NCBI GenBank assembly: GCA_963843335.1
Contig: CAWJKF010000006.1
Coordinates: 164,042 to 228,041 of the forward strand
Reading direction: 5' to 3'
Origin: an uncultured Chloroflexia bacterium
GTDB lineage: Bacteria; Chloroflexota; Limnocylindria; Limnocylindrales; CSP1-4
Length of the DNA: 64,000 nt
The position numbers were made by a program, and so were the translations under genes. This document shows positions 1 to 64,000 of this stretch, one piece after another. The first letter of the stretch is position 1. Every line of letters begins with the position of its first letter. The notes beneath the pieces are model-generated. The model made no database searches. It was given only the letters and a program-made list of their open reading frames with translations, and had not been told where the DNA came from.

Positions 1-179
1 CACGCTCCGCCCGCGATGGCCGCTCCCTCGACACGCTGGGTCACTACGACCCGCGCCAGGAGCCCGTCTCCATCCACGTGGATGCCGAGAAGGCCGCCAA
101 GTGGCTGAGCCAGGGCGCCCAGCCCTCGGAGACCGTCGCCCGGCTGTTCCGCAAGGTCGGCATCCTGCCGGCTCGCTAG
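1..179 (+). CDS. rpsP: 30S ribosomal protein S16, 3' part (5' end outside window)
   Basis: Frame from base 3 reads RSARDGRSLDTLGHYDPRQEP...KWLSQGAQPSETVARLF, typical of S16; TAG at 177-179; context khpA-rimM-trmD. Confidence 0.95.
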   Translation, partial: RSARDGRSLDTLGHYDPRQEPVSIHVDAEKAAKWLSQGAQPSETVARLFRKVGILPAR

Positions 180-189
180 GGATATCGAC

Positions 190-423
190 ATGTCCGCACC
201 CGATCTCGTCGCATACGTCGCTCGTGCGCTGGTGGATGATCCCGACGGTGTGACCGTCGAGGTCCACGAGGACGAGGGCACCCAGGTCATCGAGCTCCAC
301 GTGGCCGAGGACGACATGGGCAAGGTCATCGGCCGGAATGGCAGCGTCGCCAAGGCGATGCGCACTCTGCTCAAGGTCGTGGCGACGCGTGAAGGCGCGC
401 CCATCGCTCTGGAGATCGTCTGA
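190..423 (+). CDS. khpA: KH-domain RNA-binding protein KhpA
   Basis: DMGKVIGRNG KH motif, 77 aa, between rpsP and rimM. Confidence 0.93.
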   Translation: MSAPDLVAYVARALVDDPDGVTVEVHEDEGTQVIELHVAEDDMGKVIGRNGSVAKAMRTLLKVVATREGAPIALEIV

Positions 424-437
424 CCCGGTCCGGATCG

Positions 438-1155
438 GTGGAGCCCGACCCGGCGAGCGTGACGGTGGCTGAGGGCGCGCCGCATCGGCTGGTCGTGGGC
501 CTGGTCCGGGGCGTCCACGGGTTGCGTGGGGCGGTGCGACTCGAGGTCCTGACGGATGACCCCGGCCGGTTCGAGCCAGGTGCGCGCCTGTTCCAGGAAG
601 GGCATGACCAGCCGCTCATCGTGGACTGGTCGCAGAACGACGGCCCGGGCATCCTCATCCGCTTCCGGGAGCTGCCCGACCGCGAGTCCGCGGAGGTCCT
701 CCGTGACGCATATCTCGAGGCGCTGGTCGCGCCCGACGCACGGCCCGACGGCAGCTGGTACTGGCACGAGGTCATCGGGACCCCGGTGACCACCTCCGCG
801 GGTGAGGACCTGGGTGCCGTGACGGACATCTTCCGTACCGGCGGCTGGGAGGTGTTCGTGGTGGAGGGACCCCGGGGCGAGGTGCTCGTGCCCGCGGTCG
901 GCGCACTCATGGTCGAGTTCGCGCCACTCGATGGGCGCATCGTCGTGGATGCGGACGCGCTGGCGCTCGATGAGTCCGAGCCACGATCCACGGGTACGTG
1001 GCCGGCGCACGACGCGTGCCCGCAAGGCTCGCGAGCAGGGCATCGCCGCCGATGGTGGTGCCCCGACCGACGGTCCGGGCGCCGAGGTGTCCGTCGCCGC
1101 ACCCGATGACGCGTCGTCATCCCCGGCCGGTGAGGTCGACCCAGCAGCGACGTGA
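438..1155 (+). CDS. rimM: Ribosome maturation factor RimM (frameshift near C-terminus)
   Basis: VG.VRGVHGLRG, WYWHEVIG, EVLVPAV motifs; low-complexity tail continues in another frame to TGA 1155. Confidence 0.9.
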
Positions 1156-1836
1156 CGCTGCGCATCGACGTCATCACGCTCTTCCCGGGGCTCTTCCCGG
1201 GACCGCTCGCGGAGAGCATCCCCGGCCGGGCGCTGGCCTCGGGCGCAGCCGTCGTCCAGGCACACGACCTGCGCACATGGGGCCTGGGACGCCATCGGAG
1301 CGTCGACGACTATCCCTACGGTGGTGGTGCGGGGATGCTCCTGCGACCCGAGCCGGTCGCGGCAGGCGCTCGACGCCATCGCTCCGGTCGGCGCGTCGGC
1401 CGTGCGCATCCTGCTCGACCCGGGGGGCCATCGGTTCGACCAGGCCCGTGCCATCGAGCTGGCGACATCGGCGCATCTGGTGCTCGTCTGTCCGCGCTAC
1501 GAGGGTATCGATGACCGGGTGCGCGCGTTGGTCGACCTCGAGCTGTCCATCGGCGACTACGTCCTGTCGGGTGGCGAGATCCCGGCGCTGGTCATCATCG
1601 ATGCCGTCCTGCGGCTGCTGCCCGGGGTCATCGACGATGCATCGCCCGCCGACGAGTCGTTCTCGACGGGGCTGCTGGAGTACCCCCAGTTCACCCGGCC
1701 AGCCGAGTTCCGGGGCATGGGCGTGCCGGACGTGCTCCTCAGTGGCCACCACGCCGAGGTCGAGCGCTGGCGTCGTGCGCAGGCCGTGGAGCGCACCCGC
1801 CGCATCCGGCCGGACCTGTTGCCGCCAGAGGCCTGA
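1152..1836 (+). CDS. trmD: tRNA (guanine-N1)-methyltransferase, frameshifted near 1365
   Basis: [12 protein letters not shown] in the first frame; [29 protein letters not shown] in the second. Confidence 0.95.
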
Positions 1837-1845
1837 TATACTCCG
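1834..1845 (+). promoter_or_regulatory. Extended -10 promoter upstream of rplS (TGaTATACTCCG)
   Basis: TGn + TATACT; same 12-mer pattern upstream of rpsB, nusA and rpsO. Confidence 0.6.
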
Positions 1846-1925
1846 CGACCGACCCACCGGAGCCGCGGCCCGGGCGTGCGTGCGCGCCGCCACACAGGCC
1901 CCCAGCGAGCGAGAGAAGACCCGAC

Positions 1926-2270
1926 ATGACCGTTCTCGACGACATCGTCGCCGACCAGATCCGCACTGACCTGCCGCAGCTGGCATCGGGCGACACCGTG
2001 CGCGTGTCGGCCAAGGTCGTCGAGGGCACCCGCGAGCGCATCCAGGTGTTCGAGGGCACCGTCATGCGCCTGCGCGGCGGTGGCATCACCCGCTCCATCA
2101 CCGTGCGCGCGCTGCGCAGCGGCGTCGGCGTCGAGCGGACCTTCAAGGTCAACTCGCCGCGCATCGACAAGATCGAGGTCGTGCGTCACGGTGTGGCCCG
2201 TCGCGCCCAGCTGTACTTCCTGCGCAAGCGCGTGGGCAAGGCCGCCTCGCTCCGCGAGCGCCGCGACTAG
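1926..2270 (+). CDS. rplS: 50S ribosomal protein L19
   Basis: [37 protein letters not shown]. Confidence 0.97.
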
Positions 2271-2279
2271 TCGCATGCC

Positions 2280-3032
2280 GTGCCTGGCCGCCTGCCGGGC
2301 ACCCCTGTCGTCGGTCGGTCGCGTCAGGGTCTGAGCGTGGGCGTGCGACATCCCGATCTGCGCGCCGAATGGCGTCTCTGGCAGGACGGTCGTCGGCTCG
2401 TCGTGGGCGTCGATGAGGTGGGCACCGGTGCCCTGTGCGCGCCCGTGGTCGCCGCCGCCGTGCTCGTCCGGCCGAACACCCGCAAGATCGCGGGTGTCCG
2501 CGATTCCAAGACGCTCTCCCTGCGCCAGCGCGAGATGCTCGTGAGCGAGATCCAGCGCCGCAGCCTCGCATGGGGGGTTGGCGCGGCCTCGGTCGCGGAG
2601 ATCGAACGCCTCAACATCTATCACGCGTCGCACCTCGCGATGCGCCGCGCGCTCCGGCGGATCGGTCCCTATGACCACGTCCTCGTCGACGGCAGGAAGA
2701 TCGTCGGCTTCGAGGGCCAGGTCGGTCCCTACACCTCGATCGTGGACGGCGATGCGTCGTCCTACGCCATCGCCTGCGCATCGATCGTGGCCAAGGTGAC
2801 CCGCGACCGGTTGATGCGTCTCCTCGCGGTCCGATATCCGGGCTACGGCTGGGAGCGCAATGCCGGGTATGCCACCCGCGACCATGTCGATGGGCTGCGG
2901 ACCCTGGGCCTGACACCGTTCCATCGGCGCACCTACCAGCGCATCCGCCAGATCCTGGAAGGCGAGCAGTTGGCGATGGACCTCGACGACGTGTCCGATG
3001 CCCTCGTGGCGGAGCTCCCCACGGCCACGTAA
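2280..3032 (+). CDS. rnhB: Ribonuclease HII (start may be downstream, ~2337)
   Basis: GVDEVG, RDSK.LS, VLVDG, IACASIVAKVTRD, GYAT..H, HRRTY. Confidence 0.95.
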   Translation: MPGRLPGTPVVGRSRQGLSVGVRHPDLRAEWRLWQDGRRLVVGVDEVGTGALCAPVVAAAVLVRPNTRKIAGVRDSKTLSLRQREMLVSEIQRRSLAWGVGAASVAEIERLNIYHASHLAMRRALRRIGPYDHVLVDGRKIVGFEGQVGPYTSIVDGDASSYAIACASIVAKVTRDRLMRLLAVRYPGYGWERNAGYATRDHVDGLRTLGLTPFHRRTYQRIRQILEGEQLAMDLDDVSDALVAELPTAT

Positions 3033-3066
3033 GTGCCGCGAAAGGACCGCTCGGTACGCTCGCGGG

Positions 3067-3492
3067 ATGAGCCCGGCGCCAGACCCACGTACGCGCCGTG
3101 GTCGGGCGGGGCGGGACGCGGAAGTCGTCGCGCGACGATGGCTCGAGGGGCACGAGTGGACGATCCTGGCCACCAATCTCATCGTCGAGCGCGACGAGAT
3201 CGACCTCGTATGCCTCGAGCCCGGGCGGCCGGCGACCCTCGTGTTCGTGGAGGTCCGCGGCCACACCAGCAGCCGGTTCGGCGCGGCCGAGGAGTCGATC
3301 GATGGGCGCAAGCTGAGCCGCAACTACCGCGCCGCACTGGCCGTCGTCAGGTCGGGCTGGCCGCAACGCCAGGGCTTGCAGGCGGGCATCGCATGGCGCG
3401 TCGATGTGGTTGCCGTGGAGCTGGTACCGAGGTTGGCACGAGCCGCAGGTGGGCCGTCGATCCGGCACATCCGCGGGGCAACGCTCGACTGA
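3067..3492 (+). CDS. yraN: YraN family (UPF0102) putative endonuclease
   Basis: EIDLV...LVFVEVR, FGAAEESID, WRVDVVAV, IRHIRGA; follows rnhB. Confidence 0.88.
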   Translation: MSPAPDPRTRRGRAGRDAEVVARRWLEGHEWTILATNLIVERDEIDLVCLEPGRPATLVFVEVRGHTSSRFGAAEESIDGRKLSRNYRAALAVVRSGWPQRQGLQAGIAWRVDVVAVELVPRLARAAGGPSIRHIRGATLD

Positions 3493-3880
3493 CGCCGGCC
3501 AGCGGTCGGGGCGCGGGTCGCGACCTGGGTGGCGATCTCGATCGGCTCTCGTCGTGTGTCGGGTGTCGCGTGTCGTCGCAGGCAGGGCACTCCGGCGGCC
3601 GTCGTCGGGTCCCGCGACGGCCGGCATCCGATGGGCGTGGCACGCCGCGTCGAACCCGGTTCGTCGTGTGTCGGTGTCGTCGCGAGGCAGGGCGCCCGGC
3701 GAACGGATCTTCGCCATCAGCGAACGTCTCGGCGGCCGATGTGGCGCTGGGCCGGTGCTCGCCGGCCTCGCATCGACATCTCTTCACGGCACCCGGCAGA
3801 TGTGTGCTCCTGGATGGCCCATGGGCACACCCATCGTGACGATGACGGCCATCTCGTTCGCTGATCGCGCAAAGATCGCG

Positions 3881-3988
3881 GGCAGCCTCGGCGGCAGTGG
3901 CAGCCTCGGCCGGCAGGGCAGCCTCGGCCGCCAGGGCAGCGCCGGCCGCCAGGGCAGCGCCGGCCGCCAGGGCAGCCTCGGCCACCCG
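3881..3988. repeat. Six tandem copies of an 18 bp unit GGCAGC(CTC/GCC)GGCCG(C/G)CAG
   Basis: Units start at 3881, 3899, 3917, 3935, 3953 and 3971; first and last are degenerate. Confidence 0.9.
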
Positions 3989-4106
3989 TCCTCCATGGTC
4001 ATCGTCACGGTCTCCCTCATGCTTGGAGAGTGACAACGTCACTGATCAGTCGGCACTGACGGATCCACTGACCAAGGACAGGGCGGGATGCCGCGGACGA
4101 GGCTCG

Positions 4107-4118
4107 TGCTAGACTCCG
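4107..4118 (+). promoter_or_regulatory. Extended -10 promoter of rpsB-tsf (TGcTAGACTCCG)
   Basis: TGn + TAGACT just upstream of the S2 leader. Confidence 0.6.
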
Positions 4119-4162
4119 TCGGCCCAACCGGGCAACCGAGCGCGCCCTTCGGGCGTGCATCT

Positions 4163-4250
4163 CACACGCGAGCCGCTCCCCGCGGTGGTGCCGCACGGCA
4201 GCAGATGCCGTTCGGTCCGTGGGTCCGGAAGCTCGCGGAGGTCCAACCGC
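4163..4250 (+). ncRNA. S2 (rpsB) leader cis-regulatory RNA
   Basis: CACACGCGAGC...GGTGCC...GCTCGCGGAGGTCCAACC: outer stem CGCGAGC/GCTCGCG plus CACAC, GGTGCC and GGAGG..AACC elements characteristic of rpsB leaders. Confidence 0.7.
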
Positions 4251-4267
4251 GTAGGAGGTTCCGCACC

Positions 4268-5146
4268 ATGCCGTCCGTCTCGATGCGCCAGCTGCTGGAG
4301 GCCGGTGTCCACTTCGGACACCAGACCCGCCGCTGGAATCCCAAGATGAAGCCGTACATCTTCGCGGAGCGCAACGGCATCCACATCATCGACCTGGCGC
4401 AGACCGTCCAGCGCCTGGACGCCGCCCTGGAGTTCGTCACGGACACCGTCGCCGGTGGTGACACGATCCTGTTCGTGGGCACCAAGAAGCAGGCCCAGGA
4501 GCCCGTCGCGGAAGAGGCGGCACGCGCCGAGATGCCCTACGTCAACCAGCGCTGGCTGGGCGGCATGCTCACGAACTTCGTGACCATCCGCAAGCGGCTC
4601 GGACTGCTCGACCAGATGGAGGCCCGCCAGGCGAACGGTGAGTTCGACCGGCTGACCAAGAAGGAAGCCTCCAAGCTCACGGACGAGATGGCCCGCCTGC
4701 AGCGCACCCTGGGCGGCATGCGCAAGATGCGCCGCCTGCCGGGCGCCCTGTTCGTGGTCGACCCGCACCGCGAGCACATCGCCGTGACCGAGGCACGCAA
4801 GCTGGAGATCCCGGTCATCGGCACCGGCGATACCAACGTCGACCCGGACCAGCTCGACTTCATCATCCCCGCCAACGACGACGCCATCCGGGCCATCCGG
4901 CTGCTGTGCCGGGTCATCGCGGATGCGGCCATCGAGGGCGCCGGATCCCGCGCGGCACGGGCCGCCGAGCAGCCGGCCATGACGGCCGAGGTCGCGGAGG
5001 CGGAAGAGGCCAGCGACGAGCTGGTGGCGGCGCTCGCCGCTGGGGGCACGTTCAGCTTCACGCCCGATCCGGAGGAGGAGGACCTCCTGCCCGGCGGTCC
5101 CGAGGCCACGGAGCCCGCTCTGGTAGACGAGACAGCCGCACGCTGA
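4268..5146 (+). CDS. rpsB: 30S ribosomal protein S2
   Basis: [38 protein letters not shown]; SD AGGAGG. Confidence 0.98.
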
Positions 5147-5228
5147 CCCCCGCCCGGGCGGCCGCGGCAGGCGCGTCGCCCGGCAGCGACAGGCAGGGTG
5201 CACCACGTACGAAGGAATCCACGCACAG

Positions 5229-5837
<609 letters not shown>

Positions 5838-5838
<1 letters not shown>

Positions 5839-6611
5839 TGCAGACCCCGACGCCGGCGACCGAGTGGCGTCGGTGACCGGTGACGCCGCGCTATCACCGG
5901 GTGCTGCTCAAGGTCTCCGGGTGAGGCGCTGCTCGGCAGCCGCACCGTACGGCGTCGACCCGCAGGTGTGCCAGTTCATCGCCCACCAGGTGCACCAGGC
6001 GCAGGACGCCGGCGTCGAGGTCGCCATCGTCGTCGGTGGCGGCAACATCTTCCGGGGCCTCGCCGCGGCCGCCAAGGGCATGGAGCGTGCCACCGGCGAC
6101 TACATGGGCATGCTGGCGACGGTCATGAACGGCCTCGCCCTGCAGGACGCGCTGGAGAAGGAAGGCGTGCCCACCCGGGTCATGTCGGCCATCGGCATGA
6201 ACGAGGTCGCGGAGCCGTACATCCGGCGACGCGCCATGCGCCACCTCGAGAAGGGCCGGGTCGTCATCCTCGCCGCCGGCACCGGCAACCCCTACTTCAC
6301 GACGGACACCGCGGCCGCGCTGCGGGCGGTGGAGATCGGCGCCCAGGTGCTGCTCAAGGGCACCAAGGTGGACGGCGTCTACACCGCGGATCCCGAAGCT
6401 CGAGCCGGACGCCGAGCGCCACGACGATCATCACCTACGCCCAGGTGCTCGCCGACCGCCTCAACGTGCTCGACTGCCACAGCGGTCAGCCTGTGCATGG
6501 AGAATGACCTGCCCATCGTCGTGTTCGACATGAACCAGCCCGACAACATCCGCCGAGCGGCGATCGGCGAACCCATCGGCACGCTCATCCACGGAGGACA
6601 GGCCCGCATGA
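5838..6611 (+). CDS. pyrH: UMP kinase (several indels; 3' end approximate)
   Basis: [45 protein letters not shown]. Confidence 0.93.
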
Positions 6612-7165
6612 CCGACACCGACCCGGAGCCCCTCGAGGCGCGCATGGAGCGCGCCGTGGAGGCCATGGAGCGCGACTTCGCGACCGTCCGCACCGGACGT
6701 GCCGCCACCTCGCTCGTGGAGCGCATCCAGGTCGAGTACTACGGCACGATGACGCCGCTCAACCAGCTGGCGAGCATCAGCGTGCCGGAGCCGCACCAGA
6801 TCGTCATCCAGCCCTGGGACCGGGGCGTGCTGGGCGCCATCGACAAGGCCATCCAGCGCAGCGACATCGGGCTCATGCCCAACGTCGACGGCACGGTCGT
6901 GCGGCTCAACATCCCGCCGCTCACCGAGGAGCGTCGCAAGGACCTCGCGAAGGTCGTCCACAAGCGGGCCGAGGAGGCCCGGGTGGAGATCCGCAACCAT
7001 CGCCGTGACGGCACCGACGAGCTGCGCAAGCAGGAGAAGGACGGCGCGATCGGTGCCGACGAGGCGCGTCGCGAGCAGGACCGCATCGAGAAGCTGACCC
7101 ACCACTGGACCGACCAGGTCGACCGCGTCGCCAAGGCCAAGGAGCAGGAGATCATGGAGGTCTGA
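6608..7165 (+). CDS. frr: Ribosome recycling factor
   Basis: [37 protein letters not shown]. Confidence 0.96.
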
Positions 7166-7934
7166 TGGCCTCCGTCCCTGGCATCGTGGCCTCCGGTCCC
7201 GCAGCCCCAGCGGGGCGAGCCGCTGGCCGCCGAGCCGAGCGTCGATCGGCCGCCCCGGCACGTGGCGATCATCATGGATGGCAACCGCCGCTGGGCGCGC
7301 GAGCGGGGCGTGCCCGAGACCCAGGGTCACGCGGCGGGCGTGGAGGCGGTCCGGCCCATCGTCGAGCGTGCCCAGCAGCGGGGCGTCGAGGTGCTCTCGA
7401 TCTACGCCTTCAGCCGCGAGAACTGGGCGCGTGCGCAGCGAGGAGGTCGAGATGCTGTTCTCGCTCCTGGACGCCGCCATCCGTGACTACACGCCGCGAC
7501 CTGGTGCAGCAGGGTGTGCGGGTCCGGCTCCTGGGACGGATGTCGGAGCTGCCCGGACCGACCCGCGCGTCGATCGAGGAGGCCCTCGCCCAGACCGCGG
7601 CGGGCACGCGGATGACCCTCAACGTCGCGTTCAACTACTCCGGTCGCTCGGAGATCGTGGACGCGGTCCGGCGCTGCATGCGATGACGGCATCGACCGCT
7701 GACGCGGTCGACGAAGGCGACCATCGAGGCGTCGCCTCTATACCGCGGACCTGCCCGAGGTCGGACCTGCTCATCCGGACCGGCGGCGACCAGCGGATCA
7801 GCAACTTCCTGCTGTGGCAGGCCGCCTACGCCGAGCTCTACTTCTGCGACCGGTACTGGCCCGACTTCGATCCCGACGCGTTCGACGAGGCGCTCGCCGA
7901 GTACACCCGGCGCTCGCGCCGCTTCGGCCGCTAG
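7165..7934 (+). CDS. uppS: Polyprenyl (undecaprenyl) diphosphate synthase, frameshifted
   Basis: [56 protein letters not shown]. Confidence 0.93.
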
Positions 7935-7948
7935 GGCCGACCACCGCC

Positions 7949-8796
7949 GTGCAGCAACGCCTCATCAGCGCCGCGGTCATGGTGCCCATCGTGCTCGTGG
8001 TGTTCCTGCTCGGCCAGCCCTGGCTGACCCTGGGCCTGGCCATCGTGGCCGGGCTCGCGGCGATGGAGGCGGCCCGGCTGCTGGTCGCGGCCGGCCTGCC
8101 CGTGGAACGGCTGCTCGTCATCGCATCGCCTCCCATCGCGGTGCTGGGCATGGGCTGGGGTGGCGCCCCCGAAGGTGCCGCGATCACGCTCGTGGCAGCG
8201 GTGATCGTCGTCGCCGGCATGGCCGCGTTCCGGGAGCCGGACGTGCGCGAGGGCTTCCTCGCCTGGGCCGGCACCTCGTTCGGGGCGCTCTACCTGTCGC
8301 TGCTCGCGTTCGCGGCGGGCATCCTCGCGGTCGCGCCCGCCATCCCCGACGGCCGCCCCGCTCCACGGCGTCCTGAGCGCCGGCCAGATCTGGCTGCTGG
8401 TGCTGCTGCTGACCGTGTGGTGCTTCGACACCTTCGCGTATCTCTCGGGGCGCACCTTCAAGCGGGGCCACTTCCTCAACCACATCTCGCCCAACAAGAC
8501 CTGGAGCGGCGTCATCGGGGGCACGGTCGCGGCCATCATCGTGGGCGGGCTGCTGGTCTGGGCGGCCGGCGGCGGACCGGTCGGCGGGCTGCTGCTGGGC
8601 TTCGTCATCGCGGTCACCGCGCAGTCCGGGTGACGTGGCGGAGTCGATGCTCAAGCGCACCGCGGGCGCCAAGGACTCCGGCACGCTCATCCCGGGCCAT
8701 GGCGGGGTGCTCGATCGCATCGACTCGTTCCTGTTCGCGGCACCCGCGGTCTTCGGCTACCTGGTCATCGTCGGCCACATCGGGACGACCATCTAG
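7949..8796 (+). CDS. cdsA: Phosphatidate cytidylyltransferase, frameshifted
   Basis: Hydrophobic protein; [41 protein letters not shown]. Confidence 0.93.
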
Positions 8797-10044
8797 GTGG
8801 TGACCCCGAGCGACCCGACCCGCGGCCCGGTCCGGGTGGCGCTGCTGGGGTCCACCGGCTCCATCGGCCGCCAGACGCTGGACGTGCTGCTGACGCGCAG
8901 GTCCGGACGTGTTCCAGGTCGTGGCCATGGCGGCCGGTCGCGACTGGGAGACGTTCGCAGGGCAGCTCGCAGGCCTGCCGGCCGCTGGTCGCGTCGCTTG
9001 CCGACCCGTCTGCCCTGGCCCGCATCGAGGCCCCGCCAGGCGTCGCCGTCGACCGTGACCCGGATGTCCTGGAGCGGTACGCGACGCGCGACGACGTGGA
9101 CATGGTCATCGTGGCCACGGGCGGCATCGTCAGCCTGCGGCCGGTGCTCGCCGCGCTGCGCGCGGGCAAGGTCGTCGCCACGGCCAACAAGGAGACGCTC
9201 GTCGCCGGCGGCCACCTCGTCATGCCCCTGGCCAAGGCGCTGGCCGCTGCCCGCGCTGCCACGGACGCGGCCGATCCGATGGCCAGCCCGCTCGCCTGGG
9301 TGCGACCCATCGACTCCGAGCACTCGGCGCTCTGGCAGTCGCTGGCCGGCGAGCAGATGTCCTCCGTGGCGCAGGCTGCTGCTGACCGCATCGGGTGGGC
9401 CATTCCGGGACTGGAGCGCGGCAGCGGCTGGAGACGGCCACCCCGTCGGATGCCCTGGCGCACCCGACCTGGACCATGGGCGCCAAGATCACCATCGACT
9501 CCGCCACGCTCATGAACAAGGGCCTGGAGGTCATCGAGGCACGCTGGCTGTACGATGTCCCCTACGAGCGGATCGACGTGCTCATCCACCCACAAAGCCT
9601 GGTCCACTCGCTCGTCGAGTTCATCGACGGCTCCCTCAAGGCTCAGCTCGGACTCCCTGACATGCGCATCCCCATCCAGTACGCCCTGACGTGGCCCCGA
9701 CGCATCGTCGGGGCCCGCGCCGCGGCTCGACCTCGTGGCCCATCCGCGGATGGACTTCGCCGCGCCGGACGAGCCCGCTTCCCGTCGCTCGCCATCGCGC
9801 GCGCCGCCGGTCGTGCCGGGTCACGGGCGACCACCGCGCTCATCAGCGCGGACGAGGTCGCCGTGGAGCGCTTCCTCGAAGGGTCGCTGACGTTCCCGGG
9901 CATCGCCCGCCTCGCCGACGGCGCCGTGGAGCGGTTCGGCGATGGCGCAGAGCCGGACATCGACGGACCTCCTCGACACTCGACCGCCAGGTGCGCGACT
10001 GGGCGCGCAGCACCGACCGGGATGGACGGGTGGCCACGGCGTGA
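8797..10044 (+). CDS. dxr: 1-deoxy-D-xylulose 5-phosphate reductoisomerase, frameshifted
   Basis: [55 protein letters not shown]. Confidence 0.95.
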
Positions 10045-11161
10045 TCTTCGACGGCCTCATCAACATCGTGCTGCTGCTCGTCATCCTCGTCGCGCTCGTG
10101 GTCATCCACGAGTTCGGCCACTTCGCGATGGCGCGCGCGGCAGGCGTCCGGGTCCACGAGTTCGGCGTCGGCTTCCCGCCGCGGGCGCGCATCCTGCATC
10201 GCGGCAAGGACACCGTCTACACCCTCAATTGGCTGCCCATCGGCGGCTTCGTGCGCCTGGAAGGGGAGGAGGGCGAGTCGGAGGACCCGCGCGCCTTCGT
10301 CAACCAGCGGCTGCGGACCCGGGTCGATCATCCTGCTCGCCGGCGTGGCCATGAACTTCCTGCTGGCGTGGCTCATCTTCTCGCTCATCGCGGGCCTCGC
10401 CGATCCGGTCGCGAACATCCGCGTCAGCAGCGTCCAGCCGGACTCGCCGGCCGCGACCGCCGGGCTCGTGGGCGGCGTCCAGATCTCGACCAACCCGGAC
10501 GGCACGCCGGTCTACGACACCTCCGGCGACCTCATCATCGCCATCGATGGCCAGCGATTCCCGGTGTTCGCGGGACCTGACGGAGAACCCGCCGCTGGCC
10601 TACCTCCGGGCGCATGCGGGCCAGGCCGTGATCCTCACGGTGCGCCACCTCGACGGCACGGTCACGGACGTGCCGGTCACCCTGCGGCCACCCGCCGATG
10701 TCACCAAGGGCGTCCTCGGCATCGGCATCCAGGGCGCCATCCCCACCGAGGACATCCAGCGTGGCCCGATCGATGCCTTGGCCATCGGCTTCCAGCGCAC
10801 CATCGACGCCTCCACGCTCATCCTGCGTGGCCTCCAGGACCTGGTGCGCAACCTCGCGAACCCACCGGTGCAGGGACCCGTGGGCATGGTCGACACGGTC
10901 GGCTCGTTCCGGACCCAGCTGCCGCCCGGTCTACCTGTTCTGGCTCATCGGGGTGCTGTCGGCGAACCTCGCGGTCGTCAACTCGCTGCCGTTGCCGCCG
11001 CTCGACGGTGGCCGGGTGCTGATGGCGGTCCTTGGCCGCTTCTTCGGCGGCGCATCACGCCCAAGCTGGAGCGCAACGTCTACCTCGCGGGCTGGGTGGG
11101 GCTGATGGCGTTCCTGGCCTGGATCACCCTGTTCGATGTGCGCCGGCTCGTTGGCGGCTGA
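10041..11161 (+). CDS. rseP: RIP (site-2) zinc metalloprotease with PDZ domain, frameshifted
   Basis: [23 protein letters not shown]. Confidence 0.92.
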
Positions 11162-11174
11162 GCTCGTCGACCCG

Positions 11175-12401
<1,227 letters not shown>

Positions 12402-12402
<1 letters not shown>

Positions 12403-13528
12403 TGGACCTGCCGCGTCCGAGCCGGACCGGAACCCGCAGCCGGCTCCCCGTCCGAACCTGCGGGAGCGGGTCGAAGGCCATCCGCTGGGGTTCATCGTCG
12501 GCGTGGCGCTCGCCGCCGTGACCGCGACCATCACCATCCTCGTGCCCCTGCTCCAGGTGACCCAGGACAACCGGGTATCGGCGGTCCAGAGCCAGATGGA
12601 GCAGGACCGGACGAAGCAGACGGCTGCCATCGCGGACCTCCAGGCGCAGCTCGACGACCTCGAGCGAAGCTCGAAGCAGCAGCTGGCGGACGAGCAGGCG
12701 CGCAGCCAGGCGCGTATCGACGAGCTGGACCGAAGCCTCTCGAGCATCAAGCGATCCCTGGGCACCGATACCCAGTACTTCGACGTGGGCAAGCTGGTGG
12801 TCAGCGCGGACCAGGCGGCGGCGTTGCCGGCGACCTCGATGTTCTTCCCCGACGACCGGTTCTACGCCCTCGATGTCGCGCAGTCCACAGGCTGGACATA
12901 TGCGCTCTCGTCCGAGCTCCAGCTGACCGCCGATGCCTTGGGCGTGACCGAGGAGCAGCTGCGGGCGAACAGCACCCCGACCCAGGTCCAGGCGATGACA
13001 GGCTTCCCGGTCCACGTCTGGCGATACGGGCCCGATCGATCCCTGACCTACACCGAGCCATCCGACGGCAAGCCGTATGTGTTCCACCCCCGGACCCAGG
13101 CGTGGGTCCAGCGGGTGAGCCAGGACGAGTACCTCTCGGTCCTGGAGCGGAGCCTGCCCAGCCCGCTGCCGAGCGGCGCGACCCTGGCCCAGTCGGTCCA
13201 CGACGGGTTCGCGGGCGACCCGGCGGGCTGGGTCCTCCAGGACCAGCTCATCTCGGAGATCGCGACCGTCGGCAGCCTTCGGCCGCGCATCGACTCGCTC
13301 CAGAAGCGGGACGACCTGGCGTATGCCAGGGTCGAGACCGTGCTGCCGGGGGTGCAGGTCGGTGACCAGCACTTCGCCGAGTACTACTGGGACCGGGAGT
13401 GGTTCATCGTGCGCACTGACCAGGACCTCTACCTGGTGAAGCTGTTCGTCGCCGACGATGACCACCGCGCGGCCGACTACGGTGCCCTGAGCACCTGGCT
13501 GGACCAGCTGCGCATCCTGGGGTCCTGA
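12402..13528 (+). CDS. Hypothetical single-pass membrane protein with coiled coil (start inferred across an indel)
   Basis: Long GC3-rich frame; TM segment GFIVGVALAAVTATITILVPLL, then heptad-like QAQLDDLERSSKQQLADEQ...; ATG overlaps ispG stop in another frame. Confidence 0.7.
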
Positions 13529-13900
13529 GCGGGCACGCTGGCGTTGGAGCGGCGCCTGGCGGCCCGGCGACGATTCAGGGCATGAGTCAAAGGACGGTCG
13601 AGTGGTACCGGGCAGCTCGATCGGTACCTGGTTCTCCGGCGATCCGGCACGACCCACGCTCACGTCAGGACCCGCCGCCGACCGAGGGCTGGCCTTGGGA
13701 GACGTTCGGGCGGTGGTGCGGGCATTCGTGGGTCGGTGGCCGGTCCGTTGACTCACCACGTGAGCCACCGAAGGCTGGCCCGCCGGGGCCGCAGTGACAA
13801 CAGCAGCATGCCCGCGCGGCCGCCGGCCACCCACGATCCCGGACGGTCCGCCTGCTGCGCTACGATAGGTCGCCCGTCCCGCAGGAGACCCTCAGCGCGC

Positions 13901-15361
13901 ATGTCCAAGTCCGGATTCGTCAACACCATCGCTCGCCAGTCGGAGGATTTCCCCGGCTGGTACAACGACGTCGTCCTCAAGGCGCAGCTTGCGGACTACT
14001 CGCCGGTGCGTGGCTGCATGATCATCCGGCCGTACGGCTACGCCATCTGGGAATCGATGCGCGACGAGCTGGACCGGCACATCAAGCGCACCGGGCACAG
14101 CAACGTCTATTTCCCGCTGTTCGTGCCCAAGTCGCTGCTGGAGAAGGAAGCCGAGCACGTCGAGGGCTTCAACCCGCAGGTGGCGTGGGTCACCCATGCT
14201 GGCGGCAAGAAGCTCGATGAGCCGCTCGCCATCCGACCCACCTCCGAGGCGATCATCGCGGACTCCGTGAAGGACTGGATCCAGTCCTACCGGGACCTGC
14301 CGCTGCTCATGAACCTGTGGAACAACGTGGTCCGCTGGGAGCTGCGCACGCGCCTCTTCCTGCGCACGGCGGAGTTCCTGTGGCAGGAGGCGCACACCTT
14401 CCATGCGACGGAGCAGGAGGCTGCGGACGAGGTGGCGACCGGCCTCGAGGCGTACCGGGCGGTGGCCGAGGACTGGCTGGCCATCCCGGTGATCCGGGGT
14501 CGCAAGAGCCCCGCCGAGACCTTCCCGGGGGCCATCTACACCCACGCCATCGAAGCCATGATGCGCGATACCAAGGCACTCCAGGCGGGCACCAGCCATA
14601 TGCTCGGCCAGAACTTCTCGCACGCCGCGGGCATCGAGTTCCTCGACCGTGACAACGTGCGCAAGAACCCCTGGGGCACCTCCTGGGGCTTCTCGACGCG
14701 GATGGTCGGCGCGACGATCATGGCCCACGGCGACGACTCGGGGCTGGTCCTGCCGCCCAACGTCGCGCCGACACAGCTGGTCATCGTGCCCATCTTCCGG
14801 ACCGAGGACGACCGGGTCGCCGTGGCTGCGGCGATCGAGCGTCTCGAGGCCTCGTTCGCGACCGTCCAGACAGCCTCCGGACCGTTGCGCCACAAGGTCG
14901 ACTGGCGTGACGAGTCACCCGGCTTCAAGTTCAACCACTGGGAGCTCCGCGGCGTGCCCCTGCGCCTGGAGATCGGTCCCCGCGATGTCGCGGCTGGCCA
15001 GGCCGTCCTCGTGCGGCGCATCGACCGGGTGAAGGAGAGCATCGCGCTCGACGCCATCGCGACGGACCTGCCGGGTCGTCTCGCCGCGTACCAGGCGGAG
15101 ATCTTCCAGCGCGCGCTGGACTTCCGGGCTGCGAACACGCACCACGTCGACACCTATGACGAGTTCAAGGCCGTGGTCGACGGGCCGGGCGGCTTCCTCA
15201 TGGCCCCCTGGTGCGGCTCCAGCGCCTGCGAGGCGCAGATCAACGCCGATACCGGCGCGACCATCCGGTGCATCCCGTTCGATTCTCCCGACGAGGTGGG
15301 CGCGTGTCTCGTGGATGGCAAGCCTTCGGAGCGCCGGGTGCTGTTCGCGCGGGCGTACTAG
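13901..15361 (+). CDS. proS: Proline--tRNA ligase, archaeal/eukaryotic-like type (no INS editing domain)
   Basis: WYNDVV, IRPYG, RPTSE, FLRTAEFLWQE, QAGTSH.LGQNF, SWGFSTR, C-terminal WCG..CE/IRCIP. Confidence 0.97.
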   Translation: MSKSGFVNTIARQSEDFPGWYNDVVLKAQLADYSPVRGCMIIRPYGYAIWESMRDELDRHIKRTGHSNVYFPLFVPKSLLEKEAEHVEGFNPQVAWVTHAGGKKLDEPLAIRPTSEAIIADSVKDWIQSYRDLPLLMNLWNNVVRWELRTRLFLRTAEFLWQEAHTFHATEQEAADEVATGLEAYRAVAEDWLAIPVIRGRKSPAETFPGAIYTHAIEAMMRDTKALQAGTSHMLGQNFSHAAGIEFLDRDNVRKNPWGTSWGFSTRMVGATIMAHGDDSGLVLPPNVAPTQLVIVPIFRTEDDRVAVAAAIERLEASFATVQTASGPLRHKVDWRDESPGFKFNHWELRGVPLRLEIGPRDVAAGQAVLVRRIDRVKESIALDAIATDLPGRLAAYQAEIFQRALDFRAANTHHVDTYDEFKAVVDGPGGFLMAPWCGSSACEAQINADTGATIRCIPFDSPDEVGACLVDGKPSERRVLFARAY

Positions 15362-15772
15362 CTGCAGTCCCGCATACGTCGTTGACGGCTGAGCGCCTGG
15401 CACGCGGCGGGCTACCCATCCCATGGATGGGTTCGACGGGTCTTCGGGCGAACGGGACCGGATCACCCACCGCTTGCATCAGGTGTGACGTTCGATCCAC
15501 GGGGTGGGTAGGCGGTGCATCCGGGCGGTCAGGACGGTCGGACTCACCCAACCGGTGGGTCGTGGACCGCAGGACGGACGCGGCCCCGGTAATCCGAGGC
15601 ACGCCTGTCCGGACCTTCGCGGACATTCGAGTCATCAAGGTCCGTGGGATCGACCCCTAGACCCCGGCGGCGCGCGGCCCGCCGCCCCGGCCGCCCTCAG
15701 TGACCGTCGTTCGATCGCGCGCCACGCTCCCGGGCGTTCCGCACTCGGCGCCCCGGCTCGGAGGGCACCCGG

Positions 15773-15784
15773 TGCTATACTCCG
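15773..15784 (+). promoter_or_regulatory. Extended -10 promoter of the nusA operon (TGcTATACTCCG)
   Basis: TGn + TATACT ~30 nt before the leader hairpin. Confidence 0.65.
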
Positions 15785-15810
15785 TCGACGACAGCGTCCG
15801 GCCGCCTGGT

Positions 15811-15839
15811 GAACGTGGGTGACCCCCACGTTCTTTCAT
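15811..15839 (+). terminator. Leader terminator/attenuator hairpin upstream of nusA
   Basis: Perfect 9 bp stem GAACGTGGG/CCCACGTTC, loop TGACC, weak TTTCAT tail; resembles the GTGGG...CCCAC-T hairpin usually found before rimP-nusA. Confidence 0.65.
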
Positions 15840-15884
15840 GGTCGGGAGCTGGATCGCAACCTTGACAAACGCACGGAGGGGCAC

Positions 15885-17018
15885 ATGAACCGAGACTTCA
15901 TCGGCGCCCTCCTCCAGCTCAATGCCGAGAAGGGCGTTCCCCGGGAACAGCTCGTCCACACCATCGAGGACGCCATCCAGTCGGCGTACCGTCGGGTGGC
16001 GCCCGGCTACGAGGACGTCCACGTCAGGATCGACGGCGATACCGGCAAGATGCGCGTGTTCCGCGCCCGGATCGTCGCCTCCGAGGTGGAGGACCCGACC
16101 ACCGAGTGGAACCTGGATGAGGCCCACGCGCACCAGGCCGACGCGGAGCTCGGTGACCTGGTCGAGTACGAGGAGCTGGATCCGGAGCATTTCGGCCGGG
16201 TCGGCGCCCAGATCGCGGGCCAGGTCGTGCGCCAGCGACTGCGCGAGGCGGAGCGTGAGAACCTGTTCGACGAGTTCGCGCATCGCGACAGCGAGATCAT
16301 CACGGGCACGGTCAGCCGGGTCGAGCCGCGGGGCGTGATCCTGGACCTGGGGAAGGCGGAGGCCGTGCTGCCCACGACCGACCAGTCCGCGACGGAGCAC
16401 TACCGCATCGGCCAGCACGTCAAGGCATTCGTGATGGAGGTCCGCCGGACCACCCGCGGGCCGCTCATCTATGTCAGCCGGACCCACAAGAACTTCCTGC
16501 GTCGCCTGTTCGAGCTCGAGGTGCCCGAGATCCACGCCGGCACCGTGGAGATCAAGGCCATCGCCCGCGAGGCCGGCAGCCGCAGCAAGATCGCCGTCTC
16601 CAGCCGCCAGGAAGGCCTCGACCCGGTCGGCGCCACCGTCGGCCAGCGGGGCGGTCGGGTCCAGTCGGTCGTGGCCGAGCTCGGCGGCGAGAAGATCGAT
16701 GTCATCCCGTGGTCGGACGATCCGGCCACGTTCGTGGCCAATGCGCTCTCGCCCGCCCAGGTCGTGGGGGTCGAGATCGACGAGGACGGCCGCATCGCGT
16801 CCGTCACGGTGCCCGAGCGGATGCTCTCCCTGGCCATCGGCCGCGAGGGCCAGAACGCCCGGCTGGCCGCCAAGCTCACCGGCTGGCGCATCGACATCCG
16901 GAGCGACCAGGCGCCGCCCAAGGGCGCGCCCGCCGAGCCCAGCGGACCTGTCGAGGATGCGGACGCGGGAGCTGCCCCGGTCGATGCCGAGCCCGCCACG
17001 ACGGAGGTGGCGTCGTAG
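15885..17018 (+). CDS. nusA: Transcription termination factor NusA
   Basis: [54 protein letters not shown]. Confidence 0.98.
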
Positions 17019-17323
17019 GCGCCACGGCCGCCGCTTCTCCGCGGCGCATCCCGGTCCGGACCTGCGTCGCGTGCCGAACGGAACGACCGCAGCGTGACCT
17101 CGTGCGCATCGTGCGCACCCCCAGCGGCGAGGTGGTCATGGACCCCACTGGTCGACTCGCAGGTCGGGGCGCATATCTGTGCGCCGACGGGACCTGCTGG
17201 CAGACAGCACTCAAGCGTTCGGCCCTGCAGCGGGCCCTCTCCACACCCATCCCCGCCGAGCTGCAGGAGCGGCTCGAGCACGGCGACCTCGCGTCGCTCC
17301 ACGGAGGTCAGCATGGCTCGTAG
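17015..17323 (+). CDS. ylxR: YlxR/RnpM family RNA-binding protein (start uncertain)
   Basis: [22 protein letters not shown]. Confidence 0.9.
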
Positions 17324-19214
17324 TCGAAGCGGGACGCGCAACACGCGCGGACCCAGGAAGCCCCCCCGGCGCCCGGACGGGACGCACGAGAGCGCCGTCC
17401 AGACGGTCGATCCGGCCGCCCGCGGCAGCATCGACATCCCGTCGTCGATCATGGTCAAGGAGCTCGCCGAGCTGCTGGGCGTGAACCCGGCGGACATCAT
17501 CCGGGAGCTCATCAAGAGCGGCATCTTCGCGAGCATCAACCAGGTCATCGACCGCGACACCGCCACGCTCGTGACCAACGAGCTGGGCTATGAGGTGGCC
17601 GAGCCGAGCCTCACCGAGTCGACCATCGAGGTCTCCGGCGAGGCACCCGAGGGCGAGGACGCCAAGGGCGTCATCATCGGCGAGGACGACGACCCGGCCA
17701 ACCTCGTGCCGCGAGCGCCGATCGTGACCGTCATGGGCCACGTCGACCACGGCAAGACCAGCCTGCTCGATGCGATCCGCAAGAGCGCGGTCGCGGCCGG
17801 CGAGCGGGGTGGCATCACCCAGCACGTGGGCGCCAGCGAGGCCGAGCACAACGGCCGCCGCATCGTCTTCCTCGATACCCCGGGCCACGAGGCGTTCACG
17901 GCCATGCGTGCCCGTGGCGCCCGTGTCACGGACATCGCGGTGCTCGTGGTCGCGGCAGACGACGGCGTGATGCCCCAGACCGCGGAGGCGATCGACCACG
18001 CTCGCGCGGCGAACGTGCCCATCGTCATCGCGCTCAACAAGATCGACAAGCCGGACTCCAACCCGGAGCGGGTCAAGACCGAGCTGTCCGAGCGCAACGT
18101 CATCGTCGAGGACTACGGCGGGGACGTGCCCATGGTCGCCGTCAGCGCCAAGACCGGCCAGGGCATCGACGACCTGCTGGAGACCATCCTCATCACCTCC
18201 GACGCCCTCGTGGACCCGAAGGCGGACCCCAAGCGGAAGGCCATCGGCACCGTCGTGGAGGCCGAGCTGGACAAGGGACGCGGCGCCGTCGCCACCATCC
18301 TCGTCCAGACGGGCACCCTTCGCATCGGCGACATCATCGTCGTGGGCGAGACCTACGGCCGGGTGCGGGCCATGGAGGACACGTTCGGCAAGCGCATCAC
18401 CAAGGCCGGCCCCTCCACCCCGGTGGTGCTGCTGGGCCTGGGCGAGGTGCCAGCCGCGGGCGACGTGCTGCGCGTCGTCGCGGACGAGAAGATCGCCCGG
18501 AGCATGGTCGAGGAGCGACGTGCCGCCCAGACCACGCGGCCGGAGGGCCATGGACGGGCGACCCTGGAAGACCTGTATCGCCAGATCCAGGCGGGCCAGA
18601 CCAAGGAGCTGCGCATCATCCTCAAGGCGGATGTGCAGGGCTCCCTGGGCGCCATCGCGCATGCGCTCGAGCAGCTCCAGAGCGACGAGGTCAAGATCAA
18701 CGTCCTGCGCCAGGGCGCGGGCGACATCACGGACAACGACATCCTGCTCGCCTCGGCGTCGGATGCCGTGGTCGTCGGCTTCAACACCAAGCTCGATCCA
18801 GCGGCCCGCCGCACGGCGGAGGCCGAGGGGGTCGAGGTCCGGCTGTACGACATCATCTATCGCCTCACCGAGGACATGGATGCCGCCCTCAAGGGCATGC
18901 TCGAGCCGGAGGAGCGCGAGGTCGTCGAGGGTCGCGCGGAGGTGCGCCAGATCTTCCGCTCCGGCAAGAGCACCGTCATCGCGGGCAGCTACGTCACGGA
19001 TGGTCGGATCATCCGTGGCCCCGCCCGCGTGTTCCGGAACGGCAAGCTCATCACGACGGACCGGGTCGAGTCGCTCCGACGCTTCCGGGACGACGTGCGT
19101 GAGGTGGCCACCGGCTACGAGTGCGGGATCGGCCTTGCCAACTACTCGGACCTCGAGGAAGGCGACATCATCGAGAGCTTCAGCCAGCAGACCGTGTCCC
19201 GCGTCGCAAGCTAG
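17313..19214 (+). CDS. infB: Translation initiation factor IF-2 (short N-terminus)
   Basis: [33 protein letters not shown]. Confidence 0.98.
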
Positions 19215-19238
19215 GCGCGGACCGGTCGCGAGCAGCCC

Positions 19239-19700
19239 ATGAGTCAGCGAACCGAGCGGCTGGATGAGCTGCTGCGCGAGGAGATCTCCGCGATCATCGC
19301 GCGCGAGATCACCGATCCGCGCATCGGGTTCGTGACCGTGACCAAGGTGGACGTCGACCGGGAGATCAGCCACGCCAACGTGTGGGTCTCGGTCATCGGC
19401 GACCCCGCGACGCGGAAGGAATCGATCCGGGCGCTGGGCCGGGCGATGCCCTTCGTCCGTCACAGGCTCGGTCATCTGCGGCTCAAGCGCATCCCGGAGC
19501 TGCACCTGCGCGAGGATGACTCGGCCGAGCGGGGCACGCGTGTGCTCCAGATCCTCGACGACCTGGAGCATGGTGCGGAACCCGGTCCGGCCCGGGTGGG
19601 CGAGGCGCTCCCGGCACCAGCACCATTGCGGGGCATCCCCGAGCCCCACGCACCGCGCCGCCGGCGACCCCCAGTCAAGGGCCGGTCACATGGCGGCTGA
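19239..19700 (+). CDS. rbfA: Ribosome-binding factor A
   Basis: DPRIGFVTVT.V, LRLKRIPEL...D.S.ERG. Confidence 0.95.
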   Translation: MSQRTERLDELLREEISAIIAREITDPRIGFVTVTKVDVDREISHANVWVSVIGDPATRKESIRALGRAMPFVRHRLGHLRLKRIPELHLREDDSAERGTRVLQILDDLEHGAEPGPARVGEALPAPAPLRGIPEPHAPRRRRPPVKGRSHGG

Positions 19701-20730
19701 ACAGCCGCTCGTCTCGTTGACCGCGGCCGACCTCGCGTCCGTGCCGCAGGCCGTCGTCGACGGGCTGGTCGGCGCGCGCCGCGTGCTGGCCATCGGGCAC
19801 GAGAGCCCCGACGCCGATGCCTTCGGCTTCGCCCTGGGCGTCGGGCTCGCCGTGGAGCAGCTGGGCGGCTTGGCGACGATCGTGAGCAGCGACCCCGTGC
19901 CCGCCATGTACGGCTTCATGCCCGGCATCGAGCGGGTGCGGACCGATCCGGACCCCGACACCGCCTACGATCTCATCGTGGTCGGCGACGCCGGGGACCT
20001 GCCACGGGTGGGTCGGGTGGTCCGGGATCATGCGGAGCTGTTCGGTCGGGTGCCCATCATGGTCATCGACCACCATGCCTCGAACACCGGCTTCGGTGCG
20101 GTCGACTGGATCGACACGACCGCTGCCGCCGCATGCGAGATGGTGGCCCTGCTGGTGCCTCGCCTGGGGATGCCGATGGGTGCCGCGGATGGGGCGATCG
20201 CGGCGGACCTGCTGGCGGGTGTCGTCGGCGATACCGCCATGTTCCAGCATCCCAACGCCACCCCTCGCACCCTGCGCGTCGCCAGTGAGCTGCGTGCCGC
20301 AGGTGCTCCGCTCGCGGACATCGCGCGGCTGCTGTATCGCACCAAGCCCAACGAGCAGCTGCGGCTCTTTGGCCTGGTGCTGTCGCGCCTGGAGACCGCC
20401 CTCGATGGTCGCCTGGTGTGGGCGACGCTCGAGCCGGCGGACATCGTGGCATCGGGCGCCACGGTGGAGCACTCGGAGGGCATCATCGACCTGCTCGCCC
20501 AGTCCAGCTCGGCGGATGTCGCGATCCTGTTCCGGGACATGGGCGATCGGACCCGCATCAGCTCCCGCACCCGCGACGGCGGTGTCGATGCCATCGAGCT
20601 CACCCGGATGTTCGGCGGGGGAGGGCACGCTCGCGCTGCCGGCGCCACCGTGGAGCTGCCGCTCGGTCCGGCCCGGGATGCGGTCCTGGCCGCGGCGGCG
20701 GACCTCATCGACCGGTCACGGGCAGCCTGA
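19690..20730 (+). CDS. nrnA: DHH/DHHA1 phosphoesterase (nanoRNase/pAp phosphatase)
   Basis: H.SPDADA, IDHH, GDT..F, GGGHARAAG; canonical rbfA-nrnA-truB position. Confidence 0.9.
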   Translation: MAAEQPLVSLTAADLASVPQAVVDGLVGARRVLAIGHESPDADAFGFALGVGLAVEQLGGLATIVSSDPVPAMYGFMPGIERVRTDPDPDTAYDLIVVGDAGDLPRVGRVVRDHAELFGRVPIMVIDHHASNTGFGAVDWIDTTAAAACEMVALLVPRLGMPMGAADGAIAADLLAGVVGDTAMFQHPNATPRTLRVASELRAAGAPLADIARLLYRTKPNEQLRLFGLVLSRLETALDGRLVWATLEPADIVASGATVEHSEGIIDLLAQSSSADVAILFRDMGDRTRISSRTRDGGVDAIELTRMFGGGGHARAAGATVELPLGPARDAVLAAAADLIDRSRAA

Positions 20731-21728
20731 TGGGGGCGAGCAGCCAGACCGGGGCGAGCAGCCAGACCGGTGCGAGCAGCCAGGGCGTGGGCCCCGAGGG
20801 CATCCTCGTCGTCGACAAGCCCATCGGCCCCACCTCGCATGACGTGGTCGCCATCGTGCGCCGCCTGTCCGGCGTCCGGCGCGTCGGCCACGGCGGGACG
20901 CTCGATCCGTTCGCGGCCGGGGTGCTGCCCGTGTTCCTGGGGCGTGCCACCCGCATGGTCGAGTACCACCTCGGCGACGAGAAGGCCTACCGGGCGGTGA
21001 TGGTCTTCGGGGCGCGGTCCACGACGGACGACCTCGATGGCGAGCTGACACCCACGGATCGTCCGCCGCCGACCCGGCAGCAGGTCGAGGAGACGCTGGG
21101 TCGACTCGTGGGGGTCATCGAGCAGACACCGCCGATCTACTCCGCGGTGCGCATCGGTGGCCGCCACGCGTATGACCTCGCCCGCCACGGCGAGACGCCG
21201 ACCCTCAAGTCGCGGACCGTGACCATCCACGATCTGCGTGTCGTGGCCTGGGAGACGATCGACCCCGAGCGACCGGCGGCGACGGTCGAGCTGCGATGCT
21301 CGGCGGGGACGTACGTGCGCGCCATCGCTCGTGACGCGGGGGAGGCGCTGGGGAGCGGGGCATACCTGGGTGCGCTGGTGCGGACCGCCAGCGGACCGTT
21401 CCTCCAGGCCGCGTCGCACCCTCTCGACGAGGTGCGGGAACGGCTGTCGACGGGGCGGATCGGGGAGCTGTTGCTGGCTGCCGACTCGGGCCTCGAGGCG
21501 TACCCGGTGGTCACCATCGACGCCGACGGGCTCATGGGACTCGCGCGCGGCCAGGTCGTCCGGGGACGGGGTGAGCCACTGCCGCTGCCCGGACCCGGGG
21601 GACTCGTGCGGGTGCTCGCGCCGGACGGCCGGCTGGCCGCCATGGCGCGCGTGGATGCGGGTCGGCTGCACCCCGAGAAGGTGTTCCTGGAGCCGCCGGC
21701 CGTGGCCGGCTCACCAACCCCCGCCTGA
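20730..21728 (+). CDS. truB: tRNA pseudouridine(55) synthase
   Basis: DKP.GPTSHDVV, GHGGTLDP, PP.YSAV, CSAGTYVR. Confidence 0.96.
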   Translation: MGASSQTGASSQTGASSQGVGPEGILVVDKPIGPTSHDVVAIVRRLSGVRRVGHGGTLDPFAAGVLPVFLGRATRMVEYHLGDEKAYRAVMVFGARSTTDDLDGELTPTDRPPPTRQQVEETLGRLVGVIEQTPPIYSAVRIGGRHAYDLARHGETPTLKSRTVTIHDLRVVAWETIDPERPAATVELRCSAGTYVRAIARDAGEALGSGAYLGALVRTASGPFLQAASHPLDEVRERLSTGRIGELLLAADSGLEAYPVVTIDADGLMGLARGQVVRGRGEPLPLPGPGGLVRVLAPDGRLAAMARVDAGRLHPEKVFLEPPAVAGSPTPA

Positions 21729-21730
21729 CC

Positions 21731-22520
21731 ATGGCCCGGCTGCTCGACGACGTCGACCATATCCCGGCAGGCGTTCGGTTCGTGGCCACCGTGGGTGTCT
21801 TCGATGGCGTGCACCTGGGACACCTGCACGTGCTCCACGCGCTGGCAGCCCTGGGGCTGGAATGTGACGCTGTGCCCATCGCGATCACGTTCGATCCCCA
21901 TCCCCAGGCAGTCGTGACCGGCACGACACCGGCCCTTATCTGCGACCCCGCCGAGAAGCTGGCCCGGATGGCCGAGGCCGGCGCGGAGGTCGTCGTGGTC
22001 CAGCGGTTCGACGAGGCGTTCCGCTCCCAGACGGCGGACGAGTTCCTCGACCGGATCGGGCGTGGGCGACAGCTGGCCGGTCTCGTCATGTCCCATGAGT
22101 CAGCGTTCGGGCGCGACCGGCAGGGCACGGTCGAGACGGTCCGTCGATTGGCTGCCGCGGAGGGCTGGCGGCTGGTGGAGGTCGACACCCTGGAGATGGA
22201 CGGTGCCCCGGTCTCCAGCTCCCGGAATCCGGGCGGCGGTCGCCGTGGGCGACCTGGAAGCTGCCGCGCGCCTGCTGGGTCGCGGGTATGCGGTCACGGG
22301 CACGATCCCGGCGGGCGGGCACGGATGCCGGGAGCTCGAGCTCACCGCAGCGTACGTGATGCCCCCTGCGGGTCGCTACGCCATCAGCGCTGCATGGCAG
22401 GGGTCGGCGACGCGCTCGGTCGTTGATGGGTCGGTGAGCGTGGACGAACGTGGGCGCCTCTGCCTCTCTGTCGGCCCGCCCGGGACAGGCGATCCGGTCC
22501 CCGTCCGGGTGGAGTTCTGA
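21731..22520 (+). CDS. ribF: FAD synthetase (FMN adenylyltransferase) with degenerate riboflavin kinase module; frameshift near 22225
   Basis: GVFDGVHLGH, TFDPHP, FGRDRQG, VSSSRIR; C-terminal part short and lacks PTAN. Confidence 0.85.
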
Positions 22521-22858
22521 GGCCTGTCGGCGCCGTCGCGCATTCCCCCCACGATCTTGCGCCGCCAGCGAACGGCAAGCGGTCGTCTGGTGCTGCCCAG
22601 GGTCGGGATCGGGCCCGAGGGGTACGTTCTTTCATCATCGGGCGAAGGATCGTCAGCCGGGACGCCCCCAGAGCTCGTGAAGCCCTCCGCTGTGGCCACG
22701 GATGTTCGCTGATGGTGAAGATCGGTACCCCATCCGGCGGCGTCGGGCACGGGCCGGCCGCAGCGTCGGAGACGGCGCGGGCACGGACCGGCCGCGGCGG
22801 CGTACCGAGGGCGGCCACGCACCGAACCTTGCGCATTCCGTGTGCATCTTGAGGGCTG

Positions 22859-22870
22859 TGCTAGACTCCG
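22859..22870 (+). promoter_or_regulatory. Extended -10 promoter of rpsO (TGcTAGACTCCG)
   Basis: Identical 12-mer to the rpsB promoter. Confidence 0.6.
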
Positions 22871-22908
22871 CGGCGACTATCGAAGGAAATGGACGGTTGG
22901 AGGACCAT

Positions 22909-23178
22909 GTGCCGCTCACGCGGGAAACGAAGGAAGGCATCATCACGGAGTACGCCACCCATGAGGGTGATACCGGCTCCCCGGAGGTTCAGGTCGCCCT
23001 GCTGACGGAGCGCATCACCGGCCTGACGGAGCATCTGCGTGCCTACCCGAAGGATCATCACTCGCGCCGCGGCCTGCTCAAGCTCGTTGGTCAGCGTCGC
23101 CGACTCCTCGCGTACCTGATGCGCAAGGACAACGCCCGGTATCGCGCCGTCATCAGCCGGCTGGGCCTGCGCCGCTAG
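22909..23178 (+). CDS. rpsO: 30S ribosomal protein S15
   Basis: [33 protein letters not shown]; GTG start with SD GGAGG. Confidence 0.98.
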
Positions 23179-23193
23179 GCGCTCTCGCTCTTG

Positions 23194-23213
23194 GCGGCGG
23201 CACGTGCCGCCGC
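23194..23213. terminator. Perfect 20 bp palindrome after rpsO
   Basis: GCGGCGGCACGTGCCGCCGC; no U tract. Confidence 0.45.
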
Positions 23214-23306
23214 GCGATCCCGCTCCCAACAACCCAACGTGCCTGTCCTGAGGGACGGGCTGCGAGCGAACAGCCCTGGTCCGTCATCCCTCCCCTTGGA
23301 GGACAC

Positions 23307-25890
23307 ATGCCGGTTACCACACTGACCGCCGAGTACGGCGGTCGCACCCTCACCATCGAGACAGGCAGGCTTGCCCGTCTGGCCGGGGGCTCCGTCACCA
23401 TCCGCTACGGTGACACGCTGCTGCTGGGGACAGCGAACCGCTCCGAGCCCCGACCGGGCCTGGACTTCTTCCCCCTGACGGTCGACTTCGAGGAGCGGAT
23501 GTACGCCGCGGGCAAGATCCCGGGCGGCTTCATCAAGCGCGAGTCGCGCCCGTCCGAGGCGGCCATCCTGGCTGCGCGCCTGACCGACCGGCCCATCCGA
23601 CCGCTGTTCCCCGAGGGCTACAAGGACGACGTCCAGATCGTCCTGACCGTGCTCTCCACCGACCGCGAGAACGACCCCGACATCCTGGGCACCATCGCGG
23701 CATCCGCGGCGCTGACCATCAGCGAGATCCCGTTCCAGGGCCCCGTGGCGGCCGTGCGCGTCGGCCGCATCGACGGCGAGTTCGTCATCAACCCCACCTT
23801 CCAGCAGCTCGACGAGTCGGAGCTCGACCTGGTCGTCTCCGGCACCCGCGACGCGATCATGATGGTCGAGGCGGGCGCCAAGCTCCTGACCGAGGACGTG
23901 ATGGCCGAGGCCATCCTGTTCGGCCACCGCTCGCTGCAGCCGGTCATCGACCTCCAGGAGCAGCTCCAGGCGCAGGTCGGCAAGGAGAAGCGCATCCCGT
24001 TCATCGAGCCCGCCACGGACTCGGTCATCGAGTTCGTCGACGCGGTCGCGGCCGACAAGCCGCTCGTCGTGTTCGACCTCGAGACCACCAGCTGCGACGT
24101 CAAGCTCGGCGAGATCGTCGAGATCGGCGCCGTCAAGGTCCAGGGTGGCAAGGTCACCGACCGCTGGTCGACCCTCGTCAAGCCCACGCGGCCCATCGTC
24201 GGCAAGCAGCTCCATGGCATCACGGACAAGGACGTCGCGAAGGCGCCCTCGGTCGATGCGGCCGGCAAGGACTTCCTCGACTTCGCCGGCGATGCGCTCC
24301 TCGTCGGTCACAACGTGGGCTTCGACCTCGGCTTCATCCATGCCGTGACCGATGTGCGCATCGAGCAGGGTCGCTACCTCGACACGCTCGTCCTGGCACG
24401 CGAGGCATACCCGGACCTGGACGCCTACAAGCTGTCCGAGCTGGCCGAGTTCTACGGCCTGCCGGCGCCGACGCATCGGGCCCTGGCGGATGCGGAGGCG
24501 ACCGCGGCGCTGCTCATCCAGCTGGGCAACGACCTGCCGGGACGCGTCAAGGCCTACAAGACGGCCGTCGCCGCCTCCATCCGCAGCCGGGTGAACGGTG
24601 GCGACAGCGCTGCCGCGGACGCTGCGCTCGAAGCCGCCAAGGTCGAGTCGGGCTTCTCCAAGGGCCTCAGCGGCCTGCTGCACAAGAAGACCGTGCGCGA
24701 GCTGGTGCTCTCCGAGGGCGTCCGCATGGACGGCCGGGACGTGGACACCATCCGACCCATCTCGGTCGAGGTCGGGCTGCTGCCCCGCGCCCATGGCTCC
24801 GCGCTGTTCACGCGTGGTGAGACCCAGGCGCTCACGGTGGCGACGCTCGGGCCCTCGTCCGACGTCCAGCGCATCGACACCATCGGTCCCGAGGAGTCCA
24901 AGCGCTACCTCCACCACTACAACATGCCGCCCTACAGCACCGGCGAGAACAAGCTGATGCGCGGCCCCGGCCGGCGCGAGATCGGCCATGGCGCGCTCGC
25001 CGAGCGGGCGCTCATCCCGGTGCTGCCGACGCAGGAGGAGTTCCCGTACGTCATCCGCCTCGTGAGCGAGTGCGTGACGTCCAACGGCTCCACCTCGATG
25101 GCCTCGACCTGCGGCTCGACGCTGGCGCTCATGGATGCCGGTGTGCCCATCAAGGCGCCCGTCGCGGGCGCGGCCATGGGCCTCGTGACGGAGGGCGACC
25201 AGTTCGCCGTCCTGACCGACATCCTGGGCAAGGAAGACGCCTTCGGTGACATGGACTTCAAGGTCACCGGCACCCGTGACGGCATCACGGCCCTCCAGAT
25301 GGACATCAAGGTCCAGGGCATCAACGAGGCCATCATCCGGACCGGCCTGGAGAAGGCACGCATCGCGCGCCTGACCATCCTGGACAAGATGACCGACGTG
25401 GTGCCCGCACCGCGCAACGAGATGAGCTCGTTCGCACCGCGCATCACGACCATCAAGATCAACCCCGAGAAGATCCGCGACATCATCGGCAAGGGTGGCG
25501 CGATGATCCGCAAGATCCAGGAAGAGACCGGCACGGAGATCAACGTCGAGGACGATGGCAGCGTCGAGGTGGCAGCGGCCGATGGCGAGGCATCGCGCAA
25601 GGCCGTGGCCTGGATCGAGAGCCTGACCAAGGAGGTCGAGGTCGGTGGCCTCTACCTGGGCAAGGTCACCCGCATCATGGGCTTCGGCTGCCTTCGTGGA
25701 GATCATCCCCGGCAAGGAAGGCCTCGTGCGCATCGGCGAGCTCGCCGACTACCACGTGCCGACCGTCGAGGATGTCGTCCAGGTGGGTGACGAGATCATG
25801 GTCGTGGTCATGGAGATCGACCGCCAGGGTCGCGTCAACCTGTCCCGCAAGGCCGCGATGCAGCGGCACCAGGCGAAGGCGCCCGCCTGA
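23307..25890 (+). CDS. pnp: Polyribonucleotide nucleotidyltransferase with inserted DEDDh exonuclease domain (frameshift in S1 near 25690)
   Basis: [27 protein letters not shown]; [43 protein letters not shown]; KH IGKGG; S1 domain; extra ~155 aa DEDDh domain at 24060-24525. Confidence 0.97.
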
Positions 25891-25929
25891 GCCACGGCGG
25901 GCTCGATGGCCGCCATCACATAGCCGCTT

Positions 25930-25964
25930 GCGACGACCCGCGCCGAAGAGGCGCGGGTCGTCGC
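25930..25964 (+). terminator. Strong hairpin downstream of pnp
   Basis: Perfect 15 bp stem GCGACGACCCGCGCC/GGCGCGGGTCGTCGC, loop GAAGA. Confidence 0.7.
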
Positions 25965-26088
25965 CTGTCCGGCGAGGGGCGGCGCCGAAAGCCGTGCCCT
26001 TGTTGGGCTTGCCTCACGGCTGCACGCACCGCATGATGGGCGACATGCGGGACGCAGTGGGGGCGGCCACCCACGGACGGAGAAGGTC

Positions 26089-28304
26089 GTGCTGCTGCAT
26101 GGTCGACGCGTGACCCGGGGCCTGGCGGTCACGCTGGGAGTGGCCTTCGTATGGTCGGGCGTGCTCGCCCAGCCGGCCGCGCCTGGGCTCGCGCAGGGGT
26201 CGCCCCTCCGACTTGGTGCTGCGCGTGGTGGGCCAAGCGCCACGCTCCTGGCCGATGGGCGGGTGCTCATCGCGGGCGGTCTGCGGGATGTCTCCGCGAG
26301 TGACCCGCTCCGGTCCACGGAGATCCTCGATCCAGGCAGCGGCAGCTCGACGTCCGCGGGCTCGCTCCGGGCGGGTCGCTGGAGACAGACCGCGACCAGG
26401 CTCCCGGACGGTCGGGTCCTCCTGGTGGGTGGTCTCGGATCGTCCGATACGGTGCTCCGCACTGCCGAGCTGTTCGATCCGGCAACGGGCGAGTTCACAC
26501 GGACCGGGTCCCTCCATGACGCTCGCCTCGATCACACCGCGACGCTCCTGCCGGACGGGAAGGTGGTGGTCATCGGCGGTCTGAACGGGACTTCCGATGT
26601 CCTGCCATCCGTGGAGGTGTGGGATCCGGACACGGATGGGTTCACGCGAGCAGGGCAGCTACGGGCGGTCCGCAGCCGGCACACCGCGACCCTCCTGCCC
26701 GACGGTCGGTTGCTGGTCGTCGGCGGGGACGACGAGGCGGCGAAGCCACTGGCCACGGCCGAGATGTGGACCCCGACCACCCAGCGGTTCGAGCGTGCGG
26801 GGTCCTTGGCTCAAGCCCGAGGCGGGCACACCGCATCCCTCCTGCCGGACGGTCGCGTGCTCGTCGTGGGAGGCGCGGCCGGGGAGCGCACCCTCAAGAA
26901 GGCGGAGATCTGGGACCCGAAGTCCGGGGGCTTCTCCGCGGCCGGCTCGCTCGCCCAGTCGCGCGACGTCTCCACCACCACGATGCTGCCGGATGGCCGT
27001 GTGCTCGTGATGGGCGGTTGGCACGAGCCGCAAGCGCTCGCCAGCATGGAGGTCTGGGATCCGGCGTCCAATGGCTTCTCCGCAGCGGGCGCCCTGCGAC
27101 GGGCACGCTGGAATCACACGGCGACCCTGTTGCAGGACGGCCGCGTGCTCATCGCCGGTGGCTTCGATACCGCCGGGGCCGCTCTCCGCAGCACGCAGAT
27201 CGTGGACCTCGGAGAAGAGGCGCCGACCCGCCCAGGAGCGATCCGACTCTCCCGTTCCGGACACACCGCGACGCTGCTCGGGAACGGGTCGGTCCTCGTG
27301 GCGGGTGGCGCTCGAGGTTCAGGGGTCCCCCGGGCATCCGTGGAGACATGGGATCCGATCGCGGGTGTTGCGACCGATGCACCGCCGCTCCGGGAGGCAC
27401 GCGCTGCCCAGACGGCGACCCTCCTGCCGGATGGTCGCGTGCTGGTCATCGGTGGCACGGGCGTGGCTGGGCAGCCGCTTGGCAGCACGGAGCTGCGCGA
27501 TCCGGAGACGGGCCGGTTCCAGACCGCGCAGTCGCTCACGGCGTCACGATCGGCACACACGGCCACCCTCCTGCCCGACGGCCGGGTGCTGGTCATGGGC
27601 GGGATCGGCGTCGACGGCAGGACCCTCGCCACCGCGGAGGTGTGGGACCCCGAGCAGGGTGCCTTCACGCCCACTGGCACGCTGCTCGGGCCACGCTCCA
27701 ACCACACGGCCCTCATCCTGCCCGACGGTCGGGTGCTCGTGGTGGGTGGTCAGACCACCACGGATACGGGCCAGCCGCTCGCAGTCGCGAGTGCGGAGAT
27801 CTGGGATGCGGTCACGGGTGTATTCACGTTGGCCGGGTCGCTGCCCGAGGCACGTTCGGGCGCGAGCGCGACGCTCCTGTCCGATGGACGGGTGCTGCTG
27901 GTCGGTGGCGAGGACTCCGGCAGCGCCGGTGGTGGTGCGCTGGCATCGGCCGGGGTCTGGGATCCGCGCCACGGACGCCTTCTCCAGCACAGGCTCTCTG
28001 GCAGAGGCGCGCACCGGGCATACGGCCACGCTCCTGGCTGGTGACCACGTCCTCGTCGTGGGTGGCACCGCCGCGGGCGACAGCGGAGGCACCCTCGCGT
28101 CCGCCGGAGGTGTGGGACCCGGTCACAGGGACCTTCGCATCCGCGGGCGCGATGGCTGATCCCCGAGAGGGCCACACGGCCACGCTGCTGCCGGACGGGC
28201 GGGTGCTGGTCGCCGGTGGCCACGACGACCGCGCGGCACTGGCGTCCACCGATGTGTGGGATCCGGCGACTCAGACGTTCGTCAGCTCCGCGGGCGATCG
28301 ATAG
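26089..28304 (+). CDS. Secreted kelch-repeat beta-propeller protein (14 repeats; two late frameshifts)
   Basis: Signal-peptide-like N-terminus; 14 copies of R..HTATLLPDGRVLVVGG....E.WDP. Confidence 0.88.
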
Positions 28305-28406
28305 CTGGGGCCGGAGGATCCATTCGGCGACGCGCGGGCACCCCAGAGCCGCGTCAAGCCGTATCATCGGTCGGTCTCATCCCGAACCCGCACAGGTCCA
28401 CGCATC

Positions 28407-29501
28407 ATGGTCATCGAAGTGATCGCCCCGTCTCACCCACGAGCCGCCACGCCGGCCCCTGACCGTGGCCGTGTGCGGCGCGACTGGCCTGGTCGGACAG
28501 ACGATGATGACGGTGCTCGCGGAGCGAGGCTTCCCGGTCGCGGAACTGCGGCCGCTGGCGTCGCCGCCGGACGGGCGCTCGGTCGCGTTCGCCGGTCGGA
28601 AGTGGCCGGTCCAGGTGTCCAGCCCGGAGGCCTTCGAGGGCGTCGACATCGCGCTGTTCTCGGCCGGTGGCGAGGTCTCCCGCGTGCTGGCCCCCGAGGC
28701 GGCCGCGCGTGGCGCCGTCGTCATCGACAACTCGGCCCAGTGGCGCATGGAACCCGGCGTCCCGCTCGTGGTGTCGCAGGTGAACCCGGACGACGCCGCC
28801 GACCACGAAGGCATCATCGCCAATCCCAACTGCTCCACCATGCAGCTAGTGCCCCTGCTCATGGCGCTCCGCGACATCGGTCGGACTGGAACGCGTCATC
28901 GTGGACACGTACCAGTCCGTGAGCGGTACGGGCGCAGAGGCAGTGGCGGAGCTGGAGGGCCAGGTCCGGGCGTGGGCGGCCGGCGAGCCGCTGGTCGCCT
29001 CGGTCTACCCGCACCAGATCGCGTTCAACGTGCTGCCCGAGATCGACGTCTTCCGTGACGACGGCTACTCCAAGGAGGAGTGGAAGGTCCTCGCGGAGAG
29101 CCGCAAGATCCTGCACCTGCCGGACCTGCGGGTGTCCTGCACCGCCGTGCGGGTGCCGGTGGTCGCCGCGCACTCCGAGGCCGTGCACGTCGAGACGCCG
29201 GTCCGCCATCACCCCGGAGCACGCCCGGGAGCTGTTCGCAGCCGTGCCCGGCGTCGTGGTCGTGGACGAGCCGCGGTCGCACCGGTATCCGCTCGCCATC
29301 GACGCCGCGGGCAGTGACGACATCTTCGTCGGCCGGGTCCGGAGCGACACGTCGATGCCCGACGGACGAGGGCTGGCGTTCTGGGTGGTGTCCGACAACA
29401 TCCGCAAGGGAGCGGCCACCAACGCGGTCCAGATCGCCGAGATCCTCGTGGAGCGCGGCTGGCTGGCGCCTGCCTCGCGCCGAGCCACGACTGGAGCCTG
29501 A
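28407..29501 (+). CDS. asd: Aspartate-semialdehyde dehydrogenase, frameshifted
   Basis: GATGLVG, IDNS, IIANPNCST, TYQSVSG.G, RVPV..HSE, DNIRKGAATNAVQIAE. Confidence 0.95.
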
Positions 29502-29550
29502 TGCCCGCTCAGGGCGTCGGTCGTCACGCTGGCGATCCCATCGGGGGACC

Positions 29551-30435
29551 GTGGCCCGCGTGACGCCCGAGGAACGGTCGACGGCGCTCGCCGCCATCGC
29601 GACCGAGGTCCGTGCCTGCACCCGGTGCCGGCTGTCCGCTGGCCGGACGCACGCGGTCCCGGGGGAGGGGAGTCCCGACACGGAGGTCGTGTTCGTGGGT
29701 GAAGGTCCCGGCCAGAACGAGGACCAGCAGGGACGCCCGTTCGTGGGCGCGGCCGGCGGGCTGCTCACGGAGCTCATCGGGTCCATCGGCTGGAAGCGTG
29801 ACGAGGTGTTCATCACCAACGTGGTCAAGTGCCGGCCGCCGGGCAACCGCGATCCGGAACCGGACGAGATGGCCGCCTGCGCGCCCTTCCTGCGACGCCA
29901 GCTGGCGGTGCTCGACCCGGCGCTCGTGGTGACCCTGGGCCGATATCTCGCTGGGCACGTTCATGCCCGGTGCCCGGATCGGCCAGGTGCATGGCACCCA
30001 GCGTCCGGTCGACCCGGCCACGGGTGCGACGGCGGCCCTCGCGTTCGCGATGTATCACCCGGCCGCGGCCTTCCGGCAGCTGTCGCTCAAGGAGACGATG
30101 CGCGAGGACATGTCGCGGGTCCCGGGAGCGCTCATCGAGGCGCGCGCGGCGCGCTCCGATGCCGGGCCCGGAGCCACCGGTCGAATCGGAGCCACCGGCC
30201 GAAGCCGAGCCACCGGTCGAACCGGAGCCACCAGGTCGAACCGGAGCCTGGGCCTCTCCATCCCGCCGCCGTCGCGGAGCCATCGCTCCAGCGGACGGAT
30301 ATCACTGCCGACCCGGTCATGGAACCGGGACCCATCGTGTCTGCCGATGACGTGGCCGAAGCTCTCGCCACCATCGACATCCACGCCATCCCCAACGAAC
30401 CTCCATTGGAGACCGACCAGATGCGACTCTTCTGA
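29551..30435 (+). CDS. Family 4 uracil-DNA glycosylase (Fe-S) with Pro/Glu-rich C-terminal tail, frameshifted
   Basis: CTRCRL, GEGPGQNED, PFVG.AG, NVVKCRPP.NR.P, YHPAA. Confidence 0.92.
   Translation: MARVTPEERSTALAAIATEVRACTRCRLSAGRTHAVPGEGSPDTEVVFVGEGPGQNEDQQGRPFVGAAGGLLTELIGSIGWKRDEVFITNVVKCRPPGNRDPEPDEMAACAPFLRRQLAVLDPALVVTLGRYLAGHVHARCPDRPGAWHPASGRPGHGCDGGPRVRDVSPGRGLPAAVAQGDDARGHVAGPGSAHRGARGALRCRARSHRSNRSHRPKPSHRSNRSHQVEPEPGPLHPAAVAEPSLQRTDITADPVMEPGPIVSADDVAEALATIDIHAIPNEPPLETDQMRLF
30168..30248 (+). repeat. About 4 x 18 bp tandem repeat (PEPPVE) in the UDG tail
   Basis: CCGGAGCCACCGGTCGAA-type units. Confidence 0.75.
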
Positions 30436-30450
30436 TGCCCAAGCAACGAC

Positions 30451-32129
30451 ATGCCAGGGCGACCACGCACATCCACCGAACCGCTCCGGATCCTGCCGCT
30501 GGGCGGTGTGGGCGAGATCGGCAAGGCACTCACGGTCTTCGAATACGGCGACGAGATCGTCGTCATCGACTGCGGCCTTGCCTTCCCGGACGAGGAGATG
30601 TTCGGCATCGACCTCGTCATCCCGGACATCACCTATCTCAAGGAGCGCCGCCACAAGGTCAAGGCGTTCCTCATCACGCACGCCCACGAGGACCACATCG
30701 GCGGCCTGCCCTACGTGCTGCCGTCATTCCCGGGCGTGCCGGTCTACGCCTCGACCCTGGCTCGCGGCCTGCTGGGCACCAAGATCAAGGAGCACAAGCT
30801 CCGCGACAATCCGGTGCTCGCCTTCGACCCGGGTGACACCATCGACCTGGGCGTCTTCTCGGCCAGTGCCTTTCGGGTCGGTCACTCGATCCCCGATGCG
30901 ATGGGCATCTGCCTTCGAACGCCCCTTGGCAACGTCATCCATACCGGCGACTTCAAGTTCGACCAGACGCCGGTCGACGGCAAGGGCACCGACTTCTATG
31001 AGCTGGCCAAGCTCGGCAGCGAGGGCGTGCTCTGCCTGCATGTCCGACTCCACGCGAGCCGAGAGTCCGGGCTACACGCCTTCGGAGCGAACCGTCGGCG
31101 AGGCGTTCCGGGGCATCATGGAAGGCCTCGAAGGCCGGGTCATCGTCGCCACCTTCGCGAGCAACATCGCGCGCATCCAGCAGGTCTTCGACGCTGCTGG
31201 CGAGTTCGGCCGCAAGGTGACCGTCATCGGTCGCTCGATGGAGCAGAACACGCGCATCGCCTCCGACCTCGGCTACCTTCATTGGGGTCCCGGGCAGCAG
31301 GTCCCCAAGGACCGGCTCAAGGACGTCCCCGACAAGGAGATCTGCATCGCGACCACGGGCTCGCAGGGTGAGCCGATGGCGGGTCTGGCACGGATGGCGA
31401 ACCGGGACCACCGGTTCGTGGAGATCGTGCCCGGCGACACGGTCATCGTCAGCGCCAGCCCCATCCCGGGCAACGAGGAGTCGGTCGCCCGAACCATCGA
31501 CAACCTGTTCAAGGTCGGTGCCAACGTCTACTACCATGCCATCCGACACGCCCACGTGTCGGGGCACGCCAGCCAGGAGGAGCTCAAGCTGATGCTCAAC
31601 CTGACCAAGCCGAAGAGCTTCATCCCCATCCACGGCGAGTTCCGGATGCTCGTCCAGCACGGCCGGCTGGCTGCCGAGTGTGGTGTCTCGGCCGAGAACA
31701 TCTTCATCATCGAGAACGGCCAGCCCATCGAGTTCTTCCCCGATGGCCGTGTCCGACGCGGCACGCCCATCGAGGCCGGCCGGGTCTTCGTCGATGGCCT
31801 GTCCGTGGGCGAGGTCGGCGATGTCGTGCTGCGTGACCGTCGTGCGCTCGCCAACGACGGCATGTTCCTCATCGTGGTCACCGTCGACAAGCAGACCGGC
31901 AGCCTCGTGGGGAAGCCGGAGATCGTGACCCGGGGCTTCGTCGGGCGTCCCCGAGCCATCGCTCATCGCGGGTGCGACGCAGCGGGTGACGCGCGTCCTC
32001 GCCGGGCCGGGCGACCGGCACAGCGAGATCGGGCTGCTCAAGGCGCAGATCAAGGACAGCCTCTCGCAGTACCTCTACGACCAGACGCGTCGGCGTCCGA
32101 TGGTGCTGCCGGTCGTGGTCGAGGTCTGA
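30451..32129 (+). CDS. rnj: Ribonuclease J, frameshifted
   Basis: LGGVGEIGK, THAHEDHIG, HTGDFK, TGSQGEP, HVSGH, PIHGE, RRPMVLPVVVEV. Confidence 0.96.
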
Positions 32130-34605
32130 TGGCGACGGGTGGCAAGGGGAGGCGCGGCTCCCCGCGGTCGACCAGCTCCCGCGCGTCGGCGCGATCGCGC
32201 ACGAAGGCGAGCCCCAACGCCCCCCGCACGGCCAGGGCACCGCTGCTGGCACCGGGCACGGTCCGTTCCATCGTGGGCATCGTGCTGCTGGTCATCGGTG
32301 GGCTGACGCTCGTGGCCCTGTTCCTGGGCGGGCAGGGGGTGTTCGGCCAGTTCGTGACGGACGTGCTCCGGCCGTCCTTCGGCCAGGGTGCCTGGCTGCT
32401 GGGGGTGCTGCTCATCGTGGCGGGCGTGACGGTCGAGCGCTCGGCCACGGTCCACAGCGGCTGGGGTGTCATGGCCATCGGGGGCGTGCTCGTCTTCCTC
32501 GCCGGGGAGGGGCTCATCCACCTCCTGTCGGGGCTCAAGGCTACGCCCGCCGACCTGAGCAAGGGCGGTGGCAGGCATCGGCCATGGGCTGTCGCACTGG
32601 CTGAGCGACCTCGTCGGTCCCGCGGGTGCGTTCCTGGTCCTCGTGGGCCTGGTCATCGTGGGCCTGCTGCTCATGTTCGGCCTGACGCTGCGGGCCCTGC
32701 TGCAGCCGGTCTCCACGGGTGGCAAGGCGCTCGCGAGCGCCACGAGCGCGACGGTCGCGGCCACGGTCAACGCGGCCCGTGCTCGCGCGCCGGGCGAGGC
32801 GGAGGGACCACCGGTCGCGCCCGTCCCGCCACCCACCGGCCGGGGCCGCCCCAGGACCGAGCCGGTCGCTGACCGGGCGATGGCACCCGCGATCCCAGCG
32901 CCGACCCCGACACCCAGCCCGGCGCCCTTGAGCCAGACGGTCTGGATCGGCGGCGCCCCGGATGCGGGGGCCAAGGGCTCCGCGCGAACGATGACCACCG
33001 TCACGGCCAGCCGGCCGGGCACGGCCCCTGCGGCCGCCACGGAGGGCGCGGCCGGCAAAGGCTCCAACGGTGCGGCCGGCGCAGATGTCCCCGGGACCCT
33101 GGGTCTCGACGCCGCGCCCATGCCCCGCCCGCCGCGCGTCTGGTCCCTGCCCAAGGTGGACATCCTGGACCTCGGCGCGGCGCCGACCAACGGCGGCAAC
33201 GTCGACCACGCCACCAACACCCGCATCATCGAGGAGAAGCTGCGCAGCTTCCAGATCCCGGCCCAGGTCGTGGGCGTCAACAGCGGTCCGGTGGTGACCC
33301 AGTACGAGGTGCAAGCCCGACGTGCGCGTCAAGCTGTCGCGCATCGAGGGTCTCGCGGACGACCTCGCGATGGCCCTCGCGGCGCGCTCGCATCCGCATC
33401 GAGGCGCCCATCCCGGGCAAGGACGTCGTGGGCATCGAGATCCCCAACCACGCCTCGGAGGTCGGTCGGGTTCCGGCGCCTCTACGAGGACGCCAAGATG
33501 GAGCACGCGACCAGCAAGCTCACCTTCGCGCTCGGCCGGGACGTCTCGGGCAAGGCCTACGCGGTGGACCTGGCCCGGATGCCCCACCTGCTCATCGCGG
33601 GCGCCACCGGCTCCGGCAAGAGCGTCTGTGTCAACGCGCTCATCACCAGCCTCCTGATGCGTGCCACGCCCCAGGAGGTGGAGCTCGTGCTCGTCGACCT
33701 CAAGCGCGTCGAGCTGGCGGCATACGCTGACCTGCCGCATCTCAAGGCGCCCGTGATCGTGGAGCCCAACCAGGCGCGCGCTGCGCTCACCTGGGCGGTG
33801 GGCCAGATGGAGGACCGCTACAAGCTGCTCGCGGCCAAGGGCGAGCGCAACCTCGCGGCGTACAACGCAAGCGTCCGGGTGGCGGAGGACGAGCAGCTGC
33901 CCTACCTGGTGCTCGTCATCGACGAGCTGGCGGACCTGATGATGCGCGAGGGACGCAAGGTCGAGGACCCCATCGTCAAGCTCGCCCAGAAGGCGCGGGC
34001 CGTGGGCATCCACCTCGTGCTCGCGACGCAGCGGCCCGAGCGTCAACGTCGTCACGGGCCTCATCAAGGCCAACGTGCCCAGCCGGATCGCGTTCGCGAT
34101 GGCCTCCAACGTGGACAGCCGGACCGTGCTCGACCAGCCCGGCGCCGAGGACCTCATCGGCCGGGGCGACATGCTCTACCAGCCCTCCGACCTGCCGCGT
34201 CCGGTCCGGCTCCAGGGCGTGTTCCTGTCCGACGCGGAGGTGCACGCGGTGTGCGACCACTGGCGCACAGCAGGAGCCGCGACCCGATCTACGACCCGGA
34301 GGTGCTCGCGGGCTCCGCGGAGGATGCCGAGGATGGCGGCGGCGAGTTCGGCTGGCTCGTCGAAGATGGCCGAGGACGAGCTGACGCCACGCGCCGCGGA
34401 GCTGGTGATGCTCACCGGCAAGGCGAGCACCTCGATGATGCAGACCAAGCTGAAGGTCGGCTTCAACCGGGCCAGCCGCCTCATGGAGGAGCTGGAGCGG
34501 GTCGGCATCGTGGGGCCGCAGGACCCGCGGAACCCGGCCACGCCCCGCCAGGTCTACGGTCCCGAGAACTGGCTGCGGAGCACCGAGGACGTCGACGCGC
34601 CCTGA
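32129..34605 (+). CDS. ftsK: DNA translocase FtsK/SpoIIIE, frameshifted
   Basis: N-terminal TM helices; GPVVTQYE, HLLIAGATGSGKS, VIDELADLM, LATQRP, GAEDLIGRGDML; gamma domain VGFNRASRLME. Confidence 0.95.
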
Positions 34606-34780
34606 TCCCGGGGGTGTCCGGGCACGGTCCCGGGTGCCCGCCGACAGCGCCGTTGGGGCCGGGGGACTCCCCAAGACTACCTACGGCCGCCACTGGCCGG
34701 ACGTCGTATCCTTGACGTCCGCCGTCGCCCCCAGGCACCGGTGTGACTCCAGGGTTCGAAGCAGGGGACCACCGCAAGGC

Positions 34781-36217
34781 ATGACCGCCCGCCAGCAGAC
34801 ACGCGTCGGCCGCCGCCTGCGAGGTGAGCGCACGCCCATCGACGCGACGTCGGCGCCGAGCGTTGGAGACATGCTGCACGCGGCCCGCGAGAAGAAGGGC
34901 GTCGACCTCTACCGTGCGGAGCGCGACACCAAGATCCGCGCCCGGCACCTGTCGGCACTCGAGGACGGCGACTACGCGGAGCTGCCCGGCGCGGTCTATA
35001 CCAAGGGCTTCCTGCGCAACTACGCGCTCTACCTGGGGCTCGACCCGGTGGAGGTGCTGGATCGCTGGCACGAGGAGCAGGACCCTGGCCTGCGGGCGTC
35101 GAGCACCGCCATGGTCGCGCCCCCGCAGCCCCTGACCGACCCCCGTCGCGGGCTCACCTTCACGCCCAGCCTCGCGGTCGCGGCGGTCCTGAGCGTCGTG
35201 GTCATCCTGTTCCTGGGCTACGTCGGGATGCAGCTGTTCCGGTTCTCCCAGGTCCCGGAGCTGCGCCTGGATGGCGGATCGATCGATCCGGGCCGACGAG
35301 GACCAGACCTCGTACCAGCTGACCGGCACCAGCCCGGTCCATGCCACGGTCAAGGCGCTCGATGCCGCGGGGACGATGGTCCAGTCGGAGGACGCGGGCG
35401 ACGATGGCCGCTGGGCCCTCAGCGTGCCGGTCCAGAAGGGTGGCAACGAGTTCACGCTCACCGCCCGCGATCCGGAGACCGGCCGCGAGTCGTCCAGCCT
35501 GCCGGTCATCATCACCGTGGCCGCCCCCGCGAAGCCGACACCCATCCCGACGCCGGCGCCCACGAGCCTGGCGGCGCTACCCGGCGACTCGAGCCCAGCG
35601 GACCAGGTGGCCTCGCCCGACACCCTCGCCAGTGGCGCCCCATCGCAGCTCGTGGCGGGCCAGGCGGCGCTGACCGTCGCAGCCCCCCAGGACGGCGGAC
35701 GGAGCGGTGACCCCACCGTCGCGGTCAAGGGGTCGACGAACGCCCGCTGGGTCAAGGTGAACCCGCGCTGGGCGGGCTCCGGCAAGGCACCGGCACAGCC
35801 CGGGTCGCTCCGCCTCGACGCGCGCGGTGGTGCGTTCGACGGCGAGCTCGTGCTGGCACCGGGCAAGTGGGCCATCGACGTGACCACGGTGGCGAGCGAC
35901 CAGCTCGCGAGCGCCACCGCGACATCGACGGTCGACGGTCGACTACAACGGCTTCGCGGTCGAGGTGGGCACCACGGTCCGGGGTCGCGCATGGATCCAG
36001 GTCTTCGTCGATGGGCAGCCCGTCAACGCGGGCAAGATCTACGCCAACGGCGACCGGACGGTCGTCGTCGCCCGGAAGACCGTGGTCGTGAACACCGGGG
36101 TGGAGAAGTCCACCGTGGTGGGTGTCGGGCGGCGATGCCGCAAGCCCGCTCGGGCCGCGCGCCGATCGTGCCGTCTGGCGCTTCGAGAAGGGCAAGGCGC
36201 CGCAGCGGCTGCAGTGA
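34781..36217 (+). CDS. rodZ: RodZ-like protein: HTH, TM, Ig-like extracytoplasmic domains; frameshifted
   Basis: L..ARE.KG..L, TKIR..L.ALE.GDY..LPG.VY.KGFLRNYA.YLGLD; TM; C-terminal AWIQVFVDG (DUF4115-like). Confidence 0.8.
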
Positions 36218-36818
36218 GCCAGCACGACACGACCCGGACGGAGGTCGGCCGCCAGCCGGATGGCGGGGTCGACCGTGAGGTGCTCGAGCCGACGCTCGCG
36301 ACCACCGATGAGCTCATCCGCCTCGCCGCGGTCGTCGGCCGGCGCCTGAACGACCTCGGGGCGACGATGTCCACCGCGGAGTCGTGCACCGGCGGCCTGG
36401 TCGGCCACTCCTGACGGAGATCAGCGGCTCCAGCGCCTGGTTCATGGGCGGCGCCGTGGTCTACAGCGACGCGTTCAAGCGGCGCCCTCGCTGGTGGTGC
36501 CCTCGGAGCTCATCGAGAGCCACGGTGCCGTCTCCGACCCAGGTCGCGGCGGCGATGGCCGAGGGCGCCCGGGTGCGCTTCGGCACGGACCTCGCGCTTG
36601 CCGGTGACGGGCATCGCCGGACCGAGCGGCGGGACGGCCGACCAAGCCCGTCGGGCTCGTCTACGTGGCCGTGCGTGATGCCGGCGGGCGCCGTGGTGGA
36701 GCGCCACGTATGGGGCGGCGACCGCTCCGCCAACAAGCGCCAGAGCGCGCATGCAGCGCTCTGGCTGCTCCTCCGGCGACTCGCTGCTCGACGGGCTGAG
36801 CCGCAGCCGGGCGTATGA
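36214..36818 (+). CDS. cinA: CinA C-terminal / NMN deamidase (PncC) family, frameshifted
   Basis: STAESCTGGLV, GSS.WF.GG.V.YS, AMAEG, TGIAGP, KPVGLVY. Confidence 0.88.
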
Positions 36819-38358
36819 CCCGGTCCGCCGCGGAGATCGGCGCGGGCCTCGCCGGCGCGCGTGCCGCGCGCCCCATCGCCCCGGCGAGCGCATCCATGTC
36901 ATCGGCGCGGCCGGTGCCGGCGCATCCGCCGCGACATGGCTGGCATGGCGCGCCGGGGCGGCCGCGAGCGGCTGTGACCCGGGTGGCGCCTCGCCCTACA
37001 CGCGCCGCGCATCGAAGCGGCCGGCATCCCGTTCGCCCGCGAGCACGCGGCGGCGCACATCGTGGCGGACGGAGCGCCGCCTCGTCGATCGGGTGGCGGC
37101 CACCAAGGCGCTCACGTCCATCGCACCCGACCATCCGGAGCTCGTCGCGGCACGCGATGCGCGGCATCGCGCCCGAGCCGTGGCAGCAGGTCATCGCGGA
37201 TGTCGTGCGCGACCCAGGGTGGCCGCCTGGTGGGCATCGCGGGCACCCACGGCAAGTCGACCGTCGTCGGGCTGGCTGGTCCACCTGCTCGTCCGCGGCG
37301 GGTGCGGATCCGGCTGCCTTCGTCGGCGCGCTGCTGCCGTCGTCGATAACGGGCGGACCGCCCGCCACGGCTCGCTGGGGGAGTGGTGCCGCGTTCGTGG
37401 TGGAGGCGGACGAGTACGCCGGCAACTTCGACGCCTATCGACCGGACGTGGCGGTGCTGCTGAACGCGGAGTGGGACCACCCGGACGTGTTCGCGGACGA
37501 GGCCGCCGTGCTCGACGCGTTCGCGGGCTGGTTGCGCGCCCCGGGGGCCGCGGGCGCGGACGCTCGTCGCGAACGTGGGCGACCCGGGCGTGCGCGCGGC
37601 TGCTGGACCGACTCGATGGACTGGCCCGGCAGTGTCGTCCGGGTCGGCCCTCGCAGACGACCGGCCGGTGCGCCGGGGTCGCCGGACGTGACCGGTCGCC
37701 TGGCCGGGGATGGCGTCCTGACGTTGGAGGTCCTGACTCGGCGCCCGTCCGGGCCCGGCTGGGGCTGACCGGTCGGCACAACGCGGCGAATGCGGTGTGC
37801 GTGGCCGCCGCGGCGCTGGTGCTGGGCGTGGCAGCCAACATGGTCGCGGACGGGCTGGCCAGCTTCCGGGGCGTTGGTCGCCGGATGGAGGTCAAGGGCG
37901 AGCCCCATGGGAGTGCTGGTGGTCGACGACTACGGCCATCACCCGACGGCGATCGCGGCCACGCTGGCCGCCGTCCGCGACGACCCATCCCGGCCGGCCG
38001 GCTGTGGGCGGTCTACGAGCCACTGACCTACCACCGGACCGCGGCGATGCTCGATGCGTTCGCGGATGTGCTCGCCACCGCGGACCGTGTCGTCATCGCG
38101 GACATCTGGGCGGGTCGCGACCCGGATACCACCATCACCAGCGCCGCCGCGCTCGCGGCGGCGGTCGACCGAGCGCTCGGCGGCTGCCCGCGGTCGCGCC
38201 GGGATCGGTGGAGGCCACCGCGGCGTACCTGGGCCACGAGCGTGGTGCCCGGGGATGTGGTGCTGGTCATGGGCGGGGGCCGCTCGTATGTCATCGCGGA
38301 GACGCTCGTTGCGGCACTCGGCGCCGCCCAGGGACCACCGCCACGACTGGTAGGATGA
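36815..38358 (+). CDS. murC: MurC/Mpl-like Mur ligase, multiple frameshifts
   Basis: IHVIG..GAG.SA, AGTHGKST, VEADEY, DHPD, G.HNA.NA, F.GVGRR.E, DDYGHHPTAI, GDVVLVMG. Confidence 0.8.
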
Positions 38359-38362
38359 CCGC

Positions 38363-38800
38363 ATGCCCAATCTCACGCCCGGCGACGGGCAGGACGTGCT
38401 CGCGCGCTTCAAGCGCGCCTGGGAGCGACGCGACGTCGACGCCGTGATGGCGCTGTTCCAGGACGATGCCGAGTTCCGGCCCGGACCCGTTCGAGCCCCC
38501 GCTGATCGGCGCCTGGCCATCCGTGAGCACTGGAACCCGGGCCGCGGCAGCCGTCGGCAACGTGGAGTTCGACGCCGAGCGCATCTGGGTGAGCGGCACG
38601 ACGATCCTCGCGAGCTGGCACGGCGCGCTCACCCAGCGCACGACCGCGGAGCGCAGTCCGACAGCGTGGGTTCATGACCCTGGAGCTGGATCGACGACGG
38701 CGCCGTGGTCCGCCGCTGCGCGGCAGTGGACGATCGCCCGCGGTGGTGGGCACGGATGCCACGTTCAGGGCCGAGCCCGACGACGGGCCAGGGAGGGTCC
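38363..38800 (+). CDS. SnoaL/NTF2-like protein, frameshifted (end approximate)
   Basis: RFKRAWERRDVDAVMALFQDDAEF..DPF..P..G..AIR.HW pattern. Confidence 0.65.
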
Positions 38801-38801
38801 G

Positions 38802-39302
38802 ATGGCGGGTGACGCGTCATTCGACGTGGTGAGCGATTTCGATCGCCAGGAGCTGGTGAACGCCCTCGACCAGGTCCGGCGCGAGGTCACCACGCGCTAC
38901 GACTTCAAGGGCGCGACCGCGGACATCGAGCTGAACAAGGAGGACATCACGCTCACGGTGGACTCGGAGCTGCGCGCGCATGCGCTCCGGGAGCTCATCG
39001 AGTCGCAAGGCGATCAAGCGTGGCCTGTCGCTCAAGGTGTTCGACTGGGGTGACGATCCAGCCCGTCGGCGGCAGCCTGCTCAAGCAGAAGATCGCGCTT
39101 CGCAAGGGCCTACCGGACGACATCGCCAAGAAGATCACGCAAGCTGCTCCGTGATGAGTTCCCCAAGGTCAAGAGCCAGATCCAGGGTGATGCGGTGCGC
39201 GTGACGGCCAAGAGCAGGGACGAGCTGCAACGGGTCATCGCCCGCCTCAAGGACGAGGGGGAGGGGTACCCGGTCGCCCTCCAGTTCGAGAACTATCGCT
39301 GA
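38802..39302 (+). CDS. yajQ: YajQ family nucleotide/c-di-GMP-binding protein, frameshifted
   Basis: SFDVVS.FD.QE..NA, RYDFKG, SQIQGD.VRVT.K.RDELQ, LQFENYR. Confidence 0.93.
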
Positions 39303-39310
39303 GGTGAACG

Positions 39311-39403
39311 ATGGCGAGGAGCCGGGTGGGCAGGATGCTGGTGGTGCTCGTGGCGAGCCTCATCATCCTGTCGATGGTATGGACCTCCGTGACGCTCCAC
39401 TGA
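39311..39403 (+). CDS. Putative 30 aa single-pass membrane microprotein
   Basis: MARSRVGRMLVVLVASLIILSMVWTSVTLH*; SD GAGGTG overlapping the yajQ stop. Confidence 0.6.
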   Translation: MARSRVGRMLVVLVASLIILSMVWTSVTLH

Positions 39404-39409
39404 GCGCAT

Positions 39410-41209
39410 CTGTCCCTGATGTGGCGGTCGCCGACGACCCGGCAGCGGCCGATGAGCCGGCGAGCAGCCGCTGACGTGGCGGTCGTCGAGGTCCCAGCGG
39501 CCCCAGAGGCCGCCAGAGGCGGGGGACGCGGGGCCGCGACGCGCGCCCAAGGCGGTCCGACCCGACGGTCGCCCAGCTCGTCGCCGACCGGCTGGCGGGG
39601 GCCGGCGCTCGCTTCGCGTTCACGGTCCCCGGCGAGAGCTTCCTGCCGCTGCTGGATGCGTTGCCGGCTGCCGGCGTCCGTGTCGTGGCACGCGCCATGA
39701 GGGTGGTGCCTCGTTCATGGCCGCGGCTGCCGCCCATCTCACCGGCGACCCCAGATCGTGCTCGCGACCCGTACGGTCGGTGCGGCCAACGCCGCCATCG
39801 GCATCCACACCGCACGCCCGGACTCGGCGCCGCTGGTGGCACTCATCGGTGGCGTGCGACGCGAATACCGCGGTCGCGAGGCATTCCAGGAGTCGGACCT
39901 CGCGACCGGCATCGGCTCGCTGGCCTCGTGGGCCGTGGAGCTGGAACGTCCCACCGATGCTGGCCGGGTGATGGCGGGAGGCGATCCGCCAGCTCGACGA
40001 CCGGCCGACCGGGCCCCATCCTGCTGGCGCTGCCCGAGGACGTCCTGGGTCTCTCCGTCGGTGGCAACACGCCACCGGCAGCCCCTGCCCAGGGTGGCCT
40101 GGCGCCTGACCGCGCGGCCGTGCGCCAGGTCACTCAAGTGGCTGGCGGCGTCCCGTCGCGGTGTCATCATCGCCGGCGGCGGCGTCCTGCGGGCACGGGC
40201 GAGCAAGCGGCTCATGACCCTCGCGGATGCCCTCGCCGTGCCGGTCATCGCGTCCTGGCGACGACCGGACGTGGTGCCCAACGACCACGCCGGGTACCTG
40301 GGCATGACCGGCTACTGGAGCCCCGCCATCGTCCGCGAGCGGCTCGAGGCAGCCGACGTGGTGCTCGTGCTGGGCGCCCGGATGTCCGAGATCGCCACCT
40401 ATGGCTACCGCATCCCTGTCGCCGGGGACCCGTTGGGCGCAGGTCGACCTGGAGCCTCGCCAGGCGCACCGGACGGGCTGGCGGCGCCGACGCTGTCGAT
40501 GACCGCGGACGTCGCCCGGTTCCTGGATGTCGCCTGGTCGGACCTGCGGGGCGCCGTGCTCGACGCGGAGAACCGGAGCGCGCGCGCCCGGACCTCGTCG
40601 CGATCGGGCGGCGTGCCTGGCGGCGTCCGACGTCGACGGAGGGGAGTGGTCCGGGCCCGGCGTCCACCCCGGTCGGGCCTGGTCGGGACGATGCAGCGGC
40701 TGCTGCCGCCGAACGCGGTGATCGCCACGGACGCCGGCAACTTCGGTGGCTGGGTGGCACGCGGCTATCGCTTCCTGCGGCCGGGTACGTTCCTGGGCCC
40801 GACGTCGGGCGCCATGGGCTACGGACTGCCGGCGGCCATCGCCGCGTCGCTGGTCCATCCCGATCGACCCGTCGTCGCGGTCTGCGGGGACGGTGGCTTC
40901 GCGATGACGATGGCAGAGCTCGAGACGTCGGTCCGGGAAGGTGCCCGGCCGGTCGTCATCGTGCTCGACAACCACGGCTACGGCACCATCCGGATGCATC
41001 AGGACCAGCGAAGGCCGGCCGCGCGTGGCGACGGAGCTCGGCCCGATCGACTTCGCGGCCGTGGCGGAGGCCAGCGGCGCGCTCGGGTTCCGGGTCACGA
41101 CCGATGACCAGTTCGAGCGGCGCTCCATGACGCGCTCGCGGCGCGCCGGACGGCGGTCATCCACTGCGTCCTCGATGCCGCCTGGGTCTCGGTCAACGAG
41201 CGTCCCTGA
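39410..41209 (+). CDS. ThDP-dependent enzyme, acetolactate synthase-like; many frameshifts, start uncertain
   Basis: FTVPGESFL, RHE, EAFQE.D, DAGNF, SGAMGYGLPAAI, GDGGF..(x)..DNHGYGTIR. Confidence 0.85.
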
Positions 41210-41272
41210 GGGCGCAGGGGCGGTCGAGGTCGTTCCGGGACGAGTCGCCGCGGACGCCGTACGCTTGCGCAT

Positions 41273-42026
41273 ATGAGATCCGATGTCTCCCCGGAGCCCG
41301 GCGCGGCTACCGTCGATGCGGACCGGCATCTGCCGCTGGCCGGTACCCGCAACCTGCGGGACGTTGGCGGCTATCCGGCTGCCGGCGGCCGACAGACCCG
41401 CTGGCGGACCCTGCTGCGCACCGATTCGCTCGACAGCCTGCCCGACAGGCTCCCAGGCCGCGCTCCTCGGACCTGGGATTGCGCCAGGTCATCGACCTCC
41501 GCTGGCCGTCCGAGACTGGACGTCGCGCCCAGCGTCTTCCAGGACATCCGACGGGTGCGCTACACCCAGATCCCGCTGCTGGCCGATGACCCGACGCCGC
41601 ACCTCGGCCTTGCGGGCATGTACCGGCACATCTTCGATGCGCGTGCGACGCAGCTCGTGGAGGTCGTCCGGGCGCTCCTCGCCCCTGGAGGCGCCCCGGC
41701 GGTCATCGGCTGCGCCGCCGGCAAGGACCGGACGGGCGTGGCCATCGCCCTCATCCTGGATGTCGGTCGGCGTTCCTCGCGAGGTCATCGTCGAGGATTA
41801 CGCCCTGAGCGCGGCCGATGTTCGCACGGCCCATGGACGATCCCCACATCACCGACTGGCGCGTCGGCTCCATCGAGGTCGACAGCCCGCCGGAGTTCAT
41901 GGAGTCGTCCCTCGAGCACCTCGACAGCATCACGGCGGTGCCGCAGCCTTCCTGCACGCCAACGGTGTCACCGCGGACGAGCTCCGGGCGTTGATGGACC
42001 TGCTCACGGAGCCCGCCTCCTCGTAG
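41273..42026 (+). CDS. Tyrosine-protein phosphatase (IphP/MptpB-like), frameshifted
   Basis: NLRDVGGY, VIDLR, CAAGKDRTG P-loop, I..DY.LS. Confidence 0.85.
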
Positions 42027-42099
42027 GCCGTCCGGGCCGGCGAGACGAGACCTACCATCGAAGGAGTCATCGGCGCCGGGTGTACATGTCCACACGGGC

Positions 42100-42127
42100 G
42101 TGTTACATAACTTGCATTATCGGCAGT
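42100..42127 (-). other. dif-like XerC/XerD recombination site
   Basis: Minus strand ACTGCCGATAA-TGCAAG-TTATGTAACAC: 11-6-11 architecture with ATAA/TTAT inner repeat and TTATGT XerD arm; AT-rich island in an intergenic region. Confidence 0.8.
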
Positions 42128-42541
42128 GCGGGATGCGACTGAGAGTGGGCCTCTCCGACGCCGTTGGGGTTCGGGCGCCGGCATCGTCCCCGAGTCCCGC
42201 TGCCACTCCGTGGTGGCGGTCGATGATGCGCGGGGTGCATGATCAGGCCAACGAGCACCGTCTGGCAGTGGCATGGAGGCCTCTCCGCGGCTACTTCATG
42301 CGTCCGGCGCATCGGGTGGCCACGGAAGCCCGGTCGAGGGGTCGATCCATCTCCTCATCGGCCTGATCGGTCGCTGGGCGCATACCGTGAGCTGCGGTAC
42401 ACCCGTGGGCCGCAGCCGTCACCAGGCTGAGATACCTGGGTGGGGGAGGCGGCGGACGATCCGTCCGGCAGATCGGTCACGATCCGTCCTGGGGACGGGG
42501 AGACCCATCGGGCAACCTGACCACTCCCCCACTGCCGCGCA

Positions 42542-42934
42542 TCACAGGTCTGCGGGACCGACTACGGTGACGATCCGGGATGCGCCGCGCTGCAGGCGGG
42601 CGTCGAGTGTCAGCAGCCGGGTGCCCGTGAGCAACCCCAGGGCGACGTACTCGGCGTCGTAGGTCTTGGCCCAGCCCAGCTGTCGGGCGATCCGTGACGC
42701 CTCGACGAAGAGCGCCGGGTGCTCGCGTCGCTCGATCCCAAGCGCTGACAGGTCGGCGATAGCGGCCGAGGCGGAATCCGGGTCGATATCACCGCGGAAC
42801 GCAAGCTCATGGAGCGCCGATGTGGTCTCGGACCAGAGCAGGGCCGGTGCCACGAGCTCCTCGTCCACGAGCGCGGCAGGTCGTTCGCCACGGAGCGCGA
42901 GGGCGACCGCGATGCTGGCATCGACGACGAGCAT
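42542..42934 (-). CDS. vapC: PIN-domain toxin VapC
   Basis: MLVVDAS, E, YDAEYVAL, LLTLDARL. Confidence 0.88.
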   Translation of the reverse strand: MLVVDASIAVALALRGERPAALVDEELVAPALLWSETTSALHELAFRGDIDPDSASAAIADLSALGIERREHPALFVEASRIARQLGWAKTYDAEYVALGLLTGTRLLTLDARLQRGASRIVTVVGPADL

Positions 42935-42936
42935 GC

Positions 42937-43188
42937 TCAGTGACCTGCGCGCTGACGACGGATGGTGGCCACGACGTTCGGCATCGGTCGACCATCGGCC
43001 AGGTGGCCCCATCCCCACACATCGGGGATGGGAAGCATCTCCTCGTCGAGGAGCGCCTCGAGGTCAGCTTCCTCGACGACGTGCTGGGTGCCGATCTTTG
43101 TCGCGGCGAGTCGCCCGCTGCGGATCCAGCGACGGATGGTCTCGGGATCCTTGCCGGCGCGCCTCGCGGCTTCAGGCACAGTAATCAT
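42937..43188 (-). CDS. Putative antitoxin, excisionase/MerR-like HTH
   Basis: ITVPEAARR.GK.PETIRRWIRSGRL.A.KIG; stop 2 nt before vapC start. Confidence 0.8.
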   Translation of the reverse strand: MITVPEAARRAGKDPETIRRWIRSGRLAATKIGTQHVVEEADLEALLDEEMLPIPDVWGWGHLADGRPMPNVVATIRRQRAGH

Positions 43189-43342
43189 CGCACGATACTA
43201 CTACATGACCAGCCACGACGACGACGCATGTCCTCGTCCCTCCGGCATGGGGTGCCTGGGACGACCGAACCGCCCATGGCATGCACGAGGGACTCTTGCA
43301 GCTGGGTCCGAGCCTTGCGTCCGCTGGTACCCGGGGGTATCG

Positions 43343-43364
43343 TTCTTACTCCACTCAGTAAGAA
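43343..43364. promoter_or_regulatory. Inverted-repeat operator upstream of abrB-vapC
   Basis: TTCTTACT-N6-AGTAAGAA immediately before the SD; overlaps a TATCGT -10-like hexamer. Confidence 0.65.
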
Positions 43365-43373
43365 AGGATCCAG

Positions 43374-43607
43374 ATGCGTATCACTGCCAAGGGGCAGGTG
43401 ACGATCCCCCAGGCTATCCGCGAAGCCGCGGGGTTGCTCCCGCATACGGACGTCGTGTTCATCCTCGACGACGACGGGGTCCGTATGGTCAGGGCCGATT
43501 CGTCGAGCAAGCCCGATCGCGGCCGGATGCTCGTGGCCCGGCTGCGGGGCAGCGGCGACCATGCGATGACGACGGACGAGATCCTGGCGCTGACGCGCGG
43601 GGAGTGA
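43374..43607 (+). CDS. vapB: AbrB/MazE-family antitoxin
   Basis: MRITAKGQVTIP..IRE..GL.P; TTDEILALTRG tail; TGATG overlap with toxin. Confidence 0.9.
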   Translation: MRITAKGQVTIPQAIREAAGLLPHTDVVFILDDDGVRMVRADSSSKPDRGRMLVARLRGSGDHAMTTDEILALTRGE

Positions 43608-44034
43608 TGACATCGGTGCTCGTCGATAGCAGTGTCCTCCTGGACATCCTCCAGGAGGATCCGATATGGGTCGACTGGTCGAGCAGCGCGCTCGAGGCGC
43701 TCGGGCGCACATCGGTGCTGGTCATCAACCCGATCGTCTTCGCAGAGATCTCGGGCGGCTACCGAACGATCGAGGAGAATCGACGCAGCCCTCCCGAGAT
43801 CGACTGGTGGAACGGGAGCCACTGCCGTACCCGGCGGGGTTCCTTGCAGGCAGGGCCTTCCTCCAGTACCGGCGTCGAGGAGGCGTGCGGACCACTCCCC
43901 TCCCGGACTTCTACATCGGCGCCCACGCGGCCGTCGCAGGCTACCGCCTGCTCACGCGCGATACGACGCGCTTCCGGACGTACTTCCCGACCTTGGACAT
44001 CATCGCTCCGCCTCGTTCGAGGGGTTCCAGCTAG
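43607..44034 (+). CDS. vapC: PIN-domain toxin VapC, frameshift near 43780
   Basis: VLVDSSVLLD, INP.VFAEIS, PDFYIGAHA, LLTRD..RFRTYFP. Confidence 0.88.
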
Positions 44035-44155
44035 CCTCGTCCCTACCGCGGATGCTGGGTGCTGTCCGGTCGCGCTCGGCGTCGCGCGCGAGCAAGGATT
44101 CGCTGCGAAACTGGGGACCCGCCCGTCTCCTGTCCCTCCGTTTCCCGTGGAGCCC

Positions 44156-45780
44156 ATGTCCCGTAGCGTTCGTTTGCGCCCCTGGCAGCATGCCGCGCTC
44201 GCGCGCCTCGCGGCGTCAGCCGGACCCGACTTCCTCGCCGTCGCGACGCCCGGTGCCGGCAAGACCACCTTCGCCCTCGCTGCGCTCCGGCTGGCCCTCG
44301 CCGAGCGGCGTGCCCCGCTCGTGGTCGTGGCGCCGACCGCCCACCTCAAGATCCAGTGGGCCCATGCGGCCGCGCGGCTCCAGCTCCATCTCGACCCGGC
44401 ATGGTCCCCGGCCGATGGCGGCCTGCCCCTGGATATGCACGGCATCGTGACCAGCTACCAGCAGGTGGCCCTGAGCGCGGCTGCGATCCGGGATGCGGTC
44501 GGGCGCGCGTACGTCGTGCTCGACGAGGTCCACCATGCGGCCGAGGACCAGGCATGGGGAGCGTCGCTCCGGACGGCGTTCGACGGCGCCGCCCGCCGCC
44601 TGTCCCTGTCGGGGACGCCATTCCGGAGCGATACCCAGGCCATCCCCTTCGTGCGCTACGAGCAGGATGAGGCGATCCCCGACTACGAGTACGGCTACGG
44701 CGATGCGCTCGCTGACGGTCGCGTGGTGCGGCCGGTCTACTTCCCGCGGACCGGCGGCCAGATGGAATGGACCGCGCCCGATGGCACGGCCTACGAGGCG
44801 ACCTTCGACGACCCGTTGGCGAGCGCGCTCGCCAACCAGCGGCTCCGGACCGCCCTCTCCGTCGACGGGGAGTGGCTGCCGGCGGTGCTGCGCGAGGCAT
44901 GCGAGCGGCTCGCTGACGTGCGCCGCAGCCAGCCGGACGCCGGCGGCCTGGTCATCGCCATCGACCAGGAGCATGCCCGGGGCATCGCGGACATCCTCCG
45001 GCGCCGGTTCCGGACCGCGCCCGGTCGTGGTGACCTCGGACGACCCCGAGGCCTCATCGCGCATCGAGGCGTTCGCGTCGGGCACGGACGGAGTGGCTGG
45101 TGGCGGTCCGGATGGTCTCCGAGGGCGTCGACATCCCACGCCTCCGGGTCGGCGTGTACGCGACGGTCACGACCACCGACCTCTTCTTCCGACAGGCGGT
45201 GGGCCGGTTCGTCCGCTGGGTGCCCGGCATCCGCGAGCAGCGGGCCTGGCTGTACATCCCCGATGACCTGCGCCTGCGGGTCCGGGCGGCCCAGATCGCG
45301 GAGCAGCGCCGCCATTCGCTGCGCCGGGATCGACGACCCGACGAGGACGACCCGCTCCAGCGCTCGCCCCTGACGCCGTTCGATCGAGGCGCCGAGCAGC
45401 TGTCGCTGTTCGAGGCGCTGTCCGCGACGCCCATCGCCGGCTCCGCCGCATGGCAGCCGTGGCACGAGGGCATCCCGGAGGACCTCGATGTGACGAGCGA
45501 CGGCACCATCGAGATGGACATCGCGCTGCCCCCGCCCGTGGCCGGGGCCCCCTCCCCCGCTGCTCCCGGACGGACGCGGCGGCAGGTGAAGGACGCACTC
45601 CGCGTCGCGAACGCGGACGGTGCACGGGACATCGCCCGGCTCACCGGCCAGACGCATGCCCAGGTCAACGGCCAGCTCAATCGTGCCGTCGGCATCCTGA
45701 GCATCAACGAAGCCACCGTCGAGCAGCTGGAGGCCCGCCTGGCCGCGGCCGACCGCTGGGTCGAGCGCCTCCGGACCTGA
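44156..45780 (+). CDS. SF2 DEAD/DEAH-like helicase (ResIII/actinobacterial Rv2917-like), frameshifts at 45020-45095
   Basis: LRPWQ, ATPGAGKT, DEVHHA, LSGTPFR, VRMVSEGVDIPRL, QAVGRFVR. Confidence 0.88.
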
Positions 45781-45846
45781 GAGCGCCACCACCGGGACGC
45801 CACGACCGAGGCGGGTGCCACAGCTCCTCGGCGCCCCGGCTCCTCA

Positions 45847-45884
45847 TTGACACTGCTGAAATCGTATGCATACAATCGATTTGA
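45847..45884 (+). promoter_or_regulatory. sigma70 promoter with tandem LacI-type operators
   Basis: TTGACA-18-TACAAT; TGAAATCGTATGCA (45857-45870) + TACAATCGATTTGA (45871-45884). Confidence 0.75.
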
Positions 45885-46051
45885 CAATGTCGGCTGGCAC
45901 TGCCTGGCACGGGGACGACCCACCGGAGCGGCGTGTCGGACTTCCGCTGCTCCAGGCTCGCGGCTGGCGAGGGATTTGGAGGAGGAAGCTTGGCGACTGC
46001 GCGCACACGCGCCGATCTCGATCCGGTTGCAACCGATATGGGAGCGATGTC

Positions 46052-47104
46052 ATGAGTGATCGCGGATCCAGGACCCTATCCACCCGCCAACGGCGCAGCG
46101 CGCCGATCGTGGCGGCCATCGCATTGGCTGCGGCAGCCATCGTGCCCAGCGCCGGGCCGGCCGTCGCCCAGAGCCCGGCACCCGTGGCGGGGCAGTTCTG
46201 CAAGGGCATGAACATCACGTTCTTCCCGGGCGGGACGCCAGGCGGGGGCTTCGAGACGGTCGTCTACAACGGCGCGAAGGCGGCCGAGGCCGCATTCGGC
46301 CCCACGGTCAGCTACCAATGGTCGGACTGGGACCCGAGCAAGATGATCACCCAGTTCAGCGAGGCCGTGGCCACCAAGCCGGATGGCATCGCGGTCATGG
46401 GTCATCCGGGGGACGATGCGTTCGATCCGCTCATCGACGACGCGGAGAGCCAGGGGATCCTGGTGACCGTGATGAACACGGAGCTGGCCAAGGCCGAGGC
46501 GAAGTACGCCAGCAAGGGCACCGGCTACGTGGGCGCTGTCCTGCACGATGCGGGCGCCGCCCTTGCGACCGAGACGATGGCGCGCGGTGGTCTCAAGTCC
46601 GGCGACAAGGTCTTCGTGTGGGGCCTCAAGAGCCAGCCGGGCCGCGGTGAGCGGACGCTGGGCATCACCGACACACTCGAGGCGGCAGGTATCAACGTGG
46701 TGTACCTCGACATCGACGACGCCACGAATGCCGATCCCGCGGCGGGCGTGCCGACCTTCACCGGGATGGCCTCAGCGAACCCTGACCTCAAGGCCATCAT
46801 CATCGACCACGGCAACCTGACATCCACCATCCCGACGTACATGAAGGCGGCCGGCCTCGCGCCCGACAGCCTCTATGCGGCCGGCTTCGACCTGTCACCC
46901 GCGACGGTGCAGGGCGTCAAGGACGGCTACATCGACCTGGTCATCGACCAGCAGCAGTTCCTGCAGGGCTTCGAAGCCATCGCACAGCTCTGCCTGAGCC
47001 ACGAGTTCGGCTTCAGTGGCCTGTTCATCAACACCGGTGGCGGATTCGTCGACGCGTCCAACATCGACGTCATCGCACCCCTCGTCGAGCAGCAGATCCG
47101 GTAG
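46052..47104 (+). CDS. Monosaccharide ABC transporter substrate-binding protein (CUT2, RbsB-like fold)
   Basis: Signal peptide; KPDGIAVM, R..G, GFDLS, IDQQQFLQG. Confidence 0.88.
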   Translation: MSDRGSRTLSTRQRRSAPIVAAIALAAAAIVPSAGPAVAQSPAPVAGQFCKGMNITFFPGGTPGGGFETVVYNGAKAAEAAFGPTVSYQWSDWDPSKMITQFSEAVATKPDGIAVMGHPGDDAFDPLIDDAESQGILVTVMNTELAKAEAKYASKGTGYVGAVLHDAGAALATETMARGGLKSGDKVFVWGLKSQPGRGERTLGITDTLEAAGINVVYLDIDDATNADPAAGVPTFTGMASANPDLKAIIIDHGNLTSTIPTYMKAAGLAPDSLYAAGFDLSPATVQGVKDGYIDLVIDQQQFLQGFEAIAQLCLSHEFGFSGLFINTGGGFVDASNIDVIAPLVEQQIR

Positions 47105-47132
47105 CCGTCGGATCCACGTTCGACGCGATATC

Positions 47133-47165
47133 ACGGCCGGCGCGGGATGGACCTGCGCCGGCCGT
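47133..47165 (+). terminator. Stem-loop after the SBP gene (mRNA stabiliser or partial terminator)
   Basis: ACGGCCGGCGC/GCGCCGGCCGT stem. Confidence 0.5.
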
Positions 47166-47181
47166 TCACGGAGGTCCTCGC

Positions 47182-48048
47182 GTGACGACGACCCAGGGCG
47201 AGACGAGCGCCGTCGCACCGTCACCTCCGGATGTCCCGCGGCTCGAGCTGCGGGGGGTGTACAAGTCGTTCGGCGGCGTCCAGGTGCTCCAGGGGGTCGA
47301 CCTCCGCCTTGGGGCCGGCGAGGTCGTCGGACTGCTGGGCGACAACGGGGCGGGGAAGTCCACGCTCATCAAGATCATCACCGGCGTCCATCAGCCGGAC
47401 CGCGGGCAGATCCGGTTCCGCGGGCAGGAGGTGGCCGGCCTCACGGTCCAGCGTGCCCGCGACCTCGGTGTCGAGACCGTGTTCCAGGAGCGGGCGCTGG
47501 CCGAGCAGCTGCCCTTGTGGCGCAACATCTTCATGGGCCGCGCCCTGTCGGGGCGGTTCGGCCTGCTCAAGGTCGGCGAGATGCGGCGCATCACGGAAGA
47601 GCTGATGCAGCACTCGATGGGCTTCACGTCCGCGGTGCTGACCGCCGATACCCCGGTCACCGGCCTGTCAGGCGGGGAGCGTCAGGGCCTGGCCATCGTC
47701 CGGGCGCTCCTGTTCGAGGCGGAGATCATCATCCTCGACGAGCCGACCATGGGCCTGTCCCTCAAGGAGACGGAGAAGCTGCTCACGTTCGTGCGTGGCA
47801 TCCGCGAGGCGGGCAAGTCGGCCATCTTCATCGACCACAACATCTTCCACGTCTACTCTGTCGCGGACCGCATCGTGGTCATCGACCGGGGTCGCGTCGC
47901 AGGAGACTTCCCGACCGCCCGGTACACGCTCAACGAGCTCATGGACATCATGCGCGAGGTGGCCGCGGTCGGCAGCTACACGGAGCAGGATCGCTACCGC
48001 GAAGGTGCCCCGGCGACCGGCTCAGGGGACGCCGAGGTGGAGGCGTGA
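47182..48048 (+). CDS. Sugar ABC transporter ATP-binding protein
   Basis: GDNGAGKS, LSGGERQ, ILDEPT, H-loop DHN. Confidence 0.93.
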   Translation: MTTTQGETSAVAPSPPDVPRLELRGVYKSFGGVQVLQGVDLRLGAGEVVGLLGDNGAGKSTLIKIITGVHQPDRGQIRFRGQEVAGLTVQRARDLGVETVFQERALAEQLPLWRNIFMGRALSGRFGLLKVGEMRRITEELMQHSMGFTSAVLTADTPVTGLSGGERQGLAIVRALLFEAEIIILDEPTMGLSLKETEKLLTFVRGIREAGKSAIFIDHNIFHVYSVADRIVVIDRGRVAGDFPTARYTLNELMDIMREVAAVGSYTEQDRYREGAPATGSGDAEVEA

Positions 48049-49046
48049 GCGCCGCGTCGGCCCCGATGCGGTCCTCGCCGCGGAGCGCCCTGGCGGCGTT
48101 CGCGACGCGCTGGTCCTCGCAGATCGGTATCACCGCAGCGTTCCTGCTGCTGTGGCTGGTGTTCATCATCGCGGCGCCCGCGACGTTCATGTCCGACCGG
48201 ATCTACCTCTCGTTCGCGCAGACGACGCCGTACTTCGCGATCGTGGCCATGCCCCTCACGATGGTCATCATCGCGGGCGACATCGACCTCTCGTTCCCGT
48301 CGATCATGGCCCTGGGCATGGTGGGCTTCGTCTGGACCTGGGACGCCACCGACAACGTCGCGTTGGCGATCCTCGCGTCGCTCGCTGTCGGGATGCTGGC
48401 CGGGGCGTTCAACGGCCTCATCGTGACGGTCGTGGGTATCCCGTCCCTCGTCGTGACCATCGGCACGCAGTTCCTCTACCGGGGCCTGGCCCTCGTCCTG
48501 GTCGCCGGCAAGAGCACGGCCCTGGTCGCAACGTCGGACTCGTCCGCGTACGACCTGATGGTCGGCAAGGTGCTCAACATCCCGATGGAGTTCTATTGGT
48601 TGGTGATGGTCACGATCGCTGCCTGGGTGCTGCTGAACCGCCACCGCCTGGGCCAGAACGCGTATGTCATCGGGGACAACCGCCAGGCGGCCAAGCTCAT
48701 GGGCGTACCCATCAGCCGGACCCGGATCGCACTGTTCATCCTCACGGGGTGCGCCGCCGCGCTCGCGGGGCTGCTGAACAGCCTGCAGGTGGTCAACTTC
48801 TACCCGAGCATGGGTGCTGGGTACCTGCTGCCCACCCTGGCGGCGGTCTTCGTCGGCGGGACCTCGGTCTTCGGCGGGCGGGGCAGCATCTGGGGCACCT
48901 TCATCGGCGCGTTCATGATCGGGGGCATCACGGCAGGCATCGTCGCGATCGGCCTGACCGACTTCTACACCAACCTGGTCTACGGGGCGGTCATCCTCAT
49001 CTCGGTCTCGATCCACGCCGTGCTGCAGCGTCGGTTCGAGCGCTGA
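48045..49046 (+). CDS. Sugar ABC transporter permease (RbsC-like)
   Basis: GDIDLS, IPSLVVTIG, IG.N..AA.L.G, AAVFVGGTS..GG.G. Confidence 0.92.
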   Translation: MSAASAPMRSSPRSALAAFATRWSSQIGITAAFLLLWLVFIIAAPATFMSDRIYLSFAQTTPYFAIVAMPLTMVIIAGDIDLSFPSIMALGMVGFVWTWDATDNVALAILASLAVGMLAGAFNGLIVTVVGIPSLVVTIGTQFLYRGLALVLVAGKSTALVATSDSSAYDLMVGKVLNIPMEFYWLVMVTIAAWVLLNRHRLGQNAYVIGDNRQAAKLMGVPISRTRIALFILTGCAAALAGLLNSLQVVNFYPSMGAGYLLPTLAAVFVGGTSVFGGRGSIWGTFIGAFMIGGITAGIVAIGLTDFYTNLVYGAVILISVSIHAVLQRRFER

Positions 49047-49100
49047 GCGACCGGCTGGAGCCCCCGGCAGTGCGCGCCCTCCGCGAGGAGCCGTCGCGGG

Positions 49101-50138
49101 TCAGTCGACCGGGCGGCCGGTCGACTCGCGGACCACGAGCGACGGGACGAGCAAGGGGTGTACCGGGTGTACCGGGTCTGCGTCGTCCGGCGCGTCGAAT
49201 ACCAGACGCAGTGCCTCGGCGACCATCTCGCGGACCGGCATCCGGACCGTGGTCAAGGCCGGGATGGACGCGGACGCGAACGGGATGTCGTCGAAGCCCG
49301 TGACGGAGATGTCCTCGGGCACCCGCACGCCCCGTTCGTAGGCGCGATGGAGCGCCCCCAGTGCCTGCACATCGGTGGAGGCGACGACGGCTGTCGGCCG
49401 TCGGGGCCGGTCGAGCAGGCGGCCGAGCGCGTCCGCGCCGCCGTCGAGGTCATTGGAGGCGTACTCGATGCTGGCATCCTCGGCATGGCCGGCCATGAAC
49501 TGCCGGAAGGCGTCCTCCCGATCCTGGATGTCGCCCAGCCGCCGTCCGCCGATGAAGGCGATACGCCGATGCCCGAGCCCGGCCAGATGCTCCAGGACCG
49601 CGACCGTCCCGGCCCGGTTGTCGACGTCCACCGACCGGATGTCGTTCGTGCGGGACCCCTGCCAGAGCGCCACGAGGGGGACGCTGGTGCCCCGGAGGTC
49701 CTCGATCACGCGTGGCTGGTCGCGCATGTCGCCGAGCAGGACGATCGCGTCGCAGTGACGTGCCTCGAGCACACCCCAGAGTGCGATGGCCTCGTTCGCC
49801 CGGCCGTGGGCATGGCCCAGGACGACGTTGTAGCCACGCTGGCTGGCCTCGATGGAGACGGCCTCGATGGCGCCCGCGAAGAATGGGTCCGTGATCTCCC
49901 GGACGATGACGCCCAGGAGCATCGTGCGTGCCCCGCGCAGGCCGCGCGCCAGCGGGTTCGGCCGGTAGCCCAGGCGATGCGCGGCCTCGATGACCCGTTC
50001 CCGAGTCTCGGGGGCGATCTGGACCGCCGTCGTGGCACCCGTCAGGACGCGGGAGACGGTGCTCTGGGAGACGCCCGTGGCGCGCGCGACATCGCGCATC
50101 GTGACGACCCCCGTGCGGCGTCCGGATCCGCTGACCAT
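49101..50138 (-). CDS. LacI-family transcriptional regulator
   Basis: TMRDVARATGVSQSTVSRVL, LGYRPN..AR.L, VPEDISVTGFDD, LVVRES. Confidence 0.95.
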   Translation of the reverse strand: MVSGSGRRTGVVTMRDVARATGVSQSTVSRVLTGATTAVQIAPETRERVIEAAHRLGYRPNPLARGLRGARTMLLGVIVREITDPFFAGAIEAVSIEASQRGYNVVLGHAHGRANEAIALWGVLEARHCDAIVLLGDMRDQPRVIEDLRGTSVPLVALWQGSRTNDIRSVDVDNRAGTVAVLEHLAGLGHRRIAFIGGRRLGDIQDREDAFRQFMAGHAEDASIEYASNDLDGGADALGRLLDRPRRPTAVVASTDVQALGALHRAYERGVRVPEDISVTGFDDIPFASASIPALTTVRMPVREMVAEALRLVFDAPDDADPVHPVHPLLVPSLVVRESTGRPVD

Positions 50139-50370
50139 CAGCCCTTCACCGCCCCGGACATGGAGCCGCACACGTTAGCAGCGCCGCAGCAGCAGGAACC
50201 CGATGCGGAGGACACCGCGCTCGGCCGCCTGTGCGGCAGCAGAGCGCATCGGAACGCCGGGACGGTCCCGCGACCCACAACCAAACCTGGATCCTCCAAC
50301 TCCCAGGGCACCGACTCGAACGAGACAGGCATCATGCGGGTTGCGCGCAGTCTACGCTAGGACCGGCGAG

Positions 50371-50398
50371 GGCATACGACTGCCTGCATAGGATTGCA
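50371..50398. promoter_or_regulatory. Tandem LacI-type operators between lacI and the GH127 gene
   Basis: GGCATACGACTGCC + TGCATAGGATTGCA (minus strand TGCAATCCTATGCA GGCAGTCGTATGCC). Confidence 0.7.
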
Positions 50399-50503
50399 TA
50401 CATCCGTTAGGATCCACTGTGGCGTCCCGCATCTGGGACACGCGGCCGGGCATCCGAGCCTCGCGGCCGCATCGCGCGACAGATGCCGTTGGAGAGGATG
50501 GGC

Positions 50504-52453
50504 ATGGGCAGCCGGACACTCGTGGCACCGACGGCCGGGCTGGCGCGGCTCGTACCCATCGATGGCGGCGGCCTGCGGATCACGGGCGGACTGTGGGCCG
50601 GTCGCCAGTCGGTCATCCGGCAGCACTCCCTCCCCCATGGCCACCGCCAGCTGGAGGCGTCCGGTGCCCTCGGCAACTTCCGGAACGCGGCGCGCGGTAC
50701 CGGCCTCTACGTGGGCGGATCGGATGACGCCGGGACGACGTTCCCGTTCCTCGACTCTGACGTCTACAAGTGGCTGGAAGCGGTCGGCTGGGAACTCGGC
50801 CGCGAGGCAGACCCAGCCCTGGCGGCCGATGCCGACGCGGTCATCGCCGCGGTGACCGCCGCTCAGCGACCGGATGGCTACCTCAACACCTACGTGCAGC
50901 TGTCGGGCCGTCGAGCGTGGTCCGATCTCCAGTGGGGTCACGAGCTGTATTGCGTCGGACACCTGGTCCAGGCAGCGGTCGCCTGGCATCGGGCGCTCGA
51001 CGACGACCGGTTGCTGGCCGTCGCCGAGCGCGCCGTCGGGGTCATCGACGGGGTCCTCGGGCCGGGTGGCAGCATCGATGGGGTGGATGGCCATCCGGAG
51101 CTTGAGATGGCCCTCGTCGAGCTGTACCGGGTGACCGGCCGTGATGGATACCTGGCGCTCGCGCGCCATCTCATCGAGCGCCGCGGTCACGGGCTGCTGG
51201 GCCCGGGTCGGTTCGGCGCCGACTATTGGCAGGACCGCCTGCCGGTGCGCTCCGCGCCGACGGTGACCGGGCACGCCGTGCGCCAGATGTACCTCGATGC
51301 CGGCGCGGTCGACGTCGCGGTCGAGACGGACGACTCGGAGCTGCTGGCCGCCGTCGTGCGTCGCTGGGACGAGATGCGAGCCACCCGCAGCTATCTCACC
51401 GGGGGCATCGGGTCACATCACCGCGACGAAGCCTTCGGGGCACCCTTCGAGCTGCCCCCCGAGCGTGCGTACACCGAGACGTGCGCGGCCATCGGGCTCG
51501 TGATGCTCGCCTGGCGACTGCTGCTCGCGACGGGCGAGGAGCGCTTCGCGGATGTCATCGACCGGCAGCTCCTCAACGCGGTGCTCTCGGGCCTCGCCAT
51601 CGATGGCCTCGGCTTCGCGTATGTCAACCCGCTCCAGCGGCGGACGTCGACGGTGGCGCGACCGAGGCCGCGGCAGCCGTGGCACCCGTGCGCCTGCTGC
51701 CCGCCCAACATCATGCGCACCGTCGCCAGCGTCGAGCAGCTGATCGCGACCGCGACCGGCGACGGGCTGCGTCTCCACCAGTACGCCACGGGCACCATCG
51801 AGACGCGGCTGGGCGACGATCCAGTCGCGCTGCAGATCGTGACCGACTATCCCTGGGACGGTCGCGTCGAGGTCACCGTCACCGCGACCCCCTCGCGTCC
51901 ATGGACGCTGGGGCTCCGGGTGCCCGGCTGGTGCCATGAGACAAGCATCAGCGTCGGCGATGTGCGGCTCGCGGCGACGGTCGTCGACGGGCGGATCGAC
52001 CTGCCGCGAAGCTGGACCGTTGGTGAGCGGCTCGTCCTCGAGCTCGGGATGCCGGTGCGCTTCACGGTCCCGGACCCGCGCATCGACGCCATCCGCGGCT
52101 GCGTCGCCATCGAACGGGGTCCGCTGGTCTACTGTCTCGAGGCCGCCGACCTCCCGGAGGACGTGACCCTGGAGGATGTGACCCTTGACCTTGCGCGGCC
52201 GCCGCGGCTGGAGCCGGGTCGTGACGCGCAGCTCGGCACGCGGGCGATCAGCGTCGGTCTCGTCCATCACCCGCGACCCGCGACCGCCTGGCCGTATCGG
52301 GATGAGGGCTCGCCGGCGGATGGAGCGACGGGATCGATCGGAGCGCCGCTCGAGGTCCGCTTGCACCCTTACCAGGTGTGGTCGAACCGGACGGATGGCG
52401 CGATGCGGGTCTGGATCCCCGTGGAGACCAGCGCGGGGTCCGGCCGGTCATGA
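50504..52453 (+). CDS. GH127 beta-L-arabinofuranosidase (HypBA1-like)
   Basis: FLDSDVYKWLEA, HELYC.GHL, GHPELE.AL, GHAVR..Y, YTETCA, CACCPPN, RGPLVYCLE. Confidence 0.92.
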   Translation: MGSRTLVAPTAGLARLVPIDGGGLRITGGLWAGRQSVIRQHSLPHGHRQLEASGALGNFRNAARGTGLYVGGSDDAGTTFPFLDSDVYKWLEAVGWELGREADPALAADADAVIAAVTAAQRPDGYLNTYVQLSGRRAWSDLQWGHELYCVGHLVQAAVAWHRALDDDRLLAVAERAVGVIDGVLGPGGSIDGVDGHPELEMALVELYRVTGRDGYLALARHLIERRGHGLLGPGRFGADYWQDRLPVRSAPTVTGHAVRQMYLDAGAVDVAVETDDSELLAAVVRRWDEMRATRSYLTGGIGSHHRDEAFGAPFELPPERAYTETCAAIGLVMLAWRLLLATGEERFADVIDRQLLNAVLSGLAIDGLGFAYVNPLQRRTSTVARPRPRQPWHPCACCPPNIMRTVASVEQLIATATGDGLRLHQYATGTIETRLGDDPVALQIVTDYPWDGRVEVTVTATPSRPWTLGLRVPGWCHETSISVGDVRLAATVVDGRIDLPRSWTVGERLVLELGMPVRFTVPDPRIDAIRGCVAIERGPLVYCLEAADLPEDVTLEDVTLDLARPPRLEPGRDAQLGTRAISVGLVHHPRPATAWPYRDEGSPADGATGSIGAPLEVRLHPYQVWSNRTDGAMRVWIPVETSAGSGRS

Positions 52454-52534
52454 GCGACACGTGGGTGGACGCCCGTGAGCTCCCAGGCGAGCGTGCATCC
52501 CATCGTCCATCGGGGCCTGTATCGATCGCGAGAT

Positions 52535-52567
52535 CGCAATCCTATCCCTGCAAACGTATGCTATCGT
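52535..52567 (+). promoter_or_regulatory. Tandem LacI-type operators and extended -10 upstream of the GH51 gene
   Basis: CGCAATCCTATCCC + TGCAAACGTATGCT; TGcTATCGT. Confidence 0.65.
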
Positions 52568-52598
52568 CCGATGGCATGAGGCGCGGGGAGAGGCAGCC

Positions 52599-54083
52599 AT
52601 GACGGACCAGACGATATCCATCGACCTCGAGCGGGTCATCGGGTCCATCGATCGCGGCATCTTCGGCGGATTCCTCGAGCATCTCGGCCGGTGCATCTAC
52701 GGCGGCGTGTTCGAACCAGGCTCCCCCAAGGCGGATGAGCTCGGCGTCCGGACGGACGTGCTGGAGGCCCTGCGCGGACTCCGGCTTGCGAACATCCGAT
52801 ACCCCGGCGGCAACTTCGTGTCCGGCTACCGTTGGCGGGATGGTGTCGGCCCGGCGGAGGACCGGCCGACGCGACTCGACCTGGCGTGGCGCGGCGTCGA
52901 CACCAATCGGTTCGGCACCGACGAGTTCCTCGCGTATTGCCGGCGCCTGGACACCGAGCCGTACATGGTGGTCAACTGCGGGGACGGCGACCTGCGCGAG
53001 GCGCGCGATTGGGTGGAGTACTGCAACGGCACCTCCCCCACGGAGCCGGTTCGCCTGCGCACCCGGAACGGTCATGCGGAGCCATATGGCGTGCGCCTCT
53101 GGGGCATCGGCAACGAAGTCGACGGCCCGTGGCAGATCGGCTACAAGGAGCCGGACGAGTACGCGCGGGCCTACCACGAGATGGCCAAGGTGATGCGTTG
53201 GGTTGACCCGACCATCCAGCTCATCGCGTCCGGGACGTCATCGTGGGACGACTCGTTCGTGGAGCGCGCCCAGCTGCTCGTCGAGCAGGCGGGCGACTTC
53301 ATCGACTACATGTCCATCCACTGGTACGTCGGCGACCGGGATGGTGACCTGGCCGCATACCTGGCGACCTCGGAGCTCATCGAGGACCGACTCGCGGCGT
53401 ACGAGGGCCTCATGCGGGCGCTGGCGCTCCAGCAGCATCGGCCCAAGGGACCCATCCCGCTCGCGGTGGACGAGTGGAACGTGTGGTATCGCGCCACGCC
53501 TGACGCCTCGTCCCCCGAGTTCAATGGGCTGGAGGAGACCTACGATCTGGCCGACGCACTGGTGGTGGCGTTGCATCTCAACGCGTTCATCCGCCACTGC
53601 CGAACGGTGCGCATGGCCAACCTGGCGCAGCTCGTCAACGTCATCGCGCCGATGGTCACCACGCCGGACGACCTCCTGCTCCAGACGACGTACTTCCCGT
53701 TCGAGCTGTACAGCACGACCGCGGGGTCGACCGCCATCGACGCATGGGTGTCGAGCGACACGTTCATTGGCGGTCAGCACCCGGGGGTGCCCTACCTCGA
53801 CGTGTCCGCGACGCTCGATGCGGGCACCAGGGCTGTCTCCGTGTTCGTCGTCAATCGGCGACTCGACGGCCCATCGGAGGTCGAGCTCCGCTTGGCCGGC
53901 GGGCGCTTCCCCGCTCAGGTCGAGATTCGCACCATCACCGGACCAGAGCCACGGGCGACGAACAGCTGGCAGGACCGTTCGCGGGTCGCCACGCAGCTGA
54001 CGAAGCTCAAGACCGACAGTGGTCCGAGCCTCACCCACACGCTGGAACCGCATTCCGTCACCGGATTCCGGTTCACGGTCTGA
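52599..54083 (+). CDS. abfA: GH51 alpha-L-arabinofuranosidase
   Basis: FLEHLGRCIYGG, RYPGGNFVS, WVEYCN, GNE (acid/base), DEWNVWY (nucleophile), NLAQLVNVI. Confidence 0.95.
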   Translation: MTDQTISIDLERVIGSIDRGIFGGFLEHLGRCIYGGVFEPGSPKADELGVRTDVLEALRGLRLANIRYPGGNFVSGYRWRDGVGPAEDRPTRLDLAWRGVDTNRFGTDEFLAYCRRLDTEPYMVVNCGDGDLREARDWVEYCNGTSPTEPVRLRTRNGHAEPYGVRLWGIGNEVDGPWQIGYKEPDEYARAYHEMAKVMRWVDPTIQLIASGTSSWDDSFVERAQLLVEQAGDFIDYMSIHWYVGDRDGDLAAYLATSELIEDRLAAYEGLMRALALQQHRPKGPIPLAVDEWNVWYRATPDASSPEFNGLEETYDLADALVVALHLNAFIRHCRTVRMANLAQLVNVIAPMVTTPDDLLLQTTYFPFELYSTTAGSTAIDAWVSSDTFIGGQHPGVPYLDVSATLDAGTRAVSVFVVNRRLDGPSEVELRLAGGRFPAQVEIRTITGPEPRATNSWQDRSRVATQLTKLKTDSGPSLTHTLEPHSVTGFRFTV

Positions 54084-54188
54084 ACCAGGATCGGAAGGAG
54101 GGCCGCCCGCCATACGACGATAGGCGATCATCGACCGCTCCCGGAGCGGCGATCACACCAACGTTCGACCCTGTAGAGGAGGCACAGG

Positions 54189-55523
54189 ATGCTTCGATCG
54201 AAACGCGCCATCGCGGCGGCCATGGGCGCGCTGCTCCTGGCGGCGGTGGCGGTGGTCCCGGCGACCTCCGTCGCCCAGACGCCCACGGACCTGCATATGT
54301 GGACCTTCGTGGATCGCCACGGGGCATTCGAGGTCAAGCGGGCCGAGGCCTGGAACGCTGCCAACCCGGACCGACCCATCAACCTGACCTACGAGACCAT
54401 CGACTACAACACCATGCACGACAACCTGCTGGCCGCCTTCATGGCCGGCCAGGGTGCGCCGGACCTCGTCGACATCGAGATCGGCAAGTTCGCGCGATTC
54501 GTGAAGTCCGCGGATAACGTCCACCTGCTCGACCTGACGGATGTCGTCGCACCGTACGTGCCCGACCTCGTGGCGTCGCGCTTGGCGCCGTACCAGGCCT
54601 ACGGCAAGCAGCTCGGCATCGACTACCATCTCGGCGCCTATCTCATGTACTACAACAAGGCCCTGCTCGACCAGGCCGGTATCGACCCGGATACCATCAA
54701 GACGTGGGATGACTATGTCGCCGCGGGCAAGCAGTTCAAGGAGAAGTTCCCCGACAAGGCATGGACCGCCGTGGAATCTCGCTCCATCTTCTCCGGCTAC
54801 GGGCTGATGTACCAGAACGGCGGACACGTCTACGACGCGGACGGCAACCTGGTGCTCAACAGCCCGGAGAACGCCGAGGCGCTGCAGTTCATGTCGGACC
54901 TGGTCAACAAGGACAAGATCGCCATCGAGGCACCGGCTGGCGACATCAACTCCGCCGAGTTCCAGGCTGAGTTCCCGAATGGCAACATCGCGTCGATCTG
55001 GATGCCCCAGTGGTACATGACGCGGTTCCCGGACAACATGCCGTCCCTGTGCGGCAGCATGATCGTCCGGCCGATGCCTCTCTGGAAGGAAGGTGGCTTC
55101 ACGACGACCATGGGCGGCGGCACCGGCACGGCCGTCACCGACCAGACTGCACCAGAGAAGCAGCAGCTCGCCAAGGAGTTCCTCGCCTTCGCCAAGCTCA
55201 CGAACGAGGCTCAGAACACGGCCTGGAACGATCTCGGCTTCGACCCGTATCGCCCGGATGTGTACGACGAGCCCGCGCTGTCAGAGACCTCGACGCCGGA
55301 CGTCGCGGACTGGCCCTCGTCTCACCCCTGCTTCAACGGAGCGGTCACGTTCCAGCAGATCAAGGCTGAGCTGGGGAATGTGGCGCCCGAGTACACGGGC
55401 CCGCTGTATCCCGAGGCTCGGACCATCCTGTCCGAGCAGATCATGCCCTCCATCATCAACGAGGGCAAGCCGGCTGCGGATGCACTGGCGGAGGCCCAGT
55501 CGCTGACCGAGGCCCAGAAGTAG
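54189..55523 (+). CDS. Arabino-oligosaccharide ABC transporter substrate-binding protein (CUT1, AraN-like)
   Basis: Signal peptide; MHDNLL, GAPDLVDIEI.KF, MYYNK, MPQWY, MGGGTGTAVT. Confidence 0.88.
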   Translation: MLRSKRAIAAAMGALLLAAVAVVPATSVAQTPTDLHMWTFVDRHGAFEVKRAEAWNAANPDRPINLTYETIDYNTMHDNLLAAFMAGQGAPDLVDIEIGKFARFVKSADNVHLLDLTDVVAPYVPDLVASRLAPYQAYGKQLGIDYHLGAYLMYYNKALLDQAGIDPDTIKTWDDYVAAGKQFKEKFPDKAWTAVESRSIFSGYGLMYQNGGHVYDADGNLVLNSPENAEALQFMSDLVNKDKIAIEAPAGDINSAEFQAEFPNGNIASIWMPQWYMTRFPDNMPSLCGSMIVRPMPLWKEGGFTTTMGGGTGTAVTDQTAPEKQQLAKEFLAFAKLTNEAQNTAWNDLGFDPYRPDVYDEPALSETSTPDVADWPSSHPCFNGAVTFQQIKAELGNVAPEYTGPLYPEARTILSEQIMPSIINEGKPAADALAEAQSLTEAQK

Positions 55524-55530
55524 CTGTGGA

Positions 55531-55576
55531 GCCCGGGGTGGTGTGTCGGACGCTATGTCAGGCCATCACCCCGGGC
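55531..55576 (+). terminator. Stem-loop after the second SBP gene
   Basis: GCCCGGGGTG/CACCCCGGGC outer stem. Confidence 0.5.
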
Positions 55577-55643
55577 CGCACCGCGATGACAGACGGCAGC
55601 TTCACTGCCGTCTGTCCCCTCCCCCACCAGGGCTGACGAGACC

Positions 55644-56591
55644 ATGACAGTCACCACCACAGGGACGACACAGCCACAACGAGCGGCACGGGCGGCGACG
55701 CGCCGGCGGCGTTGGTCGCTGCTCGATGCACGCCTCGCACCCTTCGTGTTCCTGCTGCCTTTCATGGCAGTGTTCGTGGTCTTCCGGCTCTGGCCACTCG
55801 TCCAGGCCGTGGAGATGAGCTTCCAGGACGTTCAGGGTCTCCAGGGCAATGACTGGGTGGGCCTGGAGAACTATCAGAGCATCCTGGCCAACCCGCAGTT
55901 CATGAACGCGATGTCGAACACGTTCGTGTACACGATCATGACGCTCATCATCCTCATCCCCATCCCGCTGGCCCTGTCAGCGCTGCTGGACCGCGGACAT
56001 ACCTACAAGCCGATGGCCTGGCGGATCGCGCTGTTCGTCCCCGCGCTGGCGTCGCTCGTCGTGGTGTCCTTCCTCTTCCGCGTCATCCTCGGCGAGAACG
56101 GCCTGTTGAACTCGTCGCTGTCGACCCTTGGCCTGTCGCCCCAGGCCTGGCTGACGTCGGCATCGCTGGCCATCCCCTCGCTCCTCATCATCGCCACCTG
56201 GCGCTGGGTGGGCATCAACATGCTGTACTTCAACAGCGGTCTCGTGAACATCTCGCGCGAGCTGTACGAGGCAGCCGCCATCGACGGCGCCAACGGCCGG
56301 CAGATGTTCCGGCACATCTCCGTGCCCCTCCTGCGACCGACGATCATCTTCGTGCTCATCATCTCGGTCATCGGTGGCTTCCAGTTGTTCGTCGAGCCGT
56401 TCCTGCTGTGGGGCGGGGGCAACTCGCCGTCGGGCGCCGGGCTGTCCGTCGGTTTGCTCATCTATCGGACGGCGTTCACCTCGTTCAAGTTCGGTGATGC
56501 CGCCGCGATGGGCGTCGTGCTCGCCTTCATCATCCTCATCGTCTCGCTCATCGTGTTCCGCCTGGCCGGCGGCACGAAGGCGCTCCGATGA
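55644..56591 (+). CDS. Carbohydrate ABC transporter permease (AraP-like)
   Basis: WVGLENY, ELYEAAAIDGA (EAA loop), FGDAAA. Confidence 0.92.
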   Translation: MTVTTTGTTQPQRAARAATRRRRWSLLDARLAPFVFLLPFMAVFVVFRLWPLVQAVEMSFQDVQGLQGNDWVGLENYQSILANPQFMNAMSNTFVYTIMTLIILIPIPLALSALLDRGHTYKPMAWRIALFVPALASLVVVSFLFRVILGENGLLNSSLSTLGLSPQAWLTSASLAIPSLLIIATWRWVGINMLYFNSGLVNISRELYEAAAIDGANGRQMFRHISVPLLRPTIIFVLIISVIGGFQLFVEPFLLWGGGNSPSGAGLSVGLLIYRTAFTSFKFGDAAAMGVVLAFIILIVSLIVFRLAGGTKALR

Positions 56592-57470
56592 CGGGCCGCC
56601 GCGGCAAGCCCGCCGCGGACCCGGCAACCCAGGCGCCCGTCGGCGCGAACCGGGCCTGGAGCAGGCTGGTCATCCTGCTCCTGTTCCTGGTGCTGTCGGT
56701 CGTCTTCCTCATCCCCATCTACTGGATGGTGGTGAGCTCGTTCCGCCCGCAGGGCGAGCTGTTCAGCAACATGACCAACCTGGTGCCCTCGGGCGTGACC
56801 CTCGAGAACTACGTCCGGCTCTTCCAGGAGCAGCCCTACGCGCACTGGTTCTTCAACTCCGTCACCCAGTCACTGGGGTTCGCGGCGCTCAGCGGTCGCC
56901 CTCTGCACGATGGCCGGCTATGCGCTGGCGAAATACCGCTTCCGGGGCAACAACGTCATCTTCTTCGGCGTCCTGGTCACGCAGATGATCCCCTTCAACC
57001 TGCTCATCGTGTCGCTCTTCTTCATCATCATCCAGCTGGGTCTCAAGGAGACCTACTGGGGCGCCATCGTCCCGCTCGCGGCCAGCCCCATCGGGCTCTT
57101 CTTCATGCGCGTCTACTGCATGAGCGTCAATGACGAGATGATCGACTCGGCACGGGTCGACGGCGCCAACGAGTACCGCATCTTCTGGTGCATCGCCCTG
57201 CCCAACCTCCGGCCAGGTCTGGCGACGCTGTTCATCCTGTTCGCGCTGGAGTACTGGAACAACCTGCTGTGGCCGCTCATCGTGTTCCTGAAGAAGGAGA
57301 ACTTCCCGCTGGCGGTCGGCCTCGCGGGCATGGTCAACCAATACCGGATCCAGTACGACCTGCTGCTGGCCGGGTCGGCCCTGGCGACCGTCCCGATCAT
57401 CATCCTGTTCTTCGTGTTGCGCCGCCAGTTCATGGAAGGCGCCTCGTTCACGGGCAGCGGTGTCCAATGA
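56588..57470 (+). CDS. Carbohydrate ABC transporter permease (AraQ-like), frameshift near 56895
   Basis: TLENY, AGYALAKYRFRG, DSARVDGA, WNNLLWPL. Confidence 0.9.
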
Positions 57471-58193
57471 GCGACTCCTACGCGGATATCCGGGAAGCCG
57501 CAGCTCTCGCGTCGCATGCCATCGCGGAGGCCGGTCTGGTGCTGCTCGCATTCGGTAATGCCAGCGCGGTCGATCGAGCGCAGGGCGCCTTCGCCATCAA
57601 GCCCAGCGGCATCCCGTGCGCGGCCGTCCGACCCGACCAGGTCGTGGTCGTGGCCATCGAGGACGGCCGAGTCATCGACGGCGCCCTCCGGCCGTCATCG
57701 GACGAGCCGACCCATCGCCGCCTCTACCAGGCGTTCCCGGACATCGGCGGCCGTGGTCCATACCCACTCGATGCATGCGACGGCCTGGGCCCAGGCCGGC
57801 CGTGCCATCCCCTGCTTCGGCACCACCCATGCGGACTTCTTCCGGGGTGGCATCCCGGTGACCCGGCCGCTCACGGAGGCCGAGATCGACCGAGCGCTAC
57901 GAATGGCACACGGGCGTCGCCATCACGGACCTGTACGAGCCGGACGGGCTTGACCCGGTCGCGGCTCCCGGCGTGCTCGTCCGATCGCATGGGCCGTTCG
58001 TCTGGGGCCGGTCGGCAGCCGAGGCGGCGGAGCATGCGGAGGCCGTCGAGACGGTCGCCCGGATGGCGCTCCATACCCTGGCCATCGATCCGGGGGCCGC
58101 CCCGCTCGACGACGCGCTGCTGCCGACGACACTTCGACCGCAAGCACGGTGCGACGCGCGTACTACGGGCAGCGGCCCGGAGGTGCCTCATGA
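57467..58193 (+). CDS. araD: L-ribulose-5-phosphate 4-epimerase, frameshifted
   Basis: FGNAS, IKPSG, PSSD.PTH, VHTHS, GTTHAD, HGPF.WG, HF.RKHG..YYGQ. Confidence 0.92.
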
Positions 58194-59902
58194 GCTCAGC
58201 GCTGCGGACGGCGATCGGCGTCGACTTCGGGTCCGAGTCGGCCCGGGCGCTCCTCGTGGATGTGGCAACGGGTCGCGAGCTCGCGACCGCCGTCTCGCAG
58301 TTCGAGCACGGCGTCATCGAGGATCGGTTGCCGGACAGCGGCACGCCCCTCCCCCCGGACTGGGCGCTCCAGGACCCCGACGACTACGTGGCATCGATGG
58401 GCGCGACGGTGCGGGAGGTGCTCCGGACGAGCGGCGTCGATCCGGCGCGCGTCGTGGGTGTGGGCATCGACTTCACCGCCTGCACGATGCTGCCGACGAC
58501 CGCGGATGGCACTCCCCTCTGCCGGCTGCCGGAGCTGCGCGCCGAGCCGCATGCCTGGGTCAAGCTCTGGAAGCACCACGCGGCGCAGCCGGAGGCCGAC
58601 TGCATCAATGCCCTGGCTGCCGCCCGACATGAGGCGTGGCTGCCGCGGTATGGCAGTCGGACCTCATCCGAATGGTTCCTGGCCAAGTCGCTCCAGATCC
58701 TCGACGAGGCTCCGGCGATCTACGCCGCCGCCGCCCGACTCATCGAGGCCGCGGACTGGATCGTCTGGCAGCTGACCGGGGTCGAGAGCCGCAACAGCAC
58801 CACCGCCGGCTACAAGGCGCAGTGGTCCCGACATGACGGTTTCCCGGATGCGGCGTTCCTGGGTGCCCTCGACCCGCGTTTCGCGGATCTCGTCGACAGT
58901 CGCATGTCGCGCGACGTCCGGGCGCAGGGCGACCGGGCGGGCGAGATCAGCAACGCAGCCGCGGTCTGGACCGGGCTGCTGCCCGGCACGCCCGTGGCGG
59001 TCGCGAACGTCGACGCCCATGTCTCGGTGCCCGCGGTGGGCGTGACCCGCCCGGGACAGCTGGTCGCGGTCATGGGCACCAGCACCTGCCACCTGGCCCT
59101 CAGCGCGGACGAACGCGTCGTGCCAGGCGCCTGTGGCGTGGTGGAGGACGGCATCATCCCGGGGCTCTTCGGGCACGAGGCGGGCCAGGCCTCCGTCGGC
59201 GACCTCTTCGGCTGGTGGGCCCGGACGCTGGCCATCGGTGCGGGCGGGGACAGTCGTGATGTGGGCGCGATCCATGCGCAGCTGGAGCGTGACGCGGCGC
59301 TCCTGCGACCGGGTGAGACCGGCCTCGTCGCCCTCGACTGGTGGAACGGTAACCGCTCCATCCTCGTCGACGCGGACCTCACGGGCATGCTCCTGGGACC
59401 GACCCTCGCCACACGACCGGCCGACATCTACCGGGCCCTGCTGGAGGCGACGGTCTACGGCACCCGGGTCATCATCGACGCATTCGAGGCGGCAGGCGTG
59501 CCCATCGAGTCGATCGTCGCCTGTGGGGGCCTCCCCTTCCAGAACCGACTGCTGATGCAGCTGACCGCGGACATCACCGGTCGGACCGTGCATACCAGCA
59601 GCTCCCGCCAGGCACCCGCTCTCGGTTCGGCGATGTTCGGGGCCGTGGCCGCAGGCGCGGCAGCGGGCGGCTACGACAGCATCACCGATGCCGCCGCCCG
59701 CATGACCCACCCGGGCGTGGACGTGTATCTGCCGTCGAGCGCCGACCGTCCCATCTGGGACGAGGGATACGCCATCTATCGCGAGCTGCACGACAGCATG
59801 GCCCAGCAGACGTCCGCGATGCGTCGATTGCGGACACTCCAGGGGCGCGCCAGGGAGGCCGGCGCTCCGGCGACAGGTACGAGCAGAGGGAGATCGGGAT
59901 GA
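58190..59902 (+). CDS. araB: Ribulokinase
   Basis: [49 protein letters not shown]. Confidence 0.95.
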
Positions 59903-61371
59903 AGGCGTTCGGCGGATCGTCCGCGTGGTTCGTCACGGGCAGCCAGGGGTTGTACGGCGACGAAGCGCTGGCACAGGTGGCCGATCACGCGCGCCAGATC
60001 GCGGACGGCCTTGATGGCTCGCCGGAGGTGCCCGTGCGCATCGTGGCCAAGCCCGTGGTCACGTCGGCCGAGGGTATCGCTGCGCTGCTGGCGGAGGCAG
60101 ACGCCGACCCGACATGTCTCGGCGTCGTGGCCTGGATGCACACGTTCTCGCCGGCGAAGATGTGGATCGCCGGGCTGCTCGCGCTGCGCAAGCCGCTCCT
60201 CCATCTCCACACCCAGGCGAACCGGGATCTCCCGTGGGCGGAGATCGACATGGACTTCATGAACCTCAACCAGTCCGCCCACGGCGACCGCGAGTTCGGT
60301 TACGTGCTGAGCCGGCTGCGCATCCCGCGGACCACGATCGTGGGTCACTGGCAGGATCCCGCGGTGACCGAGCGCCTGGGCCGATGGGCCCGAGCCGCCG
60401 CAGGAGCCGCCGAGGCACGCCGGCTGAAGGTCTGCCGGTTCGGTGACAACATGCGCCAGGTCGCGGTCACGGAGGGCGACAAGACCGAAGTCCAGGTCAA
60501 GCTCGGTGTCTCGGTCGATGGCTACGGCGTCAATGACCTCGTGGCGGCCGTCTGTGCGGCGTCCGATGGGGACGTGGATGCGGTCGTCGCCGACTGCCTC
60601 GAGCGATATGACATGGCGGCGGAGCTGCGACCCGGGGGCGCCCGACATGCATCGCTGCGTGAGGCCGCGCGGATCGAGGTGGGGCTTCGAGCGCGCCTCG
60701 AGCTGGGCGGCTATCGCGCGTTCACGGACACGTTCGAGGACCTCGGTGACCTCACCCAGCTGCCCGGCCTTGCCGTCCAGCGGTTGATGGCCGATGGCTA
60801 CGGCTTCGGGGGTGAGGGCGACTGGAAGACGGCCACGCTCGTGCGGCTGCTCAAGGTGATGGCCACGGGACTGCCCGGCGGGACCTCCTTCATGGAGGAC
60901 TACACCTACCACCTGGGCGAGCCGCGACCACGGATCCTGGGTGCTCACATGCTCGAGGTGTGCCCCTCGATCACGGCCGACCGACCGACCTGCGAGATCC
61001 ATCCGCTGGGCATCGGTGGCAAGGCCGATCCGGTCCGGCTCGTCTTCACCGCACGCACAGGGCCGGGCATCGTGGTCGGCCTCTCGGACATGGGTGACCA
61101 CCTGCGGCTCGTCGCCAACGAGATCGACCTCGTGGAGCCGGATGCTCCCCTCCCCCGGCTGCCCGTCGCGCGGGCGGTGTGGGAGCCGCGACCGGACCTG
61201 CGCACCTCCGCGACGTCCTGGCTGATGGCCGGAGGACCACATCACACGGCACTATCCATCGGGTTGCCGACCGAGGTCATCAGCGACTTCGCACGCATGG
61301 TGGGGGTGGAGCTCGTGCTCATCGACGGCGACACGAGCCTCCGGGCGATGGAGGAACGACTCGCCTGCTGA
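59899..61371 (+). CDS. araA: L-arabinose isomerase
   Basis: [54 protein letters not shown]. Confidence 0.97.
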
Positions 61372-61389
61372 CGGCTGCCGCCGCCCTGG

Positions 61390-61866
61390 CTACTCCAGGT
61401 GCCCGCCGGTGATGAGCTGCCGGTCGATCTGGACCACGGTCCTGTACAGCTGCGCCATGTCGATGCAGGCGTCGACGTGCGGCAGCGTGCCGGTCCAGAG
61501 CTGGATGTCCAGGGCGCCATGGACCCACTGCGCGCCCACCGAGGCCAGTCCGTAGCACGTGTCGACACCGTTCCAGAAGTAGACGGTCAGCTGCTGGCCG
61601 TTGGCAGCGACGTCGACATGCTCCCAGAACACGCGATGGATATCGATGAGCCCGTCCTGGGGCACCGCGATCGTGGCCCCGGTCTCCGTGTCTGGCTGGC
61701 CGGGGGTCATCGGGCTGCTCGAGACCGGGGTGTCGGGGCCGACGATGGGCGACGAGGACACCCCTTGGGCGAGAGCGCCCGATGCGCCCAGGACGAGCGC
61801 GAGGCACGCCACAAGGAGTACCGGCATCAGCGGCGATCGGCGGCTGTTGCGGGACACGATCGCCAT
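61390..61866 (-). CDS. Hypothetical secreted protein
   Basis: Signal peptide ending ALA-Q; Pro/Ser linker; small beta-rich domain with two Cys. Confidence 0.7.
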   Translation of the reverse strand: MAIVSRNSRRSPLMPVLLVACLALVLGASGALAQGVSSSPIVGPDTPVSSSPMTPGQPDTETGATIAVPQDGLIDIHRVFWEHVDVAANGQQLTVYFWNGVDTCYGLASVGAQWVHGALDIQLWTGTLPHVDACIDMAQLYRTVVQIDRQLITGGHLE

Positions 61867-61946
61867 GGGATGACCTCCGGGATGGGCCGCCAGACTGGCG
61901 ACATCGGGCCGGGCTTCCGCGCCTGACCGTGGTTCGCCGTGAGCGG

Positions 61947-63248
61947 TCAGCCGGCGAGCGGGGCGCTTGCCCGGGCAGCGGCGGCGTTGAGCTCGCCGGC
62001 CAGCGATGGCACCACCTTGCCCGTGATGTGCACGTCGTGGGAGCGGTAGTCGATCTCGACCGTGCCCCGCTCTCGCACGCGTGCGAGCAGCTCCCCCTCC
62101 GTATACGGCAGGGCGACGTCCACCTCCTCCCAGAGGTCCGCAAGCAGGGTCGAGAGCCGCAGCCGGAGCGTGTCGAGGCCGAAGCCGGTGTGTGCCGACG
62201 CGAGCACCGAGCCGGCCACGACCGGCGCGGACGTGGCCGCATCCGCCGCCGCCGGCATGAGCAGGTCGGCCTTGTTGTAGACCACGAGGCGGGGCTTCTC
62301 ACCGGCGCCCAGGTCATTGAGCACCCCCTGGACGGTCGCCCGATGCTCCGTGGCGTGGCGGTCGGAGGCGTCGACGACCTCCAGCAGCACATCGGCCCGG
62401 GTGACCTCCTCCAGCGTGGCCCGGAAGGCATCGACGAGCTGGTGGGGCAGCTTGTGGATGAAGCCGACAGTATCGGTGAGGATCGCCGACTGCCCATCGC
62501 CAAGCTTGACCGAGCGGCTGGTCGGGTCGAGGGTAGCGAACAGGCGGTCCTCGGCGACCGCGGCGTACTGCCCCGCGAGGGCATTGAGCATCGAGGACTT
62601 GCCCGCGTTCGTGTAACCGACGATGGCGACCGTGGGCACCAGGCGCCGGTCGCGTGCCCGGGCCGTGGTCTCGCGCTGCTGCCGGACGGCCTCCACCCGC
62701 TCCTTGAGCTTGCTGATCTTGGCCCGGATGATTCGCCGGTCCGTCTCCAGCTGGCTCTCGCCAGGACCCCGGGTGCCGATGCCGCCACCGGTCCGCGAGA
62801 GGTGGGTCCAGAGTCGGGTGAGGCGGGGCAGCTGGTACTCCAGCTGGGCGAGCTCCACCTGGAGCCGACCTTCGTGGGTGCGGGCGTGCTGGGCGAAGAT
62901 GTCGAGGATGAGGCCGCTCCGGTCGAGGATCTTCACCCCCAGGACCGATTCGAGCGACTTCTGCTGATTGGGCTTGAGCTCGTCGTCCGCGATGAGCAGC
63001 GTGAAGCCGGTCTCGGCCTTGGCCGCCACGAGCTCCTCGACCTTGCCCTTGCCCATGTACCAGTTCGGGTCGGCGTGACGCCGGTTCTGCCACTCGGCGC
63101 CGACGACGGTAGCTCCAGCCGTGTCGGCGAGACTCGCGAGCTCGGCGAGCGAATCCTCTGCCGTCCAACCGTCATCGTCGCCGGTATCGACGGCGATGAG
63201 GAAGGCAAGCTCGGTCGGGGGAACGAGGTCGATGGTGGTGCGGGGCAT
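61947..63248 (-). CDS. hflX: GTPase HflX
   Basis: ILDIFAQHA...EG.LQVELAQL.Y, GTRGPGE, GYTNAGKS, LFATLDPT, DTVGF, NKAD. Confidence 0.97.
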   Translation of the reverse strand: MPRTTIDLVPPTELAFLIAVDTGDDDGWTAEDSLAELASLADTAGATVVGAEWQNRRHADPNWYMGKGKVEELVAAKAETGFTLLIADDELKPNQQKSLESVLGVKILDRSGLILDIFAQHARTHEGRLQVELAQLEYQLPRLTRLWTHLSRTGGGIGTRGPGESQLETDRRIIRAKISKLKERVEAVRQQRETTARARDRRLVPTVAIVGYTNAGKSSMLNALAGQYAAVAEDRLFATLDPTSRSVKLGDGQSAILTDTVGFIHKLPHQLVDAFRATLEEVTRADVLLEVVDASDRHATEHRATVQGVLNDLGAGEKPRLVVYNKADLLMPAAADAATSAPVVAGSVLASAHTGFGLDTLRLRLSTLLADLWEEVDVALPYTEGELLARVRERGTVEIDYRSHDVHITGKVVPSLAGELNAAAARASAPLAG

Positions 63249-63252
63249 GCCC

Positions 63253-64000
63253 TCAGGATACCCGGGGCGGTCCGGCGTCGATCCGGGCGCGCAGCGACGT
63301 GAGCGTGGCGCCGGACCAGTCAGCCTCGATCCACCATGTCGCGCCCGCATCGGCGACCGGCTGAGCCTGTGCTGCCGCGGTCTCCGGGTCGGCTGGCGTC
63401 GTCCCCTGGGCGACGACCTCGAACGGGTCCTGGGCACCCAGCGCGACGCGCGCGGCCCGCGTCCGGGCGACCATCGAGGCGATCTCCCCCGGGTCACCCG
63501 TCTGGAGCACGAGCCCCTCCCAACGCGCCGCACGGGCCAACGAGCGCTCACCCGCCGGGACCGCCACGACCCAGATCGGGATGCGCGGCGTCTGGATGGG
63601 TCGTGGCCGGAACGTCATCGGCGCGAACCGGTAGTGCGACCCCTGATAGCCGAACGGCTCGCCCGACCAGAGGCCCGCGAGGATGTCGAGCGTCTCGTCG
63701 AGGATGGCCGCTCGTTCCCGCAGGCCGGTCACCTCCCCCACCGCGCCGAACCCCTGGTCGTCAAGGGCGCCCAGGCCGACCGGGAGGATAAGGCGACCGC
63801 CCGACAGGTGGTCCACGGTCAGCGCCTCGCGGGCCAGCTTCCAGGGTCGACGTCGCGTTGGCGCGAACACGATGGCGCCGAGGCGGACGCGCGACGTCCG
63901 CACAGCCATGGCCGCCAGCAGCGCCCACGGATCGACCATCTCGTCGCTGCCGATGGCGATGGCGTCATACGTGAACACGCCGTCCCAGCCGGCATCCTCG
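63253..64000 (-). CDS. LLM-class (luciferase-like) flavin-dependent oxidoreductase, 5' end outside window
   Basis: AGWDGVF, DPW.LLAAMA.RT.RVRLG, LSGGRLIL.VGLG, P.P.Q.PRIPIWV. Confidence 0.88.
   Translation of the reverse strand, partial: EDAGWDGVFTYDAIAIGSDEMVDPWALLAAMAVRTSRVRLGAIVFAPTRRRPWKLAREALTVDHLSGGRLILPVGLGALDDQGFGAVGEVTGLRERAAILDETLDILAGLWSGEPFGYQGSHYRFAPMTFRPRPIQTPRIPIWVVAVPAGERSLARAARWEGLVLQTGDPGEIASMVARTRAARVALGAQDPFEVVAQGTTPADPETAAAQAQPVADAGATWWIEADWSGATLTSLRARIDAGPPRVS

Follow-up and report, generated by a model that had tools for sequence, protein, structure and literature searches.

A DnaQ-family exonuclease domain inserted in the single polynucleotide phosphorylase of three Limnocylindria families

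Organization of the rpsO-pnp locus

The window under analysis, i.e. the whole stretch of 64,000 nucleotides from an uncultured Chloroflexia bacterium, includes an operon of translation and RNA genes in which, according to Pfam, the gene for ribosomal protein S15 (rpsO) lies directly upstream of pnp. The pnp product is ordered as RNase PH-like domain 1 (PH1), a DnaQ-family DEDDh exonuclease (aa 253-405), three helices, RNase PH-like domain 2 (PH2), KH and S1. The features are as follows:

22909..23178, + strand: rpsO (S15); Ribosomal_S15 E 5.9e-36, aa 77-157 of ORF 22702..23178
23307..25890, + strand: pnp with inserted exonuclease domain (Pfam, PDB alignment, NCBIfam)
23307..23996, + strand: RNase PH-like domain 1, aa 1-230 (Pfam RNase_PH and RNase_PH_C; solved PNPases align over aa 7-253)
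23997..24062, + strand: N-terminal rest of the helical linker, aa 231-252, with helix 238-248 (AF2 pLDDT 84-94)
24063..24521, + strand: DnaQ-family DEDDh 3'-5' exonuclease insert, aa 253-405 (PF00929, TIGR00573, PDB 2p1j)
24075-24077, 24081-24083, 24324-24326, 24474-24476 and 24489-24491, + strand: insert catalytic codons for D257, E259, D340, H390 and D395, respectively
24522..24716, + strand: post-exonuclease helical segment, aa 406-470 (AF2 pLDDT 88-96)
24717..25406, + strand: RNase PH-like domain 2 with the phosphorolytic site, aa 471-700 (Pfam RNase_PH, best stretch aa 482-614)
25407..25631, + strand: KH domain, aa 701-775 (KH_1 E 1.2e-11, aa 714-771)
25632..25890, + strand: S1 domain, in two frames (Pfam S1 E 4.2e-12 on frame 25645..25890)

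The start of rpsO is approximate, a GTG inside ORF 22702..23178 having been taken. The main pnp frame is ORF 23307..25790 (+ strand, 827 aa). The equivalog cut-off of TIGR03591 (polynuc_phos) was passed with 886.8 bits vs 525, the match coming in two stretches because the insert interrupts it; the G+C content is nearly flat, with 0.67-0.69 in the insert vs ~0.70. Five genomes of the fused lineage were checked, and each has exactly three RNase_PH matches, two of them in pnp and one in a frame of the size of rph; the fused gene is the sole pnp in all five. The assignment to the native rpsO-pnp locus made in an earlier note on this DNA is thereby upheld.

Elsewhere in this region, an ORF without any Pfam family (22062-22520, in another frame) lies beside ribF, and no Flavokinase (PF01687) match was obtained in the window's own genome.

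Domain structure of the pnp product

Pfam analysis of the 827-aa ORF returned two RNase_PH matches (E 3.8e-52), RNase_PH_C, RNase_T (PF00929) and KH_1. The PF00929 match covers aa 254-403 (E 1.5e-28, 100.9 bits vs a cut-off of 24), and the same insert passes TIGR00573 (dnaq) with 77.9 bits, the cut-off being 71.5. The earlier note had described an exonuclease domain between PH1 and PH2 joined at both ends in an unbroken frame; both RNase_PH matches are on the same ORF as PF00929 and the two junctions fall inside it, in full agreement with that description.

When compared to solved PNPases, the PH1 alignment stops at aa ~247-253 and restarts at aa ~457, therefore ~204 residues stand in place of the canonical ~48. 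Of PF03726, the PNPase helical domain, no more than the final 23 positions (59-81 of 81) match the product, at aa 456-478, with 18.3 bits vs a cut-off of 24.6. The AF2 model has helices at 238-248, 392-426, 434-448 and 452-470 around the insert; the segment of aa 406-470 is made up of an extension of helix 392-426 and of the two following helices, the last of which (452-470) corresponds to the terminal part of the helical domain in canonical enzymes. The exonuclease and its adjoining helices were modeled with pLDDT 85-96, while the PH cores of this model are poor (pLDDT <50 at aa 47-94 and 489-561); when the complete model was searched with Foldseek, PNPases were the only PDB structures obtained, and this result carries no information on the orientation of the insert.

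An intein or mobile insertion was also considered and rejected, as RNase_T is the only Pfam match within aa 230-470; the same Pfam library detected an intein in the DinG of another genome (L025).

Relatives of the insert

The best PDB match of the insert was 2p1j, the PolC-type exonuclease of T. maritima (E 8.3e-27), and its PDB relatives comprise PolC (2p1j and 9qpc), DnaQ, ExoX, Cas2-DEDDh and epsilon; RNase T and Orn were absent among the 11 PDB sequences found at E <= 0.001 with the insert as query. A similar picture was obtained with NCBIfam, the best 25 of 29 matches being of PolC, DinG, DnaQ or exonuclease X types; among the matches are PolC, DinG and PRK07883, the last of the type that joins an exonuclease to GIY-YIG. 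The insert is thus nearest to the PolC, DinG and DnaQ types and not to RNase T/Orn, which calls for caution as to whether RNA or DNA is the substrate. According to Pfam, the fused PNPase has neither DEAD_2 nor Helicase_C_2.

Distribution and origin of the insertion

A junction query spanning PH1 and the insert (aa 190-310) was used to follow the fusion among the families of the class Limnocylindria, labeled here f1 to f5. Matches over its full length were obtained in 131 of the 133 genomes sampled from three families (f1 60/60, f2 7/7, f4 64/66), in none of 67 genomes of the other two (f3 0/66, f5 0/1) and in none of 355 genomes from other Chloroflexota classes. The idea that all of the class, or all of the phylum, has the fusion is thereby rejected, since f3 and f5 have a canonical pnp and a separate exonuclease-helicase of ~890 aa. 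In a search of 5.8 billion proteins the best 120 of 1469 hits all had PF00929 together with PNPase domains; the Atlas clusters have Chloroflexota as their commonest phylum, and the best loci in named genomes (80/80) belong to Limnocylindria or Chloroflexota bins, save three that carry unusual labels and lie on contigs of 2-16 kb.

By tblastn, PH1, exonuclease, PH2 and KH are colinear on one strand in all 21 loci fetched from f1, f2 and f4, and in 18 of them a short query for the linker gave a match as well; 20 loci are in a single frame and one (L050) has frame breaks. These colinear loci, the independent assemblies from which they come and the end-to-end junction matches rule out a chimeric assembly, so that the earlier question of whether homologues share the architecture is answered positively.

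Outside the class, PNPase parts were found beside the exonuclease in none of the 20 best exonuclease loci. Pfam analysis of ten of these gave five DinG-like proteins (one with an intein), one UvrD with an inserted exonuclease, three proteins of the exonuclease-GIY-YIG-UVR type and one with RNase_T only. In the tree of the exonuclease domains, all 22 inserts fall together in a single clade (support 99/97), apart from the DinG exonucleases of the same class, with the UvrD helicase carrying an inserted exonuclease (L023) among the nearest neighbors; this is the phylogeny that the earlier note had proposed as a check. A tree of the PNPase core without the insert columns, rooted on 8 out-of-class PNPases, places the fused f1, f2 and f4 (99) as sister to the canonical f3 and f5 (99). 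As the two trees agree, there was a single insertion followed by vertical inheritance. The event would have taken place in the common ancestor of the three families, in the alpha-helical linker between the PH domains, the middle of which would have been replaced by the incoming exonuclease domain. Forcing the insert together with the class's own DinG exonucleases costs 14.3 lnL (p-AU 0.063); a derivation from those enzymes is thus not favored by the tree, although the AU test does not reject it.

Conservation and selection

The ExoI D and E, the ExoII D and the ExoIII H-x4-D are complete in the insert, as the earlier note had read them. All five DEDDh residues (D257, E259, D340, H390, D395) are unchanged in each of the 99 aligned homologues and in all 21 sequences taken from f1, f2 and f4, and H335 is kept likewise, even though the identity of the insert falls to 38-48% across these sequences. 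Its dN/dS values were 0.04-0.27 in seven of eight pairs, like those of the PH domains, and 0.42 in the pair formed by the window and L004; the helical segment of aa 406-470 gave higher values (0.14-0.76). The insert is under purifying selection.

In PH2, residues R556, R557, H561, S595, T596, S597, D644, D650 and K652 are invariant in 99/99 sequences, in keeping with the PNPase motifs having been described as intact; we take these residues to be the active site, with phosphate and metal binding as in the E. coli enzyme. Two working 3'-5' exonuclease sites per protomer, phosphorolytic in PH2 and hydrolytic in the DEDDh domain, are accordingly what the conserved residues predict, and we hold this with good confidence; a trimer would then have three of each.

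Other nucleases in the class

RNase II/R was not found by its RNB domain in any of 61 genomes of the class, and none of five genomes had RNase D above the cut-off or RNase E/G; RNase J was present in all five. The DinG helicase domain is rare in the fused families (f1 1/44, f2 0/5, f4 2/49; no PF13307 match in the window's own genome) and present in the unfused ones (f3 21/21, f5 1/1). As a single evolutionary event underlies this complementarity, it amounts to a correlation with n=1. DHHA1 was matched in 61/61 genomes of the class, in most cases three times, with pnp fused or not.

Possible role of the inserted exonuclease

Taken as a whole, we consider it probable that the fused gene is the organism's single orthologous pnp, into which a domain of the DnaQ/PolC/DinG type was inserted once. 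The PNPase helical domain, according to the structural report of Nurmohamed 2009 (PMC2723993), borders a side pore opening onto the active site and influences catalysis. By analogy with that published position, the hydrolytic domains may sit on the ring face opposite to KH/S1, beside the side pore leading to the PH2 site. The most likely role, which we favor with modest confidence, would be the hydrolytic trimming of RNA 3' ends, or of fragments that escape from the phosphorolytic site or that it is unable to degrade to the end; for RNase II/R, RNase D and DinG-type exonucleases, the searches in this lineage were negative.

More tentatively, a ring of six sites and two chemistries can be envisaged. 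RNA would enter through KH/S1 and be phosphorolysed, and the three DEDDh domains at the side pores of the opposite face would take stalled or exiting 3' ends, allowing a phosphate-independent clearance and covering the RNA quality control that is done elsewhere by ExoDinG, which this lineage would have lost; such a ring may be regarded as a covalent, independently evolved counterpart of the exosome with Rrp6. The comparison with the exosome, already made in the earlier note, is an analogy only, in the possible way of working and not in ancestry.

The main alternative is that the insert acts on DNA and not on RNA, the fused enzyme replacing a DinG-type exonuclease-helicase in the processing or repair of DNA 3' ends, with the PNPase part as a scaffold or a DNA phosphorylase. 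We regard this as possible and rather doubtful. Reports exist of DNA-related activities in bacterial PNPases, the best named relatives of the insert (PolC, DnaQ, ExoX, Cas2-DEDDh, epsilon) are DNA exonucleases, a UvrD helicase is among the carriers of its tree neighbors, and the DinG helicase domain is distributed in the complementary manner given above. On the other hand, the host protein is the sole PNPase, encoded next to rpsO in an operon of translation and RNA genes, and the insert does not group with the DinG exonucleases of the class in the tree, although the AU value already mentioned does not reject such a grouping. Moreover, DinG-type exonucleases degrade RNA too: S. aureus ExoDinG is described as active on ssDNA and ssRNA (PMC11981726), and Listeria DinG as a 3'-5' exoribonuclease (PMC12774634).

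A nanoRNase that would finish the oligonucleotides of 2-5 nt left by PNPase, an idea put forward in the earlier note, has been weakened and now seems unlikely to us. The side pore beside the helical domain would suit it, and most of the fused genomes have a single PF00929 match, so that no Orn-like gene appears in them. Nevertheless, an NrnA-like gene with DHH/DHHA1 lies in the same operon as pnp (window 19516-20730), which speaks against the idea, and DHHA1 occurs in fused and unfused genomes alike, hence without a complementary pattern; nor is the insert nearest to Orn or RNase T.

An exonuclease domain that is catalytically idle, serving as a nucleic acid-binding, structural or regulatory module of the helical domain, is improbable. 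Pseudo-exonuclease domains do occur in DinG-like proteins (pExoDinG, PMC11981726), and the influence of the helical domain on catalysis would be compatible with such a module; against this stand the strict conservation of the five catalytic residues and H335 at the low identities given above and dN/dS values as low as those of the PH domains.

Comparison to known systems

Few RNA-decay enzymes have been studied as much as PNPase, and the layout of its domains is taken to be fixed. The fused protein shares with canonical bacterial PNPase the order PH1, PH2, KH and S1, with a probable helical linker between the PH domains, the rpsO-pnp synteny and the PH2 motifs, and it matches the PNPases of the PDB with E 8.7e-201 to ~1e-155, the structures from E. 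coli, Caulobacter, Streptomyces and Staphylococcus showing ~55-65% identity in the alignments listed. It differs in the helical domain, which has ~48 residues in the canonical enzyme vs ~204 here (the DEDDh domain plus extra helices), and in length, as canonical pnp frames in the phylum are of 737-835 aa (running slightly past the gene) and the fused product is of ~860 aa.

The insert is similar to the exonuclease domains of PolC, ExoDinG and the exo-GIY-YIG proteins: it passes the PF00929 and TIGR00573 cut-offs with a complete DEDDh set, and its identity to such domains in the ExoDinG, UvrD-exo and exo-GIY-YIG proteins from other Chloroflexota is 36-46%. In contrast to these, it is embedded within a PNPase instead of being N-terminal to a helicase or polymerase, has no adjoining helicase, polymerase or GIY-YIG part, and forms its own clade.

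In the eukaryotic exosome the PH ring is catalytically inert and the nucleases Rrp6 and Rrp44 are bound non-covalently, Rrp6 being a DEDDy enzyme similar to RNase D. What is shared is a PH-domain ring with a hydrolytic 3'-5' exonuclease (a predicted one in the present case), whereas the predicted Limnocylindria ring keeps its phosphorolytic motifs and has the DEDDh domain in the same chain. In bacteria, the Caulobacter RNA degradosome reportedly holds PNPase and RNase D as separate proteins on an RNase E scaffold; this also pairs PNPase with an exonuclease of the DEDD superfamily, but here the nucleases are fused and RNase E/G was not found in the five genomes searched. A literature search, mainly of sources outside the subscription journals, found no description of a PNPase-DEDD fusion, in line with the initial statement that no characterized PNPase with such an insert was known.

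The sole pnp of a large and environmentally abundant clade encodes a second nuclease domain with full catalytic residues, at the only place in the ring adjoining the side pore of the active site. If both sites work, the coupling of phosphorolytic and hydrolytic 3'-5' decay becomes testable, with a bearing on the limits of PNPase at 3' ends that are short or blocked and on why exosome-like rings recruit hydrolytic partners.

Frameshift in the S1 domain

The gene had been described as encoding one product of ~860 aa at 23307-25890. The length stands once an extra base is discounted; the single open frame does not, as S1 is shifted. One extra C in a CC run (25691/25692, + strand) breaks the frame inside S1, as seen by comparison with L061 (94% nucleotide identity, 1 gap in 300). 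The closest relatives lose the frame elsewhere, at aa ~516, ~580 and ~739, one relative (P0002) is intact with 860 aa, and rnj is likewise split in the same window. For these reasons, the frameshift is most likely an assembly indel and not the mark of a pseudogene; differing break sites plus one intact relative fit random indel errors, therefore the fusion itself is real. It is very improbable that faulty assembly created the fusion seen in the window, or that pnp is a pseudogene in this one genome: the S1 frameshift, the split rnj and a genome 72.95% complete by marker genes would fit it, but both insert junctions are in one frame and the architecture recurs colinearly in nearly all sampled genomes of the three families, from many independent assemblies.

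Automatic annotation conceals the exonuclease insert in this PNPase. The naming of the pnp product differs by source, being either 'polyribonucleotide nucleotidyltransferase' or 'DNA polymerase III epsilon subunit family exonuclease'.

Domain architecture of the fused PNPase

The following features lie in the window:

19516-20730, + strand: DHH and DHHA1 domain protein, weakly matching NrnA, in the pnp operon and flanked by rbfA and truB
21731-22520, + strand: ribF ORF with an overlapping ORF in another frame, the ribF ORF carrying the FAD synthetase domain alone
23307-25790, + strand: main pnp ORF, 827 aa
25645-25890, + strand: S1 domain in a second frame (E 4.2e-12)
26089-28044, + strand: large Kelch-repeat beta-propeller protein, 651 aa (Kelch_4, E 6.2e-69), with overlapping frames to ~28300
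~30487-31945, + strand: RNase J (TIGR00649), split in two frames with the break near 31041 (model positions 2-188 vs 187-486)

In the main pnp ORF Pfam detected RNase_PH twice (E 3.8e-52), RNase_PH_C, KH_1 and, at aa 254-403, RNase_T (PF00929, E 1.5e-28). The PNPase helical-domain model was matched by its final 23 positions alone, at aa 456-478. With TIGR03591, the NCBIfam equivalog for PNPase (cut-off 525), the whole protein reached 886.8 bits, in two stretches; with TIGR00573 'dnaq' (cut-off 71.5) the insert alone (aa 253-405) reached 77.9 bits. Alignment with solved PNPases ends at aa ~247-253 and restarts at aa ~457, thus ~204 residues stand in place of ~48 of the helical domain. The closest solved relative of the insert is the T. 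maritima PolC-type exonuclease 2p1j (E 8.3e-27); its 11 PDB matches also included PolC, DinG, DnaQ, Cas2-DEDDh, exonuclease X and epsilon, with neither RNase T nor Orn among them. Membership tests identified the protein as a PNPase and the insert as a DnaQ-family DEDDh exonuclease; ExoDinG (DinG-type exonuclease-helicase) was discarded since the helicase is absent, RNase T/Orn since neither is the nearest relative of the insert, and the insert is not an intein. The DEDDh domain that the earlier note had placed inside the PNPase is confirmed by the PF00929 match amid two RNase_PH domains and by the five catalytic residues (D257, E259, D340, H390 and D395), invariant in 99/99 close homologues. 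The literature searched, which covered few subscription journals, yielded no account of a PNPase that has a DEDD exonuclease built into it; the fused proteins are already in public databases, under routine names.

Locus and frame integrity

The fused pnp stands at its native rpsO-pnp locus, also as first described, surrounded by proS, nusA, infB, rbfA, the DHH/DHHA1 gene, truB, ribF and rpsO, and the G+C content is uniform across the insert. The equivalent of the DHH/DHHA1 gene adjoins pnp in relatives both with and without the fusion. No Pfam family was assigned to the ORF overlapping ribF, and the window's own genome gave no match to the flavokinase domain PF01687; the cause could be a further frameshift, or the enzyme may be monofunctional. 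Directly downstream of pnp lies the Kelch protein, whose repeat motif was seen in the neighbouring frame too.

The earlier reading of 23307-25890 as a single frame holds for the insert and fails at S1, where a frame shift had been missed: compared with a fetched locus 94% identical in DNA (L061), the window carries an extra C in the CC run at 25691/25692, the sole gap in 300 bases. Among the closest protein relatives, P0002 (860 aa) has an intact frame and three others lose it at different points, P0001 after aa ~516, P0003 ~580 and P0004 ~739. With RNase J, 5 kb downstream of pnp, another housekeeping gene of the window is broken, and its split fits assembly indel errors; the genome consists of 21 contigs with a marker completeness of only 72.95%. 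We read the S1 frameshift as probably one of scattered assembly indel errors rather than the mark of a pseudogene. In the single-contig genome G152 (family f1, locus L050) the fused pnp changes frame within PH1 and before PH2 by tblastn, and these changes likewise look like assembly indels.

Distribution of the fusion

A protein search with aa 225-480 against 5.8 billion proteins (8000 candidates scored) gave 1469 matches at E <= 1e-3. In all of the best 120, PF00929 was joined to PNPase domains; most of these were 859-870 aa long, with source labels Chloroflexota or 'Candidatus Limnocylindrales'. In the ESM Atlas, clusters of 109-164 members combine RNase_PH and RNase_T.

Whole genomes of the five families of the class Limnocylindria (f1 to f5) were searched with a junction-spanning query (aa 190-310), counted when matched end to end. 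It was found in 60/60 genomes of f1, 7/7 of f2 and 64/66 of f4, and in 0/66 of f3 and 0/1 of f5; six of the 66 f3 genomes matched the exonuclease half alone. A phylum sample gave 23/23, 4/4 and 16/16 for f1, f2 and f4, and 0/355 for genomes of other classes. Genomes flagged as unpublished enter some of the counts, but no sequence was taken from them. Searched as separate parts by tblastn, PH1, exonuclease, PH2 and KH were colinear on one strand in 21/21 fetched loci of f1, f2 and f4, in a single frame in 20 (the exception being L050), and a short linker query matched in 18/21. Families f3 and f5 carry a canonical pnp (open frames of 737-749 aa), their exonuclease match lying in separate ~890-aa frames. 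The best 80 loci, taking one genome per species, hold the whole insert at 45-88% identity and are titled as Limnocylindria, Limnocylindrales or Chloroflexota bins, except for three oddly labelled contigs of 2-16 kb, which we take for mis-binned. The fusion is real and conserved.

No PNPase parts stood beside the exonuclease at the best 20 out-of-class exonuclease matches; ten of them, scanned with Pfam, comprised five DinG-like proteins, one UvrD with an inserted exonuclease, three proteins joining exonuclease, GIY-YIG and UVR, and one RNase_T alone. In G342, a genome of another class, an ExoDinG-like protein (L025:28-4074) is broken by an intein (Intein_splicing, E 4.7e-19) that includes a LAGLIDADG domain.

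Origin of the insert

A tree of 50 exonuclease domains grouped the 22 PNPase inserts in one clade (support 99/97); nearest to it were an exonuclease embedded in a UvrD, a stand-alone exonuclease and a protein of 537 aa. Among the nearest relatives of the insert is the RNase_T domain of a UvrD-type helicase (L023:1280-4780, genome G214 of another class), inserted at aa 761-911 of 1167 so that it separates the N-terminal from the C-terminal part of the helicase. Derivation from the class's own DinG exonucleases is disfavoured, as these form a separate clade and forcing the inserts together with them costs 14.3 log-likelihood units, although the AU test does not reject it (p-AU 0.063). A PNPase-core tree, with insert columns removed and rooted on eight out-of-class PNPases (quick search, SH-aLRT support only), recovered the class with support 95, canonical f3+f5 with 99 and fused f1+f2+f4 with 99. 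A single insertion on the f1+f2+f4 stem followed by vertical inheritance explains both trees.

Selection and proposed function

The same five DEDDh residues are kept in 21/21 sequences across f1, f2 and f4, in which insert identity falls to 38-48%. The PH2 residues, too, are invariant in the 99 close homologues. Nei-Gojobori dN/dS of the exonuclease was 0.04-0.27 in seven pairs and 0.42 between the window and locus L004, about equal to that of the PH domains, showing purifying selection on the insert; the helices after it evolve faster (0.14-0.76). An AlphaFold2 model (mean pLDDT 72) gave 85-96 for the exonuclease and its flanking helices, which suggests a fixed module and not a loose tether; two PH-core stretches fell below 50, probably because the alignment is shallow in diversity.

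The helical domain is described as dynamic, lying on the torus face opposite S1/KH and contributing to a side pore by which the active site is reached (PMC2723993); in human PNPase one of its lysines contacts RNA near the active site (PMC12685370). We infer that three hydrolytic DEDDh domains would sit beside the side pores, opposite KH/S1, which would feed RNA to a ring retaining its phosphorolytic sites; the DEDDh domains would act on 3' ends or fragments let go or left unfinished at the phosphorolytic site, trimming them. The fused enzyme may work like the exosome with Rrp6, or like the Caulobacter degradosome, which reportedly holds PNPase and RNase D in one assembly; in both of these the partners are separate proteins, and here they form one chain.

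The insert is probably active. S. aureus ExoDinG is described as degrading both ssDNA and ssRNA (PMC11981726), and Listeria DinG as a 3'-5' exoribonuclease that clears unprocessed rRNA (PMC12774634). Members of the insert's family can thus use RNA. For the insert itself RNA is somewhat more likely than not to be the substrate; DNA is the main alternative and the less likely one. The nanoRNA finishing first proposed for the insert is weakened: DHHA1 matches occur in 61/61 genomes whatever the family, usually three per genome, and the pnp operon holds the NrnA-like gene, which argues against the insert being needed as a nanoRNase.

In five of five genomes of f1, f2 and f4 there is no pnp besides the fused one: RNase_PH matched three times and no more, twice in pnp and once in a frame the size of rph. 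RNase II/R (RNB) was found in 0/61 class genomes (positive control: 11/14 known genomes); among five good genomes, RNase D above cut-off and RNase E/G were each found in 0/5, and RNase J in 5/5, 2-6 kb from pnp. The DinG/XPD helicase domain PF13307 was present in 21/21 genomes of f3 and 1/1 of f5, and rare in f1 (1/44, a different 2041-aa frame), f2 (0/5) and f4 (2/49, a 107-aa contig-edge frame and a weak match, E 8.2e-7); the window's own genome gave no match. The fused-PNPase lineages are therefore those without ExoDinG, a pattern that counts as one evolutionary event and so as a lead, not a statistic. The only other PF00929 match in the window's own genome lies at C4:72959-73450 (L002:1387-2019), in a frame of 211 aa with a further match, at 31.8 bits, to the Rv2179c-like 3'-5' exoribonuclease family.
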